Numbered from the stretch's first letter, positions 1 to 64,000 are shown. The stretch: 64,000 nucleotides of DNA from an uncultured Gemmatimonadales bacterium (GCA_963695555.1 CAVOGR010000003.1:1-64000); one strand, 5' to 3'. Made by a program: numbers and translations. Notes: a model not told the origin generated them from the letters alone.

Positions 1-93
1 CCTGGCGGCCGGACTGCGGACCGCGAGACACGGCAAGGCATTGCTCGCTCCGGTAGCGCGACTGTTTCGCCGACGTCGACGCCGCAGACGGCG

Positions 94-1074
94 GTGAGCG
101 CCAAACAGTTCGTTGTCGCCCTGGCGGTAGTCGGGGTCGTGGTGCTACTCGTGCCGGAGCACCTCTACGCCTGGACGCCGGCGACGCACATCTTCCTGGG
201 CAAGTCGGTGTTGGCGGAGCTGCATCAGCTCGCTCCCGCCGTCGCCGAGTTGCTCCGGGCGTTCCCGTTCGACTTCCTCTACGGCAACATCGCGGCCGAC
301 AGCTCGATTGCGAAGAGCTACGCACCCGTGAGCCGGCACTGCCATCATTGGCACGTCGGGCAAGAGATATACGATCATGCGCCGAACGACGCGCTCCGCG
401 CCTTCGGCCTCGGCTATCTGGCGCATCTCTCGGCCGACACGGTGGCCCACAATTACTTCGTTCCCCGCCAGCTCGCCCTCACCAGCAGCACCAGCTCCGT
501 GGGGCATGCCTACTGGGAAGCGCGGTTCGAGGCCCATCTCGGGGACGACTACGCCCTCGAAGCCAAAGAGATCATCCAGCTCGACCATACCCGGGCCGAC
601 GACCTCCTCGATCGCATCATTTCACCTACCATCTTCAGCGTGCGCACCAACCGCCGGCTCTTTCGCGGCATGGTCCACCTGACACAACGACCGACCTGGC
701 AGCGCGCGTTTCAAGTCGCGAAAGAACGAAGCCGCTGGGATCTGACCGACCACGACATCGAGCTGCACATGGCACGCTCGTTCGAATTCATCATGGAATT
801 GTTGGGTGAGGTCGAGCCGGCGGCGCGCCTGCTCGATCCGTCGGGCACGGAACCGCTCAAGTTGGCCAAGCAAATGCGGCGCGAGACCCTCCAGGACCGC
901 GGGCACCACGATCTGGACCGGCTGCACGAAATGGCGGAACAGCACTTCAGCCTGCCGGAGCGGCCGCTCGCGTTCTGGTCCAAGGCCGATCTGCCGGCCC
1001 CGTGGGCCGTCACATCCAACGGCAGAAAGAAGAAGAAGAAAAAGACGACACCGCGGCGCGCCGGCCCCGGCTAA
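94..1074 (+). CDS. Zinc-dependent phospholipase C family protein
   Basis: N-terminal hydrophobic segment followed by AWTPATH, GNIAAD, HCHHW, GYLAHLSADTVAHN and HAYWE, the W/H/D pattern of the Zn_dep_PLPC / P1 nuclease fold. Confidence 0.75.
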   Translation: MSAKQFVVALAVVGVVVLLVPEHLYAWTPATHIFLGKSVLAELHQLAPAVAELLRAFPFDFLYGNIAADSSIAKSYAPVSRHCHHWHVGQEIYDHAPNDALRAFGLGYLAHLSADTVAHNYFVPRQLALTSSTSSVGHAYWEARFEAHLGDDYALEAKEIIQLDHTRADDLLDRIISPTIFSVRTNRRLFRGMVHLTQRPTWQRAFQVAKERSRWDLTDHDIELHMARSFEFIMELLGEVEPAARLLDPSGTEPLKLAKQMRRETLQDRGHHDLDRLHEMAEQHFSLPERPLAFWSKADLPAPWAVTSNGRKKKKKKTTPRRAGPG

Positions 1075-2495
1075 CTGCGGAGTTGCTTCGCCAAGACCGG
1101 CTGGACCCCCTTGGGGTCCGCCTGCCCTTTGCTGGTCTTCATGACCTGACCGACGAAGAATCCCATGAGCTTGGTCTCGCCCTCGCGGTAGCGCGCTACC
1201 TCGTCGGGAAATGCGGCGAGCACCTCCGCCACCCAAGCCACCAGCTGATCGGTGTCGGCCACCTGGAGGAGTTGCAGCCGCTCGGCGACGTGGCGCGGCT
1301 CCTCGGCCGTCTTCAGGAGCTCGGTGAAAATCCGCTTCGCCGCCTGCAGGCTGACGACTCCCTCATCCACCAGGCCGATGAGCGAGGCCAGTCGGTCCGG
1401 AGCGATCCCGAACGTACCGCTCTCGTTGTAGGCCGACTTCACCTCGGTCCGGACCCAGTTGGCGGCCTTCTTATCGTCCGCGCCGGCCTCCACCACCCGC
1501 TCGAAGTATTGCGCCAAGCCCTTCTCCAACGTCAACTCAAACGCATCCTCGGCGGTGATGTTGCGGTATTGCCGGACGAAGCGATGCTGCATGGCCTCCG
1601 GCAATTCGCCCAGCTCTTCACGCTGGTGCTCGATCAACGATTGGTCGAGCACCAGGGGTGGAAGATCCGGCTCGGGGAAGTAGCGGTAATCGTGACTCTC
1701 CTCTTTTATGCGCATGGGACGCACCGTGCCGGTCGTCGCATCGAACAAGAGTGTTGCCTGGGTCACGCTGCCGCCCTGCTCGAGGAGTCCAGCCTGACGG
1801 TCCCGCTCTGCCGTGAGTGCGCGCTCCACGTTGGCAAAGCTGTTCATGTTCTTGACTTCGGTCTTGGTGCCCAGGATCGTCTCACCCAGCCGGCGGATCG
1901 ACAGGTTCGCGTCCACCCGCAGGCTGCCCTTTTCCATGCTGCAGTCGCTGATCCCGCTGAATTCCAGAATCTGCTTCAGGGTCACCAGGTACGCACGCGC
2001 CTCGGCCGGGCTCCGGAGGTCGGGTCCGCTCACGATCTCGGCCAGGGGGGCGCCGGCCCGGTTGAGATCCACGGCAGTCTTCCCCGGGAAGCGATCGTGC
2101 AACGACTTGCCGGCATCCTCTTCCAAGTGCAGCCGCGTGATGCTGACGACCACGTCCCCACGCTCGGCCGACGTGAACCGCACCGCCCCGCCCGTCGACA
2201 GCGGACGATCGAACTGCGAAATCTGGTATCCCTTCGGGAGATCGGGATAGAAATAGTTCTTCCGGGCAAACACACTCCGGGCATGCACCGTCGCGCCGAG
2301 AGCGAGCGCCGCCCGCACGCCGAGGCCCACGGCCAGGGCGTTGGGCACCGGAAGGGCGCCGGGCAGGCCCAGGCACACCGGGCACACATGCGTGTTGGGC
2401 GGGTCGCCGAAGGTCACGGCGCAGCCGCAGAACATCTTCGACTCCGTTGCCAACTGCACGTGGACTTCGAGCCCGATCACCGTCTCCCACGTCAC
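1071..2495 (-). CDS. gatB: Asp-tRNA(Asn)/Glu-tRNA(Gln) amidotransferase subunit B
   Basis: VIGLEVHVQL, CPVCLGLPGALP, RKNYFYPDLPKGYQISQ and DYRYFPEPDL motifs; GTG start at 2495 overlaps the gatA stop (the ORF track over-extends to 3395). Confidence 0.97.
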   Translation of the reverse strand: MTWETVIGLEVHVQLATESKMFCGCAVTFGDPPNTHVCPVCLGLPGALPVPNALAVGLGVRAALALGATVHARSVFARKNYFYPDLPKGYQISQFDRPLSTGGAVRFTSAERGDVVVSITRLHLEEDAGKSLHDRFPGKTAVDLNRAGAPLAEIVSGPDLRSPAEARAYLVTLKQILEFSGISDCSMEKGSLRVDANLSIRRLGETILGTKTEVKNMNSFANVERALTAERDRQAGLLEQGGSVTQATLLFDATTGTVRPMRIKEESHDYRYFPEPDLPPLVLDQSLIEHQREELGELPEAMQHRFVRQYRNITAEDAFELTLEKGLAQYFERVVEAGADDKKAANWVRTEVKSAYNESGTFGIAPDRLASLIGLVDEGVVSLQAAKRIFTELLKTAEEPRHVAERLQLLQVADTDQLVAWVAEVLAAFPDEVARYREGETKLMGFFVGQVMKTSKGQADPKGVQPVLAKQLRS

Positions 2496-3925
2496 GAGAG
2501 CGCCTCCGCGGTTGGGTCGATGGCCTGCTCGAGTGCCATCCCGACCGCCAGCATTCCGGTTTCGTCGAAGGCAGGAGCAATGAGCTGACCGCCGATCGGC
2601 AACCCGTCGATGCGTCCGATCGGGAGGCTCATGGCGGGGAGACCCGCCAGGCTGATCGCGGCGGTAAAGATGTCGGCCAGATACATGGAAACCGGGTCCT
2701 CGGTGCGCTCCCCCGCCGCAAACGCCGGCGTGGGCGTGGTAGGCGTGAACAGGTAGTCCACCCCTTGGCCGAACACCTGGCCGAAGTCCTGGGCGATGCG
2801 AACGCGAACCTGCTGCGCCTTGGTGTAGTAGGCGTCGTAGTACCCGGCGCTCAGCACGTACGTGCCGATCAAGATGCGTCGACGCACCTCCGGTCCAAAA
2901 CCGGCTCCCCGGGTTGCGCGATACAGGTCGCGCAGGCCCCCACCCTCCCCCACGACGCGCTGCCCATAGCGGGCCCCGTCGTACCGCGCCAGGTTGGAGG
3001 CCGCCTCGGCCGGGGCGATCACGTAGTACGTCGGCACGGCGTAGCGCGAGTGCGGCAGCGACACCGGCTTCACCGTGGCGCCCAACTCGCGCAGGACGCT
3101 CACCGCCCGATCCGTTGCCGCGCGTACGCCGGGATCGAGGTCGTCCGGGAAGTACTCCTGGGGCAGCCCGATGGTCATGCCGTCGAGCGAGGCCGGGCCA
3201 TCCGGCATCTCGGTGGGCGGCCGGTCGACCGTGGTCGCGTCCAGTGGGTCGTGTCCGCTGATGACGGATAGGATGCGCGCCGCATCGTCCGTCGTTTCGC
3301 CGAACACCGAAATGCAGTCGAGTGAGGACCCGAAGGCCACCAGGCCGTAACGGCTCACGCGGCCGTAGGTGGGCTTCACTCCCACGATGCCGCAAAAGCT
3401 GGCCGGCTGGCGCACCGACCCGCCGGTCTCAGAGCCCAGCGCCGCCGGCACCACGTGCGCCGCCACCACGGCCGCGGATCCGCCCGATGAGCCTCCGGGC
3501 ACTCGTGCCGGATCGAGCGGATGATGCACCCGGCCGAACGCGGAGTGCTCGGTTGAGGACCCCATCGCGAATTCGTCCAGGTTGGTCTTGGCGGCGATCA
3601 TGGCCCCCGCACCGCGGAGCCGGACCACCGCCGTCGCATCGAATGGCGAGACGTAGCCCTCGAGAATCTTGGATCCGCAGGTCGTCGGCTGCTCGGTCGT
3701 GACGATGTTGTCCTTGATCGCGACGGGTACGCCGGTCAGGGCGCCGCGTCCTTGCCCGTCGATTCGCGCCGCCTCCCGATCGAGTGCGTCGGAGGACCAG
3801 GCCAGGACGGCGTTGAGCGCTCGTGTCTCGGCCAGAGCGAGCCGCGCCGCCACCTCGCGCGCCATCGCGCCGGGCGAGCTTTGGCCGGCGCGTATGGCGT
3901 CCACGATTTCGGCGACCCGGCTCAC
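2492..3925 (-). CDS. gatA: Asp-tRNA(Asn)/Glu-tRNA(Gln) amidotransferase subunit A
   Basis: Amidase signature KDN...GGSSGGS...GSETGGSVRQPA; lies between gatC and gatB. Confidence 0.97.
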   Translation of the reverse strand: MSRVAEIVDAIRAGQSSPGAMAREVAARLALAETRALNAVLAWSSDALDREAARIDGQGRGALTGVPVAIKDNIVTTEQPTTCGSKILEGYVSPFDATAVVRLRGAGAMIAAKTNLDEFAMGSSTEHSAFGRVHHPLDPARVPGGSSGGSAAVVAAHVVPAALGSETGGSVRQPASFCGIVGVKPTYGRVSRYGLVAFGSSLDCISVFGETTDDAARILSVISGHDPLDATTVDRPPTEMPDGPASLDGMTIGLPQEYFPDDLDPGVRAATDRAVSVLRELGATVKPVSLPHSRYAVPTYYVIAPAEAASNLARYDGARYGQRVVGEGGGLRDLYRATRGAGFGPEVRRRILIGTYVLSAGYYDAYYTKAQQVRVRIAQDFGQVFGQGVDYLFTPTTPTPAFAAGERTEDPVSMYLADIFTAAISLAGLPAMSLPIGRIDGLPIGGQLIAPAFDETGMLAVGMALEQAIDPTAEALS

Positions 3926-4221
3926 TCCTCCTCCATGCCGTCGAGCTTCGGCACCAGAAAGAACCCATCGACGAATTCGGGGGCGAAGGCCGACGGCGCA
4001 TGAGCCAACCGCGTCGGCCGGACGACATCCTCACGAAGCCCCACACGGTCGGGCCCTGGGGCAAACGGTTCGGCCTGGCTCGGTATGGGTACTTCGTTCA
4101 ACTGATCGACGTAGTCGCAGATGCGGCAGAGTTCGTCGGTGACCCGTTCGAGCTCGGCATCGGGAATCTGGAGTTCCGCCAGCTTCGCGATGTGCAGCAC
4201 TTCTTCCCGCGTAATTCTCAT
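3922..4221 (-). CDS. gatC: Amidotransferase subunit C
   Basis: MRITREEVLHIAKLAEL...LREDVV...GFFLVPK; position upstream of gatA. Confidence 0.93.
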   Translation of the reverse strand: MRITREEVLHIAKLAELQIPDAELERVTDELCRICDYVDQLNEVPIPSQAEPFAPGPDRVGLREDVVRPTRLAHAPSAFAPEFVDGFFLVPKLDGMEEE

Positions 4222-6467
4222 GCCCCCTCCCACTCGCGCTCGAGTCCGGCGTAGGCCACGAGCAGCTGCTTAGTTCCCACGGATTCGTCATCGAAGGCCA
4301 CGGACACCCGAAGCCCCTTGCCGGTGCCTTGGAGGCCCTGAATGGTGCCGCTCCCAAACTGCCGATGGTGGACCCGTTCGCCACGCAGGTACCTGGGCGC
4401 GACCTGCGACTCGACCTCCACGGCCGGGACGGATTCCTGCCACGATCCTTGCTCGGTCCAACTCCGCCGCGTGCCGAAACGCCGGGCCGGTTCCCAAAAC
4501 GATGAAGTTCGTCGCTCCTCGGTGAGGTCCGGCGGGAGGACCCGAAGGAAACGGGACACCCGACCCGGTCGAAACTCGCCGCCGCGGCGCCGACGCTTGG
4601 CCCAGGTGAGGTACAACTTATCCTTGGCACGGGTCAAGCCGACGTAGCACAAACGCCGTTCCTCTTCGAGACCGCCCGGTTGCTCTTCGGCGCGCCCGAG
4701 GGGAAACAATCCGTCTTCCATGCCGGCCAGCGCCACCACCGGCCACTCGAGCCCCTTAGCGGTGTGCAACGTCATCAGCGTGAGACCCGCCTGATCGCCG
4801 ATCACGGTATCGTGCGCGCTGAAGAGCGCAGCCTCCGCGAGGAAGCGTTCGAGCATGGTGCCTTGCTGCTCGCCGTCCGATGCCGCCGCATCGTCCTCGA
4901 GCACTTCCGACCATGCCGCGGCACTGGCTACCAGTTCGCGCACGTTGTCCCAACGCTCCACGCCCTCGACACCTTCCGCCTCGAGCACCGCTTCGTAGTC
5001 GATTGCGGCGATGAGCAGTTCGAGGATAGCCGCAGGCGGCAAGGCACCGGCTTCATCCCGCAGCCGCTGGATCAGGGCCGTGAAATCGAGCAACCCGCGA
5101 CGCGCCTGCGGGCGCAACCCGGTAACGCGATCGGCAATGGCCGATGTGTCGAGCAGCGACTTGCTCCACTGGGTTGCCTGTTGGCCAAGGGTGATCAGGC
5201 TCGACGGTCCGAGACCGCGCCGGGGCACGGCAATGGCCCGGAGGAACGCTTCATCATCGGCCGGGTTGGCGACCAGCCGGAGATAGGCGAGGAGATCCTT
5301 CACCTCGCGGCGTTCGTAGAAGCTCACCGCGCCGATCAGCTTGTACGGCGTACCGGCCCGCCGCAGCGCTTCCTCGAACGCGCGCGACTGGGCATTGGTG
5401 CGATAGAGGATGGCCATCTCGTCGTAGGACCAGCTTCCGGTCTGGGCACGTTCGCCGAGTTCCCGGACCAGCCATTCGGCTTCATCGCGTTCGTCGGCTG
5501 CGGCCACCACCGTCACCGCTTCGCCCCCGCTCCGGCGAGTGAAGAGGGTCTTCCCCAAGCGTCCCACGTTATCGGCGATCACGTGATTCGCGGCGTCGAG
5601 AATGAGCTGGGTGGAGCGGTAGTTCTCCTCCAGCCGAACCACTGTTGTGCCGTCGAAGTCGGTTTGGAAGTCGAGCATGTTCTTGACCTTGGCACCCCGC
5701 CAGCCGTAAATCGACTGATCGTCGTCGCCCACGGCGCACACATTGCCGTCTGCACCGAGGAGCCGTACCAGATCGTATTGCGCCCGGTTAGTGTCTTGGA
5801 ACTCGTCCACCAGAACGAACCGGAACCTTTCCTGGTAGATCTTCAGGCGCTCACGGTGCTGTCGAAACACGGTCAGCGGGTGGATCAGCAGGTCGTCGAA
5901 GTCCATGGCGTTCGCCGCCTTGAGCGCGGGCCCCAGCGCGTGGTACACCTGGGCAGCCACGGCCACGAGCCGGTCGAACCCGGCGGATTCCTCCAACGCC
6001 CGAGGCTCGATCATCTCGTTCTTCGCGCCGGAGATGATCGACTGAACGGCGCGCGGCGAGAAGGTCTTGGCGTCGAGGTTCCGTTCCTTCATCAGCCGCC
6101 TGATGAGGCTCACCCGGTCGTCTTCGTCGTAGATGGTGAAGTTGCGGCTGAAACCCAACAAGTGGGCTTCGCGCCGGAGCAGGCGCGCCGACAGCGCATG
6201 GAAAGTCCCGATCCACAATCCGGCCGGGTCCCGCCCCAGCAGGCGGCCGACCCGCCGCTTCATCTCCTGGGCGGCCTTGTTGGTGAACGTGACCGCGAAG
6301 ATCCGCGTGGGGGTCACGCCGTGAGCCGCGATCAGGTGGGCGATTCGTGCGGTGAGGACCCGGGTCTTGCCCGAGCCCGCGCCGGCCACCACCAGCAACG
6401 GCCCGTCGACGTGCTCCACCGCCTGACGCTGGACTGTATTGAGATTCTGGTTGAGGGACTCGATCAC
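4218..6467 (-). CDS. pcrA: PcrA/UvrD family ATP-dependent DNA helicase
   Basis: AGAGSGKT, DEFQDTN, GDDDQSIYGWRGA, NYRST, TLHTAKGLEW and EEERRLCYVGLTRA; C-terminal Tudor-like GERVHHRQFGSG domain. Confidence 0.93.
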   Translation of the reverse strand: MIESLNQNLNTVQRQAVEHVDGPLLVVAGAGSGKTRVLTARIAHLIAAHGVTPTRIFAVTFTNKAAQEMKRRVGRLLGRDPAGLWIGTFHALSARLLRREAHLLGFSRNFTIYDEDDRVSLIRRLMKERNLDAKTFSPRAVQSIISGAKNEMIEPRALEESAGFDRLVAVAAQVYHALGPALKAANAMDFDDLLIHPLTVFRQHRERLKIYQERFRFVLVDEFQDTNRAQYDLVRLLGADGNVCAVGDDDQSIYGWRGAKVKNMLDFQTDFDGTTVVRLEENYRSTQLILDAANHVIADNVGRLGKTLFTRRSGGEAVTVVAAADERDEAEWLVRELGERAQTGSWSYDEMAILYRTNAQSRAFEEALRRAGTPYKLIGAVSFYERREVKDLLAYLRLVANPADDEAFLRAIAVPRRGLGPSSLITLGQQATQWSKSLLDTSAIADRVTGLRPQARRGLLDFTALIQRLRDEAGALPPAAILELLIAAIDYEAVLEAEGVEGVERWDNVRELVASAAAWSEVLEDDAAASDGEQQGTMLERFLAEAALFSAHDTVIGDQAGLTLMTLHTAKGLEWPVVALAGMEDGLFPLGRAEEQPGGLEEERRLCYVGLTRAKDKLYLTWAKRRRRGGEFRPGRVSRFLRVLPPDLTEERRTSSFWEPARRFGTRRSWTEQGSWQESVPAVEVESQVAPRYLRGERVHHRQFGSGTIQGLQGTGKGLRVSVAFDDESVGTKQLLVAYAGLEREWEGA

Positions 6468-6471
6468 GTGC

Positions 6472-7629
6472 TCAGGAATCCGCCAGCGGGAGTTTGATCA
6501 GGAAGCAGGCGCCGGCTTTGGTGGGCTCCAAGGTCAGGGACCCTCCGTGGGCGTCTTCGACCACCCGGCTCGCCAGGGCGAGTCCGATGCCCCACCCTCC
6601 CGTCTTGGTACTGATGCCCGGCTGGAAGATGTTGCGGTGCAGGTCCGCCGAGACGCCCGGCCCGGTATCGATGATGCGCAGCAAGCCCGCGCCGTCGGCC
6701 ACGTCGACATCCAGCGTGATGTCGCCGCTTTTGCCCTGGAGGGCGTCGATCGCGTTCTTGACCAGCGACTCCAGCGCCCACTCGAGCAACACCGGATCCG
6801 CCACGACCATCGGGCCCGGACCGCGGGCCTTCACATGGATGGTAATGGGGTTGGCGTGCCGGGGTAGCCGCGGCCGGAAGTACCCCGCTACCCGTTCGGC
6901 CAGGGCCCCCAACCCGAGCGGCTCGCTCCGGCCGGGGTTGCCGATGCGCTCGAAGCGCTGCGCGACGCGCTCCAGTCGTTCCGCGTCTGCCGCGAGGTAG
7001 CCCGCCAGTCCTTCGGGAGCCGCGGGCCGGGAGCGGAGTTGCTCGATCCATCCCTGGAGGCTCATGAGCGGCGTGCCCATCTGGTGCGCGGCTTCACGCG
7101 CCATGGCCACCCACAAGCGATCGCGCTGCGAAGCCATCGCGTGCCGGTACGCGTAGACCCCGATCAGCACCATGCCCAGGATGGTGAGGCCTTGCAGGAT
7201 GACCAGCGCCGTGAGTTGCTGTTTGGCCGGCACGGGCCCGTAGTGAACGGTCCCGCCGAGGCGATCGACGATCGGCGGGTTTTGGCGGTCAAGGGTCCGG
7301 ACGTACTCCTTCACGCGCGGATCGTCGAGTGGCGCATCGAACGGGAGATTCTCGGCCGCGGTCACCTGGCCCATCCCATCCGTCACAACCAGTGGAATCC
7401 CAAGCTGCTTCACTTGGTCCAGCAGATCGAGTAGTGCCTCGAGCTCGGCGCCCTCGGCCTGGCTGTTCAGCCCGGCAAAGACACCCGAGTACAGGCGGCT
7501 GGTGTTCCGAGCCTCGGACTTGAAGTGGTTTGCGACGAGAAAGCCGGTCCCTGTGCTGAGGCCGGCCAGAACTGCCACCAGCAGCACCACGATGGCCGGC
7601 GCCCAACGGCGCAGGCGGCGGTCACGCAC
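6472..7629 (-). CDS. Membrane-bound sensor histidine kinase
   Basis: Two TM segments, H-box EAAHQMGTPL, N-box KNAIDA, DTGPG and GWGIGL G-boxes. Confidence 0.9.
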   Translation of the reverse strand: MRDRRLRRWAPAIVVLLVAVLAGLSTGTGFLVANHFKSEARNTSRLYSGVFAGLNSQAEGAELEALLDLLDQVKQLGIPLVVTDGMGQVTAAENLPFDAPLDDPRVKEYVRTLDRQNPPIVDRLGGTVHYGPVPAKQQLTALVILQGLTILGMVLIGVYAYRHAMASQRDRLWVAMAREAAHQMGTPLMSLQGWIEQLRSRPAAPEGLAGYLAADAERLERVAQRFERIGNPGRSEPLGLGALAERVAGYFRPRLPRHANPITIHVKARGPGPMVVADPVLLEWALESLVKNAIDALQGKSGDITLDVDVADGAGLLRIIDTGPGVSADLHRNIFQPGISTKTGGWGIGLALASRVVEDAHGGSLTLEPTKAGACFLIKLPLADS

Positions 7630-8905
7630 TCCGACTCAAGCGCTCCGTTCCGACATAGGGAACGAGTCCGGCCGGGATTTGGACGCTGCCGTCCGCAGCC
7701 TGGTTGTTTTCCAGCAGCGCGATGATGGTTCGGGGCAGCGCCACCCCCGATGCGTTGAGCGTATGCACGAATTCGGGCTTGGCCTTCGGTCGGGGACGGT
7801 AGCGAATGTTCGATCGCCGCGCCTGGAAGTCGGTGAACGTGCTCGAACTCGATACCTCGAGCCACGTGCCGACGCCGGCGGCCCACACTTCCAGATCGTA
7901 CGTGCGGGCGCTGGCAAAGCCCGTATCCCCGGCGGCAAGTTCGACCACACGATACGGCAGGTTCAGCCGCTGCAGCACTGTTTCTGCGTGTTTCGTCAGG
8001 CGCTCATGCTCGGCCGCGGAATCCTCCGGCTTCGTAAAGCGAACCAACTCCACCTTGTCGAATTGATGGACGCGAATGAGCCCGCGGGTATCCTTGCCGT
8101 GGGCGCCGGCTTCGCGGCGGAAGCACGGCGTGTAGGCCGCATAGGCTAGCGGCAGGACGGCGGCATCGAGCAATTCACCGGCGTGGAGCCCCGTCACCGG
8201 CACTTCGGCTGTGGGAATCAAGTAGAGATCGTCGGCTTCACTGCGATAAATCTCGTCCACGAACTTCGGCAGCTGTCCTGTTCCGGTGATGGTCGCGTGG
8301 TTCACCACAAACGGAGGCGCCACCTCGCGGTAGCCGTGCTCCCGCGTATGGAGGTCCAACATGAAGTTGACCAGACCACGACTCAGCCGCGCCCCGGACC
8401 CGGTCAGGACGGGAAAGCCCGACCCCGCAATCTTGGCCCCGCGGGCCAGGTCCAACACCCCGAGCGACTCACCCAATTCCCAATGGGGCTTCGGGTCGAA
8501 GGCAAAGGTCGGCACTTCGCCCCAGGTGCGCACGATGCGGTTGGCACCGGCGTCGCCATTGGGAGTATCAGGATGCGGCAGATTCGGAATGGTGAGCAGA
8601 TGCGATTCGAGTTCGGCACTGACCGACCGCACGTCTTCATCGAGCGCCTTGACCCGCTCGCCCGATTCGGAGAGCACGGCGAGCAGATCGTCCGCCGGCT
8701 CTCCCGCACGCTTCCGGCGGGCGACCTCGTCACCGGCCGCGTTCCGTTCCGCCTTGAGTCGCTCGACCGCCGTCAGGAGTTCTCGATGACGGCGGTCGAG
8801 CGCGAGCACCTGGTCGAGGACGGCCGGCAGCGTGGGGTCCCCTCGCCGAGCGAGACTCGCTCGCGTCTGCTCGGGGTCCTGCCGGAGCTGTTTGAGGTCG
8901 ATCAC
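7622..8905 (-). CDS. serS: Serine--tRNA ligase
   Basis: N-terminal coiled coil, PTAEVP, FRREAG...GLIRVHQFDKVE, EVSSSS and HTLNASG. Confidence 0.97.
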   Translation of the reverse strand: MIDLKQLRQDPEQTRASLARRGDPTLPAVLDQVLALDRRHRELLTAVERLKAERNAAGDEVARRKRAGEPADDLLAVLSESGERVKALDEDVRSVSAELESHLLTIPNLPHPDTPNGDAGANRIVRTWGEVPTFAFDPKPHWELGESLGVLDLARGAKIAGSGFPVLTGSGARLSRGLVNFMLDLHTREHGYREVAPPFVVNHATITGTGQLPKFVDEIYRSEADDLYLIPTAEVPVTGLHAGELLDAAVLPLAYAAYTPCFRREAGAHGKDTRGLIRVHQFDKVELVRFTKPEDSAAEHERLTKHAETVLQRLNLPYRVVELAAGDTGFASARTYDLEVWAAGVGTWLEVSSSSTFTDFQARRSNIRYRPRPKAKPEFVHTLNASGVALPRTIIALLENNQAADGSVQIPAGLVPYVGTERLSRSA

Positions 8906-8908
8906 GTA

Positions 8909-9475
8909 TCAGGAATCGGGAAGCCCGGGCTCGAGTCCGCGGTACCCGCAATTGCGATTGGCCAATACTTCGAAGGTCAGCGTGCGCTGAGCCGGATCGA
9001 TGGAGAGAATCCGGAGCTTGGCATACAACGGAACGCCCAGACTGCAGGCGATTCGGGATCGGGCCACCCATGTCTGCCCGGGGCTGACCACCAAGGTGTC
9101 GGACGTCCGGTAGCCGTTCAGCTGCGCGATGGTCAAGGAGTCGAAATCGGCGGACGGCTCCAGCATCCCGGGCTCGAGGCTCAGGTTCTGTGCCAGGCCG
9201 AGGGCAGCCGGTGGAAGGAGCCAGGCCACGTCACCCGGGGCCAGATTGAACGCAAAATCGAAGTCGGGCCGCTGGTCGATCCGGACCGCACGGGCGTCGA
9301 TGATCGAATAGCCGCTGGGCGTGGAGACCGGGGTCCCCTCGTACGCGAAGAGAGAGATGGTATCGACCACATTGGGGACGGTGGCGTCCAGCAACGCATT
9401 GGGGTCGTCGCATGCGCCGAGCGCTCCGCCGGCCAACACGACCAGAGCCAAGGCACGGAACAATTTGTTTGACAT
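8909..9475 (-). CDS. Hypothetical lipoprotein
   Basis: Lipobox LGAC after a hydrophobic stretch; abuts serS. Confidence 0.75.
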   Translation of the reverse strand: MSNKLFRALALVVLAGGALGACDDPNALLDATVPNVVDTISLFAYEGTPVSTPSGYSIIDARAVRIDQRPDFDFAFNLAPGDVAWLLPPAALGLAQNLSLEPGMLEPSADFDSLTIAQLNGYRTSDTLVVSPGQTWVARSRIACSLGVPLYAKLRILSIDPAQRTLTFEVLANRNCGYRGLEPGLPDS

Positions 9476-9483
9476 AAAATGGA

Positions 9484-9512
9484 AGACTAAGCCCCGTGCA
9501 AAAGTGGGTCAA
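9484..9512 (-). promoter_or_regulatory. Sigma70-type promoter of the lipoprotein-serS-kinase-pcrA-gatCAB unit
   Basis: TTGACC-N17-TAGTCT on the minus strand, ending 8 nt before the ATG at 9475. Confidence 0.55.
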
Positions 9513-9526
9513 GCTCCCGTCGTTTC

Positions 9527-9556
9527 TTGACTTCGGTGGCGCGATTCTCTTAGGTT
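9527..9556 (+). promoter_or_regulatory. Putative sigma70-type promoter of the Roadblock operon
   Basis: TTGACT-N18-TAGGTT, divergent from the promoter at 9484-9512. Confidence 0.35.
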
Positions 9557-9595
9557 GCGGCGACAGGCAATCACATCTCCCACACCGATTCACTC

Positions 9596-9949
9596 ATGGC
9601 CCTGCTCCAGGACGTTGTGCACGCGGTGGCCCGCCGCCCGGGCGTCGAGGCCGTGGTTCTCGCGAGCCCGGACGGGCTCACGATCGAGCACGTCTCACCA
9701 CCGGCGACGGACGCCGACGCCATCGCCGCGCTCACGGCCACGCTCGCCCAACAGGTCCGAGACCTGGGCCGGGCCGCCGGGCGTGGCCGATTCGCCACCG
9801 CCGTGCTCGAATTCAACGGCGGGATGGTGGTCCTCGCCGAATTGGGCGTGGAGGGCACTCTAGTCGTGCAAGTACGGGCCGGAACCGACATCGGGCAACT
9901 CCTGTTCGACCTCGACCGCCACCGGCCGGCAGTGGCGGAGTTGCTGTAA
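9596..9949 (+). CDS. Roadblock/LC7 (MglB-like) domain protein
   Basis: PGVEAVVLASPDGLTI...DAIAAL...LEFNGG...DIGQL pattern, 117 aa. Confidence 0.85.
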   Translation: MALLQDVVHAVARRPGVEAVVLASPDGLTIEHVSPPATDADAIAALTATLAQQVRDLGRAAGRGRFATAVLEFNGGMVVLAELGVEGTLVVQVRAGTDIGQLLFDLDRHRPAVAELL

Positions 9950-10034
9950 CCCGGCCGCGCACCGACCCACCCTCCGTGCCTCCCCGCAAACCTCGTCGAA
10001 CCGGTTACCGCCCTCTCGGGCCCATGGGCACCCG

Positions 10035-11069
10035 GTGAACTGGGCCATCCTCCTGGCCGGCGGCGCCGGCACGAGGTTCTGGCCTCTGAGCAGTCCCAGA
10101 CAGCCCAAACAGCTTCTCCCGCTCACCGAGGATGGCCGCAGCACTGCCGAAGTCACAATCGAACATCTCGAAGGCCTGGTTCCGCGCGAGCGGATCCTGC
10201 TGGTGACCGGACCGGCGCTCGGGCCTGTCCTGGCCTCGAGTCTCCGACTCCCACCGGAAAACGTCCTTACGGAGCCCCGACCGGCCTCGACCGCGCCCGC
10301 CATTGTGTGGGCCACCCACGAGGCGCTCAGGCGGGATCCCGACGCTCGAATCCTGACGCTCCATGCCGACTGGGTGATCGGCGATCGCACCGCGTTTCAC
10401 CAAACGGCATCGACCGCCCTCGAGACGGCACAGGCACACGATTGCCTCGTCACGGTGGGAATCGTGCCGAGCCGACCGGAGACGGGGTACGGGTACATCG
10501 TGCCGGGCCCGGCGCTCGACGGCCTTGCCCGGAAGGTGGCACGGTTCACCGAGAAGCCCGGTGCCGCCAAGGCCATGGACTTGATCGCTGGTGGTGCCTT
10601 GTGGAACAGCGGATTGTTCGCCTGGACCGCCGCTCGTTTGTTGGCCGAGATCACCCGGCATACTCCTGAGATTGCGCCCGCGCTACCGGCCCTCGAGGCC
10701 GGCGACATCGACGCGTTCTTCGGGCAGGTCACCGCCATCTCCATCGACGTGGGTCTCCTCGAGCGAAGCAATGCGGTCGCGGTCCTGCCGGGAGCGTTTG
10801 CCTGGGACGACGTCGGGAACTGGGATGCACTCCACCGCGTGCGCCAGCGCGACGCGAACGGCAACGTCCTAGTCGGCCGGGTGCACGCGACCGATACCCA
10901 CGATTGCGTCGCGTGGTCTGAGACGACGCCCGTGGTGTTGAGCGGTGTCCGGGATCTGGTGGTGGTGGCGGCCAATGGCCGCATCCTGGTCATGCCGCGC
11001 GAAGATGCCCCGCAGGTGAAGGCGCTGCTCGACCTCCTGCCACCGGACGTGCGGGACCTGCCGTCGTGA
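10035..11069 (+). CDS. manC: Mannose-1-phosphate guanylyltransferase
   Basis: LAGGAGTRFWPLS...PKQLL, ETGYGYI, FTEKP, WNSGLF, SIDVGLLE and WDDVGNW. Confidence 0.9.
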   Translation: MNWAILLAGGAGTRFWPLSSPRQPKQLLPLTEDGRSTAEVTIEHLEGLVPRERILLVTGPALGPVLASSLRLPPENVLTEPRPASTAPAIVWATHEALRRDPDARILTLHADWVIGDRTAFHQTASTALETAQAHDCLVTVGIVPSRPETGYGYIVPGPALDGLARKVARFTEKPGAAKAMDLIAGGALWNSGLFAWTAARLLAEITRHTPEIAPALPALEAGDIDAFFGQVTAISIDVGLLERSNAVAVLPGAFAWDDVGNWDALHRVRQRDANGNVLVGRVHATDTHDCVAWSETTPVVLSGVRDLVVVAANGRILVMPREDAPQVKALLDLLPPDVRDLPS

Positions 11070-12250
11070 CCGACCTGGTCTTGCTCGAGCCCGATACCTC
11101 CGGCCTCGATTGGGCACCGTTCGCAGGCGTCCGTCCGGTCTGTGAGCTGCGCGCCGGCATTTGGCGAATCCGTGAACGATGGGAACAGGTCCTGGGAGCG
11201 CGCGCGAGCGCGATCGTGGGAGCGCACGTCGCCGGCTTCGTCGACGACGACGCGGTGCCTCCGGTGCAGCAGGCGGCTGCCATCCGCGGCCCGGCTATCG
11301 TTGCCAGATCAGACTTCGTTCCTTCGCTCGAGCCGGTCGAACTTTCAGGCGACACGCGGTGCCTCGCCTTTCACGGGAAGCCGGTGGCCTGGCTGCTCGC
11401 TTCCGATGAACCGCTCGACGCCGCACGGCTACCGCCGGCCAGACCGGCGCTCGACGTGAACGGCATGCTGCTGGGCGCCGGCGTGGCATTGCTCGATGCG
11501 TTGGATTCTCTGCTCGCCCTCGACTGCGCGGCGTGGGCCGCACGCGCCGGAGCCGCCACGGTTCCGGCCGGCAGTCTGGTCCTGGGCGACCCGTCCCTGA
11601 TCGCCGCTGGGGCTGCCCAGGTCGAGCCCGGCGTCGTGTTCGACGTGCGGCATGGGGCGATCGTTCTGGACGCGGGTGCCGAAGTGCGGCACGGGGCCCG
11701 TCTCGAAGGGCCACTCTATGTTGGGCCGCACTCGATCGTGTGGGGCGGAGTCATCAAACACTCCGTCATCGGCCCGCACTGCCGCGTTCGTGGCGAGGTG
11801 ACCCACTCGATCTTCCTCGGCTACGCCAACAAGGCCCACGACGGCTTCGTGGGCCACAGCGTGCTCGGTCATTGGGTGAATTTGGGTGCGCTCACCACCA
11901 CCTCCAATCTCAAGAACACGTACGGCATGGTCGCACTCGAGGTAGCCGGCACCCGCATCGCGACCAACCGACAATTCGTCGGCACGCTGTTCGGCGATCA
12001 TGTGAAGACAGCCATCGGCACCATGCTCGGCACCGGAACCGTGGTCGGCGCCGGTGCGAATCTGTTCGGCTCGGATGCCGTGCCCAAGTACGTTCCTCCA
12101 TTTGCCTGGGGCAACGCGGCACGCGAACAAATGGACGAAGCTGCCTTCCTCAAGGTGGCCGGCCGCGCCATGCCCCGCCGGGGCGTCGAACTCACTGCGG
12201 AACGGCGAGCCTCACTCAGCGCGACGTACGCCCGAATCATCGGCCCATGA
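11066..12250 (+). CDS. GlmU-like putative sugar nucleotidyl/acyl-transferase with left-handed beta-helix
   Basis: RPVCELRAG N-terminus; hexapeptide repeats; NKAHDGFVGHSVLGHWVNLGA...SNLKN. Confidence 0.8.
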   Translation: MTDLVLLEPDTSGLDWAPFAGVRPVCELRAGIWRIRERWEQVLGARASAIVGAHVAGFVDDDAVPPVQQAAAIRGPAIVARSDFVPSLEPVELSGDTRCLAFHGKPVAWLLASDEPLDAARLPPARPALDVNGMLLGAGVALLDALDSLLALDCAAWAARAGAATVPAGSLVLGDPSLIAAGAAQVEPGVVFDVRHGAIVLDAGAEVRHGARLEGPLYVGPHSIVWGGVIKHSVIGPHCRVRGEVTHSIFLGYANKAHDGFVGHSVLGHWVNLGALTTTSNLKNTYGMVALEVAGTRIATNRQFVGTLFGDHVKTAIGTMLGTGTVVGAGANLFGSDAVPKYVPPFAWGNAAREQMDEAAFLKVAGRAMPRRGVELTAERRASLSATYARIIGP

Positions 12251-13026
12251 CGACCCTGTTCGTCCTGGGTTCCGGATCGCGAGGGAATTGCGTCGCCATC
12301 TCGCACGACGGCGCGACCCTCCTGGTGGACGCCGGCTTCAGTGCCAGGGAAATCGAACGTCGCGCCGCCGCGGTTGGCCTCGGGCTCCAGTCCGTGGTCG
12401 GCATCGCGGTGACCCACGAACACAAGGACCACTCCGCCGGTGCTGCCCGTTTGGCGCGACGGCTTGGTGCACCCGTCGTGACGTCGCCGGGAACCTGGGA
12501 CCGGCTTCGCCACCGGGCCGGCGGGGCCCAGCATCGCTTGGTGAGCCTAGGCGGCCAGGTCGAACTCGGCCCCTTCTCGATTGCGGCCTGCCCTACCTGG
12601 CATGACGCCTCCGAGCCGGTGGCGTTCGCCGTGCGCGCCACCGATGGCACCGGCATCGGAGTGGCGTACGACCTGGGCAAGGCCACGGCCGGCCTCAGGT
12701 ATCTGCTGAAGGACATGAACGCCCTGGTGCTCGAGGCCAATCACGACGAGGTCCGTCTGCGGCTCGGTCCTTACCCGCCAAGCGTGCAGCACCGGATTGC
12801 GGGGTCGGGCGGCCACCTGTCCAACCGGGCCGCCGCTGAGTTGCTCGGACAGCTGTCGCACCCGGGTCTTCGCCTGGTGGTGCTGGCTCATCTGAGCGAG
12901 TCGTGCAACACGGCCGCCGATGCCCGAGCCACGGTCGAGCCCGCGCTCAGCCGGGCCGGGTTCGCCGGCACTCTCCACGTGGCGGAGCAGGCCGCCCCGT
13001 TGCCGCCGCTGCCCATCTGGGGCTGA
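12247..13026 (+). CDS. MBL-fold metallo-hydrolase (YycJ/PhnP-like)
   Basis: LGSGSRGN, THEHKDH, HDA, LEANHD, GHLSN and AHLSESCN; ATG at 12247 overlaps the upstream stop. Confidence 0.88.
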   Translation: MTTLFVLGSGSRGNCVAISHDGATLLVDAGFSAREIERRAAAVGLGLQSVVGIAVTHEHKDHSAGAARLARRLGAPVVTSPGTWDRLRHRAGGAQHRLVSLGGQVELGPFSIAACPTWHDASEPVAFAVRATDGTGIGVAYDLGKATAGLRYLLKDMNALVLEANHDEVRLRLGPYPPSVQHRIAGSGGHLSNRAAAELLGQLSHPGLRLVVLAHLSESCNTAADARATVEPALSRAGFAGTLHVAEQAAPLPPLPIWG

Positions 13027-13044
13027 TCGTCATCCACCAAACGA

Positions 13045-13082
13045 AACGACCCCCCGAGGGCTCTCGCCTTCGGGGGGTCGTT
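13045..13082. terminator. Intrinsic (likely bidirectional) terminator between convergent MBL gene and groEL
   Basis: AACGACCCCCCGAGGG-loop-CCTTCGGGGGGTCGTT hairpin flanked by A and T tracts. Confidence 0.75.
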
Positions 13083-13099
13083 CTTGGGTGGGTTCGGGC

Positions 13100-14728
13100 T
13101 TAGTACATCCCGCCCATGCCCGGAGGCGCGCCGCCCGCCGGCTTCTCGGTCTCGGGCTTCTCAGCCACCACGCACTCCGTGGTGATCATGAGGCCCGCGA
13201 TGGAAGCGGCGTTCTGCAGCGCCGTGCGGGTAACCTTGGTCGGGTCGATGACACCCGCCTTGACCAGGTCCTCGAACTTGTCGGTGGCGGCGTTGTACCC
13301 AAAGGCCGGGTCGTTCGATTCCCGTACCTTGGCCACCACGATCGAGCCCTCGGCGCCCGCGTTCTCCGCGATCATCCGAATCGGCTCTTCTAACGCACGC
13401 CGAACGATTTCCACACCGACCCGCTCGTCCGGAGTGCCCTTGATCTTGTCGAGCACGTTCTGGGCGCGAATCAGGGCGACGCCACCACCAGGCACGATGC
13501 CCTCTTCGACCGCGGCACGCGTGGCATGCAGTGCATCCTCGACCCGAGCCTTCTTCTCCTTCATTTCAGTCTCGGTTGCGGCGCCGACATTGATGACGGC
13601 CACGCCGCCGGCGAGCTTGGCCAGCCGCTCCTGGAGCTTCTCGCTGTCGTAGTCGCTCGTGCTCTTGTCGATGGCGGCTTTGATCTCACCAATGCGGCCT
13701 TGGATGGCCTCGGCATTGCCATGACCATCGACCACCGTGGTGTTGTCCTTGTCCACGACGATGCGCTTGGCCCGGCCCAGCTCGTTCAGGGTCGCATTCT
13801 CGAGCTTGAAGCCAACTTCCTCCGACACGACCTGCCCGCCAGTGAGGACAGCGATGTCGCGCAGCATTTCCTTGCGCCGATCACCGAAACCGGGGGCCTT
13901 CACCGCGCAGACCTTGAGCGTGCCGCGGAGCTTGTTGACCACCAGCGTCGCTAGGGCCTCGCCCTCGACGTCCTCCGCGATGATGATGAGCGGCTTCCCG
14001 CTCTGCGCGACCTTCTCCAGGATCGGGAGGAGGTCCTTCATGGCCGAGATCTTCTTGTCGTGGATGAGGATATAGCCGTCCTCGAGCACCGCTTCCATCT
14101 TCTCGGGATCCGTGACGAAGTACGGCGACAGGTAGCCCCGGTCGAACTGCATGCCGTCGACGGTCTCGAGCATGGTCTCGAGGCCCTTGGCCTCTTCGAC
14201 CGTGATGACGCCGTCCTTGCCCACTTTCTCCATGGCCTCGGCGATGAGCTTGCCGATCTCGGCGTCGTTGTTGGCCGAGATGGTCCCGACCTGGGCAATC
14301 TCCTTCTTGCCGGCCGACGCAACCGACGTCCGCGCCAGCTCAGCAACGACTGCCTCGACCGCGCGATCGATGCCGCGCTTCAACTCCATCGGGTTGGCGC
14401 CCGCCGTCACGTTCTTCAGCCCTTCTCGGTAGATGGCCTGCGCCAGCACGGTGGCGGTAGTGGTGCCGTCACCGGCAAGATCGGACGTCTTCGTGGCGAC
14501 TTCCTTGAGCATCTGGGCGCCCATGTTCTCGATCGGGTCGCTGAGCTCGATTTCCTTTGCCACAGTGACACCGTCCTTGGTGACCGTGGGCGATCCGAAT
14601 TTCTTGTCGATCACCACGTTGCGGCCCTTGGGGCCGAGGGTGACCTTGACCGCATTGGCCATGTGGTCGACACCCCGCTTCAGCCTCGCGCGGGCCTCAA
14701 CATCGAAAATCAGTTCCTTTGCTGCCAT
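13100..14728 (-). CDS. groL: Chaperonin GroEL
   Basis: [33 protein letters not shown] and C-terminal GMGGMY. Confidence 0.99.
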
Positions 14729-14755
14729 TGTATCGTTCTCCTCTTAGGCCCGAGT

Positions 14756-15070
14756 TTACTCGACTTTCGCGAGAATGTCGGACGCCTTGATGATGATGAC
14801 CTCATGGTCGCCCAGCTGGAACGGAGTCCCGCTGTACTTCCCGTAAAGCACCTTGTCGCCGACGGCGACCTCCATCTTGATCCGCTCGCCCTTCTCGATA
14901 CGCCCCGGGCCGGCGGCGATGACCTCGCCCTGGGTCGGCTTTTCCTTGGCGGTGTCGGGAATGTACAGCCCGCCGCGCATGGACTCAGCCTCCTCGTCCG
15001 GCAGGATCACGACCCGATCCTCCAGGGGGTGAAGCTTGAGCTTGGGCTTCGCTTTGGTGGCACTCGGCAT
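14756..15070 (-). CDS. groS: Co-chaperonin GroES
   Basis: LHPLEDRVV...GGLYIPDTAKEKP...GDKVLYGKYSG; GGAGG RBS before the ATG at 15070. Confidence 0.97.
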   Translation of the reverse strand: MPSATKAKPKLKLHPLEDRVVILPDEEAESMRGGLYIPDTAKEKPTQGEVIAAGPGRIEKGERIKMEVAVGDKVLYGKYSGTPFQLGDHEVIIIKASDILAKVE

Positions 15071-15131
15071 GTCGCCCTCCAACTCGTTGTCAGGTGTGGT
15101 ATTGGCCAGTAAACCATTATTTGCCAATGAA

Positions 15132-15158
15132 TTAGCACTCTACCTATGAGAGTGCCAG
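15132..15158. promoter_or_regulatory. CIRCE element (HrcA operator)
   Basis: TTAGCACTC-N9-GAGTGCCAG versus consensus TTAGCACTC-N9-GAGTGCTAA, upstream of groES. Confidence 0.92.
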
Positions 15159-15172
15159 CTATTCGGTAGCGA

Positions 15173-15200
15173 AAGATATGCTGAGGGCTGGGCTTGTCAA
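15173..15200 (-). promoter_or_regulatory. Sigma70-type promoter of groESL
   Basis: TTGACA-N16-TATCTT just upstream of the CIRCE element. Confidence 0.6.
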
Positions 15201-15210
15201 GCGACGGGGA

Positions 15211-16098
15211 TCAGAAATCGAATCGGATTTCGCCGCCCACGTAGCCGTTGTCGGATCGGAAGAACTGCCGCTGGGTGGTGGGACCGTCGTGAGCCACCAG
15301 GGAGAGGCCGAGCGCGTGGTTCCCCGTCGCATTCGGGAATTCGATCCCGAGCCGCGCCGAACTGCCGATCCGCCACTCGGTGGCCGCCACGCCCTCGAAG
15401 TGCACCGCCACGACCGGACGGGTCGGGGCGCCGAGAATCGAGAATTGCGACCCCACATAGTCCACCGCCAGCATGGCGCCCGGGCGGTCGAGCGCGAGCT
15501 CGTCGATCAAGACCCAGGTCCCGGCGCCAATGAAACTCCAAGGACCGACCGTATAGCGCACCCACGCCTCCAGCACCTCGCGGGTCCAGTCCAGTCGCGT
15601 CGCAGCGAAACGCTCGGCGTATTCGTCCCCGAGGTGGCTGCTCTCGTGATATACCCTGAGCGTAGTCCGCCACGGTCCGAAATCGCCGGTGAGGTCGATC
15701 CCTACCACCCAGTCGGTACTGATGAGGGACGACTTCGAGTCATCGAGACGGAATCGTCCGTACGCTTCCACGCCGAAGCCCAAGGTGATCGGCACCGGGC
15801 CCCGCCGGAGTGCTATGACCGGAAAACTCTCGCCGACGCCCGCTTCTCCCTCCTTGCCGGTGCCAAACGCGTTGTCCGCCTCCGTGACCGCCACGAACCG
15901 ACCCACGAAGGCGGTGGCTCGGGGTGCCGCGGCCGGGTACTCGAAGCTCGGCACATCGGGAAAGAACCGGCTTCCCTGCCCCCAGAGCGCGGTGGGGAGG
16001 ACCAGCATCCCAGCCAGGGCCAAACGAAGGCAACGGCCCACGACCTGGGACCGGTCCGAACGGGGGGATGTCGTCATGGAGGAGATCAATCCTGACAA
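15211..16098 (-). CDS. DUF1207-like outer-membrane protein (start uncertain)
   Basis: YHESSHLGDE motif, amphipathic beta-strands, C-terminal aromatic RFDF, signal-like segment. Confidence 0.7.
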   Translation of the reverse strand: MSGLISSMTTSPRSDRSQVVGRCLRLALAGMLVLPTALWGQGSRFFPDVPSFEYPAAAPRATAFVGRFVAVTEADNAFGTGKEGEAGVGESFPVIALRRGPVPITLGFGVEAYGRFRLDDSKSSLISTDWVVGIDLTGDFGPWRTTLRVYHESSHLGDEYAERFAATRLDWTREVLEAWVRYTVGPWSFIGAGTWVLIDELALDRPGAMLAVDYVGSQFSILGAPTRPVVAVHFEGVAATEWRIGSSARLGIEFPNATGNHALGLSLVAHDGPTTQRQFFRSDNGYVGGEIRFDF

Positions 16099-16184
16099 GG
16101 GGGACCGGGGTTTATGGCCGGGAGCATGTGTGCTAGGTTAATCGCAGTCAATCTCTCGGATCAACCGTTTACCGGAGTGTGAGA

Positions 16185-17348
16185 ATGTCCGCGGTGGGTT
16201 TGCTTTTCACAACGGCGCTCATGAGCGGGGTGCAAGCCCCGGCCCAGCAGGCGCCCGCGATGGCCATGGCGTCCGACACCGCTCGCATCGAGGTCGAGAC
16301 GGATAACTCCCGCCGTGAGGTGTTGGTGACCCTTGGGCCGTTCACGCTCGAGGACATGTCCGGCATGGACCATCACGCCATGGCGATGATGGACGACGGC
16401 GCGGGCCACGATACCCCGGTCTACGATTTCACCTGGCCGGTCGACGGCTGGTTCCGTGGCTTCCGCATCGAGGTCGTGGACGAGGCCGGCAACCCCCTGC
16501 CCCGAGAGATCATGCACCACATGATCATGGTGAACTACGACCGGCGGCAGCTCCTGTATTCCGCGGCGGAACGCCTCATGGGTGCCGGGTCGGAGACGGG
16601 GGACGCCGTGCTCCCGAAGACCGTCGGCGTGCCGATGAGCGCGAACATGCGGCTCGGCGTGTATATCGCCTGGCACAACGCCACCGGGGCCCCGATCGAG
16701 AGCGCGTTTCTCAAGATCGCGCTCCTGTGGTCTCCGAAGAACCTGATGCCCCAGCCGGTGAGCAGCCTCCCGATCTACATGGACGTGAATCTGGAGGTCG
16801 GCGGGACCAACACCTTCGACATCCCGGCGGGCCGATCCGAGAAGAGCTACGAGTTCAGCGTTCCGGTCGGCGGACGCCTGCTCGGCATCAGCGGCCACCT
16901 GCACGATTACGGTGTCTTGGTCCGCCTGGAGGACGCCGAGACCGGCAAGGTCATCACCCAGGTCGAGGGCGACCGCGCCCCCGATGGGAGCATCGCCGGT
17001 GTCGAGCGGAAGCTGTTCGGCGTGCTCGGTCGCGGGTTGAAGCTGCACGCCGGCAAGCGCTACCGGGTGGTCGGGGTCTACGACAACCCGACCGGCGAGG
17101 CCATCCCGCTTGGCGCGATGGCGGAAATCGTGGGGCTCTACGTGCCGGACGATTTCGATCTTTGGCCCGAACTCGATCCGAACGATCCAACGCTACAGCG
17201 CGATCTGGCCTCACTCGCGGAGATGGGACGCCCGAAGGCTGAAATGGACCATATGGACCATGCCGCGCCCGGCGAACAAGCCAAGCCGGCCGCAGAAGAA
17301 GCCCACAAGGATCACGAAAAGAAGCCGGCCGCCGAGCACAAGCACTAA
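16185..17348 (+). CDS. Secreted protein with PHM/PNGase-F-like (copper monooxygenase-like) motifs
   Basis: Signal peptide; IMHHMIM, AWHN, GHLHDYG and YDN...GAM motifs; Met/His-rich segments. Confidence 0.55.
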   Translation: MSAVGLLFTTALMSGVQAPAQQAPAMAMASDTARIEVETDNSRREVLVTLGPFTLEDMSGMDHHAMAMMDDGAGHDTPVYDFTWPVDGWFRGFRIEVVDEAGNPLPREIMHHMIMVNYDRRQLLYSAAERLMGAGSETGDAVLPKTVGVPMSANMRLGVYIAWHNATGAPIESAFLKIALLWSPKNLMPQPVSSLPIYMDVNLEVGGTNTFDIPAGRSEKSYEFSVPVGGRLLGISGHLHDYGVLVRLEDAETGKVITQVEGDRAPDGSIAGVERKLFGVLGRGLKLHAGKRYRVVGVYDNPTGEAIPLGAMAEIVGLYVPDDFDLWPELDPNDPTLQRDLASLAEMGRPKAEMDHMDHAAPGEQAKPAAEEAHKDHEKKPAAEHKH

Positions 17349-17385
17349 GGCCGGGCGGGCGATCCTGCCGCAGCGAATTGGCCTG

Positions 17386-17411
17386 GCGCCCTCTCGAAAT
17401 CGAGAGGGCGC
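17386..17411. terminator. Hairpin terminator between convergent genes
   Basis: GCGCCCTCTCGA-AA-TCGAGAGGGCGC followed by TTGGCTTT. Confidence 0.6.
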
Positions 17412-17430
17412 TTGGCTTTCCGGCTCTCGG

Positions 17431-18417
17431 TTACTCCACCACCCGCCGGGCGCCGATCCAGCGCTCCCACCACCAGCGCCCGTACGGATCGTCGCTGGCG
17501 AGCCGGCTCATTTGAACGCCGTTGCTTGCACTATGGATGAATTGCCCGCCGCCGACGTACAACCCGACGTGGGTCACAGGGCCTTCTCGGTCGCTGAAAG
17601 TCAGGATGTCGCCCGGGGACAGCGCCTCGACAGCCCGTGCCACCGGTTGGCCGACGCGGGCCTGATCGGCGCTCCGCCTTGGCAGGGAAATCCCGTGAGC
17701 GCCGTAGGCATACTGGATGAGACCCGAACAATCGAAGCCTCCCCTACCCGTGCCCCCCCACTTGTACGGCGTGCCCATCGCGTCGGTCGCCGTCTGCACC
17801 ACCGCCTCCAGCATCCGGGCCGCCTCCTCCGGAGGGGCAAAGGCCCCCGGCTCGGCACCAGGCGCCGAAGGGGCAGATGCACCACCGGCTGCAACAGGGG
17901 AGACCGCGCGGGCGGACGTCCGAGGTTCCGTCGGACCGCGACTGCTGCCGCCGCCCCACCGCACCCCGAGCCGGAGACCCAGTTCGACCCCGGAACGCGA
18001 GCCCGGCGTGAGGCCCCGCCAGCGACCCTCCAGTCCCGCGGTGAGAAACGGAAGCGGGAAGACCTCGTAGCCCAGCCCGGCTGACCAACTGGCCCAGAGA
18101 TCGTCTGCCTCACCTGTCCCAACGCCACCGATAAGTCCAGCTACGGCATAGGGTCCGGCCACGCCACCTCGAAACAACGTGAGGTCTGTTCCCAGGCCCC
18201 ACAGGCGCTGGTCCAACTGCCCTCGGTCGCGGAACAAGGCCCCGAGTAGCCCGTATCCTAGGGGTCCCGTAAAGGTGCCGGAGAGGACCAGGCGATAGCT
18301 CGACCAGTCGGGATCTTCGAGCAGCCGGGCGGCCTCGAACGCAATGCCCTGTGCTCGCGCCACTCCGGGCCACATGACGAGAGCGGCGGCCAGGGCGAGG
18401 AGTCGAAGGCGGTACAT
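17431..18417 (-). CDS. NlpC/P60 (C40) peptidase with N-terminal beta-barrel-like domain
   Basis: Signal peptide; GTPYKWGG...FDCSGL...HVGLY...FIHS catalytic C/H/H set; N-terminal about 130 aa of amphipathic strands ending LGVRW. Confidence 0.85.
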   Translation of the reverse strand: MYRLRLLALAAALVMWPGVARAQGIAFEAARLLEDPDWSSYRLVLSGTFTGPLGYGLLGALFRDRGQLDQRLWGLGTDLTLFRGGVAGPYAVAGLIGGVGTGEADDLWASWSAGLGYEVFPLPFLTAGLEGRWRGLTPGSRSGVELGLRLGVRWGGGSSRGPTEPRTSARAVSPVAAGGASAPSAPGAEPGAFAPPEEAARMLEAVVQTATDAMGTPYKWGGTGRGGFDCSGLIQYAYGAHGISLPRRSADQARVGQPVARAVEALSPGDILTFSDREGPVTHVGLYVGGGQFIHSASNGVQMSRLASDDPYGRWWWERWIGARRVVE

Positions 18418-18422
18418 GGCCG

Positions 18423-18824
18423 TTACTCGACTCGCCGTGGCTCACCAGTCCGGAGGTTTACGTCGTAGGTGTTCCCGGGTCGGCAGTTGAGCCAGATATG
18501 GGCGCGCACGGTCGAGTCATTCAGCAGGACGGGAGTCTCCCCGGTGTAGAGGAGCGGGACGGGAGTGCGCTGCCCGTCCCGTCGGATTTCCATCACCCGC
18601 TCGATGCACGGGGCGCCGTCCGCGCCCGTTCCCACCCGCGAATCGGTGAACCACACCTCGATCCCCTGCGAAGTGCGAACGGCAAGGCTGTCAGCCAGCT
18701 CATTCGGTTGGTCCTGGGATTCTGCGGACTCGATACCTGGGCGCCCCCGCGGCGGGCCGCAGGACAATCCCAGAGCCATCGCGCTGCATAATGTGAACCG
18801 CACCAGCGTGCTGGAAGACCGCAA
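18423..18824 (-). CDS. Hypothetical lipoprotein
   Basis: LGLSC lipobox-like motif; tightly packed in a co-oriented run. Confidence 0.6.
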   Translation of the reverse strand: MRSSSTLVRFTLCSAMALGLSCGPPRGRPGIESAESQDQPNELADSLAVRTSQGIEVWFTDSRVGTGADGAPCIERVMEIRRDGQRTPVPLLYTGETPVLLNDSTVRAHIWLNCRPGNTYDVNLRTGEPRRVE

Positions 18825-18825
18825 T

Positions 18826-19110
18826 TCACTCCTCCCCGATCAGGTCCGACGTGTCAGGTGTCGCATCTTCGGCGACGTGAAGCACGCGCTGGAGTTCCGG
18901 CGATCGCCTGAGCAGGCGGAGCCACAAGATGAGTCCGCCGAAGCCAACAGCCGCCGCCGTGAGCACGGTCAGGACGATCCCGATTCTCGGATTGTGGATG
19001 GGGGAGGTCAGGAAGGCGCCAAGTATTCCCCCAACGTGGGCGCCCGCCCACGCCACAAATGGGGTCAGCAACCAGCCGAGGATCCGAGCAGCAAGGCGCA
19101 GCAGGCGCAT
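18826..19110 (-). CDS. Hypothetical membrane protein
   Basis: Two hydrophobic helices; 1-3 nt spacing to neighbours. Confidence 0.6.
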   Translation of the reverse strand: MRLLRLAARILGWLLTPFVAWAGAHVGGILGAFLTSPIHNPRIGIVLTVLTAAAVGFGGLILWLRLLRRSPELQRVLHVAEDATPDTSDLIGEE

Positions 19111-19113
19111 GGC

Positions 19114-19743
19114 CTACGCGCGGCGCCGCCCGATCGCTGAAACGAGCGCGGCCAGCGCGAGTCCGGGAAGGAACGCGATGGCAAAGGTCGGGAGCGACCA
19201 CTGGGCACCGGGAAAGCCGACCAACACCGCCACGACACCCACGATCATGGTCAGCCCCAGGGCGGAGATCATCAGGCCGACGACCGACGGTTGCCGGCCT
19301 TTGACACTTTGATTGGCCAGCACCGTCGCCCCCATCCAGGACAAGAAGGTGCCCGCCATCCACCACACCGGATGGTACCACCAATTGCTGCCGCCGCCGA
19401 TCTCGAGCCAACGATTGGAATACGTGCCGATCCACTGCAGCACGGCAACGTCCGCGATCATGAAGACGACGGTGGCCCCGAGGCCGATGCCGGCGGCGCC
19501 GGCGATGCCTTCGGTGTGTCGGGCCTTGGTCCAGATCCCGGGCAAGGCACAGGTCGCAGTGAGGCCCACGAGGACAATGAGAGCCTGGAGCACGATTTCG
19601 GCCGAGCCATCGAGAAAGCGCGACACCAGCGAGAACGCGAGCACCAGGATCGCCTGGATAACGCCCAGTTTGATGGACCCGCGGAGGATCAAGGGAACGT
19701 CGGTCTGGTCGAAGTTCCGTTCGTATTCCACCGCTCCACTCAT
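19114..19743 (-). CDS. Hypothetical multi-pass membrane protein
   Basis: About six TM segments; AGGAG RBS before the ATG at 19743 and TATACT further upstream. Confidence 0.7.
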   Translation of the reverse strand: MSGAVEYERNFDQTDVPLILRGSIKLGVIQAILVLAFSLVSRFLDGSAEIVLQALIVLVGLTATCALPGIWTKARHTEGIAGAAGIGLGATVVFMIADVAVLQWIGTYSNRWLEIGGGSNWWYHPVWWMAGTFLSWMGATVLANQSVKGRQPSVVGLMISALGLTMIVGVVAVLVGFPGAQWSLPTFAIAFLPGLALAALVSAIGRRRA

Positions 19744-19834
19744 GCCGGCTCCTGGAGAGAAGTGCCGAAGTATAGTGCCCACGCCGACGGCGGGCCAAGC
19801 TGCCTCAGCGTGGCGTGCGGCGCCGACATCGGCC

Positions 19835-20611
19835 TTACCACACCAGCCCGAGAAACGATGCCGCGATACGGAGCCCGATCAGGGTGAGGGCCGGCTCCAC
19901 CGACTCGATGTTCTTGGTCAGCGGCGCCACGGTACGTGCGATGCCCCCCGTGGCCACGATCTTCGGGCTACTCGAGCCGGGCCACTCGGCGCGAATGCGT
20001 ACGATCATGCCGTCGACTGCGTCGGCCGCCCCGAACAACACACCCGCCTGAATGCAGTCTTCCGTCCGCCGCCCGATGACCATCGTGGGCGGCTCGAGCT
20101 CGGTGGCCGGCAGCTTCGCGGCCTGGCGCGTCAGCTGATCGGCCGATGTCCGGAGGCCCGGCATGATGGCGCCGCCGATGAAACGGCCGTCGCACACACA
20201 ATCGAACGTGGTCGCCGTCCCGAAATCAACGACGACGGCATCGCGCCCGAGGCGCTCGATGGCCGCAAGGGCATTGACGATTCGGTCCGCCCCCACACTG
20301 AGGGGCTCATCGACGTCGAGCTCGAGCGGGAGCTTCGACCGCGGCGTCACCGAGACCACTTGGGCGCCCGTGGTCAGCTCGAGTCCTTCCACCACACTTC
20401 GGGTAACCCCCGGCGCCACCGAGGCCAGGCACACGGCCTTGACCTCGTTGGGCGAATGACCGGAGTGAATCAGAAACCCACCGAAGGCGGCTCCCCACTC
20501 GTCCGGCGTGCGATCGGGCCCCGTGGTCATGCGCCATTGGCGCAGCAACCGGGTCCCGGAAAAGAGACCGGCCGTGATTTCCGTGTTGCCGATATCGACG
20601 GTGAGCAGCAT
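19835..20611 (-). CDS. coaX: Type III pantothenate kinase
   Basis: VDIGNT, VGADRIVN, VDFGTATTFD, GGAIMPG and ATGG. Confidence 0.95.
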   Translation of the reverse strand: MLLTVDIGNTEITAGLFSGTRLLRQWRMTTGPDRTPDEWGAAFGGFLIHSGHSPNEVKAVCLASVAPGVTRSVVEGLELTTGAQVVSVTPRSKLPLELDVDEPLSVGADRIVNALAAIERLGRDAVVVDFGTATTFDCVCDGRFIGGAIMPGLRTSADQLTRQAAKLPATELEPPTMVIGRRTEDCIQAGVLFGAADAVDGMIVRIRAEWPGSSSPKIVATGGIARTVAPLTKNIESVEPALTLIGLRIAASFLGLVW

Positions 20612-20621
20612 AGCGAGAATT

Positions 20622-21386
20622 CTAGGAGGTCCCCGGCCTCGGCGTAAGCCGCGCCGCTCGAGGGACCGGTCGAGCGCCCGATGGTTCGACCGCCACCGAA
20701 CCGCTCGAGACCGACACGATCGCGCCCGAAGGATCGGTCACCAGAAGGGCGCCGGACGGATCGATGCCCGCACCGACACCACCGGACACGGGGTCGTGAA
20801 TCCGCCTGCCACGAAGCCAGTCGCGCCGCTCGAGCCGCGCCAAGTCGGCTGGTGACAGCTCACGGTCGAGCGAGAGGCGGCAGAGCGCCGTCACGACGGG
20901 CAGAGCCAGATCGTCGGGCCCCAGGTTTCGCGGGCCCGGATAGTTCTTCACCGCACCGGCATCGGGAACCGATACCGGCGGGTCGTTCGCGACATTGATC
21001 CCGACGCCGATCGCAGCCCACTCCGCCCGCTCGCCATGCCACCGGACCTCGCACAGGATCCCACCGATCTTGGCGGTGCCGATCATGAGGTCGTTGGGCC
21101 ACTTGAGCATGACCTTCGGCACTCCGGCCGATTCGAGTGCCTCGGCCACGGCTAGGCCGGCGCTCAGACTCAGCACCAGCGGAAGCGCTGACTCCGCCGT
21201 GGGGCGCCTGAGGACGCTGAGCCAGAGCCCGCCCACGGGTGATTGCCATTGCCGCCCCCGGCTACCGCGCCCGGCCGTCTGTTCGCCTGCCACGACCGCG
21301 GTCCCATCCGGCGCTCCCTCTTCCGCCAACCGGTGGATTTCGTCCTGCGTGGAGGCCACGCGCTCGAGGTTGATCAGTCGAGGCAT
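20622..21386 (-). CDS. birA: Biotin--[acetyl-CoA-carboxylase] ligase without HTH domain
   Basis: STQDE, QTAGRGSRGRQWQSP, KWPND, KIGGILCE and GVGINV; ATG at 21386. Confidence 0.92.
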   Translation of the reverse strand: MPRLINLERVASTQDEIHRLAEEGAPDGTAVVAGEQTAGRGSRGRQWQSPVGGLWLSVLRRPTAESALPLVLSLSAGLAVAEALESAGVPKVMLKWPNDLMIGTAKIGGILCEVRWHGERAEWAAIGVGINVANDPPVSVPDAGAVKNYPGPRNLGPDDLALPVVTALCRLSLDRELSPADLARLERRDWLRGRRIHDPVSGGVGAGIDPSGALLVTDPSGAIVSVSSGSVAVEPSGARPVPRAARLTPRPGTS

Positions 21387-22180
21387 CAGTGACCCAGCAC
21401 GACGAACCAGATCAGTGTGAATGCGCCCGCGGCCACACAGTACGGGGCGAAGCGATGGAACACGCCGCGCCGAAGGAGCGCGACCAGGAACCGGATCGCG
21501 AGGATGCCGGACACGAGCGCGCCCAGGAACGCCCACACATGACCGGGTCCGATCGTGCCGAGATCCGCCCCGGCCCCGGCCAGCTCCAGGACCCCACTCC
21601 CCGCGATCGCGATGACCGAGAGCAGGAACGAGAACTCGGCGGCCTGGTACGGACCGACCCGGCCCCAGAGTGCCGCACTGATGGTGCTGCCCGACCGCGA
21701 GATTCCCGGCAGAATTGCGACGGCCTGGGCAAGCCCGATCACCAGCGCATCGAGCGGGCGCACCGACCCACGGGTCGCGCGGGCCCGCACCCACCGCGTG
21801 CTCCACAACACCAGTGCCGTGATGAGGAAACTCACGCCTACCAGGCGATACGAGTGGAAATACCGCTCGAAGAAATCGTGGAACACAAACCCGACGATTG
21901 CGGCCGGGACCGACCCCAGCGCCAACAACCCGGCAAAACTCCAACTCGACCGGTCGCCCCGCGCCATTCCGCTGAGCACATTCACGATCCTGCCCCGGTA
22001 CACGATCACGACCGACGCCAGCGTCGCCACATGCAACAACACCTCGAACGCGACCCCGGGTGAGCGATAGCCGAGCAGTCCTTCGGCGACCACCAGGTGA
22101 CCGGAGCTGGAAATCGGCAGGAACTCCGACAGGCCCTGGACCAGTCCGAGCAGGAGGCCTTCCCACCAGGACAGGGTCAT
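21386..22180 (-). CDS. uppP: Undecaprenyl-diphosphate phosphatase
   Basis: GLVQGLSEFLPISSSGH and PGISRSGSTI motifs. Confidence 0.95.
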   Translation of the reverse strand: MTLSWWEGLLLGLVQGLSEFLPISSSGHLVVAEGLLGYRSPGVAFEVLLHVATLASVVIVYRGRIVNVLSGMARGDRSSWSFAGLLALGSVPAAIVGFVFHDFFERYFHSYRLVGVSFLITALVLWSTRWVRARATRGSVRPLDALVIGLAQAVAILPGISRSGSTISAALWGRVGPYQAAEFSFLLSVIAIAGSGVLELAGAGADLGTIGPGHVWAFLGALVSGILAIRFLVALLRRGVFHRFAPYCVAAGAFTLIWFVVLGH

Positions 22181-23301
22181 CCGAGCGCGTCGTGATACAG
22201 GGCCTCGTACATCGGCACGATTGTCTCGGCGGAATAGCGTGCGGCTTTGGCGATCGCGGCGTCGCGCATGGCCTGATAGCGGGCCGGATCTCGCAGCAGT
22301 TCAACGGCCCGGCGTCCCATTGCCTCCACCGATCCGACCGGCTCGAGGATCCCATTCTCCGCGTCATCGATGAGCTCGGGTACTCCGCCCGCCCGGGTGC
22401 TCACCACCGGCGCGCCGCACGCCATCGCTTCGAGTGCCGCGAGCCCGAACGATTCCGATTGGGACGGGAGCAGGAAGAGGTCGCTCGCCTGAAGCAGACT
22501 GATGACCGACTCGAGCCGCCCGAGGAATCGCACGTCCTGCTCAACACCGAGCGCCCGGGCTTCACCTTCGGCCAGTTCCCGGTCCGGCCCATCCCCGATC
22601 ATGATCATGGTGGCCTTCATGTAGCGGTGGATGCGCGCGAAGACCCGGATGACGTCCTTGACCCGTTTGACCTCGCGGAAATTCGAGGCATGGCAGATGA
22701 TCTTGTGGTCCGGCGGAGCCAGTCCCTCCCGGGCCGATGATTCGTCGGGGCGATACTCGGTGAGGTTGACGAAGTTGGGAATCACGCGGAGGTCGCACTG
22801 GACACAGCCGAACGCGCGATTGGTTTCATCCTTGAGGTACTCGGACACCGCGCTGACGCGATCCGATTGCTCGATCGAAAACTTGGTGATGGCGTAGAAG
22901 CTCGACTCCTGACCCACCAGGGTGATGTCGGTCCCGTGCAGTGTCGTGATGACTTTGACGGGCACCTGGTCGGCCAACATCTCCCGAGCCAAATACGCCG
23001 TGGTGGCGTGGGGAATGGCGTAGTGTACGTGGAGCACATCGAGTTTTTCCCGCAGGACCACCTCGTGCTGCTTCGACGCGAGCGCCAAGGTGTAGGGGAA
23101 GTATTCGAACAGTGGATAGCGATTGATGCGCGTCTCGACCTCGTGCAGGTAGACCCGCTCGACATAGCCGCGGAGCCTGAAGGGCGAGGCGTAGGTAATG
23201 AAATGGACCTCATGGCCCCGCTGCGCCAGCTCGAGACCGAGCTCGGTGGCAACGGCGCCGGAGCCGCCGTAGGTCGGATAGCAGGTTATCCCAATGCGCA
23301 T
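22177..23301 (-). CDS. bshA: N-acetyl-alpha-D-glucosaminyl L-malate synthase (GT4)
   Basis: MRIGITCYPTYGGSG, HVHYAIPHA, TTLHGTDITLVG, SNFREVKR and ESFGLAALEAMACG. Confidence 0.92.
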   Translation of the reverse strand: MRIGITCYPTYGGSGAVATELGLELAQRGHEVHFITYASPFRLRGYVERVYLHEVETRINRYPLFEYFPYTLALASKQHEVVLREKLDVLHVHYAIPHATTAYLAREMLADQVPVKVITTLHGTDITLVGQESSFYAITKFSIEQSDRVSAVSEYLKDETNRAFGCVQCDLRVIPNFVNLTEYRPDESSAREGLAPPDHKIICHASNFREVKRVKDVIRVFARIHRYMKATMIMIGDGPDRELAEGEARALGVEQDVRFLGRLESVISLLQASDLFLLPSQSESFGLAALEAMACGAPVVSTRAGGVPELIDDAENGILEPVGSVEAMGRRAVELLRDPARYQAMRDAAIAKAARYSAETIVPMYEALYHDALG

Positions 23302-23338
23302 GGTCGTCGTCGTGTTTGGGTGACCGGCGGCGCGTCGA

Positions 23339-24265
23339 TCAGCGCTGCTCGGCGCGGGTCCACGCGTGGATGATCTGGTCGGCCACCGCCGGCGGCGAGG
23401 GAGTCGCGTCCAGCACGAGCACTTCTCCCGCCAGCTGGTGCCTGAACCAGGTCTCCTGGCGCTTGGCATATTGCCGGGTGCTGGTAGCCACCGCCTCGGC
23501 AACGCTCTCACGGCTGCGGTGCCCGTGAAGATACTCAACCGCTTCCCGGATCCCGATGGCGTCGAGCCCGGGCGCCTTGGGCGAGAGTCCCTCGGCCAGC
23601 ACCGCCGCCACTTCTTGAATCAGACCGCGCTCGACCATCTCCTGGGCCCGCCGCTCGATCCGCTGATGAAGCACCTGTCGCGGCACCGTGAGCACCACAT
23701 ACCAGGGATCGATCGCACCCCGGGTCTTGGCCGCGCGCTGCCAGAAGCTGAGCGGCCGTCCGGTCAGGAGCGCGATCTCGACCCCACGGCTCGCGCGCTG
23801 ACGTCCACCACCCGAAAAGGTCGGGTCGAACCGGCTCGCGAATCGCACCAGCTCGCGGCTGTCGAGCGTCGCGGCCCAGGTGGCAACGGCTCGGCGGCGC
23901 GCGGCATCGAGCGGCGGCTCGAGGAACAGACCGTCCGCAAGAGCGCGAATGTACAGTCCGGTTCCGCCGACCACCACCGGCATCCGGCCCCGAGCCCTGA
24001 TCTCCTTGATCCACCGTGCCGCATCCGCGGCAAACCGGCCCGCGCTGTAGCGCTGGCCCGGGTCGACTTGATTCAAACCATGGTGGACCACGGCGGCGCA
24101 CTGTTTGGGCGTGGGCTTCGCGGTCCCGATATCGAGCCGACGGTAGATCTGCCGCGAGTCGGCCGAGATGATCTCGAGCGGCCATGATGCCGCGAGCGCC
24201 AACGCCACCGCCGTCTTCCCCACTGCCGTGGGGCCAACGATCACGGGGACCCTAGCGCCGGCCAA
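23339..24265 (-). CDS. miaA: tRNA dimethylallyltransferase (start approximate, TTG)
   Basis: GPTAVGKT, SADSRQIYRRLDIGTAKP, VGGTGLY and YAKRQETWF; follows mutL. Confidence 0.93.
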   Translation of the reverse strand: MAGARVPVIVGPTAVGKTAVALALAASWPLEIISADSRQIYRRLDIGTAKPTPKQCAAVVHHGLNQVDPGQRYSAGRFAADAARWIKEIRARGRMPVVVGGTGLYIRALADGLFLEPPLDAARRRAVATWAATLDSRELVRFASRFDPTFSGGGRQRASRGVEIALLTGRPLSFWQRAAKTRGAIDPWYVVLTVPRQVLHQRIERRAQEMVERGLIQEVAAVLAEGLSPKAPGLDAIGIREAVEYLHGHRSRESVAEAVATSTRQYAKRQETWFRHQLAGEVLVLDATPSPPAVADQIIHAWTRAEQR

Positions 24266-25970
24266 ACCGACGCTCCAACTCCTCTTTGGGTAGTTGCACG
24301 ATGGTCGCGCGGCCGTGCACGTCGTGCGGCGGGAGCTCGGTCTCGAACAGCCTGAGGAGCAGCTGGCGCATTTCCGCCTCGCCCAAGGACTGCCCCGCTT
24401 TGACCGCGGCCCGGCACGCGTAGGTGGCGGCGAATCGCTCCAGCTGGTTGGCCCACCCGCCGAATCGGCCGCGGGCAAGGTCTGCGACCACCTCCCGGAA
24501 ACACGCGAGCGCGTCGAATCTGGGATGAGGCGCGGGCGTGGCTGTGATGATCACGCTCCGCCCACCAAACGCCTCGACCTCGAACCCGATCCGGGCCAAA
24601 TGGTCGCGATGTAGTTCCACGACCTCGAGTTCTTCGTCGGTCAGCTCCACCGTGATAGGAAGCAGAAGCCGCTGGGAGCTGGGATCGCTCCCGCTGAGGT
24701 GAGCCATGACGCTTTCGTAGAGCACCCGTTCGTGGGCGGAGTGTTGATCGACGATCACCATCCCATCGGGCGCTTCGTAGCAGATGTAGGTATCGAACAG
24801 CTGAAGGAGCGGGACCCCGAATCCGCCCTGCCCCGTCTGATCACCGGCAGGCCCAGGCTCGCTCGACGAAGCGCCATCGCCTGCCGTTCCGGGCGCCGGC
24901 GCAAAGAGGCTCGCAGTATCCCGACCTCCCGCGCTCGCCATGCCCGGCATGGGCCGCCAGCTCCCGACCCGCGCCGCAGCAGCCGGCTCGCCGAGCGCCA
25001 GGTGAACGGCCTCTTCGACGGCACGCTCTGCCCCGTAACGATCGCGGAAGCGGACCTCGCGCTTGGCGGGGTGCACGTTGACATCGACTTCCTGGGAATC
25101 GGTGACGATCGACAAGCAAAGCGACGGCCGGTCCCCGGGATGGATGGCCGCGCGATATCCAGCCTCCGCCGCCCGGATGAGGAACGCATCCTTGAATGGC
25201 CGGCCATTGATGAGCAGGAGCGTTCGTCTGCCGCTCGGGCTCGCATCGGCCGGCCGCTGCGCGAAACCCTCAACTTTGAACCGTCCAACGGCGTGCGCCA
25301 ATGGAATGAGCGTGCCGGCCAGGTCCTGCCCCCATACCCCAATGAGTCGTTCGTCGAGCGTTTGGTCGGCCGGCACCTGGAGTCGGAGCCGTTCGTCGAT
25401 GGTAAGTTCGAAGCCGATGGCCGGGTGGGCCAGTGCCAGTGTGGCAACAACATCGTGCGAGGCGCGCGTTTCACTCGACACCGAACGCAGAAACTTTCGG
25501 CGGGCGGGCGTGTTGTAAAACAGGCTCTGGACGGACACGGTGGTGCCGCGCTGGCGGGCGATCGGCTTCACCTGTTCGATCCGCCCGCCGGCCACGGTGA
25601 TCTCGGTGCCCTCCGTATCGCCGTCGGACGTGGACAGCGAAAAGCGGGACACCGACGCGATCGAGGGAAGCGCCTCGCCGCGGAAACCGAGCGTGGGAAC
25701 GCCGACCAGATCGGCCGCCGTGGTAATCTTGCTCGTGGCGTGGCGCTCGAGCGCGAGAATTGCATCCTCCCGATGCATTCCCGAGCCGTCGTCGCGCACG
25801 GTGATCCGCTTCTTACCACCCTGCTCCAACTCGACCGCAATGTGGCTCGCGCCGGCATCGATTGCATTCTCGACCAATTCCTTCACGACTGACGCCGGGC
25901 GTTCGACGACCTCGCCCGCCGCAATTTGATCGGCGACCGCGTCCGGCAGGATCGCGATGGTACGGGGCAT
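24252..25970 (-). CDS. mutL: DNA mismatch repair endonuclease MutL
   Basis: IAAGEVVERPASVVKELVENAIDAGA, GFRGEAL, DVNVHPAKREV and DQHSAHERVLYE. Confidence 0.96.
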   Translation of the reverse strand: MPRTIAILPDAVADQIAAGEVVERPASVVKELVENAIDAGASHIAVELEQGGKKRITVRDDGSGMHREDAILALERHATSKITTAADLVGVPTLGFRGEALPSIASVSRFSLSTSDGDTEGTEITVAGGRIEQVKPIARQRGTTVSVQSLFYNTPARRKFLRSVSSETRASHDVVATLALAHPAIGFELTIDERLRLQVPADQTLDERLIGVWGQDLAGTLIPLAHAVGRFKVEGFAQRPADASPSGRRTLLLINGRPFKDAFLIRAAEAGYRAAIHPGDRPSLCLSIVTDSQEVDVNVHPAKREVRFRDRYGAERAVEEAVHLALGEPAAAARVGSWRPMPGMASAGGRDTASLFAPAPGTAGDGASSSEPGPAGDQTGQGGFGVPLLQLFDTYICYEAPDGMVIVDQHSAHERVLYESVMAHLSGSDPSSQRLLLPITVELTDEELEVVELHRDHLARIGFEVEAFGGRSVIITATPAPHPRFDALACFREVVADLARGRFGGWANQLERFAATYACRAAVKAGQSLGEAEMRQLLLRLFETELPPHDVHGRATIVQLPKEELERRFGRR

Positions 25971-28324
25971 CAGCGCGGGCCCTCCTGGCCGAGCCCGACG
26001 ATCTCCGCGTCCATGAGCCAGCCACGCCGATCGGACGGCGAGCGCACCAGCCACCATCCGCGGGCTCGGTTGGTCACCCGGACAACCGCCCCCGCGCTGA
26101 CGTCGGTCAATTCGGGTGCTCGCTCGTGCGGTGCAACCCGGAGATGGGTATCGAGCACGACGATGGCAATTGGCGCCGCTTCGCGATGGGTGATCCATGC
26201 GGCAGCCGCGCCCAGCACCACCGCCGCTCCGAGTGCCACGGCCCAGCGTCTTGCCCACTCGGGTTTCAGCATCAGACCGAGCCACCCGGCCAACCAGACC
26301 AGGGTGGCCAACAGCACCAGCTCCTGGGGGGTGACCGGTGGCACGCTGAGGAGGCTGGCCGAATCCCGGTCGGGCGGTGGCACCAACTCGAGGGCTCTGC
26401 GAATAGCGCCGTTCCTGGGGGCGAGCCGGAGTGCCGTGTTCCAGGCCCACGCGGCGCGCGCCTCCTGGCCCAGCCGGTAGTGCGCGGCGCCGAGGTTGTA
26501 CCAGTTGGCTGGGCTCTCGGGGTCTCGCGCGACGCGCGCCTGAAAACCGTCGGCCGCGGCCTGGAGCGCGCCGGTCTGGTACAGCGTTTCGGGTGAGGGC
26601 CCCTGGCCGTTCAATGGAGCATTCCCCAGCACGAGCAGCATGAATGCGGCCGTCGCGCCTCGGTGCCAGCCGCGACGCGGCCCGCGGCCGCGTACCTCGC
26701 GCACGAGTTCCTGCACTTCTGTAACCAGTGCCCGTGTCGCGGGACCCGTTGGGGCCGGTCCGTACCGCTCCTCCCGGAACCGGTGGCGGAGCGCCACCAG
26801 GCGTTCCGCGATGTCAGTCGGTTCACCGCTCATGCGGAGGGCTTCGACCAGGGCATGATCCTCACGGTCGTCCACATCGGGAACCAGCTGCCGCAGCAGG
26901 CTGTGGAGCTCGGCTTCCATCACTTGCCCGCTCGAAGGAGCCGCCGCGGGCGCCGATCGCCGGAGGCGATGCCACGGTATCCGCCGCGACACGAAGACCG
27001 CGACCGGTAACAGCCAGATGACCACCACAAACGGCAGCGGGACGGCATTGCCGATCCGGGTGAGGAGTGGTGTCCCGCTCCGCCGCAAGAGCGGCGGTGG
27101 CAGCGCGCGGGTCGATACCCGGGTCGACGGCGGCGCCACCGCAATGCGCGCGGCAGGTACCGTGGCCTCGCGGTAGGATCGACTGCGCGTGTCGTAGTAG
27201 GAATAGGTCACCGCAGGCAGCACCATCGTCCCGGCCGAATCGGGAATCACCACGTAGCGGAACCGTTTCGATCCGGCGATGCGCCCGTCGATCGACTGCA
27301 CTCGTTCCTCGTTCTGATCCGGATACGACCGCACACCCGGAGGCCAGCGCACGGCCGGCTCGGACCAAAGCGACAGATTGCCCTCCCCTTCGAGCGTCAT
27401 GTCGACGGTCAGCGGCTCCCCGGCCCTACCGACCGACGGCGTCACCGTGCGGCCCAGCTCGAGCCCGCGCGCAACAGAGCCGGAGAAGTCGGCTGGTTGG
27501 CCGCGCTCGGGCAAGGGCAGCGCCGTGATGTTCGCCGGGTCGCTCGCGAGCGAGAGGCGCTCTTCCTGGCTGAAGAACTGGAGGGCCAGCGGCACGCTGT
27601 ACCGCAGCATGGCCGGCTCGATCTCGTGGTCGCCGGGGGCCAGTGGAAAGACCACCTCGTGGGTGATGAAGAGATCGTACCACACCCCACCGACCATCCG
27701 GCTCGCGGCAATCCCGACCGGGGTGGGTTGCGGATAGGTCCACATTCCCTCGACCGTCGGCGGCTCGAGCGTCGGGGGCCGCCGGAGGCGGAGCCTCAGG
27801 TCGCGGGGAATCCAGGCGACGGTGACCATGTCCACCTGCTCGCCCACCAACACCGTGTCCGATGACAGCAGCACCTGGAGCGCGACCTTGCCACCCAGAC
27901 CGCGGGGCGGACCACGGTTCAGCACCCGCGCCACCCGCGGATTCAACGTCGCGGCGACGGCGCCTTTGGCGTCGATCACCTCCACCTCGATCTCGCCCGT
28001 TTCCACGCGATGCGGGCCCTGGAGCGCAAACGCGGAGCCGATGGTCAGGAGACCGACTCGGGTGGCGCGAAGACGGATCTGGATCACGGTCGAGCGCAGT
28101 GGCGTCGGGTCGAATGCCACCTCCGTGCGTTCCGATCGGGAGATCAGCTCGAACCCGTCCAGCATCGGCACCTGCACGTAGAGCGGCGGAATATCCGACC
28201 GGGTCGATGTCCTGATGGTGAGGATGAGTTCCTCCCCGACCGCGAGCGTCGCGCGATCTACCGACGCGGAAATCCGCGGCGGCTCGGCCTGCATGCCCAC
28301 CGCTAACAGCAGCGCGCCTACCAA
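25970..28324 (-). CDS. BatD-family protein fused to BatE-like TPR + SH3 domains
   Basis: Ig-like BatD repeats (ASVDRATLAVGE; GEGNL), TM segment, TPR (WYNLGAAHYRLG), TM pair, SH3b (RRGWL); TTG start near 28324. Confidence 0.75.
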   Translation of the reverse strand: MVGALLLAVGMQAEPPRISASVDRATLAVGEELILTIRTSTRSDIPPLYVQVPMLDGFELISRSERTEVAFDPTPLRSTVIQIRLRATRVGLLTIGSAFALQGPHRVETGEIEVEVIDAKGAVAATLNPRVARVLNRGPPRGLGGKVALQVLLSSDTVLVGEQVDMVTVAWIPRDLRLRLRRPPTLEPPTVEGMWTYPQPTPVGIAASRMVGGVWYDLFITHEVVFPLAPGDHEIEPAMLRYSVPLALQFFSQEERLSLASDPANITALPLPERGQPADFSGSVARGLELGRTVTPSVGRAGEPLTVDMTLEGEGNLSLWSEPAVRWPPGVRSYPDQNEERVQSIDGRIAGSKRFRYVVIPDSAGTMVLPAVTYSYYDTRSRSYREATVPAARIAVAPPSTRVSTRALPPPLLRRSGTPLLTRIGNAVPLPFVVVIWLLPVAVFVSRRIPWHRLRRSAPAAAPSSGQVMEAELHSLLRQLVPDVDDREDHALVEALRMSGEPTDIAERLVALRHRFREERYGPAPTGPATRALVTEVQELVREVRGRGPRRGWHRGATAAFMLLVLGNAPLNGQGPSPETLYQTGALQAAADGFQARVARDPESPANWYNLGAAHYRLGQEARAAWAWNTALRLAPRNGAIRRALELVPPPDRDSASLLSVPPVTPQELVLLATLVWLAGWLGLMLKPEWARRWAVALGAAVVLGAAAAWITHREAAPIAIVVLDTHLRVAPHERAPELTDVSAGAVVRVTNRARGWWLVRSPSDRRGWLMDAEIVGLGQEGPR

Positions 28325-29952
28325 TCTTTCCTCCCGGGGATGCCGCCGCCACGCAGGCGCCGGAGCTGTTGCGCGCGGGTCTCCCGCTCCTCCCGTTCCA
28401 CCGAGTTCAGGATCTGTTCCGCTTGCGCCTCTGTGAGCGAGCCGCTCTCGGGCGGTGGGGTATTCGGCTCCTGCTCCGACTGCCCGCCACCTTGTGGTGG
28501 TGGCGTGCCTCCACCGCCTCCCCCGCCGCTTGGGGGCGGGTTTCGATCGCGGATGGTGAGTTCGAGGTTCCACTTGGCCCGCTGGGAAGCCGGCTGCAGC
28601 AACAGAGCCTGCTTCAAGCTCGCGGCCGCGATGTCCAACAGGCTGTCGCGACCCGCGGAGTCCTGCTGTGCTTGCTGTATCGCGGCGACACCGGCGTTGT
28701 ACAGCGCCCGATAGCGCAGCGCGGGATCCACCGAGTTCCCGGCCTGGGTCAGGGCGGCTCGGGCGGGTTCGAGCCGCCCTGCGACGAGTGCCGCGGTGCC
28801 GGCGTTGTAGAACGCCGTATCCGCGGCGGACCCCTCCTTCGCCTCCTCCAGGAATGCCGTCGCTGCGCGCTCGGGCCGGCCGTCAGACATCGCGCGGACC
28901 CCTGGAGACGGCCGCTGCGCGGTGCTCACTCCGGGCGCGAGCAGAAGACCGGCGAGCGCGATCAGCGAGGCACTCCGGCGGGCCGCCGTCTGCGCCAGCA
29001 AGAGCAGCATCGCGGCCAAGAGCGGGATCCAGGCCAGGGGTCGGAGATCGGCGGTTCGCGTTTCGGAAGTGGGCATGCGCTTGAAGGCGCCAACCAGGTC
29101 GCGGATGGCACCGGCTTGATCGGGCACGTCGGCCGGCACCATGGTACCGCCGGCCGCCTCAGCCAGAGCCTGCAACACGTCGTCGCGGCGCGCGGTCTCC
29201 ACCAGGTTCCCCTCAGCGTCCCGCTTGTACTCGAGCAAGGTTCCTCGACTGTCGCGGATGGGAATGCGGGACGGTGCGGCTTCTCCTTCACCCACCAGAA
29301 TGAGGCGGACACCCAGGTCGCGAATCTCACGCGCCGCGGCCAGCGCCTCACTCAACGAGTCGTGGGTTTCTCCATCGGTGAACACCACCAGCACGCGATC
29401 CGACACGCTGGGCGCGGCGCCGAGAAGTTGGGCACCCTGGCGGAGCGCCGATGGGAGGCTCGTCCCGCCCTGGCTCGCGATGTCCGGGTCGAGTGCGTCG
29501 AGGTGCAGCACGATGGCGCTCCCGTCCACGGTGAGCGGAGCGAGGATATAGCTCCGGCCCGCGAACACGGTGAGGCCCAGGCGGTCTCCCTCCAGATCGT
29601 GAATCAACCGCCGTGCTTCCTTGACCGCACGGCCCAACCGGCTCGGCACCATGTCTTCGGCCAGCATCGACCGACTGATGTCGATGGACATGATCAGGCT
29701 GAGCGCCCGGGTCTCCGATGCGATCTCGATCCGGCCGCCCCGCGGCCCCGCGATCGCAATCGCGGCCAGGGCGCCGACCAGGGCCAGTGCGGCCGGCGAC
29801 CAGCGGCCGTTATCGCGGGCAAGCTTGGCCAGCTTCACCGACCAGTGCCGCGCCAAGCGCACCCGCCGCCGCCGAGCCAGCATAGCCAAGCCGCCACCCA
29901 ATCCGGCCAGGATCGGGACCAGCACCAGGAGTGCCGGGAACTCGAACATCAT
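28318..29952 (-). CDS. BatB-like VWA protein fused to BatC-like TPR domain
   Basis: MIDAS DISRSM, PLTVD, TDGE; TPR YNAG repeats; C-terminal EAQAEQILNSVE. Confidence 0.8.
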   Translation of the reverse strand: MMFEFPALLVLVPILAGLGGGLAMLARRRRVRLARHWSVKLAKLARDNGRWSPAALALVGALAAIAIAGPRGGRIEIASETRALSLIMSIDISRSMLAEDMVPSRLGRAVKEARRLIHDLEGDRLGLTVFAGRSYILAPLTVDGSAIVLHLDALDPDIASQGGTSLPSALRQGAQLLGAAPSVSDRVLVVFTDGETHDSLSEALAAAREIRDLGVRLILVGEGEAAPSRIPIRDSRGTLLEYKRDAEGNLVETARRDDVLQALAEAAGGTMVPADVPDQAGAIRDLVGAFKRMPTSETRTADLRPLAWIPLLAAMLLLLAQTAARRSASLIALAGLLLAPGVSTAQRPSPGVRAMSDGRPERAATAFLEEAKEGSAADTAFYNAGTAALVAGRLEPARAALTQAGNSVDPALRYRALYNAGVAAIQQAQQDSAGRDSLLDIAAASLKQALLLQPASQRAKWNLELTIRDRNPPPSGGGGGGGTPPPQGGGQSEQEPNTPPPESGSLTEAQAEQILNSVEREERETRAQQLRRLRGGGIPGRKDW

Positions 29953-30923
29953 GGGACGCGGACCATCCGGGTGGCTCCGAGCAGCAGTTCGAGCACCAGT
30001 GCCGCCAGCCCGAACAGGGCGAATGGCATCGTCGCCTCGTCGTAGCGGGTGTACCGGGTCACTTCGATCGGAGACTTCTCGAGCCCGTCGATCTGGCGAA
30101 AGATTCGACTCAAGGCCTCGCTGTCCTTAGCGCGGAAGTAGCGCCCGCCCGTCGACTCCGCGATCTCCTGCAGCAGCGCCTCGTCGATCCGGACCGGAAG
30201 GATTTCGTAGCGGAAGCCGGTCAGACCCCGACCGGTCGGAATCGGCGCCTCACCCTCGGTGCCGACGCCGATGGTGTACACCTTGACCCCGTACGTCTTG
30301 GCCGTGGCGGCGGCGGTGCGCGGATCGATCAAGCCGCGGTTGTTCTCCCCGTCGGTGAGCAGCAAGGCGACCTTGGATTTGCCAGGCGACAGACGGAGCC
30401 GGTTGACCGCGGTCGCCAGGCCGCTACCGATGGCCGTGCCGTCCTCGAGGCTTCCGATCTTGAGGTCCATGATGGCGCGCTCGAGCACCGGATAGTCCAG
30501 TGTCACGGGCACCTGGGTCAGCGCCTCCCCCGCGAAGGCCACCAGACCGATCCGATCGGCCTGACGGCCGCGGATGAATGCGATGGCTTGCTGTTTGGCG
30601 ACCTCCAGCCGATTCGACGGCGCGAAGTCTTCGGCCAGCATGCTGCTCGAGATATCGATCGCGATCGCGATCGCGATCCCTTCCTGCTTGATCTCGATGG
30701 TATCGCCGCCGATCCTCGGCCCGGCCGCACCGACGATCCACGCGGCCAGCGCCAGCAACCGAAGCCCGGGCGGGAGGTGAACCCACCACGCCGGTCGCGC
30801 GGTGCGCTCGAACAGACTGACACTGCTGTAGGGAACGCCGCTCGCCCTACGCCGGCGGTGCCACCACCACCACGGGAGCGCCAGGAGCAGGAGCAGGAGC
30901 CACGGACGGGCAAAGTTGATCAT
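29949..30923 (-). CDS. BatA-like VWA domain protein
   Basis: FARPWLL N-terminus, DISSSMLAEDF, DGTAIGSG, LTDGENN and TGGRYFRA. Confidence 0.88.
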   Translation of the reverse strand: MINFARPWLLLLLLALPWWWWHRRRRASGVPYSSVSLFERTARPAWWVHLPPGLRLLALAAWIVGAAGPRIGGDTIEIKQEGIAIAIAIDISSSMLAEDFAPSNRLEVAKQQAIAFIRGRQADRIGLVAFAGEALTQVPVTLDYPVLERAIMDLKIGSLEDGTAIGSGLATAVNRLRLSPGKSKVALLLTDGENNRGLIDPRTAAATAKTYGVKVYTIGVGTEGEAPIPTGRGLTGFRYEILPVRIDEALLQEIAESTGGRYFRAKDSEALSRIFRQIDGLEKSPIEVTRYTRYDEATMPFALFGLAALVLELLLGATRMVRVP

Positions 30924-31720
30924 GCCGCCTCGACCCGTGAACACAGCGCCATGGTCCGCTGGTACAACTCGAGTGCATCTCCTTCGGTAAGCGGCGCAAA
31001 GCGCGACCCGTCCATCTCGCGTACCACCTGTCCCAGCTCATCCAGAGGCCACCCGGGTTTCCGGGCATGCAAGACGGCCAGCCACGCGTCGGTGTCGAGC
31101 GTCGGGCCTGCATCGGGCACCCGGGCGGCCACGGTTTGTTTGAGGGCCAGGATCCCTGCGGCGGCGACGGCACGGGATTCTCCAGCCGCGGCCCATCGCG
31201 CAACCGGCGGGCTGGATACGGCTGGTTCAGGTGCGGCGGCAGACGGAGCTGGCTTCCCTCGTCTCCGCCACCACCAGTGGAGCGGAAGCACCAAGAGGGC
31301 CGCCACCCCCCAGAGCACCAAGAGCGGTACCAGGCTGGTGACCGGCCGCGGAATAATGCCGGTGGGCGGTTGGGGCTGGAGGGTCGAGTCGGGTGGCACG
31401 TTGGGAAGGACGCTCGCAATCGTGATGGTCACGCGGCTCAGTCGCACGGAGTCCACATCGCCCCGCGGCGACAGCAGCACCGGGCCCGGTACTTCCACCA
31501 CGTGGGAGCCCGGTTGCCACACCACGAGCGGATACCGGACCCGAACCGAGTCCCCCAGCACGTCCACCACGGCACGGCCGAGCAGCTCCACTGCCCCGCC
31601 CGGGTCCCAGGCGGGCGCTCGTGCAGACCACCCGGCAGGAAGCGGGATGGTACGGCTGACCCACACCGTGTCGCCGACGGTGGGCGTACCCTGGAGTGCC
31701 AAGAGCATCAGAATCATCAT
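30920..31720 (-). CDS. Hypothetical membrane-anchored protein of the Bat operon
   Basis: Signal/TVGDTV Ig-like region plus TM; overlaps both neighbours by 4 nt. Confidence 0.7.
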   Translation of the reverse strand: MMILMLLALQGTPTVGDTVWVSRTIPLPAGWSARAPAWDPGGAVELLGRAVVDVLGDSVRVRYPLVVWQPGSHVVEVPGPVLLSPRGDVDSVRLSRVTITIASVLPNVPPDSTLQPQPPTGIIPRPVTSLVPLLVLWGVAALLVLPLHWWWRRRGKPAPSAAAPEPAVSSPPVARWAAAGESRAVAAAGILALKQTVAARVPDAGPTLDTDAWLAVLHARKPGWPLDELGQVVREMDGSRFAPLTEGDALELYQRTMALCSRVEAA

Positions 31721-32604
31721 GCGCGGTGCAGCCTGCGGGCCCGTCGCGCGAATGCGCGGCGGAGCGGGATCCAGTAGTCGGTATTGGTGGTGAGGGCCAC
31801 CAGATCGACCCCCGCGGTTGAGAGGGCCCGATCGCGCGCACGGCGGCGGTGGTCAACGGCGGCCCCCATCCGTCGGCGTGTGGTTGCGCTTCGAGCATCC
31901 ACCAGCCGCCGGTCGCCCGACTCGGCGTCACGAAGCTCGATGATTCCGGTCCGGGGCAGCTTGCGCTCGCGCGGATCCTCCACCGATATCGCGACCACCT
32001 CGTGCCGCGCGGCGAGTGTCCTGAGCGGGCGCTCCCATCCCGTGGCGAAGAAATCGGACAGCACCACCACGATGCTCCGGTGATACAGCAGCTTCTGGGC
32101 GTAGACCAATGCCGCGGCCAGGTCGGTCTCCTTCCCTCGAGGTTCGAAGGCGACCAAGTCCCGAATCACCCGGAGCGCGTGGCGCCGGCCCTTGGCGGGG
32201 GGAATGACCCGTTCCACCTCTTCCGAAAAGAGCAACGCGCCCACGCGGTCGTTCTGTCGCGCGGCTGCGAGGGCGAGCACGGCAGCCACTTCGACCGACA
32301 GCGCCGCCTTGGTGAGCGGCTCGCCGAAATGGGTGGACCCCGATTGGTCGACGATCAACAGGAGAGTGAGCTCCCGTTCCTCGGTGAATGTCTTGACGTA
32401 GGGACTCGCCAGCCGGGCCGAGACGTTCCAGTCGATGCTTCGGTAGTCGTCGCCCGGTTCGTACGCCCGCACTTCGGCGAACTCCATGCCCTGCCCGCGG
32501 AACACCGAGCGGTACTCCCCGGCGAAGAGGGATGCCACGAGCCCGCGCGTGCGGAGCTCGATGGTCTTGACCTGGTGGAGGATTTCGGGGGAAATGACAG
32601 GCAT
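31717..32604 (-). CDS. DUF58 domain protein
   Basis: GEYRSVFRGQGMEFAEVRAYEPGDD...IDWNVSAR...EERE. Confidence 0.92.
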   Translation of the reverse strand: MPVISPEILHQVKTIELRTRGLVASLFAGEYRSVFRGQGMEFAEVRAYEPGDDYRSIDWNVSARLASPYVKTFTEERELTLLLIVDQSGSTHFGEPLTKAALSVEVAAVLALAAARQNDRVGALLFSEEVERVIPPAKGRRHALRVIRDLVAFEPRGKETDLAAALVYAQKLLYHRSIVVVLSDFFATGWERPLRTLAARHEVVAISVEDPRERKLPRTGIIELRDAESGDRRLVDARSATTRRRMGAAVDHRRRARDRALSTAGVDLVALTTNTDYWIPLRRAFARRARRLHRA

Positions 32605-32648
32605 GCGAGGAAATTAACGCCACGGCCGCCCCCGGGGCGGCCGTAGAC

Positions 32649-33680
32649 TCAGGGTACCGGTACGGCGTCGATGATCTGCCCGATCACGCGGTCGCTGTCC
32701 ATGTCCTCCGCCTCGGCCTCGAAGGTGAGCACCAGCCGGTGCCTGAGCACGTCGGGAGCCAGCGCCCGAATGTCCTCGGGCACCACGTACGAGCGCCCGC
32801 GGAGGAACGCGTGGGCCCGGGAGGCAGCGGCCAGCGCGAGTGATGCACGCGGCGAGGCGCCATAGGCGATCAGCGGCTTCACGTCCTGGAGCCCGACCGC
32901 GCCCGGGTCTCGGGTCGCGCGGACCAGGTCCACGATGTAGTCGAGCAACTTCTGATCGGCGTAGAGCTCGGCGATCATCTTCCGGGCGGCGAGAATCGCC
33001 GACGGTTCGAGGATGCGGCTGACCGGGATGGGCTCTCCACCCCCCATCCGGAGCAGGACTTCGCGCTCTTCGTCCCGAGAGGGGTAATCCACCCGGACCT
33101 TGAGCATGAACCGGTCCAGCTGCGCCTCGGGCAGCGGGTAGGTGCCCTCACTCTCGATGGGGTTCTGGGTGGCCAGCACCAGGAACGGCTCCTTCAGCGG
33201 GAAGGTGATCCCGCCGATGGTGACCTGGTGTTCCTGCATGGCTTCGAGCAAGGCAGCCTGCACCTTGGCAGGTGCGCGGTTCACCTCGTCCGCCAAGACG
33301 ATCTGGGCGAAGAGGGGGCCCTTCTTGACCTTGAACTCCTGGTTCTTCGGGTCGAACACCATGGTCCCGATCAGATCGGCCGGGAGCAGGTCCGGCGTGA
33401 ACTGGATCCGGGAGAAGGTCGCGTGGATGATCTCGGCCAGAGTGCGGACCGACAGGGTCTTGGCCAGACCGGGCACGCCCTCGAGCAGGATGTGGCCGCC
33501 GGTCAGAAGCCCGATCAGAAGCCGCTCGATCATGGCTTCCTGCCCGACTATGCGCTTGGCCACCTCGGTGACCACCTGCTGAATGAGCTGCCCCTCGGGG
33601 CCCGGCGCTTCCCGGCTTGGCTTGGCACTCACGGTCCACACCCCCCGGTCATCGTCCGACAACTCGAACCGCTCATTCAC
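32649..33680 (-). CDS. moxR: MoxR family AAA+ ATPase (start uncertain)
   Basis: GVPGLAKT, RIQFTPDLLPAD, DEVNRAPAKVQAALLEAMQE and GTYPLPEAQLDRF. Confidence 0.93.
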   Translation of the reverse strand: MNERFELSDDDRGVWTVSAKPSREAPGPEGQLIQQVVTEVAKRIVGQEAMIERLLIGLLTGGHILLEGVPGLAKTLSVRTLAEIIHATFSRIQFTPDLLPADLIGTMVFDPKNQEFKVKKGPLFAQIVLADEVNRAPAKVQAALLEAMQEHQVTIGGITFPLKEPFLVLATQNPIESEGTYPLPEAQLDRFMLKVRVDYPSRDEEREVLLRMGGGEPIPVSRILEPSAILAARKMIAELYADQKLLDYIVDLVRATRDPGAVGLQDVKPLIAYGASPRASLALAAASRAHAFLRGRSYVVPEDIRALAPDVLRHRLVLTFEAEAEDMDSDRVIGQIIDAVPVP

Positions 33681-33731
33681 AGACTCCCGTCATCGTCAAA
33701 GTATTACGATACAACGACGTATGCGCTCCAC

Positions 33732-34472
33732 CTAATGTTTCGCTCGAGCTTCTTCCGGCAGCCCGATCAATCGGTACAGCGCCGCGGTCTCGCTGGGTGT
33801 GAGAGGCCGCCAGGCGCCGGGCTCCAAGTCACCCAGGCGGATCGGACCATACGATAACCGTGCCAGCCGATCGACCTTGAGTCCCATTGCCTCACACCAG
33901 CGGCGGACGATCCGGTTCCGTCCTTCGGTGAGCGTCACGTCGATGATGCTCCTGCCCTGCCGGCCGGGCCGCACCCGGACCGATGTCGGCGTCACCGGCC
34001 GGCTGTCGATCACGACGCGCCGCCCGGCTGACGCCTCGATCTCCGAGGTGGTCTTACCATGGACCAGGGCCGTGTAGCGACGCACGACCCGGTAGCGGGG
34101 ATGGGTCAGTCGGTGGGCCGCCTCGCCGTCGGTAGTGAGGAGGAGCAGTCCCGTGGTCGCGATGTCGAGCCGGCCGACGTAGTTGAGCCCCGCGGGCCGA
34201 TCGACCAACTCGAACACGGTGGGGCGCCCCCGCTCGTCGCTCGCGGTGGTCACCACGCCGAGCGGCTTGTGCAACGCGATCCAGCGGCGCTCGACCTGCT
34301 TGATCGCCCGGCCGCCCACGGTGATGCGCTGCACGTCAGGGTCGACCTTGCTGCCGATGGTCGCGACCTGGCCGTCCACCCGCACCTTGCCGGCGCGGAT
34401 CAGCTCTTCCGCCGCCCGGCGCGACGCGATCCCCGCCCGCGCCAGAGCGCGCTGCAGCCGCATCTCGGTCAT
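33732..34472 (-). CDS. rluB: rRNA pseudouridine synthase (RluB/RsuA family, S4 domain)
   Basis: RLQRALARAGIASRR, VGRLDIATTGLLLLTTDG and EGRNR; downstream of scpB. Confidence 0.85.
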   Translation of the reverse strand: MTEMRLQRALARAGIASRRAAEELIRAGKVRVDGQVATIGSKVDPDVQRITVGGRAIKQVERRWIALHKPLGVVTTASDERGRPTVFELVDRPAGLNYVGRLDIATTGLLLLTTDGEAAHRLTHPRYRVVRRYTALVHGKTTSEIEASAGRRVVIDSRPVTPTSVRVRPGRQGRSIIDVTLTEGRNRIVRRWCEAMGLKVDRLARLSYGPIRLGDLEPGAWRPLTPSETAALYRLIGLPEEARAKH

Positions 34473-35056
34473 GATTCCGCGGGAACGTAGGCGGCTGCCT
34501 CATCCCCTTCGTCTTCCGTCCGGGCCGCATGCGGGTGCAGCGCCACCGTCAGCTCCTCGGCATCGGGCAAGTTGGACAGGTCTTCGAGGCCGAGCACTTC
34601 CAGGAACTGGGGTGTCGTGCCGTAGAGCAACGGGCGGCCGAGTCCTTCACTCCGTCCGACCACCTCGATCAGTCCGCGCTCTTGGAGCGTGCGCAACACA
34701 CCGCTCGCCGACACCCCCCGTATCTCCTCGATGTCGGCGCGGCCAACCGGTTGGCGATAGGCGATGACCGCGAGCGTTTCGAGCGCCGCGGGCGTGAGCT
34801 TTGGCACTCTGAGCGATATCCTGGCCCGCTCGATGGCCTCGGCATAGGCCGGGCGGGTCAGGATCTGCCATCCGCCAGCCAGTTCCAGGAGTTCGACCGC
34901 GTGCTGGTTGAAATCGTAGATCTCCCGCAGCTGGTCGAGCGCGGTGCGCACTTCGGCCAGGGTCGCGTCGGAATCGAGCGCAGCCAGCTCCTCGACGGTA
35001 AGCGGGCGGGAAGCCGAGAACAGGGCGGCTTCAACGAGTTGCGTCAGCGGTTTCAC
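34469..35056 (-). CDS. scpB: SMC-Scp complex subunit ScpB
   Basis: EAALF, LETLAVIAYRQPV...IEEIRGV and GRPLLYGTT. Confidence 0.95.
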   Translation of the reverse strand: MKPLTQLVEAALFSASRPLTVEELAALDSDATLAEVRTALDQLREIYDFNQHAVELLELAGGWQILTRPAYAEAIERARISLRVPKLTPAALETLAVIAYRQPVGRADIEEIRGVSASGVLRTLQERGLIEVVGRSEGLGRPLLYGTTPQFLEVLGLEDLSNLPDAEELTVALHPHAARTEDEGDEAAAYVPAES

Positions 35057-35771
35057 GGGCCACCATGATCGGAGCGAAGGGTTTGAGCTGCATCACCCGG
35101 AGCCGTCCCCGACGGGCCAACTCGAGAGCGGCGAGAAAGGTGGAGAGCAGCGAGGTCAAGTCGGGGTTGGGGCCGAAGGCTTCTCTGAGGCTGAACTCGG
35201 CCTTCTCTTCGAGCAGTTTCTCGAGCCGGGCCGTTGCCCCCTCTACGTCGAGCGGCCGGGGAACCACCCGGTGAAGCACCGGCGATGGGATGCCTTCGAC
35301 CACCGACCGCGCGGCCTCCAGCAGCTCGATGAGATCGACCGTGAGCGGCGGCGCCGGCACTTCCGGAGCTAGCGGCAGGTACCCCCGAGCGAAGCGAGCG
35401 GCTCGGCGTTCAGCCAGGCGCGCCATCCAGATCGCAATTTCCTTGATCTGCTGGTACTCGAGCAGCCGCCGCACCAGTTCGGCCCGCGGGTCTTCCCACT
35501 CGTCGTCCAGATTCCTCGGCAAGAGCATCTGGACCTTGAGGCGAATGAGCCGCCCGGCCATCTCGAGATAGTCGGCCGCCTGGTTCAGGCCCAGCTGATG
35601 GATGGCTTGGAGGAACTGATCGGCTATGCGGGCGATCGGGATGTCGGAGATCTCGAGCTGCTCTTCGCGCAGAAGATGGAGCAGGAGATCGAGCGGCCCG
35701 GAGAACTGGTCGAGCTCGACGATGAAGCCCAAATCGGCGCCGAGGGCAGCGGTTGGAGCGGTACTCGTCAT
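35031..35771 (-). CDS. scpA: Segregation/condensation protein A
   Basis: FSGPLDLLLHL, DPRAELVRRLLEY and FLAALEL; ATG at 35771. Confidence 0.93.
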   Translation of the reverse strand: MTSTAPTAALGADLGFIVELDQFSGPLDLLLHLLREEQLEISDIPIARIADQFLQAIHQLGLNQAADYLEMAGRLIRLKVQMLLPRNLDDEWEDPRAELVRRLLEYQQIKEIAIWMARLAERRAARFARGYLPLAPEVPAPPLTVDLIELLEAARSVVEGIPSPVLHRVVPRPLDVEGATARLEKLLEEKAEFSLREAFGPNPDLTSLLSTFLAALELARRGRLRVMQLKPFAPIMVARETADATR

Positions 35772-35975
35772 GCGACCGACGCCCGGTCGAGTCTGAGCCC
35801 ACGAGCCGGGCCGGACCATGTGCCGTCTGGCGCGGCCGGGAGCGGGACCGTGCTCGGAAACACCCCGCAAGACACTGCCGGGGCCGGAAAATCGGGAGTC
35901 AGCGGGCTATCCTTTGGTTGAAACGCCGCGCGCAACATACAACCCGGGCTCCCTTCAAGTCAAAAACGACGAGCG

Positions 35976-36004
35976 TTGACCCGAGCGCCGAATCCGGCTA
36001 GAAT
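35976..36004 (+). promoter_or_regulatory. Sigma70-type promoter of rpsT
   Basis: TTGACC-N17-TAGAAT. Confidence 0.7.
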
Positions 36005-36061
36005 CATGCGCTTAGGCGGGCCGCGTCGGTCCCGCCGGTGACCCGAGTAACGAGGGAGCGC

Positions 36062-36313
36062 GTGCCCCAGAAAAAATCAGCCAAGAAGCGCGAGCGGCAG
36101 CGGCAGAGTCGGACCGAGGGCAACAAGGCCCAGCGAAGCAGGATTCGCGGAGCGGTCAAGCGCGTGCGGACAGCGACCACCAAGGAAGAGGGGCTCGCGG
36201 CCTACCGCGAAGCTGAGCAACTGCTGGATCGCGGCGGGCGGAAGCGCCTCCTGCACCCCAAGGCGGCCAATCGGACCAAGAGCCGGCTGGCCAAGCTGGT
36301 GGCCAAGGCCTAG
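36062..36313 (+). CDS. rpsT: 30S ribosomal protein S20
   Basis: PQKKSAKKRERQ...NKAQRSRIRGAVK...LHPKAANRTKSRL; GAGGGAG RBS before GTG. Confidence 0.92.
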   Translation: MPQKKSAKKRERQRQSRTEGNKAQRSRIRGAVKRVRTATTKEEGLAAYREAEQLLDRGGRKRLLHPKAANRTKSRLAKLVAKA

Positions 36314-36335
36314 CCGCTCGAATGCCTGAGAAGTA

Positions 36336-36366
36336 AACAAGGGCGCCTCATCGAGGCGCCCTTGTT
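36336..36366. terminator. Bidirectional intrinsic terminator
   Basis: AACAAGGGCGCCTC-ATC-GAGGCGCCCTTGTT perfect inverted repeat between convergent genes. Confidence 0.8.
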
Positions 36367-36386
36367 GCATTTCCGATTACCACCCG

Positions 36387-37325
36387 TTAGAGCGAGGCCA
36401 GTTCCGCCCCGCAGTTCTCGCAATACCACTCGGTCGGCAGATTGAGTCCGCCGCATTCGGCGCACTTGAGCGTCTTCTGTCCCTTACCGGCAGCCTCCGC
36501 CCCGCTCCCGGTTTCGATCTCCGGTCGTTTGTGGCCGCCGCTGGCCCGGTCGGGCGACGGGCCACCGATCTCGTCTTCCGACACCGACTTGAGGAAGTCC
36601 AGCTCATCGACGTCCCCGCTCCCCGCAGCGGCGGCCGCGCCGCCGGTGGGAAACCGCAGCGTCTTGGGACTCGCGGCCGGCTTGCCCTTGCCGCGCGGCA
36701 CGAATTTGGGGGCGCCAACTCGCCGGCGAATGGCATCGGGATCGGTCTCCACCGCGTCCATGGGCGCGGGAGGGGTCAGGGTCTCGCGCTGGCCCGCGGC
36801 CTGCTTCGCGTCCGGCACCCACGACTCGGAGTTGTACACCGGGGTCTTCCCTGCCGGCTTCTCCGCCTTGGGCGCCGCCACCGGTGCCGCGATGAGCGCC
36901 TGAATCTCGGCTAGGCGATCGATCTCTCCGTTGACCGTGTCCAACTCCTGCTTGAGCGCCTCGAGCCCCGCCGAGGACTCGCCGCTGAGCTTGGCCCACT
37001 CGTCCTCGCCGTACTCGCCCACCGCATGGCGCAACTCGGCCTCGGCCAGTTCCTCCTCGGACGACTCACGCTGCGAGTTGAGATCCGACTGTTTGTTGCG
37101 AAACTCGGCCAGCTGCTCGGCCACCGCGTCGGCGTGGCCCCGCAGCTCCTCGACCACGGCACTCAGGCGCGTCTCGTAGTCCTTCCGGACCCGTTCCCGC
37201 ACCGCCTCCGAAGCCAGTTTCTGGCTCTCGTCCAGCTTCGCGAGCCAATCCTCGAACTTGGCGCGCTGCTCGAGCAGGCTTTCGATTGTATTGCCGTTGT
37301 CGGGTGTCGCTTTGGCCATAGTCAC
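36387..37325 (-). CDS. Coiled-coil protein with C-terminal zinc ribbon
   Basis: About 140 aa acidic coiled coil, Pro/Ala linker, CAEC...CENC at the C-terminus. Confidence 0.8.
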   Translation of the reverse strand: MTMAKATPDNGNTIESLLEQRAKFEDWLAKLDESQKLASEAVRERVRKDYETRLSAVVEELRGHADAVAEQLAEFRNKQSDLNSQRESSEEELAEAELRHAVGEYGEDEWAKLSGESSAGLEALKQELDTVNGEIDRLAEIQALIAAPVAAPKAEKPAGKTPVYNSESWVPDAKQAAGQRETLTPPAPMDAVETDPDAIRRRVGAPKFVPRGKGKPAASPKTLRFPTGGAAAAAGSGDVDELDFLKSVSEDEIGGPSPDRASGGHKRPEIETGSGAEAAGKGQKTLKCAECGGLNLPTEWYCENCGAELASL

Positions 37326-37459
37326 GGCTCCCCTGCTCTGTGCGGCTCACGGCCCGGAAAGACCATCGCGGGCCGAGCGCTGGCCCGGAATGGGCCAATC
37401 TTCCCCCAATTTAACGCAGATCCAACTTTGTCCAAGCCTGGGTGACCCAGGGGGCGGCG

Positions 37460-38754
37460 TCAACCGCCCGGGGAGTGGCCGCGCTCGTAGACAATCCGGC
37501 CTCCCACGATGGTAAAGTCGGCGCGCCCGATGAGTGTGGCTTGGCCAAACGGGGTATTCCGGCTCTTCGAATAGAAGGTCGCCGGGTCGACGCTCCAGCG
37601 GACGGCGGGATCGATCACCACCACGTCGGCCGGCGCCCCCACGGCGAGCGTTCCGCCGGGCAGGTTGAACACCCGGGCCGGCACCGTGCTCATGCGGGCA
37701 ACCAGTTCCGGCAGGGTCAGGTAGCCGCCGTCCACCAACTCCCGAATCGCCAGGCCGAGGGCGGTCTCGAGGCCCAGGATCCCGTTGGGCGCGTCGGCGA
37801 AGGCGCGTTCCTTGGCATCGTAGTGGTGGGGCGCGTGGTCGCTCGCGATCACGTCGAGGGTCCCGTCCTTCAATCCGAGCCGAATGGCTTCCCGGTCTTC
37901 CGACTCACGAAGTGGCGGGTTCATCTTCGCGTTGGTGTCGTAATTCTCGCAGCGCTCGTGCGTCAGGGTAAAGTGATGCGGCGTTGCCTCCGCCGTCACT
38001 CTGAGCCCCTTCTCTTTCGCGCGCCGGATCAGCTCCACCGACCCGCGCGTCGACATGTGGCACAGATGGACGTGGCCGCCGGTCAGTTCGGCCAGGATGA
38101 TGTCGCGCGCCACCATGATCTCTTCCGCCGCGGCCGGGATTCCCTTGAGGCCGAGCCGGGTTGAAACGATGCCTTCGTGCATGGCGCCGCCGTGCGCCAG
38201 GCTCATCTCCTCGCAATGATCGGCCACCGGAATGTCGAAGGTCTTGGCGTACTCGAGCGCGGTCCGCATCAGGTGGCTCGACGCGACCGGATGCCCGTCG
38301 TCGCTCACCGCCACGGCTCCGGCGCCGACCAACTCGCCGAATTCGGCCAGGTGCTCGCCCTTCTGGCCGAGCGAGACCGCGCCGATCGGATAGACCCGCG
38401 CCTTGGCCGCCTTCTGCGCCTGGCTCACGATGAAGCCCACCGCCGCCTGATTGTCGGTCACGGGATCGGTGTTCGGCATGGCGCACACCGCGGTAAACCC
38501 GCCCGCCGCGGCGGCCATGGCGCCGGTGGCCACCGTCTCGAGGTCTTCCTGCCCCGGCTCCCGCAGATGGACGTGCACGTCGATCAGCCCCGGCGCCACC
38601 ACCTTGCCGGTGGCATCGATGACCGATGCGCCGGGCGGCGCGGGCACGTTCCGGCCGACCGCCTCGATCTTTCCGTCCTGTATCAGCAGGTCGGCCTGCC
38701 CGTCGCCACTCCGGGATGGATCGATCACCCGCCCGCCCTTGATCAGGATCCGGC

Positions 38755-38758
<4 letters not shown>
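37460..38758 (-). CDS. pyrC: Dihydroorotase
   Basis: PGLIDVHVHLREPG, MPNT, KMNPPLR, SDHAPH and SKSRNTPF; GTG start at 38758. Confidence 0.95.
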
Positions 38759-40263
<1,505 letters not shown>

Positions 40264-40275
40264 CTCGTGGGGGTG

Positions 40276-40304
40276 AAAGTAGCCGCGACACTACTCCCGG
40301 TCAA
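40276..40304 (-). promoter_or_regulatory. Sigma70-type promoter of pyrR-pyrB-pyrC
   Basis: TTGACC-N17-TACTTT, 12 nt upstream of the pyrR ATG. Confidence 0.5.
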
Positions 40305-40318
40305 ATCGCCATGCGAGG

Positions 40319-40959
40319 TCAGGCCGCGCTCGCCAGGGTACGGGTCGGTTCCCGCCCTTCGCGGGCGCGCCGCTCCAGCCGGAGGTACACCAGCCGGGCC
40401 ACGAGCAGGACAACCAGGATGACGGCGTAGATAACCGGTTCGCGCTTGTCGAGCTTCACCAGCCAGAGGAAGTGGAACACCGCGGCCGCGGCCGACACGT
40501 AGATCAGTTGGTGGAGCCGCTGCCAGCGCTGTCCGCCGATCCGGCGGATCCATCCCTTGGTCGAGGTGACGGCCAACGGGATGAGCAGCACGAAGGCCGT
40601 GAAGCCCAACAGCACCCACGGGTGCTTGACCACGTCGGCCGCGATGGCGCTGGGCGACAGCTCCTGGTCGAACACGAAATAGCTGAACACGTGGAGCGAG
40701 GCGTAGAAGAAGGCGAACAAGCCGAGCATCCGCCGGAACTTGATGAGATCGTTCCAGCCGGTGAGCCGCCGGAGAGGCGTGACCGTGAGGGTCACGAGCA
40801 GCAGGATGAGTGCTGCGATCCCGGTCCGGTGTTGGATGTTCTTGACCGGCTCGGTCAGCAGCAACTCGCCGGACACGAACGCCTGAATGAGCAGGGCAAG
40901 CGGGATGAGCGCACCCAAGAACACCAGGCTCTTGGCCACACGCTGGGTCCGACGGGTCA

Positions 40960-40960
<1 letters not shown>
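40319..40960 (-). CDS. msrQ: Methionine sulfoxide reductase heme-binding subunit
   Basis: HRTG, TPLRR...[21 protein letters not shown] and WQRLHQLIY...H; ATG overlaps the msrP stop. Confidence 0.92.
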
Positions 40961-41881
<921 letters not shown>

Positions 41882-41970
41882 GGGCCTGGGCTCCTCGGGG
41901 TCTCGGATACACCCAAATGTACGCGGGAGGGGGTCCCGGGGGTTCCCAGATTAGGGGATTCTCACGAAGG

Positions 41971-42004
41971 AGGGGAGTAGGAAGTAGGAAGTGGGGAGTA
42001 GGGG
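41971..42004 (+). repeat. Degenerate heptamer tandem repeat (GGGGAGT/AGGAAGT)
   Basis: ggggagt aggaagt aggaagt ggggagt agggg. Confidence 0.7.
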
Positions 42005-42244
42005 TCACCACTGGCTGGTCTCGGCCGGCGGTCGTTCCGTCCCGCAAGCCCCTTTCAGGACAATGAATTCCGATTGTATGCGTTCGAACTCCCAGGCTGC
42101 TGAATATCCTACTACTGAGAGATTCAATCGTAAGAGGACGGCCGGGAGGGCTACAGGCATGTGAGTGAGGAGTAAGGAGTTAGGAGCAAGTACTCGTCAC
42201 TACTCACTTTCCCTCTTCCCGACTTCCCGACTTCCCGTCTTCAA

Positions 42245-42332
42245 CGGACAGGGTGGGATTCGAACCCACGATACGCTTTTGGCGTACACACGCTCTCCAG
42301 GCGTGCGCCTTCAACCACTCGGCCACCTGTCC
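42245..42332 (-). tRNA. tRNA-Ser(GGA)
   Basis: GGACAGG acceptor stem, TGGCCGAGTGG D-arm, CACGC-CTGGAGA-GCGTG anticodon arm, long variable arm, GGTTCGAATCC; CCA not encoded. Confidence 0.95.
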
Positions 42333-42490
42333 TTGCCCTGCTTCCCCGCACCACCCCGCTATTGGTCTGCCACCCCACCCTAGCCCTCCACCAGCTATTG
42401 GCTAATGGTTATCGGAACGTAGCAGCAACCGAACCTCCCTCACAACACCATGCCATATGAACCTTCTTCCTCACTTGCCGACTTTCCGAC

Positions 42491-45094
42491 TTACCTCTTT
42501 TCCGCCTTCCCCACCCTCACGGCACCAGCACCACCAGCCGCCGCTCGCCGCGAGCTGCGGAGGTCAACCACCACGGTCGTGAACGGGCCCGTGCGGCCTC
42601 CGATCCGCCCGCCCTCCACTCGACGGAGCGCGACAGAACTGCGGACCCGGAACTCCTGCTGGCCGCTCCCCTCCACCGTCACAACGAAGCGTCCCCCGTC
42701 CTCCCGCCAGTCGAGGAGTCTCAGCCCGCGCGACGGATCGCCGGGCTTGGGCCGAGCCTGTTGCGGCACCAACTCCGCGCCGCCGCGATACGTAATTTCC
42801 ACCACCGCACGGCCGGTCACGGTCAGCTCGAAGCTCGGCGACACGTCGTGCGGGGTCCGAACGTCGCGATGCGCCACCGCAGCTCCGTCCACCGTGACCG
42901 ATTCGATCTCGGCACCGAGCGGCAAGGACGGCGCGAGAGACACCACCACCGGCCGGGCGGGGTCACTAGCCGTGAGAGTGATCGACATCCGGTCGTCCTC
43001 TCTTCGGATCGCCGCGTCGAGCTTGCCGCACCCGGTGTCGAGCCGCCGCACGGTCAGTCGGTCCCAGTCGGCCGGAAGCTGGGGCTCGAGCGTCACGCGG
43101 CACCGTGACGCTTCGGCCCGAAACCCGATCAGGCCGCGCACCAAGGGCGACACCAGCATCGAGGTCGCGAAGAACTGGTCCGGCATCGCCGTATCGAGCG
43201 GATCGTAGAACGCTGCCGAGAGTAGCTCCGGCTGGACGCCGAGCGCGAAGTCGTCACCCATGCGGGCGATGGCGCGTAGCAGGTCGAATCCGGCCCAGCC
43301 ACGCCGCATCTGGTACTGGGCCCACGCGGCGAAGCCGGTGACGAACGGCCACACGGCGCCGTTGTTGTAGTGGAGCGGCTCGTACAGCGGATGACGCCGG
43401 TCGAGCGTCCGCACACCCCAGTCGGTGGTGATGTCGGCGCCGGAGATCTGGGCCAGCATACGCCGCGAGCGCTCAGGATCGAGCTGCCCGAATGCCATCG
43501 CCGTCGCGGGCCACACAGTCAGGGCGTCGTTGAGTCGCGTCCCTCCCTGGCCATCCTCCAGCAGGGCGAACGCGTAGCGCCCAGCCGGCTCCATCCAGAA
43601 CCGCCGCTCCAGGCCGGCCCTGGCCCGCTCATGGAGTTCGGTCAGCTCGGTCACTAGTGCCCGGTCGCCCCGGTCGGCCGCGAGCTCGCGCAGTCCGTCC
43701 AGGGCCGACACCCACACGCCGGCGAGATAGATGTCGGTGTGCAACGCGTCGCCCAGCCCGCCGACTTCGATGGCGCCGGCGCCGGCAGTCGGGTTCTCCA
43801 TCAGCCCGTCGCCGTCGGTATCGGTCTCCTTCGACCAACGGTAGGCCAAGAGCAGCTTGTCCCACATCCCGTCGATCCACTCACGGTCGCCCGAGGCACG
43901 CCAGTACTCGACACAGGCCAGGATCCAATAGGGTGTGGTGTCGCCGTGGAACCAGGTATAGCCGTAGTCGGTCCACCAGAGTAGCCGGCCCGCGGCATGA
44001 GAGATCTCGTGCGGGATCTTGCCGTCGTCCCGCTGGTAGCGGGCCAGGAACGACATCCCCTCACGCACCAAATCGAACTGGCCGACGGCGTCCATGGCGA
44101 ACGAGTTGATGGCGGCGTCGCCCCCGAAGTACCAACCGAAACCGGGACGGAAGTTCCCCGCCCCCGCCTTGCCATAGCCCGCCACCAGGCCGCAACCCAA
44201 GTCGGGATTACAGGCCCGCTGGCGGTCGAGGTTCACCTTGGCCCACTCGAACATCCGGTCGAGGGCCGGGTCGGGCGACTCGATCGACACCAGCGAATCG
44301 GTCACGGCGCGATAGTGGGCGACCTTCTCATCCACCAGCCGGCGCGCGTTCGCGAGCATTCGATCGGCCGCCGCCCACATGGAATCGCGCGGCATGACCC
44401 CACCCACGATCACGATCGGCAAGAAGCTGGTCCGGGCCAGTGCCGTGTCGATGGCCATGGTGAATTGGGAGGGAAATGCGGGTGCATCGTGGGCCGCGTG
44501 CGACGTGCCCGAGGTGGCCGCGGGCGAGAGCACGGCGCCGTTGATTGTTCGGACGCCGCCGTTGGTCAGCAGAAAGCCCCGGCGCGACTCGACCCAACCG
44601 ATGTGCTGCCCGCCGAAGCCGCCGGGCCACGCCAGGTTGAAGTCGGCGTTCAGCCGGACGATCACCTCGAGCGGCCGGACCGCGTCGACGTCCAACAGAA
44701 TCAATGCACCGGGCTCGTCCAGCGCGGCCATCACGTGGGCGCGCACGGTGAAGGTCGGGTGCGAGTAGACGATGGTCTTGTAGGCGGGATGGAGAATCAC
44801 TCGCCGCGCCACCGTGGCTCCGTCGATCGGCCGGTCGTAGTCCGGAATGCGGAACGAGAACGACAGGTCGCGCACCAGCTTCACCGGCCAGGTCCACGCC
44901 TCGAATCCTCCAGTCTCGTCGCCGAATAGGGCAGCCTTTCGGCCGACGTCGGCGAGGTACGCGCCCGGCCGGGCCGGACCTTCCAAGTCCACTCGAGACG
45001 AAGGCATCTGAAACTTGGGAATGCCGGTAGGGGCTTGAGCACCAGCAGTCCCCGCGGCACAGGCAATCAGGCCGAGCATTGGGGCGAGTCGCAT
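42491..45094 (-). CDS. Secreted (alpha/alpha)6 glycoside hydrolase, glycogen-debranching/amylo-1,6-glucosidase-like
   Basis: Signal peptide; WYFGGD, GKIPHE, DTDGDGL, WGVRTL and YNNGAVWP; ATG at 45094. Confidence 0.75.
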   Translation of the reverse strand: MRLAPMLGLIACAAGTAGAQAPTGIPKFQMPSSRVDLEGPARPGAYLADVGRKAALFGDETGGFEAWTWPVKLVRDLSFSFRIPDYDRPIDGATVARRVILHPAYKTIVYSHPTFTVRAHVMAALDEPGALILLDVDAVRPLEVIVRLNADFNLAWPGGFGGQHIGWVESRRGFLLTNGGVRTINGAVLSPAATSGTSHAAHDAPAFPSQFTMAIDTALARTSFLPIVIVGGVMPRDSMWAAADRMLANARRLVDEKVAHYRAVTDSLVSIESPDPALDRMFEWAKVNLDRQRACNPDLGCGLVAGYGKAGAGNFRPGFGWYFGGDAAINSFAMDAVGQFDLVREGMSFLARYQRDDGKIPHEISHAAGRLLWWTDYGYTWFHGDTTPYWILACVEYWRASGDREWIDGMWDKLLLAYRWSKETDTDGDGLMENPTAGAGAIEVGGLGDALHTDIYLAGVWVSALDGLRELAADRGDRALVTELTELHERARAGLERRFWMEPAGRYAFALLEDGQGGTRLNDALTVWPATAMAFGQLDPERSRRMLAQISGADITTDWGVRTLDRRHPLYEPLHYNNGAVWPFVTGFAAWAQYQMRRGWAGFDLLRAIARMGDDFALGVQPELLSAAFYDPLDTAMPDQFFATSMLVSPLVRGLIGFRAEASRCRVTLEPQLPADWDRLTVRRLDTGCGKLDAAIRREDDRMSITLTASDPARPVVVSLAPSLPLGAEIESVTVDGAAVAHRDVRTPHDVSPSFELTVTGRAVVEITYRGGAELVPQQARPKPGDPSRGLRLLDWREDGGRFVVTVEGSGQQEFRVRSSVALRRVEGGRIGGRTGPFTTVVVDLRSSRRAAAGGAGAVRVGKAEKR

Positions 45095-45095
45095 G

Positions 45096-46250
45096 CTACC
45101 TCGCAGGCAAAAACCCGAAGGCCCACACCGTCCGCGAGCGGTAGATTTGCCCCGGCTCGAGAATGGTGGAAGGAAACTCGGGGTGGTTGGGTGAATCGGG
45201 AAAGTGCTGGGTCTCGAGGCAGAGCCCGGCGCGCTGGCGGTACACCGCACCGCCCTTCCCGGTGATCGAGCCGTCCAGGAAGTTGCCCGAATAGAATTGG
45301 ACGCCGGGCTCGGTGGTACTGATCTCCAGCGTGCGGCCGGTCGCGGAGTCCACCAGTTGCGCGATCGAGACCACGCCTGGTCCGCCTCGATTCAGCACGA
45401 AGTTGTGGTCGTAGCCGCCGCCGAAGCGGAGCTGTTGGTCGTCCACTTGGATCCGGGCCCCGATACGGTGGGGAGTGCGGAAGTCGAACGGGGTCCCGTC
45501 GACCGATACCAGATTGCCGGTCGGGATCAGGGTCGAGTCCACCGGGGTCATACGGTCGGCCGCGATGGTGAGCACGTGGTCCAGGATGTCTCCCGCGCCG
45601 GCCAGGTTGAAATACGAATGCTGGGTCAGGTTGACCGGTGTGGCGCGGTCGGTGGTGGCCTCGTAGTCGATCACCAGCTCGTTGCGGTCGGTTAGGGTAT
45701 AGGTCACCGTCGCGTGAAGCGTACCAGGGTAGCCCTCGTCCCCGTCGGAACTGGTGTGGGTAAGGCGCACGCCGACACCGCTGTCGCTCTCGAACGGCTC
45801 CGCCGCCCAGACTACCTTGTCGAATCCGCGAAGCCCACCGTGGAGGTGGTTGGGGCCGTTGTTGACGGCCAGGCGATACTCGGTGCCATTCAGCGTGAAC
45901 CGGCCCTTGGCGATCCGGTTGCCGTAGCGGCCCACGATGGCGCCGAAGTAGGGCGAGTCTTTCAGATAGCCGGCCAGGCTGTCGTAGCCGAGTACCACGT
46001 CGCCGGGCGTGCCGCCTCGGTCGGGTACCTCGAGCGAGGTGATGATGCCGCCGTATGTCATGACCCGGACAGTCATCCCGGCCCGGTTGGCGAGCGTAAT
46101 CAGCTCGACCGCTTCACCTGATGGGGTGACGCCGAAGGGTTCGCGGGTCAGATGGTCCTCTCGGGCAGGGGTTTGTCCGGTGTCGTCGGCGGAACAGGCC
46201 ACCATGGCCAGCATGGCCGCGAGCGAGGCCAGGCGCAAGGTTCGGCTCAC
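45096..46250 (-). CDS. galM: Aldose 1-epimerase (mutarotase), lipoprotein
   Basis: [29 protein letters not shown] and [12 protein letters not shown]; lipobox MVAC. Confidence 0.9.
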
Positions 46251-48775
46251 GCTCCCTCCTCCCAGATGAGCAGCTCGGTGATCGCCGTCGCGTTCGGAGT
46301 GGCGTGATCGAACACCACACGCACTCGGGTGGTCTCGACCGGCTCGATCCACAGCGTGTTCACGGCCGAGCCTTCCGGTATCTCCGGCAGGCGGCGCTGC
46401 ACCACTGCAGGCAGCCAGTTGCTCCCACTCCAGAATTGCACTGTGAAACCGCTTGGCGCAGCTAGACCGCGGCCTTCGGAAACCAAGTGGACCTCGATCC
46501 GCCCGACCCGACGCGGCTCGCCGAAGTCCACTTGGAGCCAGTCGCTCGGGTTCGTGGTGCCCCGGCCCGACCAGCGGTTTCGGGAGTAGCGGGTGTAGGC
46601 GACCCGGCCGTCGGTTGCCTGGGCGGCGGTGTCGCCCCGGGCGGAGTAGGAAGCTGACGCTCGAGGGTATCCCTGCCCCGACATGTTGATCGCCAGGTTG
46701 CCCGACCGGGCCTCGGGCTCGGCGAACGGGGCCTTGGCGTGGGCCCAGGCCTCGATCTCGCTGAGCCCGCTCGATGCGCCGGGGCGGTGAGTCAGCACCA
46801 GCCGAAGCCGCGCGGTCTCGATCGGGTCGAAGCGAACCGTGGTGGCGCGGCGGCCCTCCGGGACGTCGGGTACGCGGCGCTGGTCCGGAATCTCCTCCCA
46901 TCGGTCGTCGCGCCACATTTCCAGCGCGAACCGTTCGGGCGGTCGAATCGCGTCACCGTCGTCGAGGAAGTAGAGCGTCACCCATTCCACCAGGCGAGGG
47001 ATGCCAAAGTCGATCTCTACCCAATCAGTCGAGTTGCCGGATCCGGCCGCGGTCCAGCGGTTGGGCGGCGACTCGTGATACCAGATGTGCCCGTCGATCA
47101 AGTAGTGCGGCGGTGTGTCCGGCGCGCTGTAGGACGCGGTGACTTGGGGAAACGCGCCGCGACCGTTATTGACGGCGAAGTTGACTGGACGGTCCACCGG
47201 CGAGAGGGCCGGCGCCGGCCCCATGTCGGCCACCAGCCGGGTGAGCCCCGCGCTTTGCCCGATTCGCTTGCCGTTCACGTAGAGCGACAGTCCGGCGCCC
47301 CGTCCGTAGTGCCGTCCGTCCCGGTCCCACACAATCGACACCTCACGGCCGCGGTAGGCTACGCGATCCAGTGCGAACCAGTCCCAATCGTCTGGTATGA
47401 GCGGGTTCACCTCGAGCGAGTCGTCGCCGCGGGGCCGGAGGCCCGCAAGACCCGTGATCACCAGATCCACGTAGCCGGAATGGAAGTAGTGCTCGCTATG
47501 GTAGTAGGTGTCGTGTCCTTCCCATGACCCAGTGAACGGGTCGGCCGCCTCGGCGATGTAGGGCCGGCCGTCCTTGCGTTGATCCATCGTGTAGGTCCGG
47601 AACAACCGGAACCAATCGCCGCGGGTGACGACCCTCTGCTGGTAGTGGTTCAGCAGGTTGGCCATCGCCACCAGCGTCTGGGTGGTGGCGTACGGCCACG
47701 CGTTGCCGCTCCACACACAGCAGGTCGGCGACACCTGGAACAGCGGATCATTCCGCTCCACGGTGGTAGGCCCGAACGGCGCCATGAAGTAGGTCGTGTC
47801 CATGAGGAACCGCCACGCCGCCTCGTAGCCGGGATCCGGCAGGCTGAACTGCCAGGGCACGTAGCCGATCAGCTCACGCCCGTGCTGGTTGCCGGCGTAG
47901 CGGCCCGTTTGATAGGTGCGGCTCCCGGCTCGAATGCCGTTCAGCTCCTCGTCGGCGAACTGGTGCAGGAAGAACTGGCGCTCCGGGTCCCACAGTTCCT
48001 GCTGGACTCGGGCCTTCAAGTCGGCCGCCCGGGCCGCGTAGTCACGCGCGACGGCAGAATCGCCGAGCAGTGTGGCCGCCCTGGCAATCGCGCGGGCGTC
48101 GGCGAAGAGATAGCTGTTGAGCGTCGGGCGATAGCCTTCGGCGCCGGAGAAAGTGTCGCTGGTCTGGCGGCTGTTGATGTTGACTTCCATCCCGTCGTGC
48201 ATTCCATCCCACCGGAACATCCGATGCGACGCATCCCAGTGCTCGTCGATCCAGCCCTGGTACTGGGTCAGCATGTGGGGGAGGACGGTCCTGAGGAAGG
48301 CGGAATCTCCGGTCGCCAAATACGTGGCCCAGACCGCGTCGCCGTACCAGTTGGAGTAGCTCCGGGGTTGGGCGCCCGGCGCCTCAAACCAGTAACGGGC
48401 GAAGTCCTCGACGATTCGGCGGTCTCGGAGCCAGCGGGCCTCGTAGAGTTGGTGGCCGAGTGGGCAGCTGATGGCACCGTAGGCGCCGGACCAAAAGGGA
48501 CGGTCGATGAACTCGGTGAAGGTGTAGCCGGTTTCCGGGGCGCCGTAGGTGAGGTGCTTGGTGAGCACTTCCCAGCGGTAGTAGTAGGTCGCGTCCACCT
48601 CGGCGTCCGGCGACTCAAACAGCGGGAAGTGCCGTTGGTACCAGTCCCAGTCGTGGTTGTCCCACCAGGTCTGGCGACCCAGCACCGTCTCTGGGTCGAG
48701 CAATGGCGGGCTCGGCCGGCATCCCCCGAGGAGGCAGGCAAAGAGAATGGTCGGAACGGACGAGTAGCGAGGCAT
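46247..48775 (-). CDS. Lipoprotein glycoside hydrolase (MGH1/GH63-like barrel) with two F5/8-type (CBM32-like) domains
   Basis: LGGC lipobox; [26 protein letters not shown] and WSGNAWPY; two DW(V/L)xxDFG discoidin motifs. Confidence 0.72.
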
Positions 48776-48842
48776 GGGAGCGGGGAGATCCGATCCTTAA
48801 GCTACGCGCGCGCGCGATGGCGGCAATGCTGCGGGTATCGGC

Positions 48843-48901
48843 TCCCACTCCTCTTCCCTATTCCCGGCTCTCTACCCCCTACTCCCTACTCCCTACTCCC
48901 T
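48843..48901 (+). repeat. Heptamer tandem repeat (CCCTACT)n with degenerate 5' part
   Basis: ...ccctact ccctact ccctact ccct. Confidence 0.75.
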
Positions 48902-48907
48902 CACACA

Positions 48908-48958
48908 CGCGGCTGAAGCCGCTGCTCGGCACGGCGTCGCGTTGCGACGCTTGCAGGC
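48908..48958 (+). repeat. REP-like double-hairpin element, copy 1
   Basis: CGCGGCTGAAGCCGCTGCTCGGCACGGCGTCGCGTTGCGACGCTTGCAGGC. Confidence 0.88.
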
Positions 48959-49052
48959 GAATTGCAAGCTCAAGACCCGCCTCCCTACTCCTTACTCCTT
49001 CCTTCCGCGGTCTTGCCGCCTTTCTGCCTTTCCGTCTTTCCGCCTAGTCAAT

Positions 49053-49103
49053 CGCGGCTGAAGCCGCTGCTCGGCACGGCGTCGCGTTGCGACGCTTGCA
49101 GGC
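49053..49103 (+). repeat. REP-like double-hairpin element, copy 2
   Basis: 51 bp identical to 48908-48958. Confidence 0.88.
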
Positions 49104-49187
49104 AAGCGATTCGCTTCTTGCGAGGGCCTGTACCTGAATGCTCAATAAGGGTGACGTGGGCTCTACTGAGGTTACTAGACTCGAACC

Positions 49188-49646
49188 ATGTACCATCGCG
49201 TCTACGTGCATCTCGTGTGGACCACCCGGGGGCGCGAGCCCCTGATCGACCATTATCTCGCGGAATTCCTCTGTGGCTTCCTCCGGGCGGCAGCGAGAAA
49301 GGAAGGTGCCTACGTCCTCGAGATCGGGATGGTAGGCACTCATGTGCACCTGCTCGCGAGGCTGCACCCCACCACGTCTATTTCGCGCCTCGTGCAACGA
49401 CTCAAAGGGGCCAGCTCGGCCGTCGCAACCAAGAAGGGCTATGGCGCCCGCAATGCCCGGCTACTCTGGGCCAAGGGATACTCGGTGCAGAGCGTCAGCG
49501 TGCGAGCACTCGACTCGGTCCGGCGGTACCTACGCACGCAACCCACGCATCATGCCGACGAGGCGATTCCGGGTTGGCAGGGTGACGTGGCTGAGCACGA
49601 CGAAGCGAGTGCGATGATCGCGCCACGGGCCCCAGAAGTCGCATAG
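49188..49646 (+). mobile_element. tnpA: IS200/IS605-family Y1 HUH transposase (stand-alone, RAYT-like context)
   Basis: HLVWTTRGR, HVHLL (HUH), LKGASS, W..GY and YLRTQ..HH; no tnpB follows. Confidence 0.9.
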
Positions 49647-49647
49647 C

Positions 49648-49691
49648 GCGTGGCGCCAGCCACGCCGTGCCGAGCAGCGGCTTCAGCCGCG
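49648..49691 (-). repeat. REP-like element, copy 3 (inverted)
   Basis: GCGTGGCGCCAGCCACGCCGTGCCGAGCAGCGGCTTCAGCCGCG is the reverse-complement variant of copies 1 and 2. Confidence 0.85.
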
Positions 49692-49734
49692 CGAGAATAG
49701 CACGCAACCCGAGGAAAGTCTCGGAGGCCGCACC

Positions 49735-50403
49735 CTAGAACTTGCGTTCATATATGGACCACGCCTCCAGATACCCGTCCGCCCCGAACTCGAAAGAATA
49801 CACAAGATGCCTATAGCCCGAGGCATACCCCCCCTTGGAAAGCGATAGGACGTATAGCCTGACCCCGACACGACCTGTGGGCCGGACAAAAGACTGGTCC
49901 GCGAGCCTCTCGAAATCCCATGGCTCCAGGCGCTCCATTTGCTGGCGGATGTCAACACTGTCCTCGGGTTGCCACCCGTCAGGCTGCCTCGGAAAAAACA
50001 CCTTGTACGCTCCAAAGGGATCAGCCAGCTTAGCCAACAACCGCCCGACATTTGGAGCATCTTGCAGCCCAGTAACGCGAATCCCGAAGGCCCTCGCCAC
50101 GGCTATGAGTTCGGGCGCTTCGAAGCCCCCCAGACGCCAGAAGTGCTCACCTCTTGTCGACGAGATATGAGGGAAAGGGGTGTACGCCCTTGGCTACAGC
50201 TCTATAGACACGTATCGTGTCGGTAATCAACACAGCCTCCACTCGCACGTCATCTGCTGTGAACCTGAAATCGCCATGGTTAGGGAGCAGGTCGGTGTTC
50301 AGCTCAGCCACGACCGCACTCATGCATCGGGGTGAAGGGACAGGTCCTGGGCATACACGGACTTGGCAACGACAACCAGCAAGGCGCTGGCGAGGACGGC
50401 CAT
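49735..50403 (-). CDS. Hypothetical secreted protein split by two frameshifts (pseudogene or error)
   Basis: MAVLASALLVVVAKSVYAQ signal-like start; continues MSAVVAELNT...YLV, then GEHFWRLGGFEAPEL...ERKF in shifted frames; lower GC than flanks. Confidence 0.45.
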
Positions 50404-50542
50404 TACGCGTCGACCCTTACACGTTGCCACGTTACCCCTCCAACAGAGGAAGCGCATCATTCGCGGCGCACGCCCCATTCTGAGACTAGTGTCTGGTTGC
50501 CAAGCGGTGGCTCCAGCCGCACGAGGGAGGGCTATCTCCAAC

Positions 50543-50588
50543 TGGCTATTGTCTATTGGCTATTGGCTATTGGCTATTGGCTATTGGC
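50543..50588 (+). repeat. Heptamer tandem repeat (TGGCTAT)x6
   Basis: tggctat tgtctat tggctat tggctat tggctat tggctat tggc. Confidence 0.9.
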
Positions 50589-50648
50589 CCGTGAAGGTAG
50601 CGTCTTTCCGACCTCCCGCCTCCCCGACTTTCCGCCTTCGCATCCCGC

Positions 50649-51542
50649 TCACGGCTGCTCGGACACATCATAGCTCAGCATGAACTCCAGGAACTTGGAG
50701 ACTTCCACCATGTCCTTCCCGACGAACCTGATGGTGTGGGCGTCCACCCGTTCCACCATCGGCAGGTAGCCCAGCAGCTCGACCGGTCGGTAGTGCTTGA
50801 GGCTGACCTCGAGTGTGATCGGCGGCTGGAGCCGCACCGGCTCGAAGTCCCCGATCCGGCCGATCGCGGCCTTCACTTTCTGGCGGATGACCTTGCGCGC
50901 CGCCTGGGGTGTCAGGGTCTTCGCCGAGTGGAAGCTCACCGCCTGTTTGACAACGGCTCCCTCGACGTCACCGAGGATCGTGCGCGCCTCATCAACGATC
51001 GCGTCGTCGCCTGAGATCATGATCACCGGAACGCCGAAGTGTCCGGCGATAGCGGCATTGAAGCCGGCCTCCGGCACGGCGATCCCGTTGAGCTTGAGCG
51101 CGGTCACGTTGGCGCTCGACATCGTGTGGGCCCGCACTCCTCTGGTATTCGTGGTGCCGGTGTGGTAGCCGATGAAGATGACGCCGTTGAAGCTCGGGTC
51201 GATGCCTTCCATCATCATGAGCGGCCGGGGCCACGACCGCACCACCATCACGTCGTCGGGCAGCTCCTCCAGGAGGAGGTTCTGGCCGTTCCCGTGCGAG
51301 TCGCTGACCAGGATCTCGGTGGCGCCGGCCTCGCGTGCGGCGTCGATCGCGGCATTGACTTCCGCGGTCATAAACTCACGAAACCTGCCGTACTCGAACC
51401 CGTCCGGCCCCAGCTGCTCGCCGGTGACGGCGCCGGCAACCCCTTCCATATCGGCGGAGATGTAGACCTTAAGTGGCTTCTGCGCCAGGGCCGTCGATGC
51501 AACGAGCACAAGCAGACAGAAGAGGAGCGGTGCTGATCTCAT
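50649..51542 (-). CDS. M55 family D-aminopeptidase (DppA-like) with signal peptide
   Basis: SADMEG, DSHG, GYH, HT and ISGDD motifs; MRSAPLLFCLLVLVASTALA signal. Confidence 0.88.
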   Translation of the reverse strand: MRSAPLLFCLLVLVASTALAQKPLKVYISADMEGVAGAVTGEQLGPDGFEYGRFREFMTAEVNAAIDAAREAGATEILVSDSHGNGQNLLLEELPDDVMVVRSWPRPLMMMEGIDPSFNGVIFIGYHTGTTNTRGVRAHTMSSANVTALKLNGIAVPEAGFNAAIAGHFGVPVIMISGDDAIVDEARTILGDVEGAVVKQAVSFHSAKTLTPQAARKVIRQKVKAAIGRIGDFEPVRLQPPITLEVSLKHYRPVELLGYLPMVERVDAHTIRFVGKDMVEVSKFLEFMLSYDVSEQP

Positions 51543-51591
51543 TCGGACCTCGATGGGGTTGGTGCGGGTGCGGAGGGCTATCGGCTGAAGG

Positions 51592-52047
51592 TCACGTGCT
51601 TGGCTCCGGTCGACCGCTGTTACGACCTTTGCGGAACATGATGAATGCGCCGGCGAGGCCAATGACCATGGCCGGCGGACACACGAAGACAGCGGTAACG
51701 TAGGCGACCTGAGCAACGAGTAGCACGATGGCGCGCAAGGGCCAAGCGCCCCCCGTTACCCCTGCACCGACCTCAAAGAGGGCGTGGGGAGCCACGAGAC
51801 CGTACGGAACCACGAAAACACCGAAGCACAGCCCAGACGCATACAATAAGTACTTGAATTCTCGCGCTCGCCGCCAAGGGTGTACCCAGGCGAGAATGAG
51901 GGCGGTCGCCGCCACGAAGGTCAGCACATGCGCGAGACTGCTGCTGCCAAATCCGATCGCCCCAACAGCGATTCCCGCAGCACCGAAGGCTGCCAGAAAA
52001 GTGACCGTTACATGGCGGTGTCGCGGCGTGCTAAGAGCCTGGAGCAT
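51592..52047 (-). CDS. Hypothetical membrane protein
   Basis: About four hydrophobic helices. Confidence 0.6.
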   Translation of the reverse strand: MLQALSTPRHRHVTVTFLAAFGAAGIAVGAIGFGSSSLAHVLTFVAATALILAWVHPWRRAREFKYLLYASGLCFGVFVVPYGLVAPHALFEVGAGVTGGAWPLRAIVLLVAQVAYVTAVFVCPPAMVIGLAGAFIMFRKGRNSGRPEPST

Positions 52048-52110
52048 AGGTTGCGTCGAGGTGAGTTAGCACAATGCTGAGACCAGGAACCCCTATCCTT
52101 CCGCACTCCT

Positions 52111-52164
52111 CCCTACTCCCTACTCCCTACTCCCTACTCCCTACTCCCCACTCCCTACTCCCTA
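52111..52164 (+). repeat. Heptamer tandem repeat (CCCTACT)x7+
   Basis: Near-perfect tandem array starting immediately after the DUF1080 stop codon. Confidence 0.92.
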
Positions 52165-52847
52165 TCACAGCTCCCTCACGTAGATGTTTCGGAAATACAC
52201 CGGACTCCTGTCGTCGTGGTTCTGGAGCCCGATGTATCCCCTCGGCGCGAAGTCGGCCACCTTGCCCCGTGGCTCGGCATCCCAGTCGATCACCGTGGTA
52301 CCGTTCAGCTCGACCGTAATATGCTTTCCCTGAAACGTGATGCGGTACTTGTTCCACTCGCCGGGCGGGTTCGCGGCCTTGGCACTCGGCGCCTCCGCAT
52401 CGTAGACAGCCGCGGTCTGGTGGATTCCCTCACCGGCCTCGTTGATCTGGATCTCGAAGCTGTGATAGATGTAGTCGTCGCTCGACGGCACGCCCGGCAC
52501 TCGGAGGAAGATGCCGGAGTTGGTTTCGCGTCGGCACACTTGAACTCGAGATCCAGCACGAAGTCGCCGTATTGCTTGACCGCATACCAGAAGAGCCCCA
52601 TGCCGCCGTGCGAGGTCAGCATCCCGGTCTCCGGATCGAGGTCGAAGTAGCCCGGGCCGTAATGGTTCCAGCCGTGCTTGGAGTAGCGGCCGTCGTGCTG
52701 CTTCAGGATCTGTTCGAAGCCGTCTTGCATGGTTGCATCCTCTTGGATGGCCGGCACCACGGGGGTCGCATCCGGCCGGCCATGGCCCGGTAGACCACGA
52801 GCGCGAAGCCACCCCTAGACACCGACAAGTACCAGCAGTCGTCGCAT
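52165..52847 (-). CDS. DUF1080 / 3-keto-disaccharide hydrolase family, secreted (frameshifted)
   Basis: YGDFVLDLEFK, NSGIFLR, FEIQI, GEWNKYRI, VELNG, GYIGLQNHD and VYFRNI; reconstructed start MRRLLVLVG. Confidence 0.85.
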
Positions 52848-52891
52848 CTGATTTCACTCGACATAAGATTGGTTGGACAGGCAGCGGCCGG

Positions 52892-54153
52892 TCACTTCGG
52901 CCGGGTTCCACTCCCCCCGCGCCACGGCGGGCACGAACGACTCGAGCTCCGGCGGCGGGAAAGGCGATGGTCTTCTCCTGCTCGGCGCTCATGTAGGCCG
53001 TCATAAGCAGCTCGGCCACGTTGACGCCGTCGCCGAAGTTCTCGCTCGGGCGCTCACCCGGCGAGGAACGACCGGACCATGTGGCGGTTCTCGCCCGATG
53101 TAGCCGTACTCGGCCTCCTCGTCGCTCACGATCGGCATGAGCCCCATTTCGGCGTTCTGCTTCTCGACCAGGTCTTCGCCGGCATCGACCCTGACCTCCC
53201 GGCTGAAGAAGACCTTGGGCCCGGCATCCAGCGTGTTGATCGACATCGAGTACTCGGGCCCCAGCAGCTCCATGCTCAGACGCAGGCCGGCGCCGACGAA
53301 GCACCACGAGGTCGTCGCCTCGACGATCCGCTCGTTCCCGTCGGCATCGCGGTACTCCACCAACGCGCGGGCGAAGTCCTCCGCGGGGCGGTTGACGTAG
53401 TCGGTCTTGCCGCCGCTCCGCTCGGCCAGGATGTCGGCGTAGTGCGGCTGCTGCCACTTCAGACACGAGGTGTAGGCCGTGACCTTGACCGGCGTCAGCG
53501 CGCTCCTCGGCGCGCCGGGCGGCGTCGAGCAGAAACCGCGCCACCTCCACCGAGTGGCACATCATGTCGTTCAGCACACCGCCGCCCTGGAGCTCCCCGT
53601 CCCAGAACCACGGCATGTGCGGCCCGCTGTGCTCCTCCGCCGCGCGCGCCAGGTAGGGTCGGCCCGGTCGAGCGCCGCACCGCGGCTCCAGACGATCTCC
53701 TTGCCGCGCACCACGCCCGGGCGAGAAGAGCTGGTTCTCGAGGTAGCCGTCGAGCAGGCCGACCTGCTGGACCAGCTCGAGCATCCTGCGCGCTTCCGCG
53801 GCGTTGCGTCCGAGCGGCTTCTCGCACGCCACACCCGACGCAGCTCGCCCTTGCCGGACTCGATGGCGTCGGACGATCTCCTCCATCACCTCGACCCGGG
53901 TGAAGTTGGGCGAGCAGATCCAGAGTGCGTCGATGCCGGGATCGGCCACCATCTCGGTGACCGAGCGATAGACCTGGGCGTCGCCGACGCCGAGCTTGCG
54001 CGCCAGGCGCCGCCGCCTCTCGCGCCGTCTCCATCGCGCCGACTCACGACGCCGAGCACGTCCGCGTTCCGCACGCCCACGAACGAGCGGATATGAAAGC
54101 GGCTCGACGAATCCACCGCCGACGATGCCGACACCCAAGTCGCCTTCTGTCAT
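52892..54153 (-). CDS. Gfo/Idh/MocA oxidoreductase, cytoplasmic (frameshifted; end approximate)
   Basis: VGIVGGGFV Rossmann motif, ACEKPLGR, YLENQ and GGGVLNDMMCH. Confidence 0.85.
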
Positions 54154-54187
54154 GCCACGTCGTCCTTTCCTTCGTTCGACTGCTCTG

Positions 54188-55435
54188 TTACCGCATCCAT
54201 ATGGCTAGGCCGCCTTCGCCTGGATTCGGCGCCGACTCCTCGCGGAAGAAGAGCAGGAACGCCACCGCACACACGACCGTCAGGGCACACGGGCACCAGG
54301 AACACGTAGGTCCAGTTGGTGCCTCCGGTCGTGGTGAACAGGTCACGGATCTTGCCCGGCGAAGAGGCTGCCCAGGAACCGCCCGAGCCCGAGCGCGACG
54401 ATGGCGATGAGGCTCTGCGCCGAGGCCCGGATGTCCGGCGGTGCCACCTTGTCCACGTAGATGAAGGCCGCGACGAAGAAGAAGACGTAGCAGAAGCCGT
54501 GCGAGCGCCAGCGAGGCGATCACCAGCCAGGCGGGCGCTGCCGATCGCAGAAGATCACGTAGCGGATCGGCCAGGCGATGACGCCGAAGGCCAGCGTCTT
54601 CCGCATGCCGTACTTCTTCAGGAAGCGCGACAGCAGGAACGCCATGACGAAGATCTCGGCGAGCTGCGCCGATGGTCATCACCCACGGCGACCCAGGTGC
54701 TCGACACGCCGATCTGTCCGACTCGAGGAACGGCGCCGTCAGGATGTAGTAGAACTCGCAGCTCGGTCGCGACCACGAAGGTGATGCCGACGAAGATGGC
54801 GAACTGCTTCGCCTTGAGCATCTTGAGCGATTCGAGGAACGCCCACGGCTTGACCCCCTCCTTCTGCGGGCGGCGTGTGCGGCAGGGTGAACGACTGCAC
54901 GCCCATGATGAGCGAGGCGACGCCGGCCAGCAGCAGCATGTCGCCCGCGCACCGACGGAGCACCGTGGCCGGTCCGCCAGCCAGCGCCAGCCGGTGAGCG
55001 TCCACCCGGCCGCGATCCACCCGAGCGTGCCCCACACGCGAATCCCGCCGAACTCCTCCTCGGAGTCCTTCAGGTTGATCATGGCGATGGAATTGGTGAG
55101 CGCCAGCGTCGGGGCATAGAGCAGGCAGTAGACCAGCATCAGCCCGAACATCAAGCCGTAGTCGGTCGTCCGCGGACGACCGCGATCAGCAGGATGCCCC
55201 CGGTGAACGCCAGAAACCCGATCACCTTCTCGGAGGCGAAGTACCGATCCGCCAGCTGCCCGCCGATGAACGGCGCGATGATCGTCGCCAGCGGCAGCAG
55301 GGCGTAGATCCAGCCGACCTGCCCGCCGCTCATGCCGAGGTCGTTGATCAGATACGACGACAGCACCGGGGCCCACGCGCCCCAGATGGCGTACTGCAGG
55401 AACATCATCATGCCGAGCCGGGTCTTGGAGCTCAC
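54188..55435 (-). CDS. MFS transporter, NupG/XapB-like (frameshifted)
   Basis: MMFLQYAIWGAW, APFIGGQLADRYF, YAPTLALTNS, IRVWGTLGWI and LPHTPP. Confidence 0.85.
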
Positions 55436-57042
55436 ACGATCCTCCGCGCGATCGGATCCCACTCGACCTTCCGGCCTTCGAGATACGACCGGGTGGCCAT
55501 GTGACAGGTAATGGCTTCCTCGAAGCCCCGGTCGATGTTGCAGCTCGTCTCACCGCCGTTGCGGATGACGTCCAGCCACTCGGCGATATTGCAGGTGATA
55601 GGCCGACACCCGCCGCCCGCCGCGGTAGGTGTAGAGCAGACCGCGGGTCACGAAGTACTCCTCGGTCGCCGAGGTCACGGCGTCGATGCCCTTGAACCCG
55701 GGTCGATACGTGAACATCGGCCGGGAGGTGTTGATGACGCCGTCCTTGATCTTCTTCTCGTAGCGGGTCGACTCGCCGTCGGCCGTCACGGTCAGGTCGC
55801 CGCTCACCCGCATGGACGCGTCGTGTCCCATGAACATGAGCCCGCGGTAGTTGCCGTTGGCCAGCGTCGCGCTGTAGACGAAGGTGAGGTCGCGGTCCGG
55901 ATACTCGTAGACCGCCTGGAACACGTCCGGCACGTCGCGTCCGTCCTTGAAGTAGTAGATCCCCCCGGAGGCGACCGCCGACTTTGGTATGCCCACCTGG
56001 AGGATCTGATTCACCCCGTCGTATTCGTGTGACAGCAGATCACCCGCGAGTCCGGTGCCGTAGTCGTACCAGCACCGCCACCGGAAGAACCGCTCGAGGC
56101 TGAACGGCACCTTATTGGGGGCGGGGCCCTGGAACAGCTCCCAGTCGATCGTCTGGGGGTTCCCCTCCTCGTGGATGTCCCACACCCAGGCGCCCCACGG
56201 CGAGTTCCGGTTGGTGGTGCCCTCGACCAGCGTGATCGGGACCCAGAATGTTGGCCTCGATGACCTCTCGGGCCTTGTTGTGCGCCTCGGACTGGCGATT
56301 CTGGTGGCCGAGCTGGAAGACGATGTTGGAACTCTTGACCGCGTCGTACATGCGCGTGCGCTTCTTCTTCCGTTCGCGTCATGCACTTCTCGCAGTACAC
56401 GTGCACGCCTTCGGCCGCGGCGGCGATCGTCATCCGCGAGTGCCAGTGATCGGGCGTCGCGATGATCACCGCGTCCACGTCGCCACTCTGCAGCAGGTCG
56501 CCGTAGTGGCGGTATCGCTTGGCGGGCTGCCGGGCGCTACCGGCTCCCGGCCGCGCCTCCACCGTCGAGGCGGCGATTCCACGCTCGGCTCGCACGTCGA
56601 ACACGTCGCACACGGCCGTGATCGCGACGTTCAGGTCGTCCTGGCCGAGATAGGTCACCAGGGCCTTGTTGCGCGGGTTCTTCCGCGCCTCCTCACGCTG
56701 CTCTTCCACCCAGTCGGGATGGGCGAATCCGGCGTGCCGGACCAGGGACTCCCCCTCCCCGCCGAACCCGATGATGCCGACCCGTACCCGCTGACTGGGT
56801 GGTCGCGACATCGCGTCCTTGATGAACGCCGGCCCTCCCTCGGTCACGCCCAGCTCCTCGAGGATCGCACGCTTCTTGGCGTCCTCGATCGATTTCTTCT
56901 CGAGATAGCTGTAGGCGAAGGCCCCAACGAAGGGGACTGAGACCAGCGCCTTGAGCAGTCCGCGGCGGCTCAGCCCCGCCGGCGGCGAGGGCGGAGGCGG
57001 GGTCTGGGGCTCGCTCTGATCGGTCGTGCGTTCGTCGGTCAT
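55432..57042 (-). CDS. Gfo/Idh/MocA oxidoreductase with Tat-type anchor and candidate flavinylation motif (frameshifted)
   Basis: SRRGLLK plus hydrophobic stretch; GIIGFGGEG; ATPDHWH; YCEKC; WRCWYDYGTGLAGDLLSH; DAVTSAT near the C-terminus. Confidence 0.85.
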
Positions 57043-57054
57043 CGTCGCGTCTCC

Positions 57055-57594
57055 TCAGGCCCGGGCCTGCTGCTGGGTCAAGTCTTCACTGCCGCGATTC
57101 CACGGCACGAGCCGGTCCAGTCCCCACAGCTTACCGGTCGGGAACGCGAGGAGTACGGCCAGCGCCACCATTTCGATCAGGACCTTGTTTACGACCAGGT
57201 AGCTGCCTTCGGTCGGCATGCCATAGCTGTAGCCGACGAACGGCGGGGCGGCGACGTAGTACAGGAACAGGAGCACGATCCCGGCGACGGTGGCGGTCCG
57301 GGTGAAGAGTCCGAACATGAGGCCGAGCCCGATCAAGAGCAGTCCCCAGGCATTCAGGTAATCGACCACCGTGAGGAGCGTCGGGTTGGCGGCGATGTCC
57401 AGGAAGACACTACTGAACCACCACTTGGATTCCGCCAGGTACCCGGCTGACGTCCAATACGGGTTCGTCAGCTTGGCCAGACCCTCGTAGGTGAAGTGCC
57501 AGCCGATGAGGATTCTGAGGACTACCAGCGTCGTGGTCTGGAATCGCGAGTATCCTCGCATCCCCCAGGTTCCAACTGTCTCGCCTCGCATCAT
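57055..57594 (-). CDS. DoxX/DoxD family membrane protein
   Basis: LRILIGWHFTYEGLAK, GLGLMFGLFTR and VNKVLIE; four TM segments. Confidence 0.85.
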   Translation of the reverse strand: MMRGETVGTWGMRGYSRFQTTTLVVLRILIGWHFTYEGLAKLTNPYWTSAGYLAESKWWFSSVFLDIAANPTLLTVVDYLNAWGLLLIGLGLMFGLFTRTATVAGIVLLFLYYVAAPPFVGYSYGMPTEGSYLVVNKVLIEMVALAVLLAFPTGKLWGLDRLVPWNRGSEDLTQQQARA

Positions 57595-58645
57595 GCCTCC
57601 GCCGCTTCCACGTTATCGGCCGGCGCACTCCTCCAGCCACGGGACCGGACCTGCTGCCCGTCCCGATCGATGATCAGACATTCACAATCCGGCAACTCGT
57701 CCACGAACCGAACGCCCTGTGCTGGCCCCATCACGAAGACGGTCGTGGCCAGTGCGTCCGCCGCCATGGTCGACGGCGCCACGACCGACACGCTCGCGCA
57801 CTCGTTGGGTGAGCGTCCAGTAGTCGCGCTCACGATATGATGCACCAGGCGATCGCGGTCGAAGTAGATCTCGTAGCTGCCCGAGGTGGCCACGGCGCCG
57901 TCGGTCAGGTGAATCGTGTCGGGGTAACTCCCGTCCTTGGTGGGATTCTGGACCGCTACCGTCCACGGACGTCGCTCTTCTTTGGTTCCGGACGTCCGGA
58001 TGTCGCCACCGGCGTTGATCAGGTAGTTGTCGAGCTTGTGCCGCCCGAGCACACCGGCGATGGCATCGACGATGTAGCCCTTGGCGATGCCGTCCAACGT
58101 GATGGCCATGCCGGGCCGCTCGAAGTCGACCCGTGTGCCGGTCACGTCGAATGTGCGCCGCACCGACCAGGTCGAGTGCCTCCCGGAGCTCCGCCGCCGA
58201 CGGCTCCGCGGGCACCAAGGCGGTCATCCGCTCTCTGAAGAGGTCGACGACCGGCGCCACCGAAATGTCGAACGCGCCCCGACTCAGCTGGTGGATCGCG
58301 TGTGACCGGGAGAGCACGTGGAGAAACTCGGGTGGTGCTCCGTCGATCCGCCCGACGTCGTTGAGATACATGATGGCGGAGGCCGAGTCGTATCGGCTGA
58401 AGATGGCGATCAGCCGATCCATCTCGTCGAACGCCCGGCCGATCGCCTCTTCGGCGCGGTGCTGAGAGGGCGCGAGCACCGATACCGCCACGACGGTTCC
58501 CATGGCGGCACGGCTCTGGGTGACCTTGTAGGTCCGACGACTCAGGCGGACGGCTGCGGTGGTGACCGGTGACGGCGTCCACGCGCTCGAAGCCCAGCCG
58601 CTGGAGGGCGGCGAGCTTGCCTCGGATATGCGCTGTCTCGTGCAT
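57591..58645 (-). CDS. apbE: FAD:protein FMN transferase (frameshifted)
   Basis: [47 protein letters not shown] and ADALAT. Confidence 0.92.
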
Positions 58646-58708
58646 GAATGCTCGAGGTTGCGACTGGGTGATGGGATGTTGCGAATATACGACTAAACGG
58701 CGTGTCGG

Positions 58709-59650
58709 CTAGCGGTATTGTCCTTCCAGTGAGCTCCGGACGCGCTCGAGCAGTGCCTTGGTCGCCCGGATGCCGTCCGGCTCGCTCAACGCCTGTCCTT
58801 CGTACTCGATGCCGATGTGGCCACGGTACCCGGCGTCGAGGACGACCCGGAGCATCCGCGTGGAAGTCCGTCTCGACCACGTTGCCGGACGGGTCGAAGT
58901 CATAGGACTTGGCGCTCACCGCCTTGGCAAACGGCATGAGCTCCGCCACGCCCTGGTAGCGGTCGTACCACTCGTCCTCGGCCAGCTTGAAGTTGCCGAA
59001 GTCCGGCAGCGTGCCGCAGCGGGGGTGATCCACCGCTGGATGACGCTCGCGAGCCAGGCCCCGTTCGACGAGAGGCCGCCGTGGTTCTCCACGAGGACGT
59101 TGATCTCACGCTGCGGCGGCGAATTCGGTGAGCCGGCGGAGCCCATCGGCGGCCAGCCGGCGCTGTTCGTCAGGTGAGCCTGCCGACTGGGCGTTGACCC
59201 GGATCGAGTGGCATCCCAGGAACTGTGCCGCGTCCACCCAGCGATAGTGGTTCTCGACCGCCGTGCGCTACGGGCCGCGTCGTCTGGATCGCCAATGGCA
59301 CCCTCGCCGTCGCACATGATGAGGAGGTTGGCGACGCCGTGGTCCTGAGCCCGGTCCTTGAGCTCCTGCAGATAGGCCCGGTCCTGTGCCTTGTCCTTGA
59401 AGAAGGAATTGACGTACTCGACGGCCTCGATCCCGTAGTCGCGGTGCGCGGTTGCCGGGAAGTCGAGGTTGTCGAGCTCCCCGGCGTACAGTGCCCGATG
59501 GAGCGACCACTGGGCGAGCGATATCCGGAAGAGCGGTTCGTCGCGGGTCCGGGTGCATGAAAGCAGCGTCAGCGGCTCGAGCAAGCCCAGCGCGGGCAGA
59601 ATGCCCCCGGAGATTTCAACGAATCGACGACGGGACAACGGCTGCGACAC
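58709..59650 (-). CDS. Sugar-phosphate isomerase/epimerase (xylose-isomerase-like TIM barrel) with Tat signal (frameshifted)
   Basis: SRRRFV Tat motif; [48 protein letters not shown] and GIEYEG. Confidence 0.85.
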
Positions 59651-59658
59651 CGAGGCCT

Positions 59659-59719
59659 CCTCACTCCTTTACTCTCTACTCCCTACGCCCTACTCCCTAC
59701 TCCCTACTCCCTACTCCCC
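59659..59719 (+). repeat. Heptamer tandem repeat (CCCTACT)n
   Basis: About eight units directly upstream of the GTG at 59650 on the coding (minus) strand. Confidence 0.9.
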
Positions 59720-59759
59720 GTAGTAAATCATTCCCACACCGCACGGCAAGGGTCCCCAA

Positions 59760-59879
59760 GGCACGAGGGCCCGTTCAGAGTGTCTGAACGCGCCCTCGTG
59801 CCGCCTCGAACCTTCCTGCGTCGCACTGCCCTAACGCAGGAGAGCCCGTTCAGAGTGTCTGAACGGGCCCTCGTGCCGC
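59760..59879. repeat. Duplicated 36-bp palindromic unit (59769-59804 and 59844-59879)
   Basis: GCCCGTTCAGAGTGTCTGAACG(C/G)GCCCTCGTGCCGC twice with a 39-nt spacer. Confidence 0.85.
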
Positions 59880-59906
59880 TCGGAATGCGAAGCGAGCTCT
59901 CGTCGG

Positions 59907-60869
59907 TTACTTGACCACGGTGAGCCCGAACGGCATGTCGAACCGTCCCACCTCGGTCACTTGCGGCTTCCCCTTGGTCGGCAGCTGGCAGAGGATCGCG
60001 GATGTGCCCTCGAGCGTCCAGGTGATGCCGTCGAGGGCATGAGCCAGCGTCAACCGGTTTCCTGTCACGTCATTATTCTCGCAATCAAAGCCGAACCTGA
60101 GGAACCAGTTGAAGCCCTTGCCGCTCGCATCGGGCCGGACCCAGGTCACCTGGGCGCGGGTGGTCGTGGTGCTTCCCGGAACCATCAAGAGGGGCTCCAC
60201 GCCAGGATCGGCCGTGCTGAAATAGCCGTCGTCGCACACATCGGCAGGCAGTCCTGGCTGATCGGGGAAATCGAAGCAGAACTTGCGGTCGCTGGTGGCG
60301 ACGCGTGCATCCACGAACAGATTACCGATCGCGAGGATGACGGCGTCGGTATACGCGCCGGCCGAATCGCTCATGACACCGTCGCCCGCTGCGTCGCGGA
60401 AGGTGGCGCTCACCGGTGTGTCGCTGGGTGCTCCCTTCTGCTTCACGCTGAAGAGTTCGGACCCGATCCCTTTCTTGCCTCGAAACGTCATGACCTCGAC
60501 GTCGTACAGGGCCACGTCGGCCTCGAGCGGGATCTTGATGTGCGCCTTGAGCCGAGTGTCATCGACGAACGTCGTCGAATCGACGGTGACGAGGGACGTG
60601 CCTCCCGGTAAGACCCAGCTGGCCTCCGAGCCATCGTCGAACCCCGACCCTATGACGTCCACTGTCAGCATCGTGTCCTGCGGTGCCTCGCTGGGATCGG
60701 CCTGGTCCACGTTCACCTTGACACCCGGGCCGCCGCCGCCGCCCTTGGCGGCGAGTATGGCGGTGTCAGTCGGGCTGGTCGGCTGCGATTCGGTGCAGGC
60801 CAGGAGGCCAACCACCAGCCACCCAACGGCCACCATGCCGCGATATGGAAGAAGATGCCGCTTCGTCAT
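59907..60869 (-). CDS. Lipoprotein with Ig/IPT-like domain
   Basis: LLAC lipobox; Gly linker; DPSEAPQ...VIGSGF...YDVEV Ig-like pattern; GGGAGG RBS. Confidence 0.75.
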   Translation of the reverse strand: MTKRHLLPYRGMVAVGWLVVGLLACTESQPTSPTDTAILAAKGGGGGPGVKVNVDQADPSEAPQDTMLTVDVIGSGFDDGSEASWVLPGGTSLVTVDSTTFVDDTRLKAHIKIPLEADVALYDVEVMTFRGKKGIGSELFSVKQKGAPSDTPVSATFRDAAGDGVMSDSAGAYTDAVILAIGNLFVDARVATSDRKFCFDFPDQPGLPADVCDDGYFSTADPGVEPLLMVPGSTTTTRAQVTWVRPDASGKGFNWFLRFGFDCENNDVTGNRLTLAHALDGITWTLEGTSAILCQLPTKGKPQVTEVGRFDMPFGLTVVK

Positions 60870-60912
60870 GGGGACCTCCCCGTAGTGGACCTCGAGGCGA
60901 GGTGAACAGGAG

Positions 60913-63905
60913 TCACAGAGTCTGTCGCTTTCTTAATGGCACGGATGTTCCCGCCCGAGTGTGCGCCTGCCGGTGGCCGTTGTAGCCGGCCAGCTGGTAG
61001 GTGGCCCAGTAATACGCGGCAGCCGTACCGCTCGTGGGCCAGCATGGCGCGCTGGGCCCGGGCCAGCGCGTGGGCGGGAGAACGTCCCGTCAAATTCCGA
61101 TAGAACTGCTCGGCGAATGCCGCCGCCCCGGCGTCTTCCACCGGCCAGAGCGTCGCGATGACACTGCCCGCACCCGCGTGGAGGAACGCCTGGGCCAGAG
61201 TCGTGTAATCCTCGCCCTGCACGAAGGCGGTCGAATGGGCCGCTCCGACTCCGGTCTCACAGCCGGAGAGAAAGACCAGCTGCGCGTGGATGGGGAGGTT
61301 CAAGCAGTTCGTGCACCTCGAGTCGCCCGTCGTCCGCCGGATCGCCACCATTGTTGCGCGCCAACTCGAGCCGGGAGAACATCGGGTTCTGCGCATTCAG
61401 GATGCCGTGGGTGGCCACATGCACCAGGCCCGAACCTGCAAGCGCGGTCCGTACGGTCCGCTCGGTCGCTCGGGAACCCAGATATCGGCTGATCCTCGCG
61501 TCCTCCGCACGCACGGCCCCGACCTCGCGCCGAGTGCCGGGCAGCCGATCGGGGAACGGCGCGAAGGCCGAGACCGCGAGCGTGCCCTCCGCCTTATCGG
61601 TCTTGCGATCGGCCAGCACGGGAAGCGCGGCCGCGGAAGGGAGAACCCGCAGCGAGAAGTCCTGCACCAGGTAGCGGCCGGTGGTTCGATCCTTGAGTGC
61701 CGCAAAGGGCAGGTAGACCAGCACCTGATGCGGCACGATCATGAGTTCATGCGCGTCGCTCAACAATCCGGCACCCAGCAGCGGCTCGATCAACGCCTCG
61801 TGCAGCGCTTCGAGCACGCGGTCGAGACGCTCCCCGCGCGCCATCGTTTCTCGCCATCAACTCGCGCGCGAGCCGCACCCGGCTGGCGACGTTCTTCACG
61901 CTGACCGGGCTCTCCAGGGCATGGACCCGATCGCGCGTCACGAGAAAGACGACCACCTGACCTTCCAGCGGGACGAAGTACTCGATCAAGAGCTGCCCCG
62001 GACCGAGCGCCGCGCGGACAGCCGCGACATCGGGACGAGCGGCGCCTAGGAAGGCGGCCGCATCGCGGTCCGTTTCCGCCGCCTGCACCAGGAAGCCCTC
62101 GTACTCGCGTCGGGCCCGTTTCAACCGATCATAGAGGAACGCCAGTTCCCGCGACTCATCCGGGCTGAGGTCACTCGTAGGGGTCTCTTCGATGTAGTCG
62201 ATGCTCTCCACCAGGCGGTCGATCTCGCTCAGCAACATCTCGCCGTCAGAGAAGGCCTCCGCGGGGGCGGAGTGAGCAGATGAGGCCTGTCCCGCAGCCG
62301 CCAGTCGCTCGAGCAGCACCCGTCCCCGGGCGGCGTCCGCCACGCCGAAGGCCTCGTCGATCCGACCCAGCCGAAGCAGCACCGAGATGAGGTGGGCATA
62401 GACCTCGCGCTTGTCCGCGACGAAAGCGGTCCGCAACAAGCCCGAGCTGAAGTTGCCCCGGACCCCTTCGACCGTCGCCAGGGCGCGGCGTCCGGCCACG
62501 GCGGCCTCCTGAGTCCGTCCGAGTCGCTCAAGCGCGCGCGACTCGAGCAGCCGTGCTTCCCACTCGGCGGCGTAGCCGCCGCGCGCCAAATCGGGCTCGA
62601 TGCGCTCGATGACCGTGAGGACTTCACGAGGGCGCCGCTGCCGGTCCGCGATTCTGGCCTCGGTGAGACCCAGTTCGACCCGAGCGACACGCGCACCGAC
62701 ATCGCTCGCCACGGCTCGCGCCTCCTGCCAACCGTCGCTGGACTGCCCCGTCGCCGTCCTCGAGCCGGTCGAGGATCTCGGCCAGGATCGTGAGGTCGCC
62801 GAGCACCTCCATCGGTGCCCCAATGGCGCGATGAATCTCCAGCGCCTCGAGTGCTGATGCGCGGGCCCGATCCAAGTCTCCCAACCGGACGTGGATGTCG
62901 GCCTCGCTCCGGAGGTCTACCCCGGTCTCGAGGTCGAGTCCCAATTCGGCGTTGATGGTCTGGGCCGAGTCGTACATCTCGAGCGCACGACGGAAGTCAC
63001 CTGCCGCGCGATACAGGTCGGCCATCGCTTCGAGAATGCTGGCCTGTTCCTGCTCCAGCCCCTGTCGTGTTGCCAGGGTGAAAGCGCTGTCCAGCACGAC
63101 AAACGCCTGCCCCGGGTCACCCAGGGCCATGTACGCCATCCCGAGTTGCCCCAGGGCGCTCTGGACGCCGGTGGCGTAGTCGGCGACTTGATACCGGGCG
63201 AGCGCCTGCTGAAGGAGCGGGATCGCGGCGTTGGGGTCGCCCAGTCGAATCTCGAGCATGCCGAGGTTGGTGAGTGCGTTCCCTTCGAGCCGCGCATCGC
63301 CCAGCTCGGCCATGGTAACCTGCATCGCCTCAAAGCCCGTGCGGGCCTCCCGGAATTGTCCCAGCTCGGTCTGTACCAGCGCGAGGTTGCCGAGCGCAGT
63401 GGCTGCCGCGCGACGGTTCCCCGTCTCGCTGCGCAGCGGTGCCCGCCTTCCCGAACAACAGGACCGCGTCCGAGAGCCGGTTTTCGGTCCAGGCCAGGAG
63501 TCCGAGTGCATTGTATGAGCGGAAATACTGATCGGTGAGGGCGTGTTGCTGCTTGAGGGCAAGCGCCGCCTCACCGATGCGTCTGGCCTGCTGGTGATTG
63601 CCCAGCTTGTAGTGTGCCAGTCCGATCCAGGTGAGGGCCCTCGCCTCGGCGGCTACTGCGCCCTCTTGCTTTGCCCGTTCACGCACCTGCTCCAGGATGG
63701 CCGCGGCACTGTCGAACTTGCCGGCAAAGTAGATGGCCTCGACCGCGGCAAAGACCGAATCGTATCCGCTCTGGGTCGCGACGGAGTCCGTAGCACGTCC
63801 GCCGGTGTGCAGCCCTCCCACCACCGAGGCATCCCTGGTCTGATCGGAACAGGCCAGGATGCACGAGCAAGCCAAGAGCCATGCCAAGCGGGGGTGCACG
63901 GTCAT
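60913..63905 (-). CDS. TPR-CHAT (caspase-like) protease, probable lipoprotein (frameshifted)
   Basis: ILAC lipobox; TPR repeats; IVPHQVLVYLPFAAL...YLV; catalytic HVATHG and LSGCETG; LWPVED; YYWA. Confidence 0.85.
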
Positions 63906-64000
63906 GGTCGGATGGTGAATTCCCGGACTCCCGTGGTTGACGATCGGGCATCGTCGAGGAGCGCATCGACGTACCAGTAGTACCGACTGCCGGACTTGAG
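63902..64000 (-). CDS. C-terminal end of an upstream gene (partial)
   Basis: Open frame LKSGSRYYWYVDALLDDARSSTTGVREFTIRP*, whose stop overlaps the CHAT ATG. Confidence 0.6.
   Translation of the reverse strand, partial: LKSGSRYYWYVDALLDDARSSTTGVREFTIRP

Follow-up and report, generated by a model that had tools for sequence, protein, structure and literature searches.

The extracytosolic proteins reported to be flavinylated by ApbE include the FMN_bind domains of NqrC, RnfG, NosR and PplA, together with NqrB/RnfD, DUF2271 and DUF3570 (Meheust et al. 2021, PMC8238504). FMN_red and Flavodoxin_4 have been reported as further families (Huang et al. 2024 preprint, 10.1101/2024.03.13.584918). The published ApbE motif is D-x-x-[S/T]-G-A-[S/T], with the last Thr/Ser as the acceptor, and G-to-A and A-to-V changes in the motif are described as reducing flavinylation (PMC12052999).

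The glycoside 3-dehydrogenases AL3 (PDB 8tdf/8tdh) and BT2158 belong to the 3-keto-glycoside pathway. For BT2158, Liu et al. 2021 (PMC8121099) proposed a tightly bound NAD(P) and named the electron sink only as an 'as yet unidentified sugar', whereas we propose a quinone for the system studied here. The FAD- or cytochrome-c-linked periplasmic glucoside 3-dehydrogenases of the LacABC/ThuAB type are alike in that oxidation at C3 feeds the respiratory chain, and Zymomonas GFOR, cited in the same paper, is alike in belonging to the Gfo family, in reaching the periplasm by Tat export and in holding its nicotinamide cofactor tightly (PMC8121099). GFOR recycles its NADP by a sugar-to-sugar ping-pong, unlike the route that we propose. 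It is not known to carry a flavin, a membrane anchor or a DoxX partner, and the LacABC/ThuAB type has unrelated folds and cofactors, with a cytochrome c in the place of DoxX. In both DoxDA (the thiosulfate:quinone oxidoreductase of Acidianus) and BtdLS (the hydroxyhydroquinone dehydrogenase of Aromatoleum anaerobium), a small four-helix protein of the DoxX/DoxD family is encoded next to the catalytic subunit and the system is described as quinone-linked (PMC10084136). The partner in DoxDA is DoxA, whereas the conserved partner of DoxX here is a Gfo protein. If BtdL were a Gfo-type protein, it would be a precedent for the pairing of Gfo with DoxX, though not for the flavin.

We analyzed a 64,000-nt stretch of DNA (the window) from an uncultured Gemmatimonadales bacterium (GCA_963695555.1 CAVOGR010000003.1:1-64000), in which the ORF list and a Pfam scan show apbE, doxX and a gene for a Gfo/Idh/MocA dehydrogenase (gfo) arranged head to tail on the minus strand. 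We consider it rather likely that these genes together specify a sugar dehydrogenase module of respiratory type, with a covalent FMN on the Gfo protein and electrons passing to quinone at DoxX. Such a module would be an undescribed route from sugars oxidized outside the cytoplasm into the respiratory chain. The features of the locus are as follows.

58727..59653, minus strand: xylose-isomerase-like TIM-barrel protein with a twin-arginine N-terminus, directly upstream of apbE (ORF translation; tblastn with the L012 orthologue, Pfam AP_endonuc_2)
57591..58645, minus strand: apbE, FAD:protein FMN transferase (Pfam PF02424 on both large frame pieces; no signal peptide)
57055..57594, minus strand: doxX, intact, 179-aa membrane protein (Pfam PF07681, 33.8 bits)
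55432..57042, minus strand: Gfo/Idh/MocA dehydrogenase from the clade linked to DoxX, with a read-through length of about 535 aa (PF01408, PF22725, PF19051; three-frame translation)
56902..56970, minus strand: predicted twin-arginine signal-anchor of the Gfo protein, SRRGLLK followed by a hydrophobic helix (from sequence; no evident cleavage motif)
55664..55684, minus strand: DAVTSAT, candidate heptad for flavinylation by ApbE (its last codon, 55664-55666, encodes the Thr proposed to carry FMN)
54200..55462, minus strand: frameshifted gene for an MFS transporter of the Nuc_H_symport type, immediately downstream of gfo (PF03825 on two pieces; tblastn with the L024 orthologue)
52165..54153, minus strand: second Gfo/Idh/MocA region, lacking a signal sequence, together with a DUF1080 (3-keto-disaccharide hydrolase) domain, frameshifted (PF01408, PF22725, PF06439)

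The preliminary description of this DNA had presented apbE, doxX and gfo as consecutive and tightly coupled, and they are: the stop of apbE overlaps the start of doxX by 4 nt (57591-57594), and 12 nt (57043-57054) separate the stop of doxX from the start of gfo. In the second Gfo plus DUF1080 region, the 588-aa L024 orthologue gives four frame pieces (tblastn). Across phyla, a second Gfo, DUF1080, the TIM barrel, the MFS transporter and glycoside hydrolases recur beside the gfo-doxX pair, and by sequence we assign these neighboring genes to the 3-keto-glycoside pathway. The Gfo protein has in common with AL3 and BT2158 the Gfo/Idh/MocA fold, a twin-arginine N-terminus, and DUF1080, a TIM barrel and a second Gfo as neighbors.

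Like the proteins reported to be flavinylated by ApbE, the Gfo protein has apbE in its gene cluster, a heptad running from D to a candidate Thr/Ser acceptor, a predicted extracytosolic location and a membrane partner. The apbE-neighborhood logic applied here is also the one reported to have found DUF2271 and DUF3570. The Gfo protein differs from them in its host fold, which is that of an NAD(P) Rossmann dehydrogenase instead of a flavin-binding domain, in position 5 of the heptad, which is mostly S and not G, and in having DoxX as the membrane partner. The module appears to be undescribed, as we found no paper on it in the literature searched. Searches for DoxX together with ApbE, or with Gfo/Idh/MocA, retrieved nothing, and among the matches listed the flavinylation and ApbE literature made no mention of Gfo/Idh/MocA. 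Neither DoxX nor GFO occurs in the main texts of PMC8238504 and 10.1101/2024.03.13.584918, although the large tables of the 2021 paper may list such clusters. Within this literature, the earlier remark that no description of a flavinylated Gfo/Idh/MocA protein was known holds.

The Gfo protein has an N-terminal NAD(P)-binding Rossmann domain with GxGxxG, a C-terminal alpha/beta domain and the Glu-Lys pair, as expected for the Gfo/Idh/MocA family. PF01408 matches the window's protein at 43.8 bits against a cut-off of 24 (E 5e-11). The C-terminal matches to PF22725 and PF19051 are below the curated cut-offs on the window's fragment, but intact relatives reach them. Across 71 sequences, G93 and G95 of GxGxxG and the pair E219 and K220 are invariant, G98 is nearly so, and the TPDHWH block is invariant or nearly so. 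The top Foldseek matches are all Gfo/Idh/MocA members, the best being the Alistipes glucoside-3-dehydrogenase AL3 (8tdf_A, E 2e-19, 19% identity). The best NCBIfam match is BT_2158_fam (NF058561), at 121.2 bits over residues 168-380 only, against an equivalog cut-off of 750; this is the nearest named family, yet the protein is not a member of it.

The SRRGLLK Tat-like anchor noted in the preliminary description is conserved. LSRRGLLKAL starts after residue 24 of the Gfo protein, a hydrophobic helix follows, and R21, R22, K26, P32 and G35 of this region are invariant in 38 clade members. The AlphaFold model predicts the anchor region as two helices (28-36 and 38-66). Since the nearest characterized relatives are described as Tat-exported (Liu et al. 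2021, PMC8121099) and the protein itself carries the sequence signature of a Tat substrate, we infer that it is exported by the Tat system.

DAVTSAT occupies 55664-55684 within GIDAVTSATEE (55658-55690), as had been reported. The motif had been placed in an extra C-terminal segment; it is present, but as part of an internal insertion of the C-terminal domain and not of an appended tail, as the usual Gfo/Idh/MocA C-terminus continues for about 75 residues beyond it. In the AlphaFold model the heptad loop is the sole internal low-confidence block (residues 451-460, pLDDT 56), which would fit a flexible loop. The pattern G-x-D-x-x-[ST]-x-A-[ST] is kept in register in 120 out of 120 close homologues. 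For more distant clade members, 60 complete loops from 61 loci gave the pattern D-x-x-[TSA]-[STG]-[AP]-[TS]. Position 1 is D in all 60; at position 7, 58 loops have T and 2 have S, at position 6, 55 have A and 5 have P, and position 4 is A in three loops. Position 5 is S in 49 loops, T in 9 and G in 2. The window, as had been remarked, has S in place of the consensus G, which tells against flavinylation. The canonical G form (DAVTGAT or DAVSGAT) does occur, in L039, L104, P0138 and P0141. In the class of family f10, the first heptad residue is E. We found no published test of variants with P at position 6 or A at position 4.

The window's heptad has D1, A6 and T7 of the published motif. Assuming typical residue frequencies, we estimate that so loose a heptad would be met by chance in about 1 in 100 proteins of this length, and judged from the sequences the match exceeds chance. 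None of 37 paralogue ORFs contains the heptad anywhere. The heptad and its gene neighborhood together suggest that FMN may be attached at the last Thr of DAVTSAT.

The core of the system is the pair of Gfo and DoxX. The window's DoxX matches PF07681 above the gathering cut-off of 23.6, the family alignment shows four hydrophobic stretches, and R27, G31, W32, E37, G38, K41, G89, G95, Y113 and G130 are invariant in 39 cluster DoxX proteins. doxX adjoins gfo in 61 of 63 clade loci, the two exceptions being cut by contig ends; these counts are not independent events, because kin share synteny by descent. In a set of 80 genome_contigs loci, doxX lies beside the gene in all 42 clade loci and in none of the other 38, which hold paralogues. 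For orthologues in the window's class the figure is 19 of 21 loci (the other two are cut at a contig end), and for the class of family f10 it is 10 of 10 primary loci. The preliminary description had called for a check of whether the motif co-occurs with adjacent doxX and apbE. For doxX it does: in a FastTree phylogeny of 114 sequences, the heptad and doxX mark one clade, and both are missing from its sister clade (L070, L071, L073 and L074) and from 37 paralogues. The members of this one clade have three features in common, the twin-arginine signal-anchor, the heptad loop and an adjoining doxX. The sampled paralogues that lack doxX also lack the heptad, and most of them match the query only from about residue 135, past the anchor region.

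We also folded a stand-in Gfo:DoxX pair from L012, which scored 0.55 against 0.00 for the best control. Among 157 solved complexes, 116 attained the score mark, as did 2 of 215 mismatched pairs, but scores of 0.60 or less include only 18 of the 157 solved complexes and both passing mismatches; these calibration counts hold only roughly for our pair, for which we used our own alignments. The runs agree in at least 64% of contacts, with a partner pLDDT of at least 77. The predicted complex weakly suggests that Gfo and DoxX associate.

The two large apbE pieces match PF02424 with E-values of 1e-49 and 9e-19 and cover model positions 1-116 and 117-266, and the intact L012 orthologue scores 233 bits. 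The N-termini of the ApbE orthologues have no hydrophobic stretch. Leaving the window aside, apbE-doxX-gfo synteny is found in 21 out of 21 testable loci of the window's class (Gemmatimonadota by record titles); these are 18 of 20 orthologue loci (the other two are cut by contig ends), L030, L031 and G023. Across four families of this class, apbE is kept between the TIM-barrel gene and doxX. Outside the class, apbE is part of the cluster or close to it in only 3 of the 40 non-Gemmatimonadota loci and in 0 of 10 in family f10. The three are a Bacteroidota locus with apbE 476 nt upstream (L059), a Prevotella operon ordered Gfo-DoxX-Gfo*-Gfo-DUF1080-TIM-ApbE-TatC (L042) and a Neomarinimicrobiota locus with apbE 3.2 kb away (L044). 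The suggested co-occurrence of the motif with apbE was found throughout the window's class and in some other phyla, but mostly not as adjacency elsewhere.

The window's genome has two apbE loci, one beside gfo and the other adjoining an FMN_bind gene. G046 (100% complete, 8 contigs) and G330 each have a single full-length ApbE match, located next to gfo, and no FMN_bind or DUF3570, nor any DUF2271 above its cut-off, was found in either. G046 additionally contains two weak ORFs, one truncated and ApbE-like and one RnfD-like, so "single" here refers to full-length apbE. A full ApbE is absent from their genus-mates G004, G054, G073 and G101, in which the orthologue is missing too. Of the ORFs within 4 kb of the cluster apbE, gfo alone shows a recurrent motif-like heptad with an A in position 6, in 17 of 20 loci; in the remaining three, gfo has the P variant (L026 and L030) or its ORF was not recovered (L027). 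Outside the phylum, 37 of 39 genomes with the Gfo-DoxX pair have ApbE somewhere, and none was found in the other two, the MAGs G401 and G407 (completeness not given). As ApbE is widespread in those phyla in any case, finding it elsewhere in a genome discriminates little.

We propose the following mechanism. The Gfo protein would fold in the cytoplasm around a tightly held NAD(P), and ApbE would join FMN to the final Thr of the DAVTSAT loop by a phosphoester bond. Because the ApbE of this lineage has no signal peptide, attachment would precede export, which is plausible. The Tat system would then export the folded protein, and the uncleaved signal-anchor would tether it to the membrane beside DoxX. 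In the periplasm it would oxidize a glycoside, most likely at a ring hydroxyl as related glycoside 3-dehydrogenases do. The loop-borne FMN would re-oxidize the bound NAD(P)H and hand the electrons to a quinone, which we infer to be reduced at DoxX. The keto-sugar would be handled by the neighboring DUF1080 and TIM-barrel enzymes and the MFS transporter. The preliminary reading as an electron-transfer module gains from the co-occurrence of heptad, doxX and apbE; its placing of the motif in a C-terminal extension does not stand.

There is a modest chance that the loop is instead structural (DoxX-docking or substrate-binding) and never flavinylated, with DoxX only anchoring or regulating and apbE serving another client. 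The heptad co-varies with doxX as tightly as a docking loop would, position 5 departs from the consensus in most loops, apbE is non-adjacent in most loci outside the window's class, and the DoxX-family protein BtdS is described as a small subunit and regulator-sequestering protein in another dehydrogenase (PMC10084136). However, the residues that are kept are those that the ApbE motif is reported to need (D1, a small residue at 5, A6 and T/S7; PMC12052999). The retention of apbE in four families and its reappearance in Bacteroidota and Neomarinimicrobiota clusters, the lack of another recurrently motif-bearing ORF near apbE, and the known client families not seen in G046 and G330 also argue against a purely structural loop. 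Moreover, no flavin-free enzyme that transfers electrons from NAD(P)H to quinone is known to us. The same parts, with the covalent FMN, could also run in reverse, for which we see a small chance: quinol electrons would pass through DoxX and FMN to reduce a periplasmic keto-sugar, closing the 3-keto-glycoside cycle or setting the redox state of the bound NAD(P). The neighboring pathway is described as making 3-keto-sugars, which need re-reduction (Liu et al. 2021, PMC8121099). The sequence gives no indication of the direction. Several carriers belong, by record title, to anaerobic genera (Prevotella, Odoribacter, Paludibacter and Proteiniphilum), which would favor the reverse run. Against it, the second Gfo without a signal sequence in the same clusters could do the reduction, and by midpoint potentials electrons run uphill from menaquinol or ubiquinol to NAD(P) but downhill from sugar alcohols to quinone.

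It is quite improbable that the catalytic domain stays in the cytoplasm, with the N-terminal helix as a mere tether, the signal-less ApbE acting there and DoxX linking the dehydrogenase to quinone, even though a Lys/Arg-rich stretch follows the hydrophobic helix, an MFS importer adjoins and the window's class encodes its cluster ApbE without a signal peptide. Against this reading, all of 38 sequences keep R-R-x-x-L-K, tatC lies within the Prevotella operon, the TIM-barrel neighbor likewise has a twin-arginine N-terminus, the nearest characterized relatives are described as Tat-exported (PMC8121099), and the cluster apbE genes of Bacteroidota and Neomarinimicrobiota encode lipoprotein-type signals, that is, periplasmic enzymes. 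Finally, the operon could be a decaying pseudogene cluster in this organism, as apbE and gfo contain five frameshifts and neighboring genes contain further ones. The frameshifts mentioned in the preliminary description are indeed present in the window, three in gfo, which is read in four frame pieces (single extra bases at 56353/4, 56237 and 55592), and two in apbE, which is read in three frames (single extra bases near 58574 and 58146-58149). At each of the five breaks, contigs from 1 to 3 of 4 public short-read runs lack the one extra base, so the breaks are insertion errors of the assembly and not decay. The same error pattern runs across the whole window, and the genome is a 14-contig assembly. 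Decay is therefore highly improbable, and the genes are intact in related populations. The intact L012 proteins match the window's pieces at 58-91% identity with no internal stops (tblastn), the L012 ApbE matches over residues 29-370 in three frames, and four collinear gfo pieces cover residues 1-532 of P0064 in a search of the organism's own genome.

The three genes of the module lie consecutively at 55432–58645 on the minus strand of the window:

57591–58645, minus strand: apbE (Pfam PF02424)
57055–57594, minus strand: doxX (PF07681), intact, 179 aa
55432–57042, minus strand: gfo, a Gfo/Idh/MocA oxidoreductase (PF01408 plus C-terminal domain hits)

The first two genes overlap by 4 nt, and 12 nt separate doxX from gfo. 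The preliminary description had reported this arrangement together with a Tat-like anchor on the oxidoreductase and the heptad DAVTSAT at 55664–55684, and all of these were found in the sequence. At its N-terminus the gfo product has the twin-arginine stretch LSRRGLLKAL and then a hydrophobic helix. The heptad, a candidate ApbE flavinylation motif whose last Thr would accept FMN, had been placed in an extra C-terminal segment. The motif is present, but it does not belong to an added tail: it lies inside the C-terminal domain, in an insertion, and about 75 residues of ordinary Gfo/Idh/MocA C-terminus follow it. The minus strand also carries, at 59907–60869 and a short way upstream of the sugar cluster, a 320-aa ORF whose N-terminus resembles a signal or lipoprotein sequence.

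The frameshifts mentioned in the preliminary description are real: gfo is split into four frame pieces and apbE into three, and neighbouring genes are likewise broken. Such a cluster might consist of decaying pseudogenes. We aligned to the stretch the contigs of four public short-read runs, one of them an RNA library; these contigs come from relatives that are 90–99% alike. At each of five breaks (55592, 56237, 56353/4, 58146–58149 and 58574) the short-read contigs leave out exactly one base. This speaks against decay, which is very improbable, and indicates that apbE and gfo are intact in related populations. Insertion errors of the source assembly (3.57 Mb in 14 contigs) are the best reading of the extra bases. 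Nearly all genes between 52165 and 59653, and in the window generally, are broken by frameshifts; the assembly has the look of a long-read MAG that was left unpolished, in which fragmented gene calls are expected across the genome. Intact natural relatives, not a repaired window sequence, served as stand-ins for folding. Of the 30 bins of the stretch, 29 are covered by contigs of the metatranscriptome library X1 at 90–99% likeness; the library may contain DNA and its contigs are those of relatives, and this coverage does not establish transcription.

When the motif-bearing fragment was used as query in a word-indexed search, 3163 relatives came back. The best 120 of these are 80–91% identical and about 530 aa long, and every one keeps the heptad. 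In a full HMMER scan of cluster representatives, the heptad could be traced down to about 38% identity, two proteins (P0138 and P0141) showed the canonical G form DAVSGAT, and more distant proteins had a homologous loop without the heptad. Within the phylum of the window, 22 of 401 sampled genomes contain an orthologue of at least 63% identity.

We then considered 80 loci from a species-level genome collection, of which 42 belong to the clade of heptad-bearing oxidoreductases. The gene is adjoined by doxX in all 42 (within 92 nt in 41 loci, at 955 nt in one). No doxX occurs in the remaining 38 loci, and none of the 37 paralogue ORFs called in them carries the heptad anywhere. In a tree of 114 sequences, the genes with both heptad and doxX all fall into one clade, and its sister clade has neither. 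The tree was built with FastTree and midpoint-rooted, so it does not fix the order of events. The suggested co-occurrence of heptad and doxX is thereby borne out, as both mark a single clade. The loop is complete in 60 of 61 loci, with D at position 1 in all 60, A (55) or P (5) at position 6 and T (58) or S (2) at position 7. By record titles, the 42 clade loci come from Bacteroidota (gut genera included), Neomarinimicrobiota, Aminicenantes, Gemmatimonadota and one gammaproteobacterial MAG; the module is therefore not a one-genome curiosity. Ten more loci with an adjacent doxX were found in family f10, which belongs to a second class of the window's phylum. Here E replaces D at the start of the heptad, giving the variant E-A-[VI]-T-[SA]-A-T (EAITSAT, EAVTSAT and EAITAAT in L112–L123). 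The f10 gene is often tandem-duplicated or accompanied by a second copy that lacks a separate doxX; the motif occurs in four extra paralogues, two in tandem and two elsewhere, none with a doxX to itself.

Some loci differ in their surroundings. In one Bacteroidales lineage (L066–L069) doxX lies downstream of gfo, not upstream. In L066 (9564–11011) a gene for a Tat-signal aldo-keto reductase follows doxX; it was considered as a further heptad carrier and rejected, as the protein lacks the heptad and L067 and L069 have not retained the gene, while the corresponding place in L068 yielded no ORF. In a Neomarinimicrobiota MAG (L033:3853–7455), genes for electron-transfer flavoprotein beta and alpha and for an Fe-S/CCG-domain oxidoreductase lie directly upstream of doxX-gfo; they are another quinone-linked electron-entry system beside the module.

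The adjacency of apbE is strong in the window's class and holds only partly beyond it. Of 20 orthologue loci, 18 show the order apbE-doxX-gfo and two are truncated by contig ends; a same-genus genome (G023) and two Gemmatimonadota records show it as well. Elsewhere apbE is adjacent or near in only a few loci: 476 nt upstream in L059 (Bacteroidota), 3.2 kb away in L044 (Neomarinimicrobiota), and within a same-strand operon of Prevotella sp. 10(H) (L042:6064–15311) that encodes, in order, Gfo, DoxX, the motif-bearing Gfo, Gfo, DUF1080, TIM barrel, ApbE and TatC. It is not adjacent in the f10 loci. The Prevotella run, from a cultured strain, shows the module more completely than any other locus seen, and its third Gfo is a second Tat-type Gfo. 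An ApbE is encoded somewhere in 37 of the 39 genomes of other phyla that carry gfo and doxX as a pair, which is compatible with a link but weak evidence, because ApbE is common in those phyla.

The oxidoreductase is expected to be an NAD(P)-dependent dehydrogenase, since GxGxxG, the TPDHWH block and the Glu-Lys pair show little or no variation. The AlphaFold2 model of a close homologue (P0004, 71-row alignment) has a pLDDT of 88.5 and a pTM of 0.85. Its low-confidence parts are the N-terminus and one internal block, residues 451–460 (pLDDT 56), which is the heptad loop. The best solved structural match of this model is the Alistipes glucoside-3-dehydrogenase AL3, followed by levoglucosan dehydrogenase. 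The top NCBIfam match is the BT2158 family, at 121 bits against a cut-off of 750, so this is the nearest family but the window-type oxidoreductase is not a member. For BT2158, Liu et al. 2021 (PMC8121099) propose a tightly held NAD(P) with electrons passing to an "as yet unidentified sugar". Around the pair stand genes of the 3-keto-glycoside pathway, coding for a second Gfo, a 3-keto-disaccharide hydrolase (DUF1080), a TIM-barrel protein and an MFS transporter, with glycoside hydrolases a frequent addition.

All of 38 clade members compared share R-R-x-x-L-K. The twin-arginine region shows no evident cleavage motif, and in the predicted model the helix runs on to residue 66. The absent cleavage motif and the continuing helix make an uncleaved Tat signal-anchor the simplest reading of how the oxidoreductase would be held. 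In the window's class, the N-terminus of the cluster ApbE is conserved (…KLAALExLGFERV…) and lacks a hydrophobic stretch, and FMN would probably be attached in the cytoplasm in this lineage, with Tat export of the folded protein to follow. In L059 and L044 the ApbE of the cluster carries a lipoprotein-type signal, which suggests attachment in the periplasm there. The N-terminal extension in the window's class is about 45 residues long (L009–L031; about 58575–58645 in the window) and is absent from these two lipoprotein-type ApbEs. The oxidoreductase domain could also be cytoplasmic, a reading to be set against the invariant twin-arginine motif.

With an exported domain, a membrane-tethered enzyme would oxidise a glycoside, and an FMN bound to the loop's last Thr would re-oxidise the enzyme's bound NAD(P)H and pass electrons to quinone at DoxX. 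The loop-borne covalent FMN would then act as a swinging arm that takes hydride from a permanently bound NAD(P)H in a Tat-exported Rossmann dehydrogenase to a quinone site in DoxX, a scheme to which we give slightly less than an even chance. For DoxX, one strand of evidence is its strict adjacency to gfo. The best-known member of its family acts in thiosulfate:quinone oxidoreductase, and another is the small subunit of a membrane dehydrogenase, according to PMC10084136. The Gfo and DoxX of L012, a locus of the window's class with intact orthologues, are weakly predicted to form a complex: the fold score was 0.55 against 0.00 for the best control, with contact agreement of at least 64% and partner pLDDT of at least 77. 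Among solved complexes 116 of 157 attain the mark, and among mismatches 2 of 215, counts that are only rough because the alignments were user-made; with scores limited to 0.60 or lower, the figure for solved complexes falls to 18 of 157, and both passing mismatches remain. The hydrophobic segments of the cluster DoxX keep the charged residues R27, E37, K41, E129 and K137 in the alignment. In four DoxX sequences a Tyr stands in place of the His that follows the invariant Trp, which argues against a haem ligand there. The module could also run in reverse, as a quinol-driven keto-sugar reductase.

Alternatively, the loop could serve for docking or substrate binding, and apbE could have another client. 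Among the ORFs around the cluster apbE, a motif-like heptad recurs in that of the oxidoreductase and in no other. The window's genome has a second apbE elsewhere, beside an FMN_bind gene, so the cluster copy is an extra, dedicated one. Within genus g3, G046 (100% complete) and G330 each have one full-length ApbE match, beside gfo, and four genus-mates without the orthologue (G004, G054, G073 and G101) have none. Neither G046 nor G330 shows FMN_bind or DUF3570, nor DUF2271 above its cut-off. The case for an apbE without other clients in these two genomes is weakened by two ORFs, neither with the motif: a weak RnfD/NqrB-like membrane ORF of 290 aa, lacking SGAT, and a truncated ApbE-like lipoprotein ORF of 239 aa (L109, G046:C1:246500–250500; L110, G046:C2:346500–350500).

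We rate the module as part of ApbE-based extracytosolic electron transfer. The logic is that of earlier discoveries from apbE neighbourhoods (DUF2271, DUF3570, FMN_red and Flavodoxin_4); what differs from those clients is the host, a nicotinamide-dependent Rossmann dehydrogenase, and DoxX as the membrane partner. A flavinylated Gfo/Idh/MocA had been thought undescribed, and we found no such report in the searchable literature, outside which most subscription journals lie. Within the same scope, nothing was found that joins DoxX with ApbE or with "Gfo Idh MocA". Among the matches listed, literature on flavinylation or ApbE made no mention of "Gfo Idh MocA", and that on DoxX, FMN and periplasmic held nothing relevant by title or abstract start. 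The small supplements of Meheust et al. 2021 (the large tables were outside the search) gave no match to PF07681, PF01408, DoxX or GFO_IDH_MocA.

If the tethered-flavin scheme is correct, NAD cofactor, tethered FMN and DoxX would together make a new class of respiratory dehydrogenase. Gfo/Idh/MocA enzymes would be a new class of ApbE client, adding a nicotinamide-dependent dehydrogenase to the client list. The DoxX family, a very widespread membrane family, would gain a testable function and a general role as a quinone-reducing subunit. The NAD(P) of periplasmic Gfo-type glycoside dehydrogenases cannot exchange with the cytoplasmic pool, and the disposal of their electrons is an acknowledged gap (Liu et al. 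2021, PMC8121099). The scheme would explain how such NAD-holding enzymes are re-oxidised without a second sugar: flavin tether and DoxX would wire them directly to the quinone pool, so that extracytoplasmic oxidative glycan cleavage could conserve energy. Cultured carriers include Odoribacter laneus YIT 12061, Algoriphagus alkaliphilus DSM 22703 and Carboxylicivirga sediminis JR1, besides Prevotella sp. 10(H).
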